DNA of 53,606 bases, taken from contig JBKCUU010000067.1 in NCBI GenBank assembly GCA_046318155.1, positions 1 through 53,606 of the forward strand, given 5' to 3'. The first letter of the stretch is position 1, and every line of letters begins with the position of its first letter. The stretch is from Bdellovibrio sp. (lineage in GTDB: Bacteria; Bdellovibrionota; Bdellovibrionia; Bdellovibrionales; Bdellovibrionaceae). The notes under the pieces were generated by a model. That model saw only the letters and a program-made list of their open reading frames with translations, searched no databases and was not told the DNA's origin. Below, piece by piece: positions 1 to 53,606 of this stretch. The position numbers were made by a program, and so were the translations under genes.

Positions 1-1
1 G

Positions 2-619
2 AAGATTGTTGAAGTTCTGACGTTTTTAGAAACGAATGGAGTTAAGCCCAAGGCCAAAAGGGAAAGAAAAAAGGGAGCAAAAACCGAAAGAGCATTTTTG
101 TTCTATCAAATCTCCCGCTTAGACTTTGCCGTAGATTATGAAGCTAGTTTTGATTTGATAAAAATACTTAGCGAAGGGATCGGCTATCACCGATTCTTTA
201 CGGGAATTCAAAAAGATTATTTCTACCGAACGATTCACGACAATATACGATTGGACAAAGATCAGAGGATTCATCGCTTCAAAGAAATGAAGCTCGGGAA
301 CAATGGCTTTGAGCTCGCAATTTATTCGAAGAAAATTGAAATTGCCGAGAATGCGACCGCAGAAAAGCTAACATTGTATCCAGAAATCTATCGAGAAATT
401 TTGTCGGATAAAAAGCGACTACTGTTTCGTGTTGAACTCAGGCTATTTAGGTCTAGAAGTATCGCCTTTAATTCATTGAGTGCGAATGAACTTTGGGAGC
501 TTCCGAAAATAGAGCTTGTTCGATTCGGAAAGACCGTCCGTCTTTTGAAAAGAAAAAAACATAAAATTATTCAGAGTCGGCTTTTTTTCCAGCTTTTTTC
601 CATGGCGGATTCCATTTAA
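2..619 (+). CDS. Rep_trans-family rolling-circle replication initiator/relaxase, 5'-truncated by the window edge
   Basis: Frame is open from position 2 (KIVEVLTFLETNG...). Motifs SRLDFAVD, IYSKKIE (candidate catalytic Tyr) and FRVELRL occur in Rep_trans order. Confidence 0.7.
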   Translation, partial: KIVEVLTFLETNGVKPKAKRERKKGAKTERAFLFYQISRLDFAVDYEASFDLIKILSEGIGYHRFFTGIQKDYFYRTIHDNIRLDKDQRIHRFKEMKLGNNGFELAIYSKKIEIAENATAEKLTLYPEIYREILSDKKRLLFRVELRLFRSRSIAFNSLSANELWELPKIELVRFGKTVRLLKRKKHKIIQSRLFFQLFSMADSI

Positions 620-635
620 AATTAAAGGAGTATTT

Positions 636-866
636 ATGAGCGGTTCATTAAGAAGTATTGAGCAAATAACGGAAAATTCTATTCGATTTATCAACGAGCA
701 AATCAACGGCATCGATTGGAATAAAAAATGGCAGACAGATTATCCAAAGACGGAGGTTGCCAAGGCTGAATTTGAAAGTCTTAAGAAGCCAGAAGTAAAA
801 GAGGCTGTTAGGGAAGTTTTTAACGAAAACTCACTCGCAGTTTTAAAACTAAGCGAGGTGTTTTAG
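636..866 (+). CDS. Small hypothetical protein (76 aa), possibly antitoxin-like
   Basis: AAGGAG RBS upstream; stop overlaps the next start (TAGTG); C-terminal amphipathic helix. Confidence 0.65.
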   Translation: MSGSLRSIEQITENSIRFINEQINGIDWNKKWQTDYPKTEVAKAEFESLKKPEVKEAVREVFNENSLAVLKLSEVF

Positions 867-1381
867 TGAAAGCCGTTAGATTTACTAAGTTAGACGAAAC
901 AAAAGACTACCCAATAGATTACATTCTCAATTCTGAGGGCATTGAAGAGGCCGTAGGCTGTTGTCCCAAATCATTTTTCAATTTCTTTGGGTTGCTCGGG
1001 GTCATTGAAGGACTGAACTCGGAATTTCTTCTTTGGTTAAAAGGAGAACTTCAAGAGGACGACAAAACTCTGATTACTCCGCCAGAAGGGATTAGGAATT
1101 TCGCAAGGAATGGTATTTTTGAAAAGATTGATTGTGGTGCTGGATTCACAAGACACATTCCAGCTCCCTCGTTAATTCGAAGCCTTCACGACGGTTGGGT
1201 TCTTTTCACAGTGCTTCTAAAGCAAGGTGCGGAGGACCCTTCCCATTGTGTGGTCTTTTATATTAAGGAGGGCAAGTTGTTCGCTGACGGAGAAGAAATC
1301 TCCCTTCAAATATTTACCCAAAAAGTCTACTGTCATGAAATGAATCGCTTTATCCTCGGAAAAAGAAAAGCGAGGGATTAA
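866..1381 (+). CDS. Hypothetical protein with papain-like (C39-like) Cys-His-Asp pattern
   Basis: GCCPKSF (Cys32/33), SHCVVF (His127) and LFADG (Asp141) are in papain-fold order; coupled to the upstream ORF. Confidence 0.55.
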   Translation: MKAVRFTKLDETKDYPIDYILNSEGIEEAVGCCPKSFFNFFGLLGVIEGLNSEFLLWLKGELQEDDKTLITPPEGIRNFARNGIFEKIDCGAGFTRHIPAPSLIRSLHDGWVLFTVLLKQGAEDPSHCVVFYIKEGKLFADGEEISLQIFTQKVYCHEMNRFILGKRKARD

Positions 1382-1560
1382 CCCTCGCCTTGGTTCTCAA
1401 GCACTTTCCTGAGATAGTTGATATTGATAGAAATTGCGGAGCCTTGATTCAGATACACCAGAACATTTCCTGTTCGAGTCATGCGAATCTTATGAAATGG
1501 CACGAAAGCCAAGCCTCGTTTCGATTCCAACTCCTGTTTCTTGTCGACTTTCTTATTCAT
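1378..1560 (-). CDS. Small basic hypothetical protein (60 aa)
   Basis: AAAGGA RBS upstream of ATG; lies downstream of a structured non-coding region. Confidence 0.55.
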   Translation of the reverse strand: MNKKVDKKQELESKRGLAFVPFHKIRMTRTGNVLVYLNQGSAISININYLRKVLENQGEG

Positions 1561-1585
1561 AAAAATTTCCTTTCTTTTGTTTCAA

Positions 1586-1748
1586 CCCTCTTGGGGTGTT
1601 CGCAGAACAATGACACCCAGAGGGGCTAGAAACTCAGCGAGCAATCGCCAGAAGAAAAATGTACGAAGACCTGCGAGTGGCATAATCCTGTGAAAGCTTG
1701 CTGGCACACGGTTAGTGCTTTAACGAGTAGCCATTGGTCTGGCGATTG
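1586..1748. other. Structured non-coding region with nested inverted repeats; candidate single-strand origin, ssDNA promoter or ncRNA
   Basis: CCCTCTTGGGGTGT (1586-1599) pairs imperfectly with ACACCCAGAGGG (1613-1624). Perfect 11-bp IR CAATCGCCAGA (1642-1652) / TCTGGCGATTG (1738-1748) encloses smaller hairpins. Confidence 0.5.
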
Positions 1749-1797
1749 AGAGTGGTATGGAAATTTGAAGTGGTAAGCACGACGAAGATTTGATTTG

Positions 1798-2277
1798 TCA
1801 TTCGGATGATCCTAGTTGCGCCTTAAAGAGTTCATTCTTCAGAGTGAGCGTGTGTCCAATGCTTTCACTTATTAGATACCAAGTGTCTCTCTGTTGAACG
1901 GAAAGTGTTTTGTCCAACGTTTTGTAAAATAAGCCGAGCCAGCGGGCTAAAAGTTCATCGTTGAAGCCAGCTTGAAAATGCTTGGGAATTGGATTGTAGG
2001 GGTAGCGAACTTCAAGTTTTCCGCCAAATTTAATCCACCAGAAATTAGTCATCAGTTCTATGTGATGGTTCCAATCAAGAACTGTAGAAAAGGGAACCTT
2101 CAGTATTTCGTCTGCTGCCACAGCTCTATAAAAATAGTCAACAACTCGCTCGATGTCGGCAAAGGAAAAAGCTACGCCATTGATAGCGATTACCTCGGCT
2201 CGCAATTTCCGAATACAAGTTTCATCTGGCAATTTTTTAATTTCGCAGACTCCTGCCGCACAGCTATCATCAGTCAT
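1798..2277 (-). CDS. Group III truncated hemoglobin (2/2 globin) with N-terminal Cys-containing extension
   Basis: VDYFY...D.IL...F, W..H...MTNFW, P.PKH and F...L.RWLGLF motifs; ATG at 2277 overlaps the upstream stop (ATGACTGA). Confidence 0.85.
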   Translation of the reverse strand: MTDDSCAAGVCEIKKLPDETCIRKLRAEVIAINGVAFSFADIERVVDYFYRAVAADEILKVPFSTVLDWNHHIELMTNFWWIKFGGKLEVRYPYNPIPKHFQAGFNDELLARWLGLFYKTLDKTLSVQQRDTWYLISESIGHTLTLKNELFKAQLGSSE

Positions 2278-2572
2278 CGACGATCCCAATCTGAAAGACT
2301 CGATCAAGGCGTATTTGAGAAGAATCTGACATCGTCAAAAACTCTTCCTTGTCTTTCGTGAAAATATCGATGATTTGACCCGTGCAATCCATCAGCTTCC
2401 CATTTGAGTTCCAGTATTTGACTTCGACTCGGATTTGTTTAACTGACACGAACTCAAGCTCGTCTGTGAAATCACAGTCTACTGGTTCATAAACCTTAGC
2501 CAAGTCCGCGAAGTTTTTAAAGGGACCCTGAAGTACTTTGGATTTTGTTGATGGAAAAACTGTTTTATTCAC
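2270..2572 (-). CDS. rof: Rof/YaeO-like Rho-binding antiterminator
   Basis: YEPVDCDFTDELE and EEFL...IRLDRV resemble the Rof signatures YQPINCDDYDNLE and VEYL...LRLDKI. Confidence 0.7.
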   Translation of the reverse strand: MNKTVFPSTKSKVLQGPFKNFADLAKVYEPVDCDFTDELEFVSVKQIRVEVKYWNSNGKLMDCTGQIIDIFTKDKEEFLTMSDSSQIRLDRVFQIGIVDD

Positions 2573-2581
2573 AACTGCTCC

Positions 2582-2902
2582 TTACTTACCGCCGGCGAAT
2601 ATAAATTGGTTAAGATCCTCGATGTTTTCAAATCCGATTTTAATTCTTTTTCTACCTGTAGAGTCTATTTTAAAAAAGGCCGGCACACCAACTAGGCCCA
2701 ATTTCGAAGGCAAACCGGGTTCATCATCAATTGAAACTTCAAAACAATTGATCGCACCTGTGCTTTCGGGAAAACCCGCTTTCTTCATTTCTCGTTCTGC
2801 GATTTGGCAGTACTGGCATCCCTGCTCCTTAATAAAAAGCAAGGATGCCTTTCCTGTTTCAAAAAACTTTATGAATTGCTCCAACGAAATCCTCTGAAAC
2901 AT
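2582..2902 (-). CDS. Thioredoxin-family protein (CQYC)
   Basis: CxxC motif, cis-Pro motif GVPAF, 106 aa. Confidence 0.85.
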   Translation of the reverse strand: MFQRISLEQFIKFFETGKASLLFIKEQGCQYCQIAEREMKKAGFPESTGAINCFEVSIDDEPGLPSKLGLVGVPAFFKIDSTGRKRIKIGFENIEDLNQFIFAGGK

Positions 2903-2932
2903 TTGATGACCTGCCTTCGCCGAAGCTTTTCT

Positions 2933-3655
2933 TTATTTTTCGGTTTTCTGAACCGTACCGGGAAGACTTAAATCGCCAGAAGCAATCTTAAAAATATTCT
3001 CGATGCATAGAAGCGGCGCATGGACCGATTCGTTTACTCGTAGCCCCGATGTAACGCCGTCGAATTTAGAACTTTCAACCGTAGCAATATTGTCGAACGG
3101 AACTTTGACGATCACTTTTTTTCCTGAAAATTTCGGCGGATATCCGGGACTGTCTATAAAGAGCGGCACTCCGGGCCAAGTCTTCGGAAGTTTCGGCTTT
3201 GTTCCTTCAGCGATGTCTTTGACCTTCATTCCCTTGGCACCGCAAGCTTCATCGGGAGTAAGTACCACCCAGTGAGTATGCCACTTTGATCCATCATTTT
3301 CAAAAAGAGGGGTATCATTGAAATCAGGGTGAACTGTCACTGCCAAAGCTAAAATTCCTGACTTTCCTTCGAATCCGACTTCGCTTGGATCAATTGAGGT
3401 CGGCCAAACATACGAGAACACTCGAGCACCGGCAAATTTGCCGGATTTTTTTGGCTTTTCCTGACCCGCTTTACCGCTCACTTCGATTTCAAAAGTAGCG
3501 ATATTTCCTTCGGTCTTAATGGTTGTGCGAGTGATGTCGAAATCAGGTTTCACTTTCTTATCAGTTTTAGTATCAATTCCATGCGCAATGGCGGAGGCCC
3601 CTACGAAGAGAAAGCCTGTCGCTAATTTAAAAGCCGATGTTTTGATGTTTTTCAT
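2933..3655 (-). CDS. Exported hypothetical protein with possible His/Asp metal ligands
   Basis: Signal peptide ending AIA-H; HPDFNDTPL and WHTHWVVL motifs; coupled to the redoxin gene. Confidence 0.75.
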   Translation of the reverse strand: MKNIKTSAFKLATGFLFVGASAIAHGIDTKTDKKVKPDFDITRTTIKTEGNIATFEIEVSGKAGQEKPKKSGKFAGARVFSYVWPTSIDPSEVGFEGKSGILALAVTVHPDFNDTPLFENDGSKWHTHWVVLTPDEACGAKGMKVKDIAEGTKPKLPKTWPGVPLFIDSPGYPPKFSGKKVIVKVPFDNIATVESSKFDGVTSGLRVNESVHAPLLCIENIFKIASGDLSLPGTVQKTEK

Positions 3656-4161
3656 TTTTGTTTCCTTTCAGTTGGTGTTTTATAAATTGAACTCGGTTCG
3701 GAATCTGTTGAATAAAGAAGCCTCGAAATCTCTGCACCTAAAATTAAGTCCTGCATTTGCCCGAAGATGTTCGCTCGCAGTTCTCCATTTTGATCAAAGA
3801 TCAGCCAGCTCGGGGTTCCTTGCAGTTGAAAGTGCGCCATGGTTTTTGGAATCTCAGAATTCTTAGATGGCTCATCGATTCCCACCGGAAACTTGACGCG
3901 AAATTCGTGCAGAAAAGCCTTTAGCGAAATTTCACCCATGGCTTCGTGATGTTCGAAAACCGTATGAAGGCCAAGCACAGCTACTTTTTCCTGTTTAAAA
4001 GTTTCAAAAACCTTCTGGGCCTGGGGCACTCCGTGAAGAACGCACCCAGGACAAAGCATCTGAAACGCATGAACTAAAACGACCCTTCCTTGCAGGTCGT
4101 TTAAAGAAAAATCGTCTGTAGTGCCGAGCCACTTTGAAACGGTGAGGTCTTGGAGTTTCAT
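3652..4161 (-). CDS. Redoxin/TlpA-like thioredoxin-fold protein
   Basis: LQGRVVLVHAFQMLCPGC, LGLHTVFEHH and GTPSW motifs. Confidence 0.85.
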   Translation of the reverse strand: MKLQDLTVSKWLGTTDDFSLNDLQGRVVLVHAFQMLCPGCVLHGVPQAQKVFETFKQEKVAVLGLHTVFEHHEAMGEISLKAFLHEFRVKFPVGIDEPSKNSEIPKTMAHFQLQGTPSWLIFDQNGELRANIFGQMQDLILGAEISRLLYSTDSEPSSIYKTPTERKQK

Positions 4162-4162
4162 C

Positions 4163-4699
4163 TTATCGAAGACTCACTTTTGGAAAATCAAGCGGCACAT
4201 CAAAGGCAACGTTTGTGTAGTTTGTAAAAATATTGAGCGCAACGTGAGCTAGAATCTCAGCAATGTCTTCTTCTGAATACCCCGCTTTTTTAAGAGTCGA
4301 AATATCGTCAGGAGAAACATTGGCTCGCTCTTTGACTAACTTTACCGCGAAGTTCAATGCCGCTTGTATCTTGGGGTCAGACGACTTGCCACCTTGTGCC
4401 TGGCTCATTGTTTCAGAGGTTAGACCAGCGCCTTTGCCAAGAGCCGTGTGGGCCGCTAAGCAATATTCGCAGCGATTAAGATCTGCTACGGCGACCGCAA
4501 TCTGCTCGCCAAGCTTTGCGCCCAGTTTCCCACTACCTAGGGCACCAAACGCTGACCACATCATTTTTAATGCGGGGGTCGAGTTGGCAATGGCCTTAAA
4601 CATATTCGGCGTTGTTCCAAATGCTGTATTGATTTGAGAAAGAATTTCTTTTCGTTCTCCGGTCGCAGTTTGAGGGTTCTGAAGTTCAATTCTTGGCAT
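4163..4699 (-). CDS. AhpD/CMD-family peroxidase-related protein
   Basis: EQIAVAVADLNRCEYCLAAH core; GGAG RBS. Confidence 0.9.
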   Translation of the reverse strand: MPRIELQNPQTATGERKEILSQINTAFGTTPNMFKAIANSTPALKMMWSAFGALGSGKLGAKLGEQIAVAVADLNRCEYCLAAHTALGKGAGLTSETMSQAQGGKSSDPKIQAALNFAVKLVKERANVSPDDISTLKKAGYSEEDIAEILAHVALNIFTNYTNVAFDVPLDFPKVSLR

Positions 4700-4736
4700 A
4701 GAGGTCTCCTTATGTGCCTTTAAGGCGGTTTATATA

Positions 4737-4755
4737 TAGTTTAGCTTCTAAACTA
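4737..4755. promoter_or_regulatory. Perfect inverted repeat, probable MarR operator 1
   Basis: TAGTTTAG-CTT-CTAAACTA just downstream of the predicted operon start site. Confidence 0.7.
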
Positions 4756-4762
4756 ATGTTCA

Positions 4763-4813
4763 AAGATAGACTAAGATTTTTAACTTGTCAAATAAGTTTA
4801 GATTCGATACTAT
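4763..4813. promoter_or_regulatory. Divergent sigma70 promoters with overlapping -35 boxes
   Basis: Minus strand: TTGACA (4791-4786)-17-TATCTT (4768-4763). Plus strand: TTGTCA (4785-4790)-17-TACTAT (4808-4813). Confidence 0.7.
4794..4812. promoter_or_regulatory. Degenerate operator 2 overlapping the marR -10 box
   Basis: AAGTTTAG-ATT-CGATACTA has the same 8-3-8 layout as operator 1. Confidence 0.6.
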
Positions 4814-4819
4814 TTAAAT

Positions 4820-5371
4820 ATGGCAAATCAAATAAATGCCGTGAGTCAGTGGCTTGAACGACTCTCAGCAGTTCACAGAAATTTAATGAGACGCTTTGCA
4901 AATGAAGAAGGGCTTCAGCTTGTTCACGTTGAGATTATGCAATATCTATCGGTGAGCAACCGCTACTCCGACGCCACGCAAGCTATTTCTGAATATTTGG
5001 GCCAAACCAAAGGGAGTATTTCACAAAGCCTAGGCCTTCTTGAAGAACAGGGGTTTGTCAAAAGAACACAAGATAAAGTTGATAAGCGGATTTTTCATCT
5101 CTCTCTCACGTCAAAAGGGTCAGCCGTAACTCATCGCATGTTCGCCAGTATCGACCTTGAAGGTGCAGATGAATTGGAACCAGGCCTTAAGATTCTGCTC
5201 ACTTCTATTCAAAAGAAGAACGGGCTTCGAGGCTTTGGAACGTGTATCTCATGCAGATTTAACCAGAACCCTGGAAAAAATGTTTTTGTTTGTGGACTCA
5301 CCAAAGAGAAACTGACTTTGGAAGAAACAAAAAAGATTTGTAAAGAGCATGACGAGACCGCAAACGGTTAG
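4820..5371 (+). CDS. MarR-family regulator with C-terminal four-Cys domain
   Basis: wHTH (ISEYLGQTKGSISQSL...GFVKR...DKR...LSLT.KG) plus CISC...C...C tail; divergent from the redox operon. Confidence 0.9.
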   Translation: MANQINAVSQWLERLSAVHRNLMRRFANEEGLQLVHVEIMQYLSVSNRYSDATQAISEYLGQTKGSISQSLGLLEEQGFVKRTQDKVDKRIFHLSLTSKGSAVTHRMFASIDLEGADELEPGLKILLTSIQKKNGLRGFGTCISCRFNQNPGKNVFVCGLTKEKLTLEETKKICKEHDETANG

Positions 5372-5508
5372 TCTTATGTGTGTTGGAAATAACGTCAGAT
5401 GGATACGCTGAGTTTTTCCGGATTAAAGTGCCAATATTTCGACGAAATTGCCAGTCTTGATCAAAACTAGGATCGCAAAGCTGTATGATCATGTTCTAAC
5501 CTCTGCAT

Positions 5509-6804
5509 CTAAGCTCTCTTCTTGGGCTTGAATACGGTATCGTCCGACTGTCGGTCGTCTCTCAAATATTTCATTGTCGTTTCGATATTTGAGTGCGAGA
5601 CGGCCAACATGACCTCTCTAGGCTTATGTTCGTCTAAGCTCTTTGTTATGAATGTTCTGCGAAGGTCATGTAGTTCATAGGACATCTTGAGCCGTCTCAT
5701 TAGGCTGGCAAATTTCACTCCGAGAGTATCAGGGTGAATTCTTTTGGCAGCACCTTCCTCAACAAGTTCGTAAGCCTTTTCCTTCGTCAGAAACCAATGC
5801 GGTGTCTTTCTGAAGTCTCTATCCTTCAAAGGCTTAAACGAACACTCACCATTGCCATTCGATTTTGAAATTTGTCTTTCAATCGAAAGATGACCATTGC
5901 GAACATCTTCAACTTGGAGACCAAGAGTTTCGCCTCGACGAAGACCGTAATAGTAGCCGAGTCGGATGAAGCAACCAATATCTTGGGGAAGTTCTTTATC
6001 GATTTTTTTCCAATCGTTGTCAGAGATGAACTGTCCGACTTCTTCGCCGTCCATTTCCTGACGAGCAAGATAGTCTTTCAACATCGCACTACTGATTGGA
6101 GTGAATTTAAAAAGAGGAATTTCTTGCGGATTCTTTTCATGGATAAATACCATGAAGCGATTCGCTAAGTGAATTAGTCCCTTGATTGTCTTGTAAGACA
6201 TTTCTTCTTCAAAAATATTAAACTGCTTTTGGTCAGCAGGCAATCGGCGGAGCAAAGCAAGTCCCCAAAGAGCTTGCTTAGTCTTCCATTCATTTGGGTC
6301 AATCAATCCACATAAGTCGACGAAGAATTTTAAAAAGTAGCGATGAAGATTTCGGTAGTGGTAGCGAGCATCTTTCTCAGTCGGAATTTCATTTTCCAAG
6401 AGAATCCGAAATTCTTCGAGAACTTCTGTAGGAAGAAAAGCCAATTTCGCCTTAATTGCCTTGAGCTTTTTCCAGCTCTCACGACCATTTAAACGAATGA
6501 CCAAATTCTCAATTTCTTCTTTTGATTTTAGATGCTGATATTTCGAGGCAGGATAGCGAGATGAGCCTTTGGTTTTCTTATCTCCATCGAGAACATAGAA
6601 ATATCGGCGAACGAAGTATTTATACTTCTTCTCATTTTTATCGCTAGATTTATCTTTGCTTACATCACTAAGTTTTACTTCTTCCTTAGCAACGAAGTAA
6701 TCGCCCCAAATTTTCTTTTCCACCCAGAAGTTATCGGTGGTTAGGGCTTGAACATCAAGTCTTGAGAGTAGTCGTAGCTCCCAAGACGAACATCTTGAAG
6801 CCAA
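5509..6804 (-). CDS. Tyrosine recombinase/integrase; N-terminus uncertain, possibly frameshifted from 6741-7016
   Basis: GLRRGETLGL, HDLRRTF and SHSNIETTMKYL catalytic motifs; adjacent to tRNA. Confidence 0.9.
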   Translation of the reverse strand: MASRCSSWELRLLSRLDVQALTTDNFWVEKKIWGDYFVAKEEVKLSDVSKDKSSDKNEKKYKYFVRRYFYVLDGDKKTKGSSRYPASKYQHLKSKEEIENLVIRLNGRESWKKLKAIKAKLAFLPTEVLEEFRILLENEIPTEKDARYHYRNLHRYFLKFFVDLCGLIDPNEWKTKQALWGLALLRRLPADQKQFNIFEEEMSYKTIKGLIHLANRFMVFIHEKNPQEIPLFKFTPISSAMLKDYLARQEMDGEEVGQFISDNDWKKIDKELPQDIGCFIRLGYYYGLRRGETLGLQVEDVRNGHLSIERQISKSNGNGECSFKPLKDRDFRKTPHWFLTKEKAYELVEEGAAKRIHPDTLGVKFASLMRRLKMSYELHDLRRTFITKSLDEHKPREVMLAVSHSNIETTMKYLRDDRQSDDTVFKPKKRA

Positions 6805-7016
6805 TCACGAGTGTGAAAATCAGAATTTTCTAGGATAAGTTGCTTCATTCGGCGACCTTGAAAATCATCAACTGACCGCTCTATTAGAACTTTTAAAGCC
6901 CTACCAGAAACGAACACAGAGTCGTTTTGAATTTCAAAATCACGATTCTCGAGAAGAGTTTTAACTGAATCCGAGATGAAAGTTGGTAGGTGGATACCGT
7001 TTTTATTTTTTCGCAT
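6741..7016 (-). CDS. 91-aa ORF overlapping the integrase start; probable integrase N-terminal part or accessory protein
   Basis: ATG with AAGGTG RBS; ends CCC TAA while the integrase frame (-1) is already open. Confidence 0.5.
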   Translation of the reverse strand: MRKNKNGIHLPTFISDSVKTLLENRDFEIQNDSVFVSGRALKVLIERSVDDFQGRRMKQLILENSDFHTRDWLQDVRLGSYDYSQDLMFKP

Positions 7017-7067
7017 ACCACACCTTGTTTTTCGAATCGCTATAACCTTTTGAATTTACTAAGAAAT

Positions 7068-7144
<77 letters not shown>

Positions 7145-7167
7145 TCCGAGTATTTTGACTTGGTCGC

Positions 7168-7196
7168 AAGCTAGGCTCGGTTACACTCGATGTCAA
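7168..7196 (-). promoter_or_regulatory. sigma70 promoter of tRNA-fMet
   Basis: TTGACA (7196-7191)-17-TAGCTT (7173-7168). Confidence 0.7.
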
Positions 7197-7399
7197 CCAC
7201 CAAAAGAGCGCAAAGTGATCGGGGGATGAAACTTATGACGCCTCTCTCAACTGCCTTCTTTTTGTACTGCCTTTTGCTATTGGAATGGCCACGCTTGGCA
7301 TTACCTCGACTCATGGCTAGGTCTAAAGCTCGGCGCTTGCGAGCAAAAGACCCACCGAGGCACACTAGGACTCTCAAGATTTGACTGGGAGTCTATCCG

Positions 7400-7603
7400 A
7401 TGAAAACAATGTTGTTTGGAATGGTTTCGATCACCGCGATCTTTTTTGCTTTGTCACTGTCGTCGTGTGCGAGCGGGCACAAACACCACGGGCACAAGTG
7501 CGCTTGCTCGGAAGGGAAAAAGGCTGACCAAGGCTGCAAAGGCTGCGAAAAAAAATCGGGCTGTGACAGCTGCGAAGTTAAGGACGAAGAGAAGAAGCCT
7601 TAA
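7400..7603 (+). CDS. Small His/Cys-rich lipoprotein (metallothionein-like)
   Basis: Signal peptide with lipobox LSSC, then HKHHGH, CAC, CKGC and CDSC. Confidence 0.65.
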   Translation: MKTMLFGMVSITAIFFALSLSSCASGHKHHGHKCACSEGKKADQGCKGCEKKSGCDSCEVKDEEKKP

Positions 7604-8507
7604 CTTGTTTTGTCCCCTTGCGCCCCGGATGCCGTTTGGCATGGTGGGCGCAGTTCTTTGAGCACACCTGACCGACAATGTCTTGCGGTTCACAGGTCAC
7701 GCACACGATAAACTCAGAATCACAGCGAACGCACGTCTTGGGCACTTCGCCAGGCTGACCGCAGTGCGGGCAAAGCCGGTAAACTTTTGTGGGCTGAAGT
7801 TTTTGATCCAAAGCAATGCGGCTATCAAAGACAAAGCACTCGCCCTCAAATTGATCATCGGGTTTTTGCTCGAGATAATTGAGAATGCCGCCTTCAAGCT
7901 GGTACACGTTTTCGTACCCCGCTTTTTCAAGATCCAAGATGCCTTTTTCGCAGCGAATGCCGCCCGTGCAAAAAATTAGAATCTTTTGATCTTTCTCGTA
8001 TTTTTGTTTTTCAAAAAATTTTGGAAACTCGGTGAACTGTTCGATATTGGGATTGACCGCGTTTTTAAAAGTGCCAATCCGGTACTCATACCAATTGCGT
8101 GTATCAACGACGACGGTGCCCTCTTCCGACATTGCCTTGTTCCACTCGTCGGGGCTCAGGTGACGGTGATGAGTGTTGTCGGGAACCAGCTCGGGGACGC
8201 CCGCCGTGACAATCTCGGTGCGGACTTTGGATTTAAATTTTTGAAAAGGTGGCGTGTCACTGACTGAATCTTTAAAGAGCATGTCGCCGCAATCAAAGTT
8301 TTGGCTGACCCAGGTTTTGAAGCTCTCAAGGTTCTCTTTTGAGGTGGCTGCGCACGTGGTGTTGAAGCCCTCTTTGCCTAAGATCAAAAGTCCATAAAGC
8401 CCAAGTTCAGCGGCTTTTTGGTCCCACAAAGTTTTGACTTGATCGGGGTTTTCAAGGGCAAGAAAGCGATAAAAGGTGGTGACAAACCAGTGACGGGTCT
8501 CAGACAT
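7578..8507 (-). CDS. trhO: Rhodanese-domain tRNA uridine(34) hydroxylase (YceA/TrhO family)
   Basis: EGFN, DTRNWYEYRIGTF, FCTGGIRCEK, YQLEGGILNY and GECFVFD motifs; AAGGAG RBS before ATG 8507. Confidence 0.85.
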   Translation of the reverse strand: MSETRHWFVTTFYRFLALENPDQVKTLWDQKAAELGLYGLLILGKEGFNTTCAATSKENLESFKTWVSQNFDCGDMLFKDSVSDTPPFQKFKSKVRTEIVTAGVPELVPDNTHHRHLSPDEWNKAMSEEGTVVVDTRNWYEYRIGTFKNAVNPNIEQFTEFPKFFEKQKYEKDQKILIFCTGGIRCEKGILDLEKAGYENVYQLEGGILNYLEQKPDDQFEGECFVFDSRIALDQKLQPTKVYRLCPHCGQPGEVPKTCVRCDSEFIVCVTCEPQDIVGQVCSKNCAHHAKRHPGRKGTKQVKASSLRP

Positions 8508-8619
8508 ATCCACTCCTTGGGGTTCAAGCCCAAAAGTTTTGCGGTAAACTAGCAACTAGCCCGGGTGCGTTCAAGGTATTTGTTGCGCCCCGGCAGGCCC
8601 CTCATTAGATTGTCACCCT

Positions 8620-10215
8620 ATGCTTTTGACCGGAGTTCAGGCCAACGAAATTAAGCGCCGCCGCACCTTTGCCATCATCTCTCACCCGGATGCGGGCAAA
8701 ACCACCCTCACCGAAAAACTTCTGTACCACGGGGGCGTGATCCATCAAACGGGTGAGGTCAAAGGCAAAAAAGGCACCAAAGCCGTGACCTCCGATTGGA
8801 TGGAAATGGAGCGCGAAAAAGGGATCTCGATCACCTCGTCCGTGATGACCTTTGATTACGATTCTTTGCGCGTGAATTTGCTGGATACTCCTGGTCACAA
8901 AGACTTCTCTGAAGACACCTACCGAGTTTTGATGGCCGTGGACTCGGCCTGTATGTTGATCGATGTCGCCAAGGGCGTCGAGGAGCGGACAAAAAAACTG
9001 TACGAAGTTTGCCGCTACCGTCAAATTCCGATCTTTACTTTTATCAACAAACTTGACCGTGAAGGTAAAGCGCCACTTGAACTCTTAGATGAAGTTGAAA
9101 CGACGCTGCAGATGAGCTGCTACCCGCTGACTTGGCCCATCGGTATTGGCAATCGCTTCGCCGGGATTTACAACCGACTGACCAAAGAGGTGATGCTGTA
9201 CGATCAGCGCCGCGAGGAAGTCGAGCAGGTCGAGTCTTTCAAAGTCGATGACCCCACCTGGAAAGCCAAAGTTCACCCCGATATCTACGCTCAATTTCAA
9301 GAAGAGCTCGCCTTGGTTGAGGGCGTTTTGCCTGAGTTTGACGTTGAGCTCTTTTTGAAAGGCAAAATTTCGCCGCTCACCTGGGGTTCGGCCAAGCAAA
9401 ATTTTGGCGTCGATACGTTTCTTAAGTTTTTTTGCTCTTATGCGCCCGGGCCGCAGGCTCGAACGACCAAAAACGAAACGGCCATTGATCCACTGGATTC
9501 GAACTTCACTGGCTTTGTCTTTAAAATTCAGGCCAACATGGACCGTCGCCACCGTGACCGCGTCGCTTTTTTAAGGATTTGCTCCGGCAAGTTCGAGCGC
9601 GGGATGAAGATCCAGCATTCGCGGCACGACAAAGAGATCCGCCTTGCTTACTCGAATCAGTTCATCGCTGCCGAGCGCGAAACGGTCGATGAGGCCTACG
9701 CCGGCGACATTGTGGGCGTGAATGACACAGGTAACTTCGCCATCGGCGATAGTGTCGGCAGCCTGTCGAAAGTTGTTTTCGAAGACATTCCGAAGTTTGC
9801 GCCTGAACTTTTTGCGCGGATGTCCGTTCGAGATGCGCTTCGCCGCAAAAAGATGCAAGAAGCCCTCGTGCACCTTTCTGAAGAGGGTGCGATTCAGCTT
9901 TTTATTGATCCATTTGTCGGGGCTCAAGATCCCATTATCGGCGTGATCGGTGAGCTGCAGTTTGAGGTGCTTATGCGCCGAATGCAGGACGAGTATAATC
10001 TTGAAGTCAAATTGATCCGGCTCTCTTATACTGTTGCGCGCTGGCCTCGCAGTGCCGATGGCAAAGGCGTCGATCAACTCAAAGGCAACTTCACCATCTA
10101 CCGCGATTTGATTGAACAGCCGGTGATTTTGCTGGATCAAGAATGGGATCTGAACTGGGCCAAAAAAGAGAACCCCGACGTGGACTTTGCAACGTCGATC
10201 GCTCGCGCCCGCTAA
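8620..10215 (+). CDS. prfC: Peptide chain release factor 3
   Basis: RRTFAIISHPDAGKTTLTEKLL, SDWMEMEREKGISIT, DTPGHKDFSEDTYR. Confidence 0.97.
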   Translation: MLLTGVQANEIKRRRTFAIISHPDAGKTTLTEKLLYHGGVIHQTGEVKGKKGTKAVTSDWMEMEREKGISITSSVMTFDYDSLRVNLLDTPGHKDFSEDTYRVLMAVDSACMLIDVAKGVEERTKKLYEVCRYRQIPIFTFINKLDREGKAPLELLDEVETTLQMSCYPLTWPIGIGNRFAGIYNRLTKEVMLYDQRREEVEQVESFKVDDPTWKAKVHPDIYAQFQEELALVEGVLPEFDVELFLKGKISPLTWGSAKQNFGVDTFLKFFCSYAPGPQARTTKNETAIDPLDSNFTGFVFKIQANMDRRHRDRVAFLRICSGKFERGMKIQHSRHDKEIRLAYSNQFIAAERETVDEAYAGDIVGVNDTGNFAIGDSVGSLSKVVFEDIPKFAPELFARMSVRDALRRKKMQEALVHLSEEGAIQLFIDPFVGAQDPIIGVIGELQFEVLMRRMQDEYNLEVKLIRLSYTVARWPRSADGKGVDQLKGNFTIYRDLIEQPVILLDQEWDLNWAKKENPDVDFATSIARAR

Positions 10216-10256
10216 TTTTTTGCTGGCAGGAGCCGTAACATAAGAGTTGTTTTGTT

Positions 10257-10302
10257 TTGAGTTGGCCCAAAGGACCATGTTGAGTTGGCCCAAAGGGCCC
10301 TG
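10257..10302 (+). repeat. 23-bp tandem direct repeat, two copies
   Basis: TTGAGTTGGCCCAAAGGACCATG / TTGAGTTGGCCCAAAGGGCCCTG. Confidence 0.85.
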
Positions 10303-10328
10303 TTGTTGACGAAAGTTAGGCACGAAGA

Positions 10329-11270
10329 ATGTCGAATCAAGCGCCGCCGCCGCCCCTCGAGATCACAAAGGTGAAAAAGACCTACACCAACGCCAAGCTC
10401 GGTGTTGTTGAGGCGGTCAAAAGTGTTTCGTTCTCAATTAAGCCGGGTGAAATCTATGGCCTGCTAGGGCCAAATGGCGCGGGTAAGACGACGCTCATCT
10501 CGATGATCACCACGCTCGAAAGTCCAACCGAAGGCGAGATCAAAGTTTTTGGTGAGTCGACGCAGACCAATTCGGCTTTTACCAAAAAGCAAATCGGTGT
10601 CGTTCCTCAAGAAATCGTGACTCAGGGATTTTTTAATCTCACTGAAATTTTGCAATTTCATTCGGGTTACTACGGCGTTCGGGGCAACCGCGAGCGGATT
10701 GACTATTTGCTCAAGCGGTTGGGCCTTTGGGATCACCGCAATAAATTGGTCAAACAACTCTCGGGCGGCATGAAACGCCGGCTGATGATTGCAAAAGCCT
10801 TAGTCCACAAGCCCAAGCTCTTATTGCTGGATGAGCCCACCGCCGGTGTTGATCTTGAACTTCGCACCAGTCTTTGGGAGTTCGTTCGAGATTTGCAAAA
10901 AGAAGGCATTTCAATCTTGCTGACGACGCATTACCTCCAAGAAGCCGAAGCTCTGTGTGAACGGGTGGGGATTATTAATAAAGGCGCTCTCGTCTTTAAT
11001 GGTGAGACTAAATCGATCATCAGCAAACTGACCCGCCGAACCGTCGAAATGGAGCTGAGGAGCTTGCCGACCTGGACTTTGCCCGAGGGAGTTCAGCTTC
11101 TTTCGCAGAGAGACAACCGTGCGGTGTTCTCAACGGCGAGCGAAATGTCGGTGGGGGCTTTACTTTTAGGCTTGGCGATTAAACCGGACCAACTGGTTGA
11201 TATCAAAACACGTGAGGGCTCGCTTGAAGAGGCGTTTTTGAACGTGGTTCAGAAAGGAGCCCATTTATGA
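10329..11270 (+). CDS. ABC-2 transporter ATP-binding protein (YadG-like)
   Basis: GPNGAGKTT, LSGGMKRR, LLLLDEPTAGVD. Confidence 0.92.
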   Translation: MSNQAPPPPLEITKVKKTYTNAKLGVVEAVKSVSFSIKPGEIYGLLGPNGAGKTTLISMITTLESPTEGEIKVFGESTQTNSAFTKKQIGVVPQEIVTQGFFNLTEILQFHSGYYGVRGNRERIDYLLKRLGLWDHRNKLVKQLSGGMKRRLMIAKALVHKPKLLLLDEPTAGVDLELRTSLWEFVRDLQKEGISILLTTHYLQEAEALCERVGIINKGALVFNGETKSIISKLTRRTVEMELRSLPTWTLPEGVQLLSQRDNRAVFSTASEMSVGALLLGLAIKPDQLVDIKTREGSLEEAFLNVVQKGAHL

Positions 11271-12040
11271 TTGGCTTCTTCAGTTTGTTTCACCGCGAGA
11301 TCGCCCGCTTTTTTAAAGTCATCGTGCAGACGATCATTACGCCTGCGGTCTCGAGCGCGCTTTATTTGTTGGTGTTTGGCGTGTCGCTGGGGTCAACGGT
11401 TCAGTCGCAAAACGGCGTTGATTATTTGGCCTTTTTGATTCCAGGTCTGATGATGATGGGTCTTTTGAACAACGCGTTTCAAAACTCGTCGTCTTCGATC
11501 GTGAACTCCAAGTACACCGGCGAACTCGAAGATTTGCGCGTGGTTCCTTTAAGTCATCACCAAATTATTGGGGCGATGAGTTTGGCCGCAATGGTTCGGG
11601 GTCTGGTCGTGGCGTTCGTCACGTTCATTGTCGGTACGATTTTTTATGCCATCATGCACGGTGGATTTATTGGCCTTCATTCGCCCTTTGAGTTTTTGTT
11701 TTTTACCGTGGTGGGGGGGCTTGTCTTCGGGATGCTAGGACTTGCAGCCGCTTTTTACGCGAAGTCCTTCGATCAGCTAAGCGCTGTTTCGGCCTTTATC
11801 CTTTTGCCATTGACCTACTTGGGCGGGGTGTTTATCTCGATCAAGAACTTGAGCCCGTTTTGGCAGCAGGTGTCGGCCTTAAATCCGCTACTTTATTTTA
11901 TCAACGGACTTCGTCATGCCATTTTAGGCGTGAGCGATATTCCGGTGGGTCAATCGATGCTTGTCAGTTTGTTTGGCTTGGGGCTTTTTTACGTTTTGGC
12001 ATTGCTCGCTCTAAAGCGCGGCAATTTTCATAGGTGGTAA
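11267..12040 (+). CDS. ABC-2 transporter permease (YadH-like)
   Basis: REIARF, YLAFLIPGL, PLTYLGGVF, NPLLYFINGLR; about six TM segments. Confidence 0.9.
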   Translation: MIGFFSLFHREIARFFKVIVQTIITPAVSSALYLLVFGVSLGSTVQSQNGVDYLAFLIPGLMMMGLLNNAFQNSSSSIVNSKYTGELEDLRVVPLSHHQIIGAMSLAAMVRGLVVAFVTFIVGTIFYAIMHGGFIGLHSPFEFLFFTVVGGLVFGMLGLAAAFYAKSFDQLSAVSAFILLPLTYLGGVFISIKNLSPFWQQVSALNPLLYFINGLRHAILGVSDIPVGQSMLVSLFGLGLFYVLALLALKRGNFHRW

Positions 12041-12043
12041 CGC

Positions 12044-13372
12044 ATGTTTGATAATCTTTCGGATAAAATGCTCGCGAGCATCAAAAAAATTCGCGGTCAA
12101 AATAAAATCACCGAAGCCAACATCGAAGAGACGCTGCGCGAGATTCGTCTTAATTTGCTTGAGGCCGATGTTAATTTTAAAGTGGTTAAAAGTTTTATCG
12201 ACCGGGTCAAAACCAAGGCACTGGGTGCTGAGGTTCTCTCGTCACTGAACCCAGGGCAGCAGTTCGTCAATATCGTTCATCAAGAGTTGATTGAGACTTT
12301 AGGTGGCCAAGCCGCCCAACTGAATTGCCGCGAAAAGCTCTCGACTCTGATGTTGGTTGGTCTGCAAGGAGCGGGTAAGACAACCTCGGCGGCAAAACTT
12401 GCACTTTATATTCGACAAAAGCTTGGCAAAAAGCCGGGACTGGTACCCGCTGATATCTATCGTCCTGCCGCAATTGATCAGTTGCAGACACTGGCAAAGT
12501 CCAACGGGATCCCTGTTTTTCCCTCCCGTTCAGAGCAAAAACCCGAAGAGATCGTGATCCAGGCTCAGCAATGGGCGAGTGAGAACATGATCGAAGTTTT
12601 GATTATCGATACGGCGGGCCGCCTACAAATCGACGACGCTTTGATGAGTGAGCTTCAGCGGGTTAAAGAAATCGCGAACCCGCAAGAAATTTTACTTGTT
12701 GCTGACGCCATGCTGGGGCAGCAAGCGGTCAATGTTGCTGAAGGGTTTCATGGCCGCTTGGGTCTGACGGGGCTTGTTTTGACAAAAGTCGACGGGGACG
12801 CCCGCGGCGGTGCCGCGCTCTCGATCCGAGAAGTGACCGGCATTCCAATTAAATTTTTAGGTGTCGGCGAAAAAGTCGCGGCCCTTGAGGTGTTTCATCC
12901 TGATCGCTTGGCGGGGCGGATCTTGGATATGGGAGATGTTCTCACCTTGGTTGAGCGCGCTAAAGACGTGATCGACGAAAAGTCAGCCCGAGATTCTGCG
13001 CGCAAAATGATGAAGAATGAATTCTCGCTCGAGGATTTCTTAGCACAGATTCAGACGCTCAAAAAAATGGGCGGCCTTGAAAGTATGATGAAGTTTTTAC
13101 CGGGAATGGGGAAACTCACGAAGCAAATGGAAGGCATGGCGCCGCCTGATGGTGAGATCAAAAAGATCGAGGCCATCATTCAATCCATGACAATCCAAGA
13201 GCGCCGGAAGCCAGATGTTTTAAATGCATCGCGTCGCGAGCGGATAGCCTTGGGCTCAGGAACTCAGGTTCAGGACATCAACAAGCTGGTGCGCCAGTTT
13301 GAGCAAGCCAAGAAAATGATGTCGGGAATGATGAAGATGGGCCTGGGGAAGGGTGGCCGGGGGGTGTTTTAA
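12044..13372 (+). CDS. ffh: Signal recognition particle protein
   Basis: GLQGAGKTT, DTAGR, TKVDGDARGGAALS and Met-rich M domain. Confidence 0.98.
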   Translation: MFDNLSDKMLASIKKIRGQNKITEANIEETLREIRLNLLEADVNFKVVKSFIDRVKTKALGAEVLSSLNPGQQFVNIVHQELIETLGGQAAQLNCREKLSTLMLVGLQGAGKTTSAAKLALYIRQKLGKKPGLVPADIYRPAAIDQLQTLAKSNGIPVFPSRSEQKPEEIVIQAQQWASENMIEVLIIDTAGRLQIDDALMSELQRVKEIANPQEILLVADAMLGQQAVNVAEGFHGRLGLTGLVLTKVDGDARGGAALSIREVTGIPIKFLGVGEKVAALEVFHPDRLAGRILDMGDVLTLVERAKDVIDEKSARDSARKMMKNEFSLEDFLAQIQTLKKMGGLESMMKFLPGMGKLTKQMEGMAPPDGEIKKIEAIIQSMTIQERRKPDVLNASRRERIALGSGTQVQDINKLVRQFEQAKKMMSGMMKMGLGKGGRGVF

Positions 13373-13472
13373 TGTTTCCCCTTGCCACACGGGTGCAAAA
13401 CCCTTAGATAATTGGACTTCAAATGCGCTCTTAAAGAGCGTGGACGCCCTATGGGCTTTAAGAAAGGTTCTC

Positions 13473-13727
13473 ATGGCTGTAGTCATTCGACTTGCTCGTT
13501 TCGGAACGAAACATGCTCCCAAGTATCGTATCACGGTGGCGGATTCTCGCCGTTATGTGACCGGTAAATTCCTTGAAGTTTTGGGGACCTACAATCCGAC
13601 TCCCTCTGGCCAAGACAAAAAAGTCGTGATGGACGTGGCGAAAGCGCAGGAGTGGATCAAAAAGGGTGCTCAGCCTACTGATCGCGTTAAACACGTGATG
13701 AAACTCGCCGAACAAGCGACAAATTAG
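13473..13727 (+). CDS. rpsP: 30S ribosomal protein S16
   Basis: MAVVIRLARFG...YRITVADSR...GAQPTDRV; start reassigned to ATG 13473. Confidence 0.97.
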   Translation: MAVVIRLARFGTKHAPKYRITVADSRRYVTGKFLEVLGTYNPTPSGQDKKVVMDVAKAQEWIKKGAQPTDRVKHVMKLAEQATN

Positions 13728-13849
13728 CACTGGCCTTGAGGCTCCACGGGATTTTAACCCGTTCCCTCAAAAGAGTGTAGACCTCGCAATTGGGTCGGGT
13801 TATTTCTAAGAACTCGATTAAATATTGTTGAGTTGGGTAAGGAGAAACA

Positions 13850-14095
13850 ATGGACCAATCAAGTTTGAAAGAACTCGTTGAATACATGGCCAAGTCACTT
13901 GTTGATTCGCCAGACGATGTTGAGGTCAACGAAGTGATCGGTGAGCAAACGACAGTTGTTGAGCTCAAAGTGGCCAAATCGGACTTGGGTAAAGTCATCG
14001 GTAAGCAAGGCCGCACCGCCCGCTCGATGCGTACGATCCTGAACGCTGCTTCGACCAAACTGAACAAGCGCAGTGTTCTTGAGATTGTTGAATAG
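13850..14095 (+). CDS. khpA: KH-domain RNA-binding protein (KhpA/YlqC)
   Basis: [17 protein letters not shown]; conserved position after rpsP. Confidence 0.93.
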
Positions 14096-14181
14096 AATCA
14101 AAACCCTTCAAGAGGGTTCGAGTGGGATTCAAGTTTCAGAAAGGTTTTGAGTTCATTTGTATCTAGCTTTAAGAAGTGTTT

Positions 14182-14207
14182 AAAAGGGAGCGGCAAGCTC
14201 CCTTTTT
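14182..14207 (+). terminator. Rho-independent terminator-like hairpin after khpA
   Basis: AAAAGGGAGC-GGCAA-GCTCCCTTTTT. Confidence 0.7.
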
Positions 14208-14226
14208 GTTTTTGGGGAGGTCTGAA

Positions 14227-14742
14227 TTGTCGTGGCAGAGAGTTGGTAAGGTCATGGAGGCCAAGGGTCTTGGCGGCGAGATTTTTATCCTGCTGTTTTC
14301 AAAGGACTCATCGTGGATTTCAAATCTGTCAAAGTTTGCCTTGGCCACCGACGATCAGGGGCCGTTTGAAGTTTTCGCCGTTGAAAAAGCAAGGGAGCAA
14401 AAAAACGGCTTTATTGTGAAGACGAAAGGTCTGATTGACCGTACGGCGGCTGAGAAAAGGCGCGGCTCTTTTTTTTACGTGATGCCCGATGTTTTGGTTT
14501 CGAAAAAAGGAGACACGATCTTTTTGAGCGAGATCAAAGGTTTTCTTGTTTTTGATGGTGAAGCTGAGGTCGGCCCGATTGTTTCTTTTTCAAGCAATGG
14601 TCCCCAGGATATTCTGATCGTCGACAAGGGTGGCCGCGAGGTTTCGATTCCTTTTATTGAGGTGTTTATCAAGTCAATTGATTTCCCGAATCGGCGTGTG
14701 CACATGAGTTTACCCGAGGGGCTGCTTGAGGTAGATGAGTGA
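14227..14742 (+). CDS. rimM: Ribosome maturation factor RimM
   Basis: VGKV...GLGGE, DRTAAE, QDIL and IPFI motifs; GGAGG RBS before TTG 14227; synteny. Confidence 0.9.
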   Translation: MSWQRVGKVMEAKGLGGEIFILLFSKDSSWISNLSKFALATDDQGPFEVFAVEKAREQKNGFIVKTKGLIDRTAAEKRRGSFFYVMPDVLVSKKGDTIFLSEIKGFLVFDGEAEVGPIVSFSSNGPQDILIVDKGGREVSIPFIEVFIKSIDFPNRRVHMSLPEGLLEVDE

Positions 14743-15536
14743 AGGCTCACTTTCAGGTCATTACTTTGTTTCCTGCTATGATCGAATCCTTGTTTGCTGA
14801 CGGGGTGATCGGCAACGCTCGAAAAAAGAATCTGATCGAACTCACCATAATCAATCCACGTGAATTTACCATTGATGTGCATCACACCGTTGACGACCGC
14901 CCTTTTGGCGGCGGCGATGGGATGATTGGTTTGGCCGAACCGCTCTGGCAATCCTGGCAAAGGGCGCAAACGCATGACGACAAAACTCAGCTGCTCTATC
15001 TCTCGCCGCAAGGAGAGACGTTGACGGACTCGCTGGTTCGTGAACTGGCGCAGAGCCCAAGGCTCACGTTGTTGTGTGGCCGGTATGGCGGTGTTGATCA
15101 GCGCTTTTTGATTCGGTCAAAAGCGCGGGAGATCTCAATCGGCGATTATGTGTTGTCGGGCGGAGAGCTTGCTGCCGGTGTCGTGATTGATGCGGTCTCG
15201 AGGCAAGTTCCGGGCGTCTTAGGTCACGCGGATTCAGCTCAGAAAGAGTCTTTTGCCTCTGGTGGTCTTGAGGCTCCACAATTTACGCGGCCTCGCCAGT
15301 GGCAGGGACTGCAAGTTCCTGAGGCTTTGATGTCTGGTCATCATGTCAAAATCGAAGAGTGGCGGCGCTGGGTGTCCTTGTTGGTCACAATCGTGAAGCG
15401 GCCTGATCTTGTGGATTTGAGTCAGCTCTCTCCAAAAGAGCGCAAACAGCTGAAAGTCTTTTTGCAGTCGTTGCCTCAAGCTGATGTGATAGTTTTAGGT
15501 CTCGAGTCGCTTGCAAGTCGAGATCTGGATGGCTAG
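14739..15536 (+). CDS. trmD: tRNA (guanine37-N1)-methyltransferase
   Basis: VDDRPFGGGDGM, LSPQG, CGRYGGVDQR, SIGDYVLSGGE. Confidence 0.97.
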   Translation: MKAHFQVITLFPAMIESLFADGVIGNARKKNLIELTIINPREFTIDVHHTVDDRPFGGGDGMIGLAEPLWQSWQRAQTHDDKTQLLYLSPQGETLTDSLVRELAQSPRLTLLCGRYGGVDQRFLIRSKAREISIGDYVLSGGELAAGVVIDAVSRQVPGVLGHADSAQKESFASGGLEAPQFTRPRQWQGLQVPEALMSGHHVKIEEWRRWVSLLVTIVKRPDLVDLSQLSPKERKQLKVFLQSLPQADVIVLGLESLASRDLDG

Positions 15537-16128
15537 AACTTCGGAACTTATGATCTCAGATATCGAAGTCCCACGCATGGCTATCGGGCTTTTGCATTAT
15601 CCCATCAAAGACACCAAAAAGCAGATCGTGGCGACCAATATCACCAATTTTGATATTCACGATATCGCCCGCGCCTCGACAGTTTATGGCGTCGAAAAGT
15701 ACTACCTGATTCATCCCATGCAGGAGCAATTGATGTTCGTCGACCGAGTGCTGGATCACTGGCGTATCGGCGAGGGCTCCAAGTTCAATCAATCCCGCAA
15801 AAAGGCGCTTAAAAACGTGCAGACAGCCACCTCGCTCGAAGCAGCCTTAGCCGATTGGAACACGGATTGCCTCACGGTGGGGACCCATGCGCAGCCCGTT
15901 GCAGGGACCCGGCACTTTACGATCCCCGAGCTCCGGGATGAGATGCGAATCGAAAAAAAGCCTATTTTTTTGCTCTTTGGAACCGGGTCCGGCATGACCG
16001 ACGAGTTTATGCAGGGCTTAGATGCGATCGTAGAGAGTATACGCGGTGCTCCGCCGCAAGATTTTAGGCATCTTTCCGTTCGGTCCGCCGTGAGTATCTA
16101 TCTTGACCGACTCATGGGGCCATGGTAG
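15529..16128 (+). CDS. TrmD-associated SPOUT RNA methyltransferase-like protein
   Basis: LLHYP, TNFDIHDIAR, LLFGTGSG, HLSVRSAVSIYLDRL. Confidence 0.85.
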   Translation: MARTSELMISDIEVPRMAIGLLHYPIKDTKKQIVATNITNFDIHDIARASTVYGVEKYYLIHPMQEQLMFVDRVLDHWRIGEGSKFNQSRKKALKNVQTATSLEAALADWNTDCLTVGTHAQPVAGTRHFTIPELRDEMRIEKKPIFLLFGTGSGMTDEFMQGLDAIVESIRGAPPQDFRHLSVRSAVSIYLDRLMGPW

Positions 16129-16221
16129 CTCCTTTGTTTCGTTTCGGTTTGAGAACACGTTGTCCCGTGGGGATGACGACTTAAGACGCCCTTTGGGGGC
16201 GATTTTTTTATGAGGCAGCAG

Positions 16222-16692
16222 ATGGCAACACGTGGACTAGAATTGGTGAGACAACTCACCCTCAAAAATAAAAAGAACGCACAGATCGTAACCTTCACTC
16301 CTGGCGACACTGTGAACGTTTTTGTTAAAGTAAAAGAAGGCGAAAAAGAACGCATTCAGGTTTACAAAGGAATCGTCACAAAACTTCAAGGTGCAGGTGC
16401 ATCGCGCTCTTTCACTGTTCGTAAAATTTCTGCTGGCGTCGGCGTTGAACGAACCTTTCCTTTCGCAAGCCCGGCCGTTGATCGCGTCGAATTGGTGAGT
16501 ATCGGAACCGTTCGCCGCGCAAAACTTTATTACTTGCGTGAACGCGAAGGTAAAGCCGCAAAAATCGACTCTGAATTGGCGGCTGCTGCTCCCGCAGCTC
16601 CTCAGGAAGCTTCTGCTGAAGGAGCTGAGCCCACAGCTCCCAAAGTTAAAAAAGAGAAAAAAGCCAAAGGTGCAAAAGCCGCTAAGAAATAA
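16222..16692 (+). CDS. rplS: 50S ribosomal protein L19 with Ala/Lys-rich C-terminal tail
   Basis: [50 protein letters not shown] before ATG 16222. Confidence 0.97.
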
Positions 16693-16757
16693 GCTTTTGT
16701 CGGGTGTCTCTGTTTGATGATTGAGTTGATTGAACGGAGATTACAAAAAATAGTCAT

Positions 16758-16793
16758 TTAAAACGGGAGGCGCAGGCTTCCCGTTTTAATTTT
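16758..16793 (+). terminator. Rho-independent terminator after rplS
   Basis: TTAAAACGGGAGGC-GCAG-GCTTCCCGTTTTAA. Confidence 0.75.
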
Positions 16794-16925
16794 CCCCTCG
16801 GTGCTTTCGATGAGCATTGTTCTTCTTAAAGAAGAATGTTGAAAGTTCTGCGAGCCCAGATCAAACTCTGGCGTGAAATGCTTCATCTTCAAAGAGAACA
16901 AAGATCAAAGTCTGGTCCCTTAAAG

Positions 16926-17540
16926 ATGGCGACTTATGAAAAAGTCGACTGGAAAGCTTTAGGACCTGGCCCGATCATTGGTGTGGATGAAGTCGGCCGT
17001 GGCTGCCTGGCAGGCCCCGTGGTCGCCGGAGCTGCCCTGTTACGGTCAGACACTTGTCTTGAATTTTTAACCGACTCAAAGCTCTTGTCCGAGAAGCAGC
17101 GCGAGAACTATGCGCCGCAAATTGAATCGGCCCATTGGATTGGTATCGGTGTTGCGAGTGTTGAAGAGATTGATTCGATCAATATCTTGCAGGCCAGTTT
17201 GCTGGCCATGCGCCGGGCGGTTGAACAGCTCGAGAAAAAGATCAAGGCCCAGGCGGGGCATGTTTTGATCGATGGCAACAGGATGATTCCATCTTTTGAG
17301 CGCCGGCAAACCACTTTTATCAAAGGGGATCTGCGGGTGGCACCGATTTCGGCTGCGGCGATCGTTGCTAAGGTCTTTCGTGATCAAATGATGCGTGAAC
17401 TAGGAGAGCAGTTTCCACAATATGGATTTCAAGGTCACAAAGGTTACGCCAGCCAAACGCACAAAAAAGCCATTGAAGAACATGGTCCCTGCCTTTGGCA
17501 TCGCAAGACCTTTAGCGGGGTCAAAGAACACCTCCGGTAA
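16926..17540 (+). CDS. rnhB: Ribonuclease HII
   Basis: [33 protein letters not shown]; start codon uncertain. Confidence 0.95.
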
Positions 17541-17541
17541 A

Positions 17542-17871
17542 GTGGCCGGTCACGTTTCTGGGCGGCTGGCTGAACAAAAAGTGGCCCAAGCGCTCACGTC
17601 ATACGGCTGTCACGTCTTGGCCCGCAATTTGGTCATTGTTGGTGTTGAAATTGATGTGCTCGCCGAAAAAGATGGCATCATGCATGTCATCGAAGTCAAA
17701 ACGATGAACCAATTGGAATATCTTGAAAGACGCGTCACACCCGCACAAGTGATTCGCATCCGCAGAGTCCTCCGATTGTTTTTAGAGCGAGGACAACCGG
17801 CACGTGCCCATCTGGTGTTGGTGCTGCCAGATCGGCTCAAGATCTTAAGCGATTTTTTTGTTTCAAGCTAG
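17542..17871 (+). CDS. YraN-family (UPF0102) protein
   Basis: G..AE...A..L...G..VLARN, EIDVLA and IEVKT; follows rnhB. Confidence 0.75.
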   Translation: MAGHVSGRLAEQKVAQALTSYGCHVLARNLVIVGVEIDVLAEKDGIMHVIEVKTMNQLEYLERRVTPAQVIRIRRVLRLFLERGQPARAHLVLVLPDRLKILSDFFVSS

Positions 17872-17917
17872 GACGTGTCCTCATTTGTCTGAACGGTCCG
17901 TCAAATGTGGCCACGTC

Positions 17918-20344
17918 CTAAAAGCCAAAACTGTCCAGAAGTCCTTCAGGCAGGCTTGGTTTCTTTTGTCCGTCCCAAATAAAGTCAAAGTTGACCTTAA
18001 AATTGTTATCACCGCCGGTGATTCGGTACTGCGTGATGGTGAAGTACCAGCAATCTCCCGGGAGCTTGACTTGCGCCCCGTAACCGTAAGATTTGAAACG
18101 CTGCTCTGCATTTGCAGCGGGGGGGTTGACGTCATACACGACGCGGCCCAAGAGCTCCACGAAAGAAAAGTTTTTGCGGACCGAGAGAGTGTAATCTTCA
18201 GTCTTTTTGTCGGGGTCAACTTCTTGTCCAGGAGCAATGTCATTGTACAAGAGCAGGTAGCCAAGCTCGACGAAGTCATCAGATTGGTTTCGTAAACGAA
18301 CCCGTGTTGATGAGTTCGTCACTTGTTGGGACGGGTAGTAATTAGCCCTTTGGTAGATTTGGACCGAGTCAAAGTTCACTCGTAAATCTGACAACAGATC
18401 AGACCAGGGCTGCTTGCGGCGATCATCGATGCTGCTTTCGGCTTGATAGAAGTCATACGACTGCGCCAGTCGCCAAGAAACGACCTGACGGTAGTCGGGA
18501 TTGCCGTGCAACCATCTTTTTTGAATGAGCCGATTGGTCAGTGCGAGAGTCGCGAGTTTTCTGTCATAGATGCGATCGTTGTAATCAAACTGAACGCCGT
18601 AGGGCCCGTTGATATCGGCATCCGAGACATTCTCTTGTGAGAAAAATGGCGACTCTTGCTCAGAGCCAAAAAATGCGTGCGTCGGCTGTGAGATCCAAGG
18701 AATCGTCGTGAACCGAAGCTCGGGCTGAATCTCGTGCTTCAGGCGCTCGAAGCTTCCGGGCCCCTTGCTGCCATAAATTCTTGAAAAGAGTGATCGGGCA
18801 GAGATTTCGGCGCGAATGTAGCGGCGCGTATTCGAGAGATCCTCGCCCACGTTAAAAAGATACTGAGTTTCGCGGTAAGAGATTTGCGGCAGGATATCGA
18901 GAGTCTCCGCAATTTTAATTGGGCGGTAAAGAGTTGCACGGCCATCCAGTCGTTGTCCCGTTCGAATGAGATCCTTGTCGGCATTGTAAGTACCATCCCG
19001 TGATCGCCGGCAATCGGCAAAATTGTACCACTCGCTCGTCGTGCACTTGGGGTTGCCGCCACCGGCCTCCAGATGCCGGTCATTGGTGTTGTTGGGATTG
19101 TAAGCTGCATTGAGATCATCATAGGCAAATTCAGCGCGCGCAAAGTTGGTGTAGTTGAAGTCTGCCGTATAAAGCAGACCTGAACTTGCAAGAGGGCTCA
19201 TGGCTTGCGAAAACCGCAGTTCCGGAAGACGGTGAACCGCGTCACTATTGCCTGCCAAGGGGTTGGCCTGCATGAGGTTCACGTAGTACGAAGAATCAAG
19301 CGAGTAGTGCTGAGAGCGGTTGTTCTTTGTTAGAGAGACCCGGTTTTCCATGGCCGAGTCACCGTGATTACGCGTCTCGAGCGGAAAATCTTTTGGATAC
19401 TGCAAGTCACTGGCGTTGTTCAGCTGCATGCGCTGAATATAACCTTCGGGCATTTCATAATAATGTTCGTACTTTAAAAACCAGCGATCCACGATTTCAT
19501 TTTGCTCGCTGCCTGAGCGAAAGGTGTTTAGGCGCCGATCTGAAGAGAAAACCCGGTCCCGCAGGAGACCCACATCCAATTCGCCGGAGCTGTTTTCGCT
19601 GAGTGCATAGCGGTAATTGACGAGCGTCTTGAAGCCTCTAAGCTCGTAGTTCTTAAAAGTCCAAGTCGAGTCGGTCGAGCGCGACATGGCCCAGAAAAAA
19701 CTCTCGGAGAAGGTGAGCCCCCCTGAGTCTGACACCTCAAAGTCTGGTGTTAACAAACCGCTTTGGCGGTCGGACTTGAGCGGGACAATCAAATAAGGGA
19801 GCCAGATAATCGGAAAGCCACCGATTCGTAAGAAAGAGTTTTTAATGTAGGCGTAGCCCCCCAGTTCAGCGCGGATTCTTTGGCCCGAGAAACTCCAGGA
19901 CTCGGGACAGTTCGTGCACGTCGTGAATTTTGCGCCGTCGGCCAAGTAGTCAGATTCGCCCATTCGGGTAATCAGGCGGCCCTCAACGTAAACGTTGCCG
20001 GCTTGCACGTAGCCGCCATAGATGACTCCGGTGTTGGACTCGTAATCCAGATACACACGCTCGCCACCAGCGGTGGCTTTTGGGCCCACAATAATCACAT
20101 CTCCCATTGCATCAATGGTCTTGGCGCGAAAGTTAATGCGGGCCGAGGCACAAGAGAGATGTTGATCTTTAAAGATGATTTGCACATTGCCGCGCAAGTC
20201 GAGAGTATCAGCTTCGTTGTCGCGGTCCGATTCGTCGGCGCTGATCGACAGCCCCCGCAGACTGGAAAACGAAGCCTGTGCCCAGGTCACCGCAGGCAGA
20301 AGCATCAAGGTCAGTATAAGAATCAAACGAGTCAAAATTTGCAT
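17918..20344 (-). CDS. lptD: LPS assembly outer-membrane protein LptD
   Basis: Signal peptide, OstA-like N-domain (GNVQI), FTTC..CP.SW, DRQSGLLTP, LKHEIQP; start overlaps the cyclase stop (TAATG). Confidence 0.85.
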   Translation of the reverse strand: MQILTRLILILTLMLLPAVTWAQASFSSLRGLSISADESDRDNEADTLDLRGNVQIIFKDQHLSCASARINFRAKTIDAMGDVIIVGPKATAGGERVYLDYESNTGVIYGGYVQAGNVYVEGRLITRMGESDYLADGAKFTTCTNCPESWSFSGQRIRAELGGYAYIKNSFLRIGGFPIIWLPYLIVPLKSDRQSGLLTPDFEVSDSGGLTFSESFFWAMSRSTDSTWTFKNYELRGFKTLVNYRYALSENSSGELDVGLLRDRVFSSDRRLNTFRSGSEQNEIVDRWFLKYEHYYEMPEGYIQRMQLNNASDLQYPKDFPLETRNHGDSAMENRVSLTKNNRSQHYSLDSSYYVNLMQANPLAGNSDAVHRLPELRFSQAMSPLASSGLLYTADFNYTNFARAEFAYDDLNAAYNPNNTNDRHLEAGGGNPKCTTSEWYNFADCRRSRDGTYNADKDLIRTGQRLDGRATLYRPIKIAETLDILPQISYRETQYLFNVGEDLSNTRRYIRAEISARSLFSRIYGSKGPGSFERLKHEIQPELRFTTIPWISQPTHAFFGSEQESPFFSQENVSDADINGPYGVQFDYNDRIYDRKLATLALTNRLIQKRWLHGNPDYRQVVSWRLAQSYDFYQAESSIDDRRKQPWSDLLSDLRVNFDSVQIYQRANYYPSQQVTNSSTRVRLRNQSDDFVELGYLLLYNDIAPGQEVDPDKKTEDYTLSVRKNFSFVELLGRVVYDVNPPAANAEQRFKSYGYGAQVKLPGDCWYFTITQYRITGGDNNFKVNFDFIWDGQKKPSLPEGLLDSFGF

Positions 20345-23148
20345 TACTTCGTTTTCATGACAAAGACACCATCCCAATCAGAGGGTGGCGGTTGATTCAC
20401 ATACTCGGCACAGCGTTCAATGTAGATTTTGGAAACGGGGTCTCCAGGTCTTGCGATCAAGGCTTCTTGAAACTTAAGTCCTGCCGCTTTAAATTTTTTC
20501 TCGTGATAGAGCGCAAAGCCCTGATTAAAGTGAGCCAGGCAGCTCGTCCATTCGATGGGCGGCTCTCCTTCGCAGATCAGTTCAAAAATGCGAACGGGCT
20601 CGTTCTTGCCTTTGACTTTGACCCAATCTACTTCGCGGGCCGTGAATGCTTCTTTCACGTCGCCATAGGTGAACTGACTGATCATGATTCGGGTTCCGTA
20701 TTCTTTGTTAATGCCTTCAAGTCTCGAGGCCAAATTGACCCCGTCACCCATGACCGTATAGCTACGAACCGTATCGGAGCCCATGTTGCCGACACTCATA
20801 TCAGAGGTGTTAATCCCGATTCCGATATCAATCTCGGGGAGCCCTTGCTCTTTGAACTCTTTTTGGATCTCTTTCAATTTTTCAATGGACTGCAAGGCAC
20901 AGCGACAAGCGAATTTTGCATGATCAGGATAATGGATGGGAGCACCAAAAAAAGCCATGACGGCATCACCCATGTACTTATCCAAGGTTCCTCGATTGGC
21001 AAAAACCAAATCCGTCATCGGCGTCAGGTAACGATTCAAAACATCAGACAAAACTTGGGGATCCAACTTTTCCGAGATGGTTGTAAAGCCACGAACATCA
21101 GAAAAGAACACCGACATACGTAATTTTTTTCCACCTAGCTCGATGTTCTCGGGGCTTTTTAGAATTTCATCAACAACCGCCGGCGAAACGTACTTGGCAA
21201 AGGTGCTCTTCAAGTGCTGCTTCTTACGCTCTTCAGTAAAGTACTTGTACAGGGTTAAAAACAGATAAACGCTCACAATGAGCAAGGCGGGAAGTGCCAT
21301 CGTGCCGACGATTCCGCGTCGAAGAAGCCATTGGTCGACGAACACCAAGCTGGCCTCTGCACAAAATGTGACGAAAAAACCAAGGAGTGCGCCGGTCTGC
21401 GCGACCGCGAAACTTAAAATTAAACCCACTAAAATCAAAGCCCAAGTCATTTTGAATTCTTCTTGGCCATCAACTCGCAAGAAGTTGTTTTCAAAAAGAT
21501 TGGCAAGAACGGTCAGGTGAGTCTCTGGACCGGGATAGTTTTTCTCAAACGGTGTGACTCGAAGGTCGTAAACGCCAATGGCGGTCGATCCAAAGAGGAA
21601 GGTTTTATCTTTGATAAAGTCTGCTTTTTTAACTTCAGTTTCTCGATCAACGTAACGGCGAATTTCAGGTTCCCAAACGCGCTCTTGGATTTTCATTGTT
21701 GAGCTATTGGTGAAGAGTTCTTTGGCGGCGACGTAAGGGAACATCCGCGTTCCGCCGGCGTAGTTAATTTTGAGTCGACCTTGCCCGTCGACGGGAATGC
21801 TCATGATGAGTTTGCCTTCTTTATTGATGTCCTTGACCGTAAACGACTTGATATTTTTCTGAAGGGGATTTTTGGGATCGTAATCGATTTCGACTTCTGC
21901 CTGATAGCCAGGATGTGCAGCAAGGTAGGTCTGCAGGGCAAGTGAAGGAACAAAGCTGACGCCAAGCCGGTTCCCGGTGCGACTAAAGAGGGGATTCTTG
22001 CGGATCTTCCCGTCATTATCTTGGACGGCGTGAAACGAGCCCGTGTAAATCGCGGACTCTTGCAGTTGATCGATGTTGATAGTCCATGAGAGGAATTGGG
22101 GCATGGGGTAGTCGAGCACCATTTGGGTAAACTTCGTGGTTGCTTGCTTGGAGTCAAGGCCTTGTAAGGTTTTGTTTGTGCTGGCGATCATGCCGAAAAA
22201 CTTTTCGGATGTGGGTCCAAACTCGTCTTGGTTGGTGAGCCAGCGATCGCAGTAGCGCATGATTTCAGACTCAATCATGTATTTTAATTTTTTTTTCTGC
22301 TGCTCAGCCAGCTCTGCCAAGGAGGTCTTTTGAAATTCGTTTTTGAGGCTGTTGGCGACGGTCTTTTTTTCGACTTCGTCAAACAAGGGGGTAAACAGTT
22401 TGCTAAAGTCGACACTTTCAAAAAGGTCGGTGTTATCGATGACGACGAAGCTGATGTTGTCGATTTTAATAAATTTTGAGGAGTTGGTGCGCTGAAAGGC
22501 TTCATTGCGGCAGTAATCCGAATAAGCCGAGCGCAGGTTCTCGGTATGCTCTTCAGGAAAGGCGCCAAGAACAATTTTATCTTTGTGGTTCTCGATCGAT
22601 TGGGCCAGTGAGCGATCAGGATTTGACTTGGCCTTTTCTTCATCAAGGACGGATTTGATGTGAGCGGGGAGGCTTGGAAGTTTCGCTTCAATTTTCTGAA
22701 CGGTCTCAAGCCTGATATCTTCTTGGGGTTCGGCGAATACAATATCGAATCCGACTGCGCGGGCACCGTACTTATTCATTTCTTCGACGATGTGGGCGAT
22801 TTTTTCTCGGCTCCAGGGCCAGCGGCCCACTTCTTCAATCGATCGGTCATCAATAGTGAGGAGCGCGACCGGTGCCTCACTCTTACGCTCGCCTCGAAGC
22901 AAGAAGCGGGTATCGGTCAGCAAGAAGTCCAGTCCCTCGACTGCACGAAAAATGGTGGTCGTGACTTTACCATCATTGAGATCAATTTTGTTTTGATTGC
23001 GGACTTGGTAAAAGGTCCGCGCAAAATAGACAAAGGTCGCAGTAATCACAATCCCGACGAAGAACGGGGATTTCAAAAAGTGAATCGCTTCAACGAGGTA
23101 AGGGTGGAGAGGGACGGCTTTTCTTTCTTTTGGTGTTTTTGCTTTCAT
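20344..23148 (-). CDS. CHASE2-domain class III adenylate cyclase
   Basis: GRWPWSR and GFDIVFAEP (CHASE2); TM helices; FSDVRGFT, DKYMGDAVM, YTVMGDGVNLASRLEG (Lys/Thr ATP-specifying residues); TPR-like tail. Confidence 0.93.
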   Translation of the reverse strand: MKAKTPKERKAVPLHPYLVEAIHFLKSPFFVGIVITATFVYFARTFYQVRNQNKIDLNDGKVTTTIFRAVEGLDFLLTDTRFLLRGERKSEAPVALLTIDDRSIEEVGRWPWSREKIAHIVEEMNKYGARAVGFDIVFAEPQEDIRLETVQKIEAKLPSLPAHIKSVLDEEKAKSNPDRSLAQSIENHKDKIVLGAFPEEHTENLRSAYSDYCRNEAFQRTNSSKFIKIDNISFVVIDNTDLFESVDFSKLFTPLFDEVEKKTVANSLKNEFQKTSLAELAEQQKKKLKYMIESEIMRYCDRWLTNQDEFGPTSEKFFGMIASTNKTLQGLDSKQATTKFTQMVLDYPMPQFLSWTINIDQLQESAIYTGSFHAVQDNDGKIRKNPLFSRTGNRLGVSFVPSLALQTYLAAHPGYQAEVEIDYDPKNPLQKNIKSFTVKDINKEGKLIMSIPVDGQGRLKINYAGGTRMFPYVAAKELFTNSSTMKIQERVWEPEIRRYVDRETEVKKADFIKDKTFLFGSTAIGVYDLRVTPFEKNYPGPETHLTVLANLFENNFLRVDGQEEFKMTWALILVGLILSFAVAQTGALLGFFVTFCAEASLVFVDQWLLRRGIVGTMALPALLIVSVYLFLTLYKYFTEERKKQHLKSTFAKYVSPAVVDEILKSPENIELGGKKLRMSVFFSDVRGFTTISEKLDPQVLSDVLNRYLTPMTDLVFANRGTLDKYMGDAVMAFFGAPIHYPDHAKFACRCALQSIEKLKEIQKEFKEQGLPEIDIGIGINTSDMSVGNMGSDTVRSYTVMGDGVNLASRLEGINKEYGTRIMISQFTYGDVKEAFTAREVDWVKVKGKNEPVRIFELICEGEPPIEWTSCLAHFNQGFALYHEKKFKAAGLKFQEALIARPGDPVSKIYIERCAEYVNQPPPSDWDGVFVMKTK

Positions 23149-23290
23149 GCAGGGTTAAAGTCTATGAATAAAGAACCGGGATGTCAGGATTTTATTCTAG
23201 GTTTTTGAATCTAAAGTGCGCCCCCGTCGTTTCTCGACTCGTGAGATGGGCAGTGTCATCCGATCTTTCAAATGTTCAGGAGGAACATTC

Positions 23291-23686
23291 ATGCAAGCCT
23301 ATCTTAAGCGTCATGGTGACATCACGGTCATTTCAATCCAAGGTCCCTTGAACATCGAAGAGACTCAGCCATTTCGAGAAGCTTGTTTGAAACACTTGGT
23401 TGGGCAAAAGGTCGTTTTCAACTTAGCAGGAGCAAACTTCGTCGGCTCAACCGGCTTGCAGGCATTTATGGAAACAATCAAAGCCTTTGATCAAGGGACG
23501 ACGCACGGGGTACGGTTTGTCGCGGCAAAAAGCGAATTTCGCCGCATGATTTCCAATCTCAAAGCCAAGCGGATTGAATTTTTCGAACAAGAGAACCAGG
23601 CTCTTAAAGATTGGCCTCTCCTTTTCGAAGTTGATTCAACTTTGAGCTTAGCTCCTGATTTAACTTCTCTAGAGATTGAAGAGTGA
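23291..23686 (+). CDS. STAS-domain (anti-sigma factor antagonist-like) protein
   Basis: VVFNLAGANFVGSTGL; GGAGG RBS before ATG 23291. Confidence 0.8.
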   Translation: MQAYLKRHGDITVISIQGPLNIEETQPFREACLKHLVGQKVVFNLAGANFVGSTGLQAFMETIKAFDQGTTHGVRFVAAKSEFRRMISNLKAKRIEFFEQENQALKDWPLLFEVDSTLSLAPDLTSLEIEE

Positions 23687-24692
23687 GCTGTAGCTTCTCG
23701 GTCTCTTCACATTTATTGGTCCACAAGAAGCGCAAGGAGGACAGCTGCTCTTGCAACTGATCAGCCCTGTGCTTTTGTCGTTCAGATTCTTGCTGGATAG
23801 CTTGAAGTTTAGTGTTCAAGCTCATGTTTTTATAGCGCTCTTCAAGTAAATCTCTTTTTGCTGCTTCGCCTTCGAGTTCTTTCTCGAGGAGACTGGCCGA
23901 ATAGCTTTGTTTAGATTCGTCCTGGGCTCGCCTCAAAGCAATAATCACATTTTCGAGCTCATCTTGGCGCATCAACGCGTTCTCAAGTTGGTCGGCCTTT
24001 CCCTCAAGAATAACATTGATCTTACGGAGCTCCGAAAGCTCAAGCTGAAGCTGTGATTTCTCGTTTTCAAAGAGAGCGACAAGCTCGCGTGTTTGCAGAT
24101 CTTGGCGTTTGAATTGGTCGTCCATCTCTTGGCGGAGTTCGCGAACACGGCGCTCGATTTGGAGGCGCTTTCCTTCCTTGGCTTCAATCTCGTCAGTTAA
24201 CTTTCGAATCTCGAGAGTTAAGTTTTGTGCGTAAGCTTTGAGCTGCTGGATGTAAGGTTTGACCTGATGCCGGATCTTTTCGTGGTACTTTTTGTACCGT
24301 TCGATCTTTTCTTCCATCTGTTCAAGCTCAGGAAAGCGAGAGCGAATCATGTTCAGCTCGCCTTCAAACTTTGAGTTTTTTTGCTGCCAGTAGTTTTCTT
24401 TTTCTTTCCAAATCAAAAGCTGATCGCAGAGCGAGGCATTTTCGGTGCGGACTTGGTGGTCGTTCTGCTTCAGGGAATCGTTCTCGGCCTCAAGGGCAGT
24501 CAATCGTCGAAGTGTTACTTTAAGTCGAGCCATTAAGTCTTCGTTTTGTGACAGCAAAGCTTCGACGGTCGATGAGGTGCGATGAGGCGGTGTCATGAGC
24601 TGGGGTGCCTGATCGGGCGTGGGTGGTAACTCCTCGCGAAAGTCGAGATGAGCGACGTCCGAAAAGGGGGGTTGGAAAGATCCATTTTCCAT
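23604..24692 (-). CDS. Coiled-coil protein with Pro-rich N-terminus
   Basis: Heptad-rich E/Q/K/L sequence over about 320 aa; GGAGG RBS. Confidence 0.8.
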   Translation of the reverse strand: MENGSFQPPFSDVAHLDFREELPPTPDQAPQLMTPPHRTSSTVEALLSQNEDLMARLKVTLRRLTALEAENDSLKQNDHQVRTENASLCDQLLIWKEKENYWQQKNSKFEGELNMIRSRFPELEQMEEKIERYKKYHEKIRHQVKPYIQQLKAYAQNLTLEIRKLTDEIEAKEGKRLQIERRVRELRQEMDDQFKRQDLQTRELVALFENEKSQLQLELSELRKINVILEGKADQLENALMRQDELENVIIALRRAQDESKQSYSASLLEKELEGEAAKRDLLEERYKNMSLNTKLQAIQQESERQKHRADQLQEQLSSLRFLWTNKCEETEKLQLTLQSLEKLNQELSSKLNQLRKGEANL

Positions 24693-24877
24693 TCTTGCCT
24701 CCCAATAAAGCAGAGATTGAGCGGACCGTTCTGGTCCGACTCTTTCATTGTTGCTCGGAACAGACGTTCTGTCAAAAAGCTCGACAAAAGATCAGACATT
24801 GTTAGGTCCTAGGTCGGGTTCCTGCTTTGTCTTGCTTGGGTTTTTAGGTTCAAGCGGCAATCTTGAAAATAAAAAAC

Positions 24878-24905
24878 TCAACTGGGCTTTTGTTTGGGCC
24901 GATAG
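24878..24905 (+). promoter_or_regulatory. Candidate sigma28 (FliA) promoter
   Basis: TCAA-N16-GCCGATAG, 7 nt before ATG 24913. Confidence 0.45.
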
Positions 24906-24912
24906 GTCCAGT

Positions 24913-25461
24913 ATGGGTTTACCGGCTAAAACGAACCAGTTCCAGCAAGTGCAATTCGAACGTCATGAAATGGGCAAGGCTGACACGCTTCGCTACAACG
25001 TGATCTCGTTTGTCGTTGAGGGCCAGTATGAACGCGCGATTTCGGAACTTCGAGATTTTGGTAATCGCGATTCTGAGTACCCAAGGTTCAAAGAGAAAAC
25101 AGACAGATACATTAGTCATGCCATAGATCTGGTTAATGCGGTTCGAGCCAAGCGAAACTTTCAGGGCGCCCAGTACATGACGATAGCAAAGCAGCAAGAA
25201 CTCAATGACCGATTCCGTGCACATTACGCAGAATTACAGCTCGTACTTAAACGGATTGAGAAAATACATCTGGATCTTCAAATCGAAGACTCGCGCTCGA
25301 CTATTTTGGTGATGCGTGCCCTGATCCACTCGGTCCTTGCTATTGTCCTTGTTGCCTTTGTTCTCGAGGCACAGGGCGGCCTGTTCAGCACATTTCACTA
25401 CGTTGTCGATGATGGATTGGACCAGTCGATCAACTGGGTCTTCGATAAAGTTGGCTGGTAG
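24913..25461 (+). CDS. Hypothetical protein with C-terminal TM helix
   Basis: Helical soluble domain followed by ILVMRALIHSVLAIVLVAFVL. Confidence 0.7.
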   Translation: MGLPAKTNQFQQVQFERHEMGKADTLRYNVISFVVEGQYERAISELRDFGNRDSEYPRFKEKTDRYISHAIDLVNAVRAKRNFQGAQYMTIAKQQELNDRFRAHYAELQLVLKRIEKIHLDLQIEDSRSTILVMRALIHSVLAIVLVAFVLEAQGGLFSTFHYVVDDGLDQSINWVFDKVGW

Positions 25462-25477
25462 TCGACCAGACAAGCAA

Positions 25478-26686
25478 CTAAGGATTTTTAGCTTTGCGGT
25501 AAATGGCGTCCAGCACAGGGAGTGCTTGGCCCCTGTCTACTTTTCGTCCATTCAAAAACACGGCCGGCGTTCCTTGGATGTTGGCATTTTGACCTTCTTT
25601 GGTCATTGAAGTGATGAGATCCATGATGTCAGACTGGCCCATGCAAGTTTTGAGGTCTTCAAGTTTCAGCTGAAGAGCCTGGCTGAACTCTTGGAGTTGC
25701 TCATCATATTGCGCAAAATTCAAAACAGCTTGGCGTGCAAAAATCCAATCGAGGCTGGACCATCCTTTTTGCGCGAGTTTCTCGGCGCAAAACAGGGCGT
25801 AAGACCATTGGCAGCGCATGCCATCACCTTTGCGACTGATCGCTTGGTTGCAGGTTCCATCGAGAGGAAAGATTTTTAAAACTAATTTCGTATCGGGGCG
25901 GCTCTCGGCAAAGGCATGCAGAGAGGGCGTGGCAGATTTGCAGTGAGGACAAAAGAGATCAATAAATTCGATGAGTGTTGCTGCTGTTGGGGCAGAGCTT
26001 GCCTGGAAACTGAGACCTTTGGTTGGATCAAACTCAGCCTGCGTGCTGGCGGTCCAGTCGTTCAGGCTTTCTTGAATGACGATATCGAGTTTTCCGGCGC
26101 CGTAAGAGTCGAGCATCACCTTGTTGCCAAAAAATCCAAGAGCTGGAATCGCAATGAAAAACAGCAACAAAACTTTGCCGGTACCAAACAGTGCCGACAT
26201 GTCATTGCTCAAGGGATCAAGGCGATTTTTTGACCAGATCCAAGTGCCTGCAAAGGTTCCGACCGAGGCTGCGTAGGTGCCGATGCAAAAAAGGCAGTAG
26301 GTTCCGAGTTTCATCGAAGAGATCGCGCCCATGATAACCGAAGCCAACATGATGCCGCCAGAAAGAAGGAGACCGAGCCGAGTCCACAAGCGGGCTTGTC
26401 CGGCGATGCCGGTCCAGGCGCCTAGAAACAAAACCAAGAAAATCAGGTTTGTGACGAGCCCCCAAAGGGCCACGGGAACTTTTAGAAAGCTGGCGTAGGG
26501 GCTGATGGCAACGACTTCGCAGTTAAAAGCCGCCGAGACGTTGCAGAGGCTTTTACCGGTACTGACGCCAAGCTTGAGTTGGTAAAACTCGACCGTGAGG
26601 TAGGCGTGGAGGGCAAGGGCGACCAGCGTTGAGGCGACGGCGATCCAGGCCCAGACGTTTAGATTTTGGACATTGCTGTTTTTCAT
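25478..26686 (-). CDS. VKOR-DsbA fusion disulfide-bond formation protein
   Basis: VKOR loop C.VS..FNC.VV..SPYA and YCLFC; DsbA domain CPHC and GTP. Confidence 0.9.
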   Translation of the reverse strand: MKNSNVQNLNVWAWIAVASTLVALALHAYLTVEFYQLKLGVSTGKSLCNVSAAFNCEVVAISPYASFLKVPVALWGLVTNLIFLVLFLGAWTGIAGQARLWTRLGLLLSGGIMLASVIMGAISSMKLGTYCLFCIGTYAASVGTFAGTWIWSKNRLDPLSNDMSALFGTGKVLLLFFIAIPALGFFGNKVMLDSYGAGKLDIVIQESLNDWTASTQAEFDPTKGLSFQASSAPTAATLIEFIDLFCPHCKSATPSLHAFAESRPDTKLVLKIFPLDGTCNQAISRKGDGMRCQWSYALFCAEKLAQKGWSSLDWIFARQAVLNFAQYDEQLQEFSQALQLKLEDLKTCMGQSDIMDLITSMTKEGQNANIQGTPAVFLNGRKVDRGQALPVLDAIYRKAKNP

Positions 26687-26759
26687 AGCGTCCAGCAGAT
26701 CAGTTTTCCGGTTTGAAATCAACCCGAAGATCGTGACACAATGATGCGGGAAGCTCTGC

Positions 26760-28355
26760 ATGCAACCATGGATTCGCATTCGAAATCAGCTCTACCGACG
26801 TCTAGAGGCGCATGTGCGCCTTCTGTTGGGTCAAGAATCCAAAGGACTGACCCGCTACCGTAAAAACTACGATCATGAGTTTGCTCGAAAGCCCAAAGTT
26901 TCAAGCCGGGAACAGCTGGTTGAGGAGATCTCGCGGAGTTCGGTGATTCTGATTGGTGATTTTCATGCCCTTCAGCAATCACAGAAAGCCCAGCTGAGAA
27001 TTCTAAAGTCGATTCCCAATCAGCGTCGAATCGTGCTTGCGGCCGAGTTTTTTGAAGCTCGGCACCAGAAAATTTTAGATCAATTTGTCAGCGGACAGGT
27101 CAGTGAGTCCGATTTTTTAAAGGCGATTCAGTGGCAAAAGGCGTGGGGCTTTCCGTGGGAGCACTACCGCCCGCTGATTCGCTGGGCCATGAAGCGTAAA
27201 GTTCGGGTCGTTGGCATCAACAAAAAAACAAAGAATCGTTCGATCACGACTCTGGCTCAAAGAGACCAGTTCGCGGCGCAGAAAATCGCAGAGATCCGTC
27301 ACAAGGTGCCCGACCATCTCGTTGTTTGTATTTACGGCGATCTGCATTTAGCGGCGCCGCATTTGCCCCGCCAGATCGAACGTCTGTTGAGCGGTCAAAG
27401 CGAGCGTCTACTCACAATTTTTCAGAACTCCGAAAAATTGTATTTTCAGTTGCTCGAGAAGGGTTTAGAGCTCGAAGTTGATGTGGTTCGTTTATCCAAG
27501 AATCAGTTTTGTCTTCTGAATGTGCCCCCTTGGGTGAAGTGGCAGAACTATTTGCTTTTTCTTGAGAATCACCTCGACCAAGAAATTCGGGACGGTTCGG
27601 ATTATCACGATGAAGTGCAAAACTATCTGCAGATCTTGGAGCATGATTTGGCCGTCAAGGTTCCGCTAGGAAGTTACTCGGTGGCTTCAGCGCAAGAGCG
27701 ACACTTCTGGGATCAAGTCTCGCAGAAGTTTTCTGAAAAAGACCGTAAGTTCCTTCAAGGCTGGGTCGAAAAGGGAGCTAGCTTTTATTTGCCCGAGTTG
27801 CAAAGCGGCTTTTTAGCCCGACCGAGCGTCAATCATGCAGCTCAGCTCGCCTCGGGCATCTTGCATGCTCATATGAGCGATTGGAAAACGACGCCTGTCA
27901 AGATGCCCGATGATTTTTTGAAACTGATTTGGATCGAAACGGTTCAGTATTTTGGAACCAAGTTGATCAATCCAAAACGCAAGACTGATACGCTTCAGGA
28001 TATCAAAGCTTCGCTTGCAGTTCGCCTTCCTGATGACCTCGGAAAAGAAGCTCTTCAACTCGCTTTAGGCCAAAAGATGAATGAACTTCTTGCGATTTCG
28101 GGGCAGGGACTCAAGCGTCCTCTCATACAGCCTCGAAAGATGAGCAGTTATCACGAAGCGGCTCGACTTCTTGGCGGGATGCTTGGTGAAAAGCTTTTCT
28201 TGGGGTATCATCAGAAAGCTTTATCAAAAGAAACTGTCGTGGGGTTGATCCGGCGTCCAGTCGAGGAAGACTCGTTTCGGCTTTTTTATTACGAAGTTTT
28301 AGAATTGATCGAGAGTCTTCCTGAACCTTTTCTTTCTAAGAACGAAAAATTGTGA
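26760..28355 (+). CDS. ChaN/EreA-like domain protein
   Basis: ILIGDFH, LAAEFF, WGFPWEHYRP, RDQFAA and YGDLHL motifs; no signal peptide. Confidence 0.7.
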   Translation: MQPWIRIRNQLYRRLEAHVRLLLGQESKGLTRYRKNYDHEFARKPKVSSREQLVEEISRSSVILIGDFHALQQSQKAQLRILKSIPNQRRIVLAAEFFEARHQKILDQFVSGQVSESDFLKAIQWQKAWGFPWEHYRPLIRWAMKRKVRVVGINKKTKNRSITTLAQRDQFAAQKIAEIRHKVPDHLVVCIYGDLHLAAPHLPRQIERLLSGQSERLLTIFQNSEKLYFQLLEKGLELEVDVVRLSKNQFCLLNVPPWVKWQNYLLFLENHLDQEIRDGSDYHDEVQNYLQILEHDLAVKVPLGSYSVASAQERHFWDQVSQKFSEKDRKFLQGWVEKGASFYLPELQSGFLARPSVNHAAQLASGILHAHMSDWKTTPVKMPDDFLKLIWIETVQYFGTKLINPKRKTDTLQDIKASLAVRLPDDLGKEALQLALGQKMNELLAISGQGLKRPLIQPRKMSSYHEAARLLGGMLGEKLFLGYHQKALSKETVVGLIRRPVEEDSFRLFYYEVLELIESLPEPFLSKNEKL

Positions 28356-28369
28356 AACACTAGTTGATA

Positions 28370-29956
28370 ATGGGCGTGAAAGTGGGCGCAAATTTACAAT
28401 GGTATGTACAGCGTGATGGCAAAGCTTCTGGTCCTTACTCGGCCGAAGATCTGCGTGATCAAGTTCGTCAAGGGTTGCTGCTCGGCCATGACCTTGTTTT
28501 TCAAGAAGGGTCCGAGCAGTGGAAGCGGGCTTTTGATTGGCCTGACCTTGCCAGCGAAATTTTCTCTGAAGAGAGAACCTCTTTTACACGTTTGTTTAAC
28601 TTGCCGCGAGCGGGCTCTGCGCCGCCCGAGGATTGGATTGTCTTGCTTCGGTTTGAAGAGGCTGATGGTTTAAGGTTCAAGCAAAAAGGTCCCTTTTCGA
28701 CCGAGCAAGTGCGCGAGCTTTTGCAGTCGGGGCAGATGAAACCCAGTGATCATCTTTGGCGAAAAGGTTATGCCGCGTGGGTCGCTGTTTATCTGGAGCC
28801 CGATTTTTCGCCCTCTCTCTGGAATGTCAAAAATGACAGTATTCCTTTGTTGCGTGCGGTGGCCGAAACCGTTGTCCCTCCTCGTTTGCCAGAAGCTGTC
28901 GTGCCGCCCGAAATGCCCAAGGGGCCTGGGGAACTTGAAGATCAGGACTTGAGCGACGCGGTGACAGCATCCGGTTCGACGCATCAAGAGAGCTCGTTTG
29001 ATTTACCGCCTCCTGCACCTAAAAGAAAAAAATGGGCCTATGCTGTACCGGTCACTTTGGCTTTGGTGCTTGGCGTTGGTTATTACAAAAAAGATACTTT
29101 TTTACCCGCAGGAGCTCGCCTCTGGATACTGAATCCCGCGGGCGCGCCCGGGGTTGAAGACGTGCTCAGCGGGGAGGATGAATCGACCAGTCAGGTGAAT
29201 CCGCCGGCAGCAAACCTGCCGGCACCGGTTGCGGCCGCACCGACGCCGACACCGGCGCCCGTTCAAGCCAAGCCTAAAGAGCCCGCGATGGTCAGACAAG
29301 ATCCAGTGACCTGGTCGTTTTCTCTTCCTGCCGTGAGCAAAAATCCGTTGGTCGTGATGATCACGGGTTACTCGGGGCGGATCTTGCAAGAGCAGGCTTT
29401 GAATTTGCGATTCAATCTTGAAGCGCCAGCGAATGCCCGATTGGAGCTTAGTCCTGCCGCTCACAATTTGCCTGAAGGCGAATATCTCATTCAGATTTTT
29501 CAAGACGGAAAACTTATCGCGCGAGGCCAAAGAAGCACGATTGAAAATCCCGAAAAGTTTGCCAGCAAGATTCTTTTGCACCGCAAACAAATTGCTTTTG
29601 ATCAACAGCAAGAGAAGCGCACGCTGTTAAAGTCCGTCGTTCGTCTCCAGAATTTTGTTACAAAATACCGAGCCGAGCTGGCTGGTAAATCGACAAGTGC
29701 CAAAGTCAAAAAAACTATTCAAAAAGACTTCGCAGCGATAGCCCGTGCCGAGATGAAAATCGTTCGTCAATCGCGCCATACTTTGATGTACCCAAGTGGA
29801 TGGTCTTCAGTGGGTCAGCAGTACGAGTCGGTTCGAGGGGTCGTCGCAGGAGTAGGGTCGCGACGCCCGGCTTCGAAGGTCGAGATCGAAAACTACCGCA
29901 AAAAGCTCACTCAATTGCGGAGTCAAGTGAGCCAGATGTCTTTATCCGGCAACTAG
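28370..29956 (+). CDS. Tandem GYF_2 (DUF4339) domain membrane protein
   Basis: Two W...GP[YF]S...L...G.....W..G...W repeats, Pro-rich linkers, single TM (WAYAVPVTLALVLGVGYY). Confidence 0.8.
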   Translation: MGVKVGANLQWYVQRDGKASGPYSAEDLRDQVRQGLLLGHDLVFQEGSEQWKRAFDWPDLASEIFSEERTSFTRLFNLPRAGSAPPEDWIVLLRFEEADGLRFKQKGPFSTEQVRELLQSGQMKPSDHLWRKGYAAWVAVYLEPDFSPSLWNVKNDSIPLLRAVAETVVPPRLPEAVVPPEMPKGPGELEDQDLSDAVTASGSTHQESSFDLPPPAPKRKKWAYAVPVTLALVLGVGYYKKDTFLPAGARLWILNPAGAPGVEDVLSGEDESTSQVNPPAANLPAPVAAAPTPTPAPVQAKPKEPAMVRQDPVTWSFSLPAVSKNPLVVMITGYSGRILQEQALNLRFNLEAPANARLELSPAAHNLPEGEYLIQIFQDGKLIARGQRSTIENPEKFASKILLHRKQIAFDQQQEKRTLLKSVVRLQNFVTKYRAELAGKSTSAKVKKTIQKDFAAIARAEMKIVRQSRHTLMYPSGWSSVGQQYESVRGVVAGVGSRRPASKVEIENYRKKLTQLRSQVSQMSLSGN

Positions 29957-30011
29957 GCGCCCAAGGATCAGGTCTTTGAGTGTCTCAGAATGAGAAACTC
30001 AAGCTAAAAAC

Positions 30012-30038
30012 TCGAATTTTCTCATGCGATTCCGATAA
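30012..30038 (+). promoter_or_regulatory. Candidate sigma28 (FliA) promoter
   Basis: TCGA-N15-TCCGATAA, 7 nt before ATG 30046. Confidence 0.45.
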
Positions 30039-30045
30039 GATTCCT

Positions 30046-30732
30046 ATGAGACATCAAGGCTTTTTTCTTGTTTTTATCATGTGTCTGACCTTAGGTCTGA
30101 CATTTTCGTATCATGTATTTCAAAATCATTTTTCAGATCGTAAAGAGTTGGGTAGTGAAATTGCAGCGCTCAAAAAGCAGAAAGAGCGGCAAGCCTTGGA
30201 GCAGGCGCTCTTGCAGAATCAGCTCGAAGACCTTAAAGCGCACGCGTTTCAAAGCTTAGGGCAAAAGACATTTTTAGCTTGGGATCAATCGCAGTGGCAG
30301 TCGTCGCTTCGTTCGCCAGCCTCGCTACGTCCGCTGAAAGACGAAGTGTATTCGCGCACCCTCTTTTCTGAAGCTAAAAGCAAATTTCGTCAGAAAGCGT
30401 TTGCCGAATCTGCGAAGAAGCTCCGTCAAATGATTGATAGATATCCGTCCTCAAAAGACATTGTTGAAGCCCATTTTCTCCTTGCCGAGTCTCTGTACCT
30501 GACCGGGCAACAAGAAGCGACGATGGATTTGATCGATGAGATGATGACCCGGTATCCAGAGTCTGAGCTGACCGGTTTTATTATGATGCGGATGGGGCAG
30601 ATTCTCGAGAAAAAAAGCCGACGTGACGAAGCTCTCGAGGTCTACCAAACAATTTCCCTCCAATTTCCAGGCTCAAAGGCTTTGCGTGCTCAAATTGAAA
30701 GCCGCGTCCGCGGGATGAGAAAACTGCAATGA
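30046..30732 (+). CDS. Membrane-anchored coiled-coil plus TPR protein (YbgF/CpoB-like)
   Basis: N-terminal TM, coiled coil, TPR motifs (YPSS...EAHFLLAE, YPES, FPGS). Confidence 0.8.
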   Translation: MRHQGFFLVFIMCLTLGLTFSYHVFQNHFSDRKELGSEIAALKKQKERQALEQALLQNQLEDLKAHAFQSLGQKTFLAWDQSQWQSSLRSPASLRPLKDEVYSRTLFSEAKSKFRQKAFAESAKKLRQMIDRYPSSKDIVEAHFLLAESLYLTGQQEATMDLIDEMMTRYPESELTGFIMMRMGQILEKKSRRDEALEVYQTISLQFPGSKALRAQIESRVRGMRKLQ

Positions 30733-31457
30733 GTTTATGGCTTCGCGGCTTCTTCTTTTTTGCTGCGGTTTCGGTGCTAGGTCTGGCGCAGGCGGCTTTG
30801 GCTTTCGTTGATCAGCCCGAAGGCTGTTGGTCGAAGGTCAAGGATGAGGGGTCATGCGCGGTACGCGTGTCAAAGCGTGAATGGCTAGTTTCTTCAGAGG
30901 GGACAAAAGTACTTTTGGGCGCAGGCTCAGGATTGATTCGATCCAAAGCCGGCGAGGAGTGGCAAATTTTAGTCGGCCAAGTTTGGCTTGAGTCCGAAAA
31001 GGCCGTTCAAGTTCGATATTTGCAGCAGACCTTTCGAGTTCAGGGTGAGTCTTGGTGGGTGAAATCCTCGGATCAAATCAAGGTCACCGTTTTTTCGGGC
31101 TCGGTCGAAACTCAGTTTAATAGTGCCGTGAACGAATTGGTCCCTGCGGGCTTCGAGAACTGGTGGCAGCTGGGATCGCGGGGAGTCATCAAGCCCGTCC
31201 AGGTATCTAAAACTTTACGTGATTGGAACCGCTGGACTCGTCTCTCAAAAAAAGAGTCCAAGGCTCGATTGCAGGCGTATCGTGAGCTTTGGGCTGACCG
31301 GGCCCAGGTCGGGTCTGAGCTTTATCAGGCCATCATCGACCGCCGTCTAGCCTCTGCCGAAAGTCGTGAGAAGGCCGAGCAAATGCGGCGATTGCGGGCG
31401 GCCCAAGAGCAGCAGAAAATGCGCAAAATGTTTCGCGCTCGATTTGACAATCCTTAG
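30729..31457 (+). CDS. Exported hypothetical protein (FecR-like beta domain)
   Basis: Signal peptide; L..G.VW and V.VFSGSV motifs; coupled to the upstream gene. Confidence 0.65.
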   Translation: MSLWLRGFFFFAAVSVLGLAQAALAFVDQPEGCWSKVKDEGSCAVRVSKREWLVSSEGTKVLLGAGSGLIRSKAGEEWQILVGQVWLESEKAVQVRYLQQTFRVQGESWWVKSSDQIKVTVFSGSVETQFNSAVNELVPAGFENWWQLGSRGVIKPVQVSKTLRDWNRWTRLSKKESKARLQAYRELWADRAQVGSELYQAIIDRRLASAESREKAEQMRRLRAAQEQQKMRKMFRARFDNP

Positions 31458-31570
31458 GTCCATATTCAATCCCCCTCAAAAGCCTTTTCAGTTCTGATCG
31501 GACTTGCGTGTGCTAAAATTTAAGTACTCGTAACTTGGATCAATCTTACTGTTTTTTGGGGAGGACAAGG

Positions 31571-33247
31571 ATGTCTTCAGTATCGCCTTCAGATCGCAAA
31601 AATCAAACAGATGAAGTCAGGCAGCACCACGAAGAGTATCAGGATCGTGAAGCTCAGGCTGCAAAACGCAGTCAAGCCGAGAAAAGAAGAATGCAAGAGC
31701 GGCACGAAGCCGAAATGCTCAAACTACGTGAGAGCTATGATACGCAGGTCGATTCTTTGCGTAACAAGCATAAAGACACCATCACCAGCCGAGATCAACA
31801 GCACCAAGAGCAGATTGATAAAATTAAAAACCTGTTCCTCGAGCAGGCGCGCCGTAAGACCCAGGATGGCGACGTTCAACGCGGCGAAATGAAGCGCTCT
31901 TACGAGAGTGAAATCGAAAAACAAGCAAAGATCCATCAACAGCAAAAAGAAGGCCTCACGCGTAATTTTCGCAGTTCGATCGAAGAACGGGACCGCCAAT
32001 TTGCTGACTTTCAATCTCGCACTCAGGACACGATCAAAGAATCAATTGAGGAGCGGACGGCGCGCCTCAATCAGAAGCATGAAAAAGAACTGGGTGCCGT
32101 TCTTGGCGATCGTGACGATCGGGTAGCCGCAACCGAACGCGCAAAGCAAGACACGAAAGCGAATCTCGACAGCCGCTTGCGAGCAAGCGAGCGCAAGTAC
32201 CGTTCTGATATCGACCGCACCAACACCAACTGGAGTCTTGCCGTTCGCAATCAAGAGGCCATTCACAATGAATTGCTGGCGAGCCGTGATGAGATGCTTC
32301 GGGCGGAGCGCAAGTCGATGCAAAACAAATTTCAAAATGCCGCAGAAGAAAAGCTAAAGTCTTTGGCAGGATCGCACGAGCAGTTTCGTGAGATGGTCAC
32401 TGAGCGCCAGGACTCTCAAGTCCGCGGTCTTTCGAATGAGCTCATTCGGGTCAAGAATGAACGTGCGATTGAAAAGATTTCTGACCAACGCCTGCGCGAC
32501 ATTGATCGCAAGAATCTGCAAAAGCAGCTGACGGCTCGGATGAACGAGATGGAAAAAGAGCGCTCTCAGATCCTTGGCGCTGCCAACGACCATGCTCATA
32601 GGAAAGTCGATGGCGTGATTAATCAAACCGAAAAGATTGTTTCTGAAACCAATCGCAACAACCGAATGAAACAGAATCTTCTGAATCAGCAGTCGCGCGA
32701 AGATCGAAGTCAGTTAGAATTTGAAATGAAAAACCGACTTGAGCATGCTTCGGACCAAACAGAGAAGCGAGTGCGCCGAATCATGAATGTCACAGGCGAA
32801 GAGACAAAGGCACAGCAAGAGTATCACGAGAGGAGCTTGGCGCAGGCCAAGAACAATTTTGCAGACAACTTGACCAATCAGCGTGAGGCGCAGCTCGAGA
32901 TGATTCAGACGATTCGCATGCGGGCTGAGGATCGCTTCAGACAGCAGGAAGCTAAAGCGGCCAAAAAGCTTGAAGAGACCGTGAACAACTATGAAGAAAA
33001 ACTGCAAAAGGTGCAGGCGGATCTTAAAGAAGAAAAAGAACGTGCGATCGCGATGTATGAACAGCGTATGAGTCAGCGCGAAAAGAATTTCAAGAACGAG
33101 CTAGAATCGCAAGGCATTAAGTATCAAGGAAAGCTTGCCCAGTCGGATGAGATGAGGCAAAAAGAGATGGAGCGTCTTGAGCGTCGTCATCAAGAGCAGC
33201 TTGCGAATCTTTCAAACCGAATGAAATACCTTGATAAAAAAGCATAA
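31571..33247 (+). CDS. Long coiled-coil protein (about 558 aa)
   Basis: Almost wholly helical E/Q/R/K-rich sequence; GGAGGA RBS. Confidence 0.8.
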   Translation: MSSVSPSDRKNQTDEVRQHHEEYQDREAQAAKRSQAEKRRMQERHEAEMLKLRESYDTQVDSLRNKHKDTITSRDQQHQEQIDKIKNLFLEQARRKTQDGDVQRGEMKRSYESEIEKQAKIHQQQKEGLTRNFRSSIEERDRQFADFQSRTQDTIKESIEERTARLNQKHEKELGAVLGDRDDRVAATERAKQDTKANLDSRLRASERKYRSDIDRTNTNWSLAVRNQEAIHNELLASRDEMLRAERKSMQNKFQNAAEEKLKSLAGSHEQFREMVTERQDSQVRGLSNELIRVKNERAIEKISDQRLRDIDRKNLQKQLTARMNEMEKERSQILGAANDHAHRKVDGVINQTEKIVSETNRNNRMKQNLLNQQSREDRSQLEFEMKNRLEHASDQTEKRVRRIMNVTGEETKAQQEYHERSLAQAKNNFADNLTNQREAQLEMIQTIRMRAEDRFRQQEAKAAKKLEETVNNYEEKLQKVQADLKEEKERAIAMYEQRMSQREKNFKNELESQGIKYQGKLAQSDEMRQKEMERLERRHQEQLANLSNRMKYLDKKA

Positions 33248-33262
33248 CAAGAAAGCTCCACC

Positions 33263-34750
33263 ATGTTAGCAGACCGCCGTGTTAAGATTGTTGCGACCAT
33301 AGGACCTGCGACCCGCGACGAAGCGGATCTTGAAAAGGCAATTCGGTCGGGGATGAATGTTGCCCGACTCAACTTCTCACACGGGACACACGAGGATCAT
33401 CTGAAGGTGATCCACTCGGTGCGCAAGCTTTCAGAAAAGCTAAACGCTCCCGTGACGATTTTACAAGATCTGCAAGGGCCAAAAATTCGTGTCGGTAAAT
33501 TTGAAAAAGGCTTCATTGAATTGAGCGAAGGTCAAAAAGTCGTGATCACGATGAGATCCGTGATGGGTCAAGATGGACTGATTCCCAGCGATTTTCCAGA
33601 GCTGGCAAGAAGTGTTCAAGCCGGCAACAAAATCTTGATTGATGACGGATTGCTTGAGCTCAAAGTTCTTGGGGTACGCGGCGATGACGTTGATTGTGAA
33701 GTCATTTATGGTGGTCTCCTCAAGGATCGCAAGGGGATGAACTGCCCGGGCGTCAATTTGGCCGTCGAGTGTTTGACCGAAAAGGATCTTAAAGATCTTG
33801 AATTTGGTCTGGCCAACAATGTGGATTACATTGCGCTGAGCTTTGTGCGACAAGCCCAAGATATTCGCCGGTTGCGCGAACTCATCGATGCAAAAAATCC
33901 GGCGATTCGTATTTGCTCTAAAATCGAAATGGTTGAGGCCATCGAAAACCTGGAAGAAATCGTGCGCTTAAGTGACGCCGTTATGGTTGCGAGGGGAGAC
34001 CTCGCCGTGGAAGTGGGACAGAGTCGATTGCCAGCGATTCAAAAAGACATTATCCGCCTTTGCAACAAACAAAATAAACCCGTCATCACCGCCACCCAGA
34101 TGCTTGATAGCATGGTCGAGAATCCTCGGCCGACGCGCGCTGAGATCACAGACGTGGCGAACGCGGTGCTCGATGGTTCTGATGCCTTGATGCTTTCGGC
34201 AGAAAGTGCGAGCGGAAAATACCCCTTTAAGTGTATTCAAACGATGCACGAAATTATCCGTGATGTTGAAGAGCGCCAAGAAAAATACTACAAGATTTCT
34301 CTTGAAAGCGAATTCCTCAGTGTGGCCGGCAGTATTGGCGCCAGTGCCTCGCTGAGTGCGCTGAAGCTCGATGCAAAGGTCATCGTGTGCCTGACGACAA
34401 CGGGCAAAACCGCCAATATTATCTCGGGGTATCGACCCAAGGCCCGCATTGTCGCGGTCACAGATCAGATTTCAGTTTTGAATCGCCTTGAATTGTTGTG
34501 GGGCGTGCAGACCTTGGTCATTCAGCCCTACAAAACGCTTGAGGATGTCACCTCGCAGGTAGAACGGCAGTTAATCGAGTATGGAATGGCAAAAACGGGT
34601 GATAAGGTCGTCATGACCCTGGGGCTTCCCATTTCGGATGGTGCGAAGACCAACTGTCAATTCATTTTTACGCTAGCGGGTGAGGACTTTAAACGCAAAA
34701 ATGACCAAGATCTACCCTTGCGCTGTCAGCGAGATCTCGCAAGCGAATAG
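33263..34750 (+). CDS. pyk: Pyruvate kinase
   Basis: KIVATIGPA, RLNFSHG, DLQGPKIR, MVARGDL, ATQML.SM, MLSAESASG. Confidence 0.98.
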   Translation: MLADRRVKIVATIGPATRDEADLEKAIRSGMNVARLNFSHGTHEDHLKVIHSVRKLSEKLNAPVTILQDLQGPKIRVGKFEKGFIELSEGQKVVITMRSVMGQDGLIPSDFPELARSVQAGNKILIDDGLLELKVLGVRGDDVDCEVIYGGLLKDRKGMNCPGVNLAVECLTEKDLKDLEFGLANNVDYIALSFVRQAQDIRRLRELIDAKNPAIRICSKIEMVEAIENLEEIVRLSDAVMVARGDLAVEVGQSRLPAIQKDIIRLCNKQNKPVITATQMLDSMVENPRPTRAEITDVANAVLDGSDALMLSAESASGKYPFKCIQTMHEIIRDVEERQEKYYKISLESEFLSVAGSIGASASLSALKLDAKVIVCLTTTGKTANIISGYRPKARIVAVTDQISVLNRLELLWGVQTLVIQPYKTLEDVTSQVERQLIEYGMAKTGDKVVMTLGLPISDGAKTNCQFIFTLAGEDFKRKNDQDLPLRCQRDLASE

Positions 34751-34871
34751 GACACCCCCTCACATTAAAAAACAAACAAGGCCTCGTCTAAATCTGGACT
34801 GGGCTGATCAATTCCTGAAATGATTTCTTTGAAAATTCTGGCACACTTCCATGACGTTAAGGTTGGATCAA

Positions 34872-34994
34872 ATGCGCCATATCAAATTGTTTGTAAAATC
34901 AGAAGTTCGAGTTTTCACCAAAAATGCAGCGGCGGTCCTCATGGGCTGCGGTTTTTTGGCACTGGTGATTTTGCTTTTGCGATTTAGCGGGTGA
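34872..34994 (+). CDS. Candidate 40-aa small membrane protein, below the ORF-track cutoff
   Basis: MRHIKLFVKSEVRVFTKNAAAVLMGCGFLALVILLLRFSG; purine-rich AAGGTTGGA upstream; single C-terminal hydrophobic helix. Confidence 0.4.
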   Translation: MRHIKLFVKSEVRVFTKNAAAVLMGCGFLALVILLLRFSG

Positions 34995-35964
34995 TTTTCT
35001 TGAGGCCGTAAATGATGCCCCAAAAAGGTGAGATCTTTTCGAGCTCTTCGACTTGCACCAGTGTCGAGATGCTTTTTTCTTCGATGATCTTGTCGGCCAA
35101 TACTTTTTTCTCGATCAGAGAATTGAGGTCGTCGATTTTGATCAAAAAGCCCAGTTCGCGCATGGACTCATTTTGGATTTCAGTCAAAGAGACTTTTGAG
35201 AACCCTTTGGCATCTTTTGGGACTTTTTTGGCAAAATGCAGGACGCCGTCGAGGAGTTTGAGTTCTTCTTCGCGAATAGTGATGCGGTCTTTTTCTTGCC
35301 TGAACAGCCACTCATTGTACCACTCAACAAATTGAAATAACAGATCGGGTTTAAAGATCGTCAAGCGCTGACGGCCCTCGCCGATGTCTTCAATCTTCAT
35401 GAGGCCCATTTCCATCAGAGTATTCATGAGTTTTTGCATTTTGTGCGTCGGCTCTTGAAAGACTTGAATGGTGTAGTTACGAAGAACTGCGCCGAGGATA
35501 TGCAGCCCCTCGGGAACCGGCTTGCCGTATTTGTTTCCCACCAAGTTCAAGATGGAAATCAGCTTGGTCGTCGTGTGGGGCGGAAACATCTCGTCTTCCT
35601 CCCCCGGGGATTTTTCGAGTTGTTTCAGTCTTTGATTGGCCTTGCGAAGGTGATCATTCACGGTGCGCATGATGGCTTTGCACCATTCCGGGAAGCTTGC
35701 AAACTGGGTGTGCAGGGCCTTGTAGGGAAGTGCAATCACTTCGCTCTCTTTAAGAGCCTTCACGCTTGCGCTCCGAGGTTTGTTATCAAAAAAGGCCATC
35801 TCGCCGACCATGGCACCGGGGCCGATTTCGGCCAAAATGATTTCTGAGTTGTTTTTGGATTTAACAACGGCAAACTTGCCACTTTTAATCACGTACATGG
35901 CATCAGGCGGATCGCCTTCGCGGAACAAGTAATGATCGCGTTCAATTTTCTTGGTGCCTGACAT
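34984..35964 (-). CDS. Cyclic-nucleotide-binding (Crp/Fnr-like) protein
   Basis: LFREGD..DAMYVIKSG and GEMAFFDNKPRSASVKA phosphate-binding cassette. Confidence 0.88.
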   Translation of the reverse strand: MSGTKKIERDHYLFREGDPPDAMYVIKSGKFAVVKSKNNSEIILAEIGPGAMVGEMAFFDNKPRSASVKALKESEVIALPYKALHTQFASFPEWCKAIMRTVNDHLRKANQRLKQLEKSPGEEDEMFPPHTTTKLISILNLVGNKYGKPVPEGLHILGAVLRNYTIQVFQEPTHKMQKLMNTLMEMGLMKIEDIGEGRQRLTIFKPDLLFQFVEWYNEWLFRQEKDRITIREEELKLLDGVLHFAKKVPKDAKGFSKVSLTEIQNESMRELGFLIKIDDLNSLIEKKVLADKIIEEKSISTLVQVEELEKISPFWGIIYGLKKITR

Positions 35965-36050
35965 TAAACATAGTTTAGTGGTGAGCCTTGGTAATGTCGA
36001 AGCTTGATCAGCAGAACTGACGAAGGTCCTGCTGACCTTACTGGATTACT

Positions 36051-36710
36051 TTAGTTTGCCTTCATGGGCCTGCAGTGAGGCGAAACCGCACAGGCTCCTT
36101 CGGTGCCAGCCAAGACGGCCTCGACTGTCAAATCAGGCGCGTGCTCCAGCAAAACAAAACCTTGAGGAGTGATTTCGAACACCCCGTAATCACTCACCAC
36201 TTTGTTGATGCAATTGATGCCGGTCAAAGGGAGTGTGCAGCGCTTGCGCAACTTGCTTCCTCCATCTTTATCTGTGTGCTGCATCGCCACGATGACTTTG
36301 CGCGCTCCGGCCACAAGGTCCATGGCGCCGCCCATTCCTTTAACCATTTTGCCCGGGACCATCCAGTTGGCGATGCTTCCGGCCTCGTCCACTTCCATCG
36401 CACCCAGAATCGTCAAATTGACGTGGCCACCACGAATCATCGCGAACGAATCAGCTGATGAAAAGTAACTCGCACCTTTAAGTGCCGTGACGGTTTGTTT
36501 GCCGGCATTGATCAGATCGGCATCGACATCAGCCTCAGCGGGAAAGGGGCCTACGCCGAGCAAGCCGTTTTCACTTTGAAACATGACATTTTTAGACTCA
36601 GGAACGTAGTTGGCAACGAGCGAGGGAATGCCGATACCAAGATTGACAACGAAGCCGCTTTCAACCTCTTGAGCAATGCGCATCGCGATTTGTTCACGTG
36701 TTAAAGGCAT
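36051..36710 (-). CDS. scoB: 3-oxoacid CoA-transferase subunit B
   Basis: VNLGIGIP, QSENG, GMGGAMDL. Confidence 0.92.
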   Translation of the reverse strand: MPLTREQIAMRIAQEVESGFVVNLGIGIPSLVANYVPESKNVMFQSENGLLGVGPFPAEADVDADLINAGKQTVTALKGASYFSSADSFAMIRGGHVNLTILGAMEVDEAGSIANWMVPGKMVKGMGGAMDLVAGARKVIVAMQHTDKDGGSKLRKRCTLPLTGINCINKVVSDYGVFEITPQGFVLLEHAPDLTVEAVLAGTEGACAVSPHCRPMKAN

Positions 36711-36712
36711 GA

Positions 36713-37405
36713 CTATTTCCTCACCGTTCTTTGTTCGATCCGTTTCTGGTAAGTGGTTCCTTTGAAGATGCGTTGAACAAAAACTCCAGGCGTGTGCACC
36801 TGATCCGGATCAAGTTCGCCGACCTCGACCAGTTCTTCAACTTCAGCGACTGTGATTTTGCCAGCCGTTGCGACCATCGGATTAAAGTTGCGGGCTGTTT
36901 TTCGGTAAATCAAGTTTCCGAATTTGTCGCCCTTCCAGGCTTTTACAAAGGCGAAATCTCCGACAATTCCTTTCTCCATAACAAAGAGGCGGCCGTCAAA
37001 TTCGCGGGTCTCTTTGCCTTCAGCGACTTTAGTGCCCACGCCCGTCGGCGTAAAAAAAGCCGGGATGCCGGCGCCGCCAGCGCGGATCCGTTCGGCCAAG
37101 GTCCCTTGCGGAGCAAATTCAACTTCAAGTTCGCCGCTCATGTAAAGCTTTTCGAAAAGCGCATTTTCGCCCACGTAACTTGAAATCATTTTTTTAATCT
37201 GACGGGTCTGTAAGAGTAGGCCTAGTCCAAAGTCATCGACACCCGCATTGTTCGAGGCGATCGTCAGGTTTTTAGGACCCAGTTCACGCAACGCCGAAAT
37301 TGAGTTTTCGGGGATCCCGCACAGGCCAAAACCACCAACAACCAAAGTCATTCCGTCTTTCACATCATGACAGGCTGCTAAAGCATTTGGGTAGACTTTG
37401 CTCAT
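36713..37405 (-). CDS. scoA: 3-oxoacid CoA-transferase subunit A
   Basis: [36 protein letters not shown]. Confidence 0.92.
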
Positions 37406-37412
37406 TGTCCGC

Positions 37413-38588
37413 TCACACTTTCTCGATGATCAGTGCAACGGCTTCGCCGCCACCAATGCAGAGAGTGGCAAGACCATAACGTTTGTTTCGCGCACCAAGA
37501 GCATGCGTCAGTGTGGTCAAAATGCGCGCGCCGCTGCCGCCAATCGGGTGTCCAATCGCGATCGCGCCGCCGTTCACATTGACTCGGTCCGCAGGGATTT
37601 CGAGTTCTTTCATCGCAGCCATTGTCACATTTGCAAAAGCCTCATTGATCTCCCAAAGATCGATATCAGAAACTTTGAGGTTAGCTTTGCCGAGCGCGCT
37701 TTTGATCGCGCCGACGGGAGCGGTCGTGAACCATTTTGGATCTTGAGCAAAGGTGCCATGGGAAACGATGCGCGCAAGACCTTTGATTCCGCGTTTTTTT
37801 GCTTCGGTTTCGCTCATGATAACAAGAGCGGCCGCGCCGTCGTTGATTTTTGACGCATTGGCCGCCGTGATGGTTCCGGTTTTATCGAATGCGGGTTTGA
37901 GGCCGGGCATTTTCTCGAACATCGCTTTGCCGGGTTCTTCATCGGTGTCGACGTGTACAGTTCCTTTGCGGTCTTGAATCTCAACTGTCGCGATTTCTTT
38001 TCTGAATAGGCCAGCGGCAATCGCTTTTTGCGCTTTTTTGTAAGAATCAATGGCGAAGGCATCCTGCTCTTCTCGGGTGAAGTTGTACTGTTTCACGCAG
38101 AGTTCGGCTGCATTTCCCATGTGAAAATTATTGTAGGGATCCCAAAGTCCATCTTTGATCATCGAATCGACAACTGTCGCAGGACCCATGCGGTAGCCAC
38201 CGCGTGAATTTTCAAGAAGGTGAGGCGCAAGTGTCATGTTTTCTTGGCCGCCGGCGACGGCAATTGTGGTGTGGCCAAGGGCTATGTTATCAGCTGCGAG
38301 CATCACGGCCTTGAGGCCTGAACCGCAAACTTTGTTAATTGTCATGCAGGGGACTGAATCGGGAAGACCTGCACCCAGGGACGCTTGGCGAGCGGGTGCC
38401 TGTCCGACACCTGCGGTGAGGACTTCGCCCATGATGCATTCTTGAATGTCTCCGGGACTCAAGCCCGCTTCTTTAACGGCAGCCGCGATCGCGATGGCGC
38501 CAAGTTTGGGGCCAGAAAGGGCGCTCAGGGCTCCTTGAAAACTACCAACCGGGGTTCGTTTCGCCGCAACAAGAATTGCTTTTTCCAC
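37413..38588 (-). CDS. atoB: Acetyl-CoA acetyltransferase (thiolase)
   Basis: [25 protein letters not shown]. Confidence 0.95.
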
Positions 38589-38657
38589 AGAAGACTCCTT
38601 TAATTTGAAGTTGCATCCTGGCCGAAAGTAACTCAGTTTTCAAGCGACCATTTGAAG

Positions 38658-38710
38658 AAAAGACTTGAGCAAAAAGACTTGAGCAAAAGGCTTGAGCAAA
38701 AGGCTTGAGC
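38658..38710 (+). repeat. 13-14-bp tandem repeat, four copies
   Basis: AAAAGACTTGAGC / AAAAAGACTTGAGC / AAAAGGCTTGAGC / AAAAGGCTTGAGC in a divergent intergenic region. Confidence 0.9.
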
Positions 38711-38760
38711 AAAAAGAGAAGCAACTAGTCCAGGTCGCTAAGTTCAACCGGAGGATCACG

Positions 38761-39723
38761 ATGATTCGCAGCACTTACAAATTCGTTTTTATTCTTGTTT
38801 TGTCCGCGGTGCCTGCTACGGCAAGTGCTGTGATGACCAAATGGCCGCTGCAGCCGGCTGACAAAGTCAAAATCTCGGTGGGGCGTGCCCAAGTCGGAAT
38901 TAGCCGGAGCAATGACGCTCAACTTTCGGTTCAGACCACGGGGCCTTGCCGCGAGCTGCAAGCTGAATCTGCAGCTGGACATTTGACTTTGCGTGAGCCA
39001 GACCTGTTGAAGCCGCGCAGCGAAAGTGACCTTTGCGTTCTCCAGATCACGCTCCCGGCGGCTCAGTCTTTGGATGTTCACGTGATCGATGGGTCTCTGG
39101 TGGTTCAAAAACTGACATCTGAACTGGTGCTGCATGTGCAAAAAGGAAAGCTCACTTTGCGCAACAGCTCGGGCTCAGCTCAGGCGCACGTGCAAAAGGG
39201 TGACCTGGTCATTCAAGATTACTCGGGACGTGTCAAAATCGACACGTTGCAGGCTCCCGCAAGCATTCGCAATCTTCAAGGCGATCTTGAACTGCAAGCT
39301 TTGGCCGGTGATCACACGATCGAAAAGTCCAAGGGCAATTTTCGAGTCAACCAAGCTCAAGGGAGCTTGAAAGTGACGTCGAGCTCGGGGGCCTTGAGTT
39401 TTGAAACCGTTCGCGCCAACTTGAATGCCGACCTTTTTAATGGCCGCATCGAGGGTCAAACTCAAGAGGGCACCGTCACTTTGAAGCTCGTGTCTGACGC
39501 GGACGTCAACATCAAGAGCCAGGCTGGAAAAATCAATTTACAGGCGCAAGCGGGCACCAACGTGAATTTGATGATTCAAGAGGGAGATCTTTTTCTTCCG
39601 CCCTCGATGTCTGTCGTTCGTGAGGGCTCCGCAAAATCGATTCGCGGTCGTACGCGCGGAGAAGGTGCGGCGAAAGGAAGCGTTTTTGTTCGGTCACAAG
39701 AAGGCACGATCACGCTTCGCTAG
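38761..39723 (+). CDS. Exported DUF4097-like beta-strand repeat protein
   Basis: Signal peptide; repeated G.[LIV].[LIV] strands; GGAGG RBS. Confidence 0.8.
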   Translation: MIRSTYKFVFILVLSAVPATASAVMTKWPLQPADKVKISVGRAQVGISRSNDAQLSVQTTGPCRELQAESAAGHLTLREPDLLKPRSESDLCVLQITLPAAQSLDVHVIDGSLVVQKLTSELVLHVQKGKLTLRNSSGSAQAHVQKGDLVIQDYSGRVKIDTLQAPASIRNLQGDLELQALAGDHTIEKSKGNFRVNQAQGSLKVTSSSGALSFETVRANLNADLFNGRIEGQTQEGTVTLKLVSDADVNIKSQAGKINLQAQAGTNVNLMIQEGDLFLPPSMSVVREGSAKSIRGRTRGEGAAKGSVFVRSQEGTITLR

Positions 39724-39745
39724 AGCATCGACTGGTGCGCGTAGT

Positions 39746-39772
39746 CCCGATGACGCCAACCCGATGACGCCA
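39746..39772 (+). repeat. 13-bp direct repeat, two copies
   Basis: CCCGATGACGCCA-A-CCCGATGACGCCA just upstream of TTGACA (39783). Confidence 0.75.
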
Positions 39773-39820
39773 TTCGCGGGGGTTGACAGTATCTTCAACT
39801 TCGATCAAGCATGAGTCCCT

Positions 39821-40684
39821 ATGGCGAAGAATGTCAAAAAGGCCAAACCTGCCTCAAAAGGTGTCTTAAAACCTGCAGCTAAAGCTCTGAAAAAGCTAGT
39901 GAAAGCTGCTTTACCTGCAAAAAAAGTCGCGGCCAAGCCTGCGGCTAAGAAGCCTGTCGTGGCCAAGCCTGTGGCAAAAGCCGCGGCGAAGAGGCCCGTC
40001 GTGGGCAAGCCAGCTGCACCTGCGCTCCCGAAAGCTGCGGCGCAAAAAAAGCCCGTCCTCGAAAAGTCGGTCGAAAAGCCCGTCGCTAAAGCAAAGCCCA
40101 AAGCTGAATCCAAGGCCAAAAAAGCGAAAGTAGCGCCCGAAGATCTTGATGATGATTTGATGGTGTCTGACGACGAAGAGATGGGCGGCGAAGAAATTCC
40201 CGACCTCTCGGATTTCGATGAAGATGAAGAGGAGATCGATTCGGAGGATCTTGAAATCGCTGAAGAGTCGTTGGGTGTTGTTGCTGGCGCCAATCAAGGC
40301 ACTGACGACGAAGCGATCTTGACGGATGCGGAAGGTCGACCTTACTGCAAAGTTCGCGATTGCGATCAAATTGCGGGTGTGGACGGTTACTGCCGGTACC
40401 ACTATCTGCTTCTCTGGAAAAAAATCCAGGTTCGCCGTAAAATTCTAGCGGACGGAAAATTGGAGCGTTACGTTGATGAGTTGACGGCACGGTATCCCGA
40501 TAAGTTCCTCGAAATGATCAAGCGCGACTTGCGAACGGAGAAGGACTTTCTTTCGGCGATCGCAGAACTCGAGATTGATGAGTCCGCAGGGGAAAACGAG
40601 TTTGATGATGACAGTCAGGTGATCGACGAAGTTCGAGGCTTTGGATCGGAGTCATCCTCGATGTCGGAAGACGAAGAATTTTGA
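39821..40684 (+). CDS. Lys/Ala/Pro-rich (H1-like) plus acidic plus C3H zinc-finger-like protein
   Basis: AKPAAKKP repeats, D/E tract, CKVRDC-x9-CRYH. Confidence 0.8.
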   Translation: MAKNVKKAKPASKGVLKPAAKALKKLVKAALPAKKVAAKPAAKKPVVAKPVAKAAAKRPVVGKPAAPALPKAAAQKKPVLEKSVEKPVAKAKPKAESKAKKAKVAPEDLDDDLMVSDDEEMGGEEIPDLSDFDEDEEEIDSEDLEIAEESLGVVAGANQGTDDEAILTDAEGRPYCKVRDCDQIAGVDGYCRYHYLLLWKKIQVRRKILADGKLERYVDELTARYPDKFLEMIKRDLRTEKDFLSAIAELEIDESAGENEFDDDSQVIDEVRGFGSESSSMSEDEEF

Positions 40685-40748
40685 GCGTGACCTTTTTAAA
40701 AAGGGGCTTGCTAGGGACAGTGTCCATGGCAGGCCCAGCTGAGTTGGG

Positions 40749-41285
40749 CTAGTGCAGCTTACTTTTATCCGTGGGGGGCGAGTCAGGATTGGGCGGCTCA
40801 TCCAGGTCCTTGTCGGCTGCGCCGCTCTCGTCCTCATCTTCTCCGCGCACGAGGCCTGCATCATCCAAACCCAAAAGCCGGTCGGCTTCTTCTTCGAGTT
40901 TGGTGTTCACGCGGGTATGCCGGCAAAAAACTTTAAGCTTTTCGAACTCGAACTCTTGCCACTCGCCTGGATACTCCATCTCGCCGGCATTTTCGAAGTA
41001 ATCGGCCACCATGCTGGCCGAGACGTCGATGGCATCATGAATCCGGTCGACCGCCTCATCCGTTTTGTATTCGATGGAGACTTCAAAATTATTTTGTCGC
41101 AGGGCCTTTTTTTCGACGAAACCAACCTGCAAAACGATCTCTTTGGGGTAAATACGTCCCTCAACCAAGAGGTCATAGCCTTTGAGCTGAGGGCCAAAGT
41201 TCTCGAGGAAGGCGTCCTTAATCTGTACGATAAAATCGCCGGGAAAGGCCGTCCACTTTTTTGAGGTCTTCAGTCTTGGTTCCAT
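40749..41285 (-). CDS. Hypothetical protein
   Basis: 178-aa ORF with acidic C-terminus. Confidence 0.7.
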   Translation of the reverse strand: MEPRLKTSKKWTAFPGDFIVQIKDAFLENFGPQLKGYDLLVEGRIYPKEIVLQVGFVEKKALRQNNFEVSIEYKTDEAVDRIHDAIDVSASMVADYFENAGEMEYPGEWQEFEFEKLKVFCRHTRVNTKLEEEADRLLGLDDAGLVRGEDEDESGAADKDLDEPPNPDSPPTDKSKLH

Positions 41286-41408
41286 GTGCTCTTATTCGTC
41301 CCATATCAGCTGCCGAGCGGCAAGGCTCTTTTTCGGGTCTTTCTTTGACAAAAACCTCATGACACCTCATATAAACAGCAAGCAAATTTACTAGTTTTAG
41401 GAGAAGCC

Positions 41409-42755
41409 ATGAACCTGAACGAGACCCCCGCAAAAACAGCGGTGGCGGTGCCTCAGAAGGGTGTTTACATCTCGACGTACGGTTGCCAGATGAATGTCAA
41501 CGACACCGAACGCATGTACAGTTTACTTGAGATGGCCAACTACACGCCTGTCAGCAGTCCCGATCAAGCCGAAGTCATCATCATCAATTCGTGCAGCGTG
41601 CGCGAAAAACCCGTGCACAAAGTGTATTCTGAAGTCGGCACCTTTCGTAAAATGAAAGAGAAAAATCCGAACATAAGAATTGGTGTCGGCGGCTGCGTCG
41701 GCTCGCAAGAAAAAGAAAAACTCATTAAAGATGCACCTCTGATCGATTTTGTTTTTGGAACTGATAATATTGATCAGCTGCCCGAAATCGTGGGCCGCGT
41801 TTATGATCAGCCGAAAGTGGTTCAAACTCAATTTCAGCACCGCGCGCCTTACCATGTTGAGACGATGGTTCGCAGCCCCGGTGTCGCCACCTTTGTTAAC
41901 ATCACCAAGGGCTGCGATAATTTTTGCACCTTCTGCGTGGTTCCTTACACGCGCGGCCGCGAGAAGAGCCGTCCCTTTTCTCATATCCTTGAAGATGTGA
42001 ATAAGCTCACCGTAAGGGGAGTTAAAGAAGTCACGCTCCTGGGTCAAAACGTCAATTCGTACGAATCTGAGTGCGGGGTTGATTTTGCGGATTTGATTGA
42101 GCGCTTGGCGCTTGAGACGGATTTGCAACGCATCCGTTACACGACGTCTCACCCCAAGGACTTTAATCAGAAATTGGTCGATGTGATGTACCGCCATCAG
42201 CCCAAGGTTTGTGAGTATATCCACTTGCCTTTTCAGGCCGGAAACTCGCGCGTCCTCGAGATGATGAACCGCGGTTACACGCGCGAGCAGTATCTTGAAA
42301 AAATCGCGATGATCAAAAAGGCGATCCCGAATGTGGTTCTTTCAACGGATATCATCGTGGGGTTTCCAACTGAAACCGATGACGAATTCAAAGAAACCAT
42401 CCAAATGGTTGAAGAAGTGGGATTTGAAACGATCTACGCTTTTAAATACTCGCCGCGCCCCTTTACGAAGGCGGCCCGCTTTGAAGGGCAAATTGCTGAA
42501 GATGTTAAAGAGGACCGTCTGGCGCGCTTGTTCGCGGCTCACGACGCTTTGGCCAAGCCTATGGCGGAGTCTTACGTCGGCAAAGTTCTTGATGTGTTGG
42601 TCGAGGGCTTGGATGAAAAGCGCGGCAACATGCATGGCCGGACCTCGCAAAATAAAAATGTCTACTTCACGGGTGATAAATCTCTGATCGGCAAAATGGT
42701 GCAAATGCGAATCACCAAGGCCAATCCTGCCGTGTTTCGAGGGGAGTTGGCTTGA
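41409..42755 (+). CDS. miaB: tRNA-i6A37 methylthiotransferase
   Basis: TYGCQMN, NSCSVRE, GCDNFCTFC, TTSHP, TRAM domain. Confidence 0.97.
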   Translation: MNLNETPAKTAVAVPQKGVYISTYGCQMNVNDTERMYSLLEMANYTPVSSPDQAEVIIINSCSVREKPVHKVYSEVGTFRKMKEKNPNIRIGVGGCVGSQEKEKLIKDAPLIDFVFGTDNIDQLPEIVGRVYDQPKVVQTQFQHRAPYHVETMVRSPGVATFVNITKGCDNFCTFCVVPYTRGREKSRPFSHILEDVNKLTVRGVKEVTLLGQNVNSYESECGVDFADLIERLALETDLQRIRYTTSHPKDFNQKLVDVMYRHQPKVCEYIHLPFQAGNSRVLEMMNRGYTREQYLEKIAMIKKAIPNVVLSTDIIVGFPTETDDEFKETIQMVEEVGFETIYAFKYSPRPFTKAARFEGQIAEDVKEDRLARLFAAHDALAKPMAESYVGKVLDVLVEGLDEKRGNMHGRTSQNKNVYFTGDKSLIGKMVQMRITKANPAVFRGELA

Positions 42756-43243
42756 AGAAGACCGCACCTTTGATTCGTCTTTACGCTTATGGCATGACAG
42801 TGACCAGCGACGGTGGCCGGCCCATGCTTTTGCTCAAAGACGAGACGGGTGAGCTGACGTTGACCGTTCCTATGAGCCCCTTGCAAGCCGGCGTCACGAT
42901 CACGCAATCGAGTAAGACCGCAGCGCCGGCCAGTCCGCACCGAGTGACTGAATTGCTCCTCAAGTCGATGCAGCTGCAAATTTCTCGCTGTGTGTTTAAA
43001 GATCAAGAAGAATCACGGCAGTGGATTGAGCTTGAACTTCGGAATCATCCCTTTGGTCAAACACATCTGCGTGTACGGGCTGAAGACGGGCTCAGTTTGT
43101 GTTTGCACCTCGAGGTTCCGATCTATGCCACGCGCGCCTTTATCTTGGCGGCCCGAACCTACATTCCAGAGGCGCCCGCTCCAGGGCGCGAGATGATCGT
43201 CAACGCCAAGATCCTCGACCGCCCACACCCTTACGTGATGTAG
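42752..43243 (+). CDS. Divergent bifunctional nuclease (DUF151) family protein
   Basis: P.LLLKD and R.ED.LSL.L...VPIY motifs; follows miaB. Confidence 0.65.
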   Translation: MKKTAPLIRLYAYGMTVTSDGGRPMLLLKDETGELTLTVPMSPLQAGVTITQSSKTAAPASPHRVTELLLKSMQLQISRCVFKDQEESRQWIELELRNHPFGQTHLRVRAEDGLSLCLHLEVPIYATRAFILAARTYIPEAPAPGREMIVNAKILDRPHPYVM

Positions 43244-43268
43244 GCGCACTTTTTCAAAGGAATTTGCA

Positions 43269-43778
43269 ATGATCAAAAGAACCGTTCGTGGATTTACGCC
43301 CCAGATCGCTGAAAGCGCTTGGTGCGCCGAAAACGCCGCTGTGATTGGCGATGTCGAGATAGGTGAGAAGAGCACGGTTTGGTACAATGTTACTTTGCGC
43401 GGCGACGTGAACCACATTCGCGTGGGTGCTGAAACCAACATTCAAGATGGGACCGTCGTGCACGGCACATTTCAAAAATATGGCACGAAGATCGGGGACC
43501 GCGTCACGATCGGACACCAAGTCATGCTGCACGGCTGTGAGATCGGCTCTCGTTGCCTGATCGGAATGGGCTCCGTTTTAATGGACGGTGTTGTCGTTGG
43601 TGAGCAGTCCATCGTGGGTGCAGGCAGTCTGCTAACGGAAGGAGCACAGTTTCCGCCGAGATCTTTGGTCTTGGGGCGTCCCGCCAAGGTGCAGCGCCCT
43701 CTGACCGAGGATGAGATTCGGTTCCTGGATAAAAGCGCCGACAACTACCTGATGTACGCCACTTGGTACAAAGAATAG
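43269..43778 (+). CDS. Gamma-carbonic anhydrase family protein
   Basis: LRGDVN, NIQDG.VVH and IGH..MLHGC hexapeptide repeats. Confidence 0.93.
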   Translation: MIKRTVRGFTPQIAESAWCAENAAVIGDVEIGEKSTVWYNVTLRGDVNHIRVGAETNIQDGTVVHGTFQKYGTKIGDRVTIGHQVMLHGCEIGSRCLIGMGSVLMDGVVVGEQSIVGAGSLLTEGAQFPPRSLVLGRPAKVQRPLTEDEIRFLDKSADNYLMYATWYKE

Positions 43779-43810
43779 AACGCCGCTTCATGCGGGCTTT
43801 TGCCTGCTAA

Positions 43811-45376
<1,566 letters not shown>

Positions 45377-45379
45377 GCG

Positions 45380-46912
45380 ATGAAAAAAGAACGCGGCTTC
45401 TTGGTTTTAGATTTTGGTTCGCAGCTCACTCAGCTGATTGCGCGAAGACTGCGTGAGTTGGGTTATTATTCTGAAGTCTACTCTTACGATGTTTCACTTG
45501 AGCTCATCAAAGAGCTTGCACCTGCCGGCATTATTTTATCAGGTGGTCCGTCCTCAGTTTATGAAGGTGGCAGTCCCACGCGTGATGTGAAGGAACTTTT
45601 AGAGCAGGCACCAGTGCTCGGGATTTGTTACGGCATGCAGCTGCTCGCCTCTCAATTGGGCGGGATCGTGCAAAAGTCTGATCACCGCGAGTATGGCTTC
45701 AACCGTGTAAGGTGGAAAGAGGCGATCGGTCAGGTGCCAGAAAATCAAAAAGTTTGGATGAGTCATGGGGACATCGTCAAGGCTCCGCCCGTGGGCTTTC
45801 GAGTCGTTGCGCACAGTGAAGGCGGACACCCGGCAGCCATGAAATCTTCGACCGCATGGGCTGTGCAGTTTCATCCTGAAGTGGCCCACACCGAAATGGG
45901 TTCGGAAATTTTAAAAACCTGGGCACAAGAAGTTTGTGGGCTCAAGCCGAATTGGGATGCGCCTCATATCTTGGAGCGCTTAACGGCTGAGGTCCGCGAA
46001 AAAGTCGGGAAAGAACACGTCCTCTGTGGCTTGTCGGGCGGCGTGGACTCTTCAGTCGTTGCGACCTTGCTGACAAAAGCACTGGGCGCTGAGCAAGTGC
46101 ACTGCGTTTTTGTCGACAATGGTCTTTTGCGCAAGAATGAATATGAAGATGTTTTGCAAATGTACCGTCAGATCGGTTTGAACGTGACCGGCGTCAATGC
46201 CAAGTCCGAATTTTTGTCGGCCCTCAAAGGACTTTCGGACCCTGAACAAAAGCGCAAAGCCATCGGTAAAACGTTTATCGAGATTTTTGAAAAATCAAAA
46301 CAAGCCGACGGCTCCGATATCAAATGGCTTGCGCAAGGAACGTTGTATCCCGATGTGATCGAATCCACATCAGCTCACGGTGGGCCTTCACAAGTCATCA
46401 AGTCGCACCATAATGTGGGTGGTTTACCCGAGCGCATGAAGCTGGGGCTTGTCGAGCCGGTGCGATGGTTGTTCAAAGACGAAGTCCGCGAAATCGGTAA
46501 AAAGCTGGGATTGCCGTCTGACATGTTGGGACGGCACCCGTTTCCCGGCCCGGGGCTTGCGATCCGCGTGATTGGTGAAGTCACCGAAGAATCGCTGCAC
46601 ATCATGCGTGAAGCGGACTATATTTTTACATCAAAGTTGCGCGAAAAAAACTTGTATCATAAAATTTGGCAAGCTTTCTGTGTTCTGTTACCCGTGAAGA
46701 CCGTCGGTGTGCAAGGCGACGGCCGAACTTATGATCAAGTGCTGGCGCTTCGTGCCGTGACAAGCCAAGATGGAATGACGGCCGATTGGTACCCTTTTGA
46801 GTTTGAATTCTTGCGAGAAGTTTCGAACGAGATCACCAACAAAGTCCGCGGGATCAACCGCGTCGTTTATGATGTGACGTCGAAACCTCCCGCCACGATC
46901 GAGTGGGAGTAA
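45380..46912 (+). CDS. guaA: GMP synthase (glutamine-hydrolysing)
   Basis: DFGSQ, GICYGMQ, QFHPE, SGGVDS, KSHHNVGG, KPPATIEWE. Confidence 0.98.
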   Translation: MKKERGFLVLDFGSQLTQLIARRLRELGYYSEVYSYDVSLELIKELAPAGIILSGGPSSVYEGGSPTRDVKELLEQAPVLGICYGMQLLASQLGGIVQKSDHREYGFNRVRWKEAIGQVPENQKVWMSHGDIVKAPPVGFRVVAHSEGGHPAAMKSSTAWAVQFHPEVAHTEMGSEILKTWAQEVCGLKPNWDAPHILERLTAEVREKVGKEHVLCGLSGGVDSSVVATLLTKALGAEQVHCVFVDNGLLRKNEYEDVLQMYRQIGLNVTGVNAKSEFLSALKGLSDPEQKRKAIGKTFIEIFEKSKQADGSDIKWLAQGTLYPDVIESTSAHGGPSQVIKSHHNVGGLPERMKLGLVEPVRWLFKDEVREIGKKLGLPSDMLGRHPFPGPGLAIRVIGEVTEESLHIMREADYIFTSKLREKNLYHKIWQAFCVLLPVKTVGVQGDGRTYDQVLALRAVTSQDGMTADWYPFEFEFLREVSNEITNKVRGINRVVYDVTSKPPATIEWE

Positions 46913-46913
46913 A

Positions 46914-49900
46914 ATGTCAGAGTCCGGCACGGGTGGTTTTGTCCATCTCCATACACACTCGGAATACTCACTGCTTGAAGCTTCGAGCCGCCTGAAGGGC
47001 TTGGCTAAAAAAGCGGCAGAAAATCAAATGCCAGCACTCGCGCTCACGGACAATGGCAATATGTTCGGTGCGATCGAATTTTATTTTGCGTGCATGGACA
47101 AAAACGTCAAACCCATTATCGGGCTTGACGCCTACCTGGCGCCCCAAGGGCGTCACCACAAGTCGATTGATCGTAATGAAGTGCAGCGGCCACCCACGCG
47201 CCTTGTCCTACTGGCACAGAATTTAGATGGTTATAAGAATCTCTGCAAGATTTCATCGATCGGGTACCAAGAGGGTTTTTACTACAAGCCTCGAATTGAT
47301 TACGAAGTCCTCGAATCTTTGAATCAGGATATCATTTGCTTGAGCGGCGGTTTGCGCGGTGAAATCCCGTTCTCGTTTTTGAATGATGGCCCCGAAGTTG
47401 CTCTTGAAAAGGTGCGTCGGCTTAAAGAGATGTTTGGCGACCGCTTTTACCTGGAGATGAACCGCACCGGCAATCCTCAGTGGAATGAGATTAATCCCTT
47501 TTTGCTCGAAGCTTCAAAGATCACGGGTGTGCCTGTCGTTGCTGCCAATGACGTTCATTACCTCGAGCGCGACGATCAAATGGTTCAAGAGGTCTTGGTC
47601 TGCATCGGAACCAATAAAACTTTGCAGGATGAGACTCGCCTTCGTTTAGGAACTGATCAATTTTATTTTAAAAAGCCCGAGCAGATGCGTGAGCTTTTTA
47701 ACGATATTCCCGAGGCCTGTGACCGCACGCTCGAGATTGCGGATCGTTGCCAGGTCAAATTTAAACTTAAAGATGACAAGGGTAAACCCATTTACCACTT
47801 GCCCTCGTTTCCAACCAAGCACGGCGCCACCGTCAAAGACGAAATGGAAATCGAGTCAAAAAAAGGGCTCGAAGACCGCTTTCAAGAGATGAGTGGCCGC
47901 GGTGAGCCCGTGACGCCTGAGCAAGAAAAAGAGTACCTGGACCGGCTTAACTTTGAACTCGCGGTGATCGACCGCATGGGCTTCAACGGCTATTTCTTGA
48001 TTGTTGCGGACTTTATCAATTGGGCCAAGGAGCGCGGCATTCCAGTCGGTCCCGGACGGGGATCTGGAGCGGGCAGCTTGGTTGCTTACAGCTTAAAGAT
48101 TACAGATTTGGATCCGATGCCTTACAAGCTTCTCTTTGAGCGGTTTCTCAATCCCGAGCGGATCTCGATGCCGGATTTTGATATCGACTTCTGCCAAGAC
48201 CGGCGCCAAGAAGTCATCCAGTACGTCACCCAAAAATACAGCCAAGATTCGGTTTCGCAAATTATCACGTACGGAAAATTGCAGGCGAAAGCTGCGATCA
48301 AAGACGTCGGCCGTGTTTTGGGTATGACCTATGCTGAGGTTGATCAGGTTTCAAAGTTAATTCCTGAAAAACCAGGCACAACTTTAGACGACGCTCTCGA
48401 GGCTGAGCCCCGGTTGCGCGAATTGATGGAGATGAGCCCGCAGGTTGACACCTTGGTGGGACTCGCCAAGCGGGTCGAGGGTTTGGTTCGTCACGCCGGT
48501 ATTCACGCGGCTGGCGTGATCATCGCCGATGGCTCTTTGGTGTCGCATGCGCCCCTTTACAAGGGTGCTGATGGCGAAAACGTCGTTCAATACGATATGA
48601 AGCACGCCGAGAAAATCGGCTTGATCAAATTCGACTTCTTGGGTTTGAAAACCTTGACCCACATTAATCACGCGCTTCATTTGATCGAAAAAAACCGGGG
48701 CAAAAAAATCACGACTCAAGAGATCTCGCTCGCAGATCCTGGGATCTATGCGATTATGTCACGCGGAGATACTGCCGGGATTTTTCAGTTTGAGGGTGAG
48801 GGCATCACCGATGCCATCCGTAAAATCAAACCCAATAGCTTCTTTGATATCACCGCGATCAATGCCTTGTACCGACCAGGTCCCATGGCCATGATTCCCG
48901 AGTTTGCCAAACGTAAAAATGGCGAAGAGCCGGTGACGTTCTTGTTCGATGATCTTAAAGATGTCTTGCAAGAGACCTACGGCATTATCGTCTATCAAGA
49001 GCAGGTCATGGGGATTGCGTCGAAGATCGCAGGCTACAGTCTGGGTGAAGCCGACATGCTCCGCCGCGCGATGGGGAAGAAGATCAAAGAAGAGATGGAT
49101 CAACACCGTGAGCGCTTTAAAAAAGGGGCCAACGAGCGGGGCTACGATTCAAAAAAATCAGATGAGCTCTTTGATCTCATGTACAAGTTTGCCGATTACG
49201 GGTTCAATAAGTCACATGCGGCCGCCTATTGCGTCGTCGCTGCTCAAACGGCTTTTTTGAAGCACTATTACGCGGCCGAATTTTTTGCGGCTTTGTTGTC
49301 AACTGAGCTTTCCGACACTGATAAAGTCGTTAAATACGTCAAGGATGCTCAGCGCCATGGTCTGCAAGTAAAACCTCCGCATGTGAACGACTCGGAGTTC
49401 CTGTTTACGGTGAAGGGTCACGATGTCTTTTTTGGACTTGGAGCCATCAAGGGCGTGGGCGAGTTGGCCATCAAAGCCATCGTCGAGGCTCGTGAAGCGA
49501 CGCCCAACAAGAAATTTGAATCGCTTGAAGACTTTTTTGATCAAGTCGACCTTAAGCGCCTGAATAAAAAAGTAGTTGAGTGCCTGATTAAGGCTGGCGC
49601 TTTCGACAGCTTCGGCGCACACCGAGCTCAAATCATGGCGGGCTACCAAAAGTTTTTGGACCGCGCCGAAGAGTCGCGCAAAGATCGTGAAGTCGGCCAA
49701 GTTTCTCTTTTTGATTTGGGCGAGGGGACGGAGAAGCGCGTTGTCCTTGAGCAGGTCAAGCCGTGGTCTCGAACCGCGAATTTGTCTTTTGAAAAAGAAG
49801 TGCTGGGCTTTTATTTGAGTGATCATCCGCTGAAGGGCTTTGAGAATATCGCGGCCATTTGGACGACGGCGACCTTATCCGAAATGCCCCGGCTCGCTCA

Positions 49901-50471
49901 AGAGCACCAGGCAAAAATGGCTTTGGATACAAATAAGCAAAAGTACGATTTTCGAAACCGCGACGGAAACAAAAAACGCGTGGTCGTATCTGGGATTTTG
50001 GCCGAGAGCCGTGAGCTGATCACCAAAAAAGGAACGCGCATGGCCTTTGCCAAGCTTGAGGATCTGACCGGTTCGCTCGAGCTGGTGATTTTTCCGGATA
50101 GTTACGCCAAAGTAGAGCCCCTCCTTAAAGAAGAGAAGCCGCTGCTCATCGGTGGTTTTCTTGAAGGAGAAGATGGCGGTGCCAAAATTATCGTCGACAG
50201 TGTTGCTTTGCTCGAGGACGCCTTAAAGAAAACGAAAAAAATGGTTCTTCGCTTGGATAAGCTCGCCGAAGATCAGTACGAGCAGTTGTACTCGATCTTG
50301 GCCGAGAATAAAGGCAGCGTGCCAGTCGAGTTGATCGTAGGGGTGCCTGAGCTCGGGCAAGAGGTCTTGCTTGAAACCGAAGGACTTAGCGGAGTCTTGG
50401 TCGGCAATGAACTTTTAGAGATGATGCATTTGCACTTTGGTCACACCAACTTTGTCGAGATGCGGGTTTAA
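46914..50471 (+). CDS. dnaE: DNA polymerase III alpha subunit
   Basis: PHP domain HLHTHSEYSLL, GPGRGSGAGS, PDFDIDF, YGFNKSH, OB fold. Confidence 0.98.
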   Translation: MSESGTGGFVHLHTHSEYSLLEASSRLKGLAKKAAENQMPALALTDNGNMFGAIEFYFACMDKNVKPIIGLDAYLAPQGRHHKSIDRNEVQRPPTRLVLLAQNLDGYKNLCKISSIGYQEGFYYKPRIDYEVLESLNQDIICLSGGLRGEIPFSFLNDGPEVALEKVRRLKEMFGDRFYLEMNRTGNPQWNEINPFLLEASKITGVPVVAANDVHYLERDDQMVQEVLVCIGTNKTLQDETRLRLGTDQFYFKKPEQMRELFNDIPEACDRTLEIADRCQVKFKLKDDKGKPIYHLPSFPTKHGATVKDEMEIESKKGLEDRFQEMSGRGEPVTPEQEKEYLDRLNFELAVIDRMGFNGYFLIVADFINWAKERGIPVGPGRGSGAGSLVAYSLKITDLDPMPYKLLFERFLNPERISMPDFDIDFCQDRRQEVIQYVTQKYSQDSVSQIITYGKLQAKAAIKDVGRVLGMTYAEVDQVSKLIPEKPGTTLDDALEAEPRLRELMEMSPQVDTLVGLAKRVEGLVRHAGIHAAGVIIADGSLVSHAPLYKGADGENVVQYDMKHAEKIGLIKFDFLGLKTLTHINHALHLIEKNRGKKITTQEISLADPGIYAIMSRGDTAGIFQFEGEGITDAIRKIKPNSFFDITAINALYRPGPMAMIPEFAKRKNGEEPVTFLFDDLKDVLQETYGIIVYQEQVMGIASKIAGYSLGEADMLRRAMGKKIKEEMDQHRERFKKGANERGYDSKKSDELFDLMYKFADYGFNKSHAAAYCVVAAQTAFLKHYYAAEFFAALLSTELSDTDKVVKYVKDAQRHGLQVKPPHVNDSEFLFTVKGHDVFFGLGAIKGVGELAIKAIVEAREATPNKKFESLEDFFDQVDLKRLNKKVVECLIKAGAFDSFGAHRAQIMAGYQKFLDRAEESRKDREVGQVSLFDLGEGTEKRVVLEQVKPWSRTANLSFEKEVLGFYLSDHPLKGFENIAAIWTTATLSEMPRLAQEHQAKMALDTNKQKYDFRNRDGNKKRVVVSGILAESRELITKKGTRMAFAKLEDLTGSLELVIFPDSYAKVEPLLKEEKPLLIGGFLEGEDGGAKIIVDSVALLEDALKKTKKMVLRLDKLAEDQYEQLYSILAENKGSVPVELIVGVPELGQEVLLETEGLSGVLVGNELLEMMHLHFGHTNFVEMRV

Positions 50472-50480
50472 AGGGAGATC

Positions 50481-51671
50481 ATGATGAAGCGAAACATGCG
50501 AAACATAAAATTTCTTGTTCTCATCAGCATTTTGTTTTTAGCAGCACTTCAAGCCGCAGCCCAAGCTCCAGCGCTTGTTGAGCGGGTGGTCGAGGTGAAA
50601 ACCGGGGAGAAGAATCCGTCTTTAGCGCGAACGCAGTTGATGAACATGGCTGCGGATAAGGTTTCAGAAGAGCTCATCAAAGAAATCATCGGCGAACAAA
50701 AGGTGCAAAAAAATCGCTCGATGATCATGGCTAAGATTGTAAGAAAATCAGCTTCTTTTTTGCCTTTTTCAAAGGCGGGTGAACTGCAGCCCGTTCAAGG
50801 TACTGAAGGATTTCAAATGTCCGTCACACTTCGGGCAAATTTAGATCAGCTTCAGGCACTTTTGCTCGAGAATGGATTGTTTTACGATAGCGACCTGGCG
50901 CCCGCAGCACTGCCTTTGATTAAATGGCAGGACCGGGTCAACTCACGTGGCTTTGCCTGGTGGACAGAATCCGAGCCCAACTTCTTGTCGCAAGAGTCTC
51001 GTGTTTTTGAAAAGAGTCTGCAGGATGCGTTTTTGAAATCTGGTTTCTTTGTCTTAAGGCCCCAAACATTTGCTTATGAAGACATGCTCCCTCGCGAACA
51101 GCGTTTGGAGTCGCCGCCGCCAGATCAAATCGCCAATTGGGCTCAAGTTTGGAATGCGCAGATTTTGATCCAGGGTCACGTGCAGATGCTTAAAGGCGAG
51201 CGGACAGACGCCGTTCAACTCGATATTCGGTTGACCGCCGTTCAAGCTTTAAACAACCGAGTCATTGCTGAAGTCGCTCGCAAGTTTGAGACCGAGCCGG
51301 GGGCCTTTGAAGCCGTGCTGGGGCGCAAACTGAAAGAAGTGACGCCCCTCCTCGTGACGGATTTAGCAGCCCAAGTTCTTGAGGCCTGGAAACAAGGCAC
51401 TATCAACTCGCAGCTTTATCGCCTTAAAATCGCGGGAAAGGTCAGTCTCCCGATGCAGGAGGGGATAAAAGAAGGTTTGCGCTCAAAAGTACGCGAGATT
51501 AAATCCGTTAAAGAGCGATTGATCTCGGCGGATACCCTTGTTTATGAAATTGATTCTTCGCTCACGCCGCCCGAGATCGCAAAAAAGTTGGGGGAGCTTG
51601 ACCTGCAAGGGTTGAAGTTGGTTTTGGATTCTGTGAATGAAAAAGAAATCGTTTTGAAAGTGAAAAGGTAA
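50481..51671 (+). CDS. Exported hypothetical protein, possibly FlgT-N-like
   Basis: Signal peptide; GGGAG RBS; directly upstream of a CsgG/FlgT-like lipoprotein gene. Confidence 0.7.
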   Translation: MMKRNMRNIKFLVLISILFLAALQAAAQAPALVERVVEVKTGEKNPSLARTQLMNMAADKVSEELIKEIIGEQKVQKNRSMIMAKIVRKSASFLPFSKAGELQPVQGTEGFQMSVTLRANLDQLQALLLENGLFYDSDLAPAALPLIKWQDRVNSRGFAWWTESEPNFLSQESRVFEKSLQDAFLKSGFFVLRPQTFAYEDMLPREQRLESPPPDQIANWAQVWNAQILIQGHVQMLKGERTDAVQLDIRLTAVQALNNRVIAEVARKFETEPGAFEAVLGRKLKEVTPLLVTDLAAQVLEAWKQGTINSQLYRLKIAGKVSLPMQEGIKEGLRSKVREIKSVKERLISADTLVYEIDSSLTPPEIAKKLGELDLQGLKLVLDSVNEKEIVLKVKR

Positions 51672-51673
51672 AT

Positions 51674-52615
51674 ATGGTTCAATCAAGTCGCCTTCATGGA
51701 TGGATGCTCTTGTTTCTTGTTTTTCTCTCGGGCTGTTCGATGTTTCAAACAGCTGAAGTGGGATCGAAAAAAGAAATCCACGATGACAACCGCGCTGCCG
51801 GCCGTGAGGACGGCGGGGTCCGCAAACGGATGATGGTCTTGCCTTTTTTGGATTCTTCGGTCTCGCGAGGGCAAGACTTGCGAGATGAAGCGCGCGAAGA
51901 GTTTATTCGTGAGATCAACCGAACTCGCTCGATCGTGGCCGTCGATTCAACAGATCTTAAAGTTGATTTTTCAAAAAATATTAAAAACGGCGAATACGAT
52001 ATGTCGGCCATTGCAAAGCCCGCCGGTGCTTTGGGCGTTCAAGCGATTCTTGAGGGAAAGCTTCTAAATTTGAGCGTAAAGCGCATGGCAGATCCCGTCG
52101 GGATTTTTCGCCAAGTCAAAACAAAGTTCGAAGCGCAGGCCCGCATCCGGATTTTTACGGCAAGATCAGGCCGCGAAATTTTTAACACGGTCAAGACGGT
52201 GACACTAGAAGAAGCCAATGTTCGAGTCGCTGAGCGCGTCGATTCAGATCGGTTCCTCACCAACAACCCCGAGTTGGTCCGTAAATTGGTTCAAGAGGCC
52301 TTTTTAGACTTTACTCCACAAATCATGGCCGCCTTGGATAAAATGAGCTGGGAAGGGCGCATTGCGATGGTGAATGGCGATCGCATTTTTTTGAACGTCG
52401 GAATGGTTTCGGGATTGCAAATTGGTGATATTTTAAAGGTCTCTGAGGATGGCGATGAAATCTATGATCCTCAGACTGGCAACTACATCGGTAAAACTCC
52501 TGGACGCATGAAGGGGACCTTAGAGGTGGTCAGCTACTTTGGCCAAGACGGCGCGATCTCGATCATTCACTCGGGCTCTGGCTTTCGTGAAAGCGACCGC
52601 ATTGAATTGTACTAA
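51674..52615 (+). CDS. CsgG/FlgT-like lipoprotein
   Basis: Lipobox LSGC; MVLPF..., LGVQAILEG; FlgT_C-like GRIAMVNGDRIFLNVG..SGLQIGD...DPQTG. Confidence 0.7.
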   Translation: MVQSSRLHGWMLLFLVFLSGCSMFQTAEVGSKKEIHDDNRAAGREDGGVRKRMMVLPFLDSSVSRGQDLRDEAREEFIREINRTRSIVAVDSTDLKVDFSKNIKNGEYDMSAIAKPAGALGVQAILEGKLLNLSVKRMADPVGIFRQVKTKFEAQARIRIFTARSGREIFNTVKTVTLEEANVRVAERVDSDRFLTNNPELVRKLVQEAFLDFTPQIMAALDKMSWEGRIAMVNGDRIFLNVGMVSGLQIGDILKVSEDGDEIYDPQTGNYIGKTPGRMKGTLEVVSYFGQDGAISIIHSGSGFRESDRIELY

Positions 52616-53210
52616 GTGGACTTATGAATCTGAATGGAAAGGACTTGTCCCTTACGAGGACGCTCTGTTGTTGCAGCAAAACTTGGCGGAACAAATTGCT
52701 CAAGGGCGAAGTCTCAGCCGCGTGCTGGGCCTTGAGCATCCTCACGTCATCACCCTAGGGCGGCGATCAAAGATGGATCCCGTGTTGCCACCAGGGCCGA
52801 TCGTCTGGACCGAACGGGGCGGTGAGGCCACGCTGCACTCCGAGGGGCAGTTGGTGATCTATCCTTTGATGAAGCTAAGACCCCACTTCGAGGTCCGAAC
52901 CTGGGTCGAGCATCTTTTAAGTGTCACGCAGCGAAGCTTCTTGGCCATTGGGATCGAAGCCAAAATCGGCGAGCAATCGGGGCTTTGGACGAACCAAGGT
53001 AAGATCGCCTTTTTGGGTTTACGAGTAAAAAACGGCGTCAGCATGCATGGTCTTTCGATCAATGTTCATAATGACCTCAAACTTTTTGGTGCGATCAAAG
53101 CTTGCGGTGTGCAAGATGCCTTGATCGATTCACTCTCGAATCAAAACGTGAAGCTGTCTCCACAAGAATTTTTTCAGGTCTGGCTTGGCGAGTTCACAAA
53201 GCGCGCCTAG
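52602..53210 (+). CDS. lipB: Lipoyl(octanoyl) transferase
   Basis: LEHPHVITLGR, RGGEATLHSEGQLVIYP, KIAFLG, HGLSIN, ACG; start approximate. Confidence 0.9.
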   Translation: MNCTKWTYESEWKGLVPYEDALLLQQNLAEQIAQGRSLSRVLGLEHPHVITLGRRSKMDPVLPPGPIVWTERGGEATLHSEGQLVIYPLMKLRPHFEVRTWVEHLLSVTQRSFLAIGIEAKIGEQSGLWTNQGKIAFLGLRVKNGVSMHGLSINVHNDLKLFGAIKACGVQDALIDSLSNQNVKLSPQEFFQVWLGEFTKRA

Positions 53211-53287
53211 GGAGTATTTGGTCGGTGTTAAGCAAGCATTCCTGTTTTACTACAAAAGGCAGTAGTAAAGAACGCTTTACTAGCAGC

Positions 53288-53482
53288 ATGAGCAACAGAA
53301 TAACGGGATTCTATAGAGAAACAACATTGGCTGGCGAAACGATAAAGGCATTTGTGCCTAAAGAGCTTCCTCCTGCAGATCCAGTTCTCGAATTGTCTCA
53401 AGAAATAAATACTCTTTTATCGGAAGCAAAAACCAGGTTATCTGAAATCAAGATTGCATCCCATTTATTGACTAACGCATAA
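53288..53482 (+). pseudogene. Truncated Fic-family gene, N-terminal 64 aa only
   Basis: GETIKAFVPKELPP...LLSEAKTRLSEI...LLTN resembles the Fic N-terminus; stops before the SSxIEG and HPFxDGNGR motifs. Confidence 0.6.
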
Positions 53483-53506
53483 ATAAAGGCGCAGTGGGCG
53501 ATGGAA

Positions 53507-53604
53507 TTGCTGAGCGAAAAATGGCGCACAGAGAAAAAGCCCCGGAGGCGTGGCTAAAGCCACGTCGAGGAGCTTTTTCGAGTACGTCATTTTGTAGCCA
53601 GCAA
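53507..53604. repeat. About 100-nt imperfect palindrome (MITE/RPE-like), possibly cut by the window end
   Basis: Nested arms TTGCTG/CAGCAA, AAAATGGCGCAC/GTACGTCATTTT, GAAAAAGC/GCTTTTTC and GGCGTGGC-TAAA-GCCACGTC. Confidence 0.7.
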
Positions 53605-53606
53605 GG

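What the first reader, a model, noticed from the sequence alone, without database searches (positions are those of the whole stretch)
1798..5371. Candidate new system: mobile MarR-controlled redox operon that includes a Rho inhibitor (Rof/YaeO-like)
Seen: six co-oriented, tightly spaced or overlapping genes (AhpD/CMD, redoxin CPGC, exported His-motif protein, thioredoxin CQYC, Rof-like protein, group III truncated globin) are divergent from a four-Cys MarR, with two operators, inside a tRNA-integrated element. Established: Rof/YaeO binds and inhibits Rho, and Rho silences AT-rich foreign DNA; AhpD-like enzymes and trHbs act in oxidant/NO handling. Inference: oxidant sensing by MarR would induce both detox enzymes and a Rho antagonist. 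The retained Cys in the Rof-like motif (PVDCD) and the adjacent thioredoxin suggest redox gating of antitermination, which could also de-silence the element. I do not know of Rof described as cargo in such an operon.
Basis: partly seen in the sequence, partly recalled or inferred. Interest (0 to 1): 0.85.

Follow-up and report, generated by a model that had tools for sequence, protein, structure and literature searches.

The report
Mobile oxidant-stress cassette with Rof-like gene
A horizontally transferred DNA island in a Bdellovibrio-like bacterium places antioxidant genes and a distant relative of the transcription-termination inhibitor Rof under a redox-sensing repressor of the same kind as Pseudomonas PqrR, which suggests that oxidative stress is one of the long-sought signals that switch Rof proteins on.

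Summary
The genes, both operators and the island are real. The four-Cys MarR is a homologue of PqrR, the known redox-sensing repressor of Pseudomonas aeruginosa (39% identity, same four Cys, same operator layout). The operon divergent from pqrR also ends in a Rof gene, as it does in Citrobacter/Enterobacter/Lelliottia. So this is a Bdellovibrionota variant of the PqrR regulon, not a new system.

ORF 2270-2572 is a divergent Rof homologue. It is below the Pfam cut-off, has a 23-residue N-terminal extension, and has Thr where E. coli needs Tyr13. Rho binding is untested. Its Cys is the family-wide Rho-contact residue (145 of 149 relatives), so nothing supports thiol gating by the thioredoxin.

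Cargo is modular. rof lies next to 3 of 11 PqrR-like genes in the host family; three globin classes are swapped in; the window's globin is a chimera. The island has moved between genera (96% DNA identity against 75% for rho). In P. aeruginosa the homologous operon is not induced by HOCl or HOSCN.

What is new: PqrR-type control of Rof recurs in two phyla on separate Rof branches. I found this link in none of my literature searches, and it makes an openly stated question (when and how Rof is induced) testable.

The parts
4820..5371 (+). PqrR-type MarR repressor with C-terminal CxxC...C...C motif; probably leaderless mRNA (-10 box ends at 4813)
   Evidence: Pfam MarR_2; 39% identity, E 2e-39 to the P. 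aeruginosa MarR identified as pqrR; four Cys aligned in all 19 homologues shown; promoter scan
4737..4755 (.). Operator 1, 19-bp palindrome just downstream of the operon's -10 box
   Evidence: same site in L001, L006, L032, L045, L047, L065, L066, L068, L134, L142-144
4794..4812 (.). Operator 2, overlapping the marR -10 box (autorepression, inferred)
4763..4791 (-). Predicted sigma-70 promoter of the operon (10 of 12 match); its -35 box overlaps that of the marR promoter (4785-4813, +)
   Evidence: number of sites in the region equals shuffles, so support comes from the conserved position across loci
4163..4699 (-). AhpD/CMD-family peroxidase-related protein (CEYC)
   Evidence: PF02627 E 8e-14; TIGR01926 80.2 bits against cut-off 81.8; TIGR00778 above cut-off
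3652..4161 (-). TlpA/redoxin-family thiol-disulfide oxidoreductase (CPGC)
   Evidence: PF00578 E 2e-8, PF08534
2933..3655 (-). Probably exported protein of an unnamed widespread family; beta-sandwich, DOMON-like by middling fold matches; four invariant His and two invariant Cys suggest a metal or haem site (inferred)
2582..2902 (-). Small thioredoxin-fold protein (CQYC); optional cassette member
   Evidence: weak Pfam/NCBIfam thioredoxin hits; distribution
2270..2572 (-). Divergent Rof (YaeO) homologue of a Bdellovibrionota clade, with a conserved 23-residue N-terminal extension and Thr36 in place of E. coli Tyr13
1798..2277 (-). Group III-like truncated globin; chimera whose first 26 codons (2199-2277) derive from the 5' end of the yggS-like gene that follows rof in relatives
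   Evidence: relatives L044, L048, L049, L134 carry the same Cys-rich leader on a yggS-like ORF or stub; L040 shares DNA up to 2199 and then diverges
5509..6804 (-). Tyrosine integrase of the island
   Evidence: PF00589, phrog_1; 99% identical in G499
6741..7016 (-). Small ORF of unknown function between tRNA and integrase, 99% identical in G499
7068..7144 (-). tRNA-Met(CAT); the island joins its 3' end
1..1381 (+). Three island ORFs without family match; the island continues beyond the contig start
   Evidence: GC 40%

Best explanation
This is a mobile, modular PqrR-type oxidative-stress cassette. The MarR dimer binds two 19-bp operators and represses both the operon and itself (inferred from site position and conservation). 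Oxidation of its four-Cys metal centre releases it (inferred by homology to PqrR, which is reported to signal through an iron-containing group). One transcript then yields thiol-repair and peroxide enzymes, an exported metal- or haem-binding protein, a globin, and the Rof homologue. The Rof homologue most likely binds the primary RNA-binding site of host Rho and dampens termination while oxidative damage uncouples translation from transcription (inferred). Control of Rof is transcriptional, through the repressor, not a thiol switch in Rof. Shown here: gene content, homologies, operators, recurrence, horizontal transfer. Not shown: induction, metal binding, Rho binding.
For: MarR is a PqrR homologue: six CDS lengths of the P. 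aeruginosa record L106 equal those of PA14_52060-52130, and PA14_52070 is labelled pqrR; the seventh, 327 nt, is the Rof gene (ROF E 5e-26). The same marR <> grx/trx-(DUF2024)-rof layout occurs in three further enterobacterial plasmid records with related operators. [quoted passage not shown] In the host family rof occurs in 15 of 181 genomes and PqrR-like MarR in 11 of 181, both in 4, adjacent in 3. A cassette gene lies within 3 kb of rof in 4 of 14, 2 of 8 and 11 of 16 loci (sets overlap and hold near-copies). Globins of three classes sit under the same MarR. The profile of the clade finds only Rof structures at E under 0.9 (E 3e-7 to 6e-7). C10, D11, D14, E17 and E50 equivalents are kept, and host Rho keeps the contact segments around S82-F89, K105 and L114-K115.
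Confidence: 0.55

Rival explanations
1. The cassette is an ordinary PqrR-type redox regulon, but this Rof homologue no longer acts on Rho: it is an Sm-fold protein with another partner (RNA or protein), or a passenger.
For: Tyr13 replaced by Thr across the clade and a conserved N-terminal extension; below Pfam cut-off; fold ties with WYL and Hfq; rof is often lost from the cassette.
Against: The rest of the Rho-binding helix and the EE and RLD motifs are nearly invariant; a Phe next to the lost Tyr may substitute (inferred); His or Thr at this place occurs in 46 of 149 relatives, including the Pseudomonas and Citrobacter Rofs that pass Pfam at 91-101 bits; host Rho keeps the binding site.
Confidence: 0.25
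2. One reading: the thioredoxin sets the redox state of Rof's Cys33 and so gates antitermination.
For: A thioredoxin- or glutaredoxin-fold gene lies upstream of rof in both phyla; C10S halves E. coli Rof toxicity; V. cholerae Rof dimers were stabilised by iodoacetamide/TCEP (PMC11018626 section 14).
Against: The Cys is family-wide (145 of 149) and a van der Waals contact to Rho (PMC11018607); the second Cys (64) is not conserved; cassettes L001, L006, L008, L013, L045, L047, L050 and L055 have rof without a trx hit.
Confidence: 0.1
3. The island carries Rof to lift Rho silencing of its own AT-rich genes (counter-silencing, like P4 Psu), possibly tying excision to stress.
For: The island is 42% GC in a 50% genome; other cassettes also adjoin integrases or transposases (L040, L047, L064).
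Against: In P. aeruginosa the pqr-rof locus sits among housekeeping genes purMN, hda, lpxO2; many Bdellovibrio rof copies lie in core regions; island mRNAs are not C-rich over G; the operator matrix finds no further strong site in the island.
Confidence: 0.1

Closest known systems
PqrR and the pqr operon of Pseudomonas aeruginosa (Rungrassamee et al. 2009, not read; seen as title and one review sentence)
   Same: Four-Cys MarR divergent from an operon with a thioredoxin-fold gene and a Rof gene at or near its end; two related 19-bp operators in the same positions.
   Different: Here AhpD, redoxin, an exported His protein and a globin replace DUF2024; the Rof belongs to another branch of the family; the cassette lies on a tRNA-integrated island in Bdellovibrionota.
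Rof/YaeO of E. coli and Salmonella (Pfam PF07073; PDB 1SG5, 8PTM, 8W8D; PMC11018626, PMC11018607)
   Same: Sm-like fold, N-terminal helix with C10, D11, D14, E17 equivalents, EE/EY and RLD motifs.
   Different: About 19-20% identity in structural alignment; Tyr13 is Thr; 23-residue N-terminal extension; outside Pseudomonadota, to which Said et al. say Rof is restricted; not coupled to yaeP.
AhpD/redoxin MarR cassettes of Alpha- and Gammaproteobacteria (Rhizobium, Leisingera, Vibrio, Lelliottia plasmid records)
   Same: Same exported His protein with redoxin or AhpD beside a four-Cys MarR.
   Different: No rof hit in those stretches.
Phage P4 Psu (role recalled; also named in PMC11018626 discussion)
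   Same: A Rho antagonist carried by a mobile element.
   Different: Unrelated protein; serves the element's own genes, whereas this one is under a stress repressor.

Membership tests
Rof/YaeO | Pfam PF07073 at gathering score | tested here: not met
   21 bits against 27.6; close relatives P0013, P0024, P0025 pass at 27.8-28.4
Rof/YaeO | Sequence homology to solved Rof structures | tested here: met
   Clade profile hits 1sg5, 8w8d, 8ptm at E 3e-7 to 6e-7, next hit E 0.94
Rof/YaeO | Sm-like fold with N-terminal helix | tested here: met
Rof/YaeO | Rho-contact residues C10, D11, D14, E17, E50 | tested here: met
   C33, D34, D37, E40, E77
Rof/YaeO | Tyr13, required for Rho binding in E. coli | tested here: not met
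   Thr36; requirement from PMC11018626. Filed as a divergent Rof homologue, not as an equivalent of E. coli Rof
Rof/YaeO | Binds and inhibits Rho | not testable with these tools
PqrR-type MarR | MarR winged helix plus four C-terminal Cys (role of the Cys recalled) | tested here: met
PqrR-type MarR | Divergent operon with thioredoxin-fold gene and Rof; paired operators | tested here: met
PqrR-type MarR | Iron-containing prosthetic group; release on oxidation | not testable with these tools
   Known only from the paper's title
P. aeruginosa pqr operon (strict gene set) | DUF2024 gene between trx and rof | tested here: not met
   No DUF2024 hit among the window's ORFs; present in L105-L107, not annotated in L071
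Group III truncated haemoglobin | Match to a solved group III globin with Tyr B10, His E7, His F8, Trp G8 (position names recalled) | tested here: inconclusive
   2ig3 E 0.0098 with these residues aligned; no Pfam hit; relatives hit Bac_globin weakly
tRNA-integrated genomic island | Integrase beside a tRNA 3' end, and the same element in another host | tested here: met
tRNA-integrated genomic island | Duplicated att site at the far end | tested here: inconclusive
   Contig starts inside the island; no duplicate of the tRNA 3' end found in the assembly
FljA (Sm-like look-alike) | Pfam PF03614 match | tested here: not met
   No such hit at E up to 1

The most novel reading that the evidence does not exclude
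Oxidant-induced shutdown of Rho is a recurring bacterial stress strategy: PqrR-type metal-Cys sensors have been coupled to Rof antiterminators twice, in Gammaproteobacteria and Bdellovibrionota (perhaps also in Nostoc), and the Bdellovibrionota clade inhibits Rho through a changed interface (Phe/Thr and an N-terminal arm in place of Tyr13), spreading between predatory genera on integrative islands.
Probability: 0.3. Interest if true: 0.8.

Novelty: new variant of a known kind. Interest (0 to 1): 0.6.

Why it matters
Said et al. 2024 state that two questions on Rof are unanswered: when the cell needs it and how its expression is controlled (PMC11018626 discussion). This locus points to an answer for a whole class of rof genes, a redox-sensing PqrR-type repressor, and shows that it can be tested at once in laboratory P. 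aeruginosa. It also extends Rof homologues beyond Pseudomonadota (Bdellovibrionota, Bacteroidota, a Nostoc plasmid) and offers a natural variant that lacks a residue thought essential for Rho binding.

Tried and rejected

HOCl/HOSCN as inducer: PA14_52110 (Rof) 38.8 to 24.9 and 35.9, and 36.2 to 29.1 and 31.8; pqrR and PA14_52080/52090 within about 0.7-1.2-fold; control PA14_07355 rose 46- and 97-fold (HOCl) and 492- and 404-fold (HOSCN).

Phage carriage: no Rof relative in viral contigs (35 pattern matches, 0 confirmed) or in 50,697 phage records with the P. aeruginosa protein; both searches are narrow.

Rof fused to redox domains: six long hits examined carry GNAT, HAD, MobA-like or no named domains.

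One origin for all PqrR-linked Rofs: AU test p 0.018 on 35 of 42 rows (7 dropped as near-copies, broken or poorly aligned). The test is weak, because unlinked Bdellovibrionota copies nest among linked ones and only about 72 columns exist.

Expression: RNA-library contigs cover parts of hisX, redoxin and ahpD (X15) and the trx-hisX junction (X17), but contigs do not show transcription. Runs X3 and X4 cover the island but hardly the host flank; an uncovered part proves nothing.

Programmed rof-globin frameshift: rejected; the stop is shared by relatives and the overlap is explained by the yggS remnant.

G281 match (E 6e-5) was dropped: no tblastn hit. WD40 hits are noise. The exported protein has no PDB sequence hit. 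Fisher p 0.007 for rof with PqrR-like genes (4 of 11 against 11 of 170) overstates, as kin are not independent. Earlier-findings look-ups returned nothing.
Full report
Setting. The window is contig C67 of a 2.75-Mb genome. Its closest named relatives are Bdellovibrionota. Bases 1-7067 have 42% GC against 50% for the rest and for the genome, and end at the 3' end of a tRNA-Met next to a tyrosine integrase. The contig starts inside this island; no second att copy was found.

Observation. The two operators are real: they recur at the same offsets in other Bdellovibrionota loci, and a matrix built from 20 sites of other loci ranks them first and second in the genome, 8 bits above the next site. 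Operator 1 follows the operon's -10 box and operator 2 covers the marR -10 box, which fits repression of both directions (inference).

The regulator is known. A plasmid search with the MarR led to marR <> glutaredoxin-rof in an Enterobacter/Citrobacter IncHI2 lineage (56 identical records, one event), and to marR <> grx/trx-DUF2024-rof in Lelliottia, Enterobacter 638 and a P. aeruginosa record with chromosomal-type neighbours. The CDS lengths of that record (717, 561, 234, 255, 327, 192, 1329) equal PA14_52060-52130 in the supplement of PMC7950407, where PA14_52070 is labelled pqrR (supplement rows). The window MarR is 39% identical to it and shares the four Cys. A review says PqrR represses pqrABC and that PqrR and PqrA are induced by H2O2, citing a paper titled as showing redox signalling through an iron-containing group (PMC8466533, passages). 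I could not read the primary papers; paraquat induction, the PAO1 tags PA0939-0942 and the assignment of the name PqrA to the Rof gene are recalled.

Recurrence and modularity. In a phylum sample, 16 of 401 genomes matched the Rof profile (one later dropped) and 8 of 401 the MarR, both counts including the host. In the family, without the host, rof is in 15 of 181 and the MarR in 11 of 181; four genomes have both and three have them adjacent. A cassette gene lies within 3 kb of rof in 4 of 14, 2 of 8 and 11 of 16 loci; these sets overlap and include near-copies. G404 has the same order marR <> ahpD-redoxin-hisX-trx-rof, with the group III globin behind marR. G169, of another family, has a protoglobin in place of hisX, and G349 a group I-type globin (group label by inspection). 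Many cassettes lack rof, and many rof genes stand elsewhere, e.g. between rpoB and rplL. The exact six-gene order was seen only in a 98% identical copy. The window's globin is a recent chimera: its first 26 codons come from a yggS-like gene that follows rof in relatives.

Mobility. G499, of another genus, holds the island's right part at 96% DNA identity with a 99% identical integrase, joined to a tRNA-Met with a different upstream flank, while its rho gene is 75% identical. That contig is short (4957 bases) and could be misbinned, but its flank differs from the host's in any case. An independent study holds one contig spanning 1-7092 with 78 differences.

Two Rof branches. In a 42-row tree the gammaproteobacterial pqr-linked Rofs group with E. 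coli Rof, apart from the Bdellovibrionota, Bacteroidota and Nostoc sequences (support 100/96; 72 columns, midpoint root). The window's rof thus did not come recently from a pqr operon; repeated recruitment or very old linkage both fit. A Nostoc plasmid has a four-Cys MarR, a globin and a rof-like frame within 3.3 kb, and a Comamonas plasmid has one after msrB and grxC; each is a single case.

Mechanism and verdict. Most likely, oxidation of the repressor's metal-Cys centre induces detoxifying enzymes together with a Rho antagonist (0.55). [quoted passage not shown] Thiol gating (0.1) and counter-silencing (0.1) lack support; loss of Rho binding is the main rival (0.25).

Literature limits. Searches of the open-licence library showed no listing that ties PqrR or a MarR to Rof, or Rof to Bdellovibrio; most hits were seen as listings only. 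Five supplement files of PMC11018626 hold no 'pqr', 'MarR' or 'Bdellovibrio', one scanned file could not be searched, and its table lists a P. aeruginosa Rof. I read sections 14 and 15 of that paper whole, passages of PMC11018607, and single uninformative passages of PMC10238913, PMC4412052 and PMC7253367. Subscription papers, including the PqrR paper, were not seen and may already note the link. Verdict: a new variant of the PqrR regulon with a divergent Rof; interest 0.6.

Noticed in passing
L106:3054-4561 (P. aeruginosa record NZ_CP131792.1): The third gene of the operon divergent from pqrR is a Rof passing Pfam at 91 bits, with His at the E. coli Tyr13 position.
   Followed up: yes
L002, L003, L004, L005, L039 (around the rof match): In one Bdellovibrio genus rof is inserted, in the opposite orientation, between rplL and rpoB, in four of these five loci followed by an ABC1-kinase-like gene.
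   Followed up: partly
L044:1139-1405, L048:1296-1814, L049:947-1258: yggS-like (PLP-binding) ORFs with an N-terminal CxxGxC leader follow rof; similar Cys-rich tails end some Rof and redoxin relatives (P0015, P0024-P0026). yggS also lies near the enterobacterial pqr-rof loci L105 and L107.
   Followed up: partly
window 2933-3655: Unnamed family of at least 3639 clusters, seen beside four-Cys MarR, redoxin or AhpD in Alpha- and Gammaproteobacteria; DOMON-like fold with invariant His; a target in its own right.
   Followed up: partly
window 4808-4822: marR appears leaderless here and in several Bdellovibrionota loci, whereas the gammaproteobacterial homologues have a Shine-Dalgarno sequence.
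   Followed up: no
P0032, P0085, P0124, P0161: Rof-like domains fused behind GNAT, HAD or MobA-like domains.
   Followed up: no
L071 (IncHI2 plasmids): A chromosomal-type segment (uspE to tyrR) with the MarR-grx-rof cassette and a nearby CMD gene is carried by 56 near-identical conjugative plasmids.
   Followed up: no
G000:C64:8689-10626: Host Rho has a long low-complexity N-terminal extension of about 200 residues before the conserved domain.
   Followed up: no
window 7400-7603: Small lipoprotein-like ORF rich in His and Cys just outside the island.
   Followed up: no
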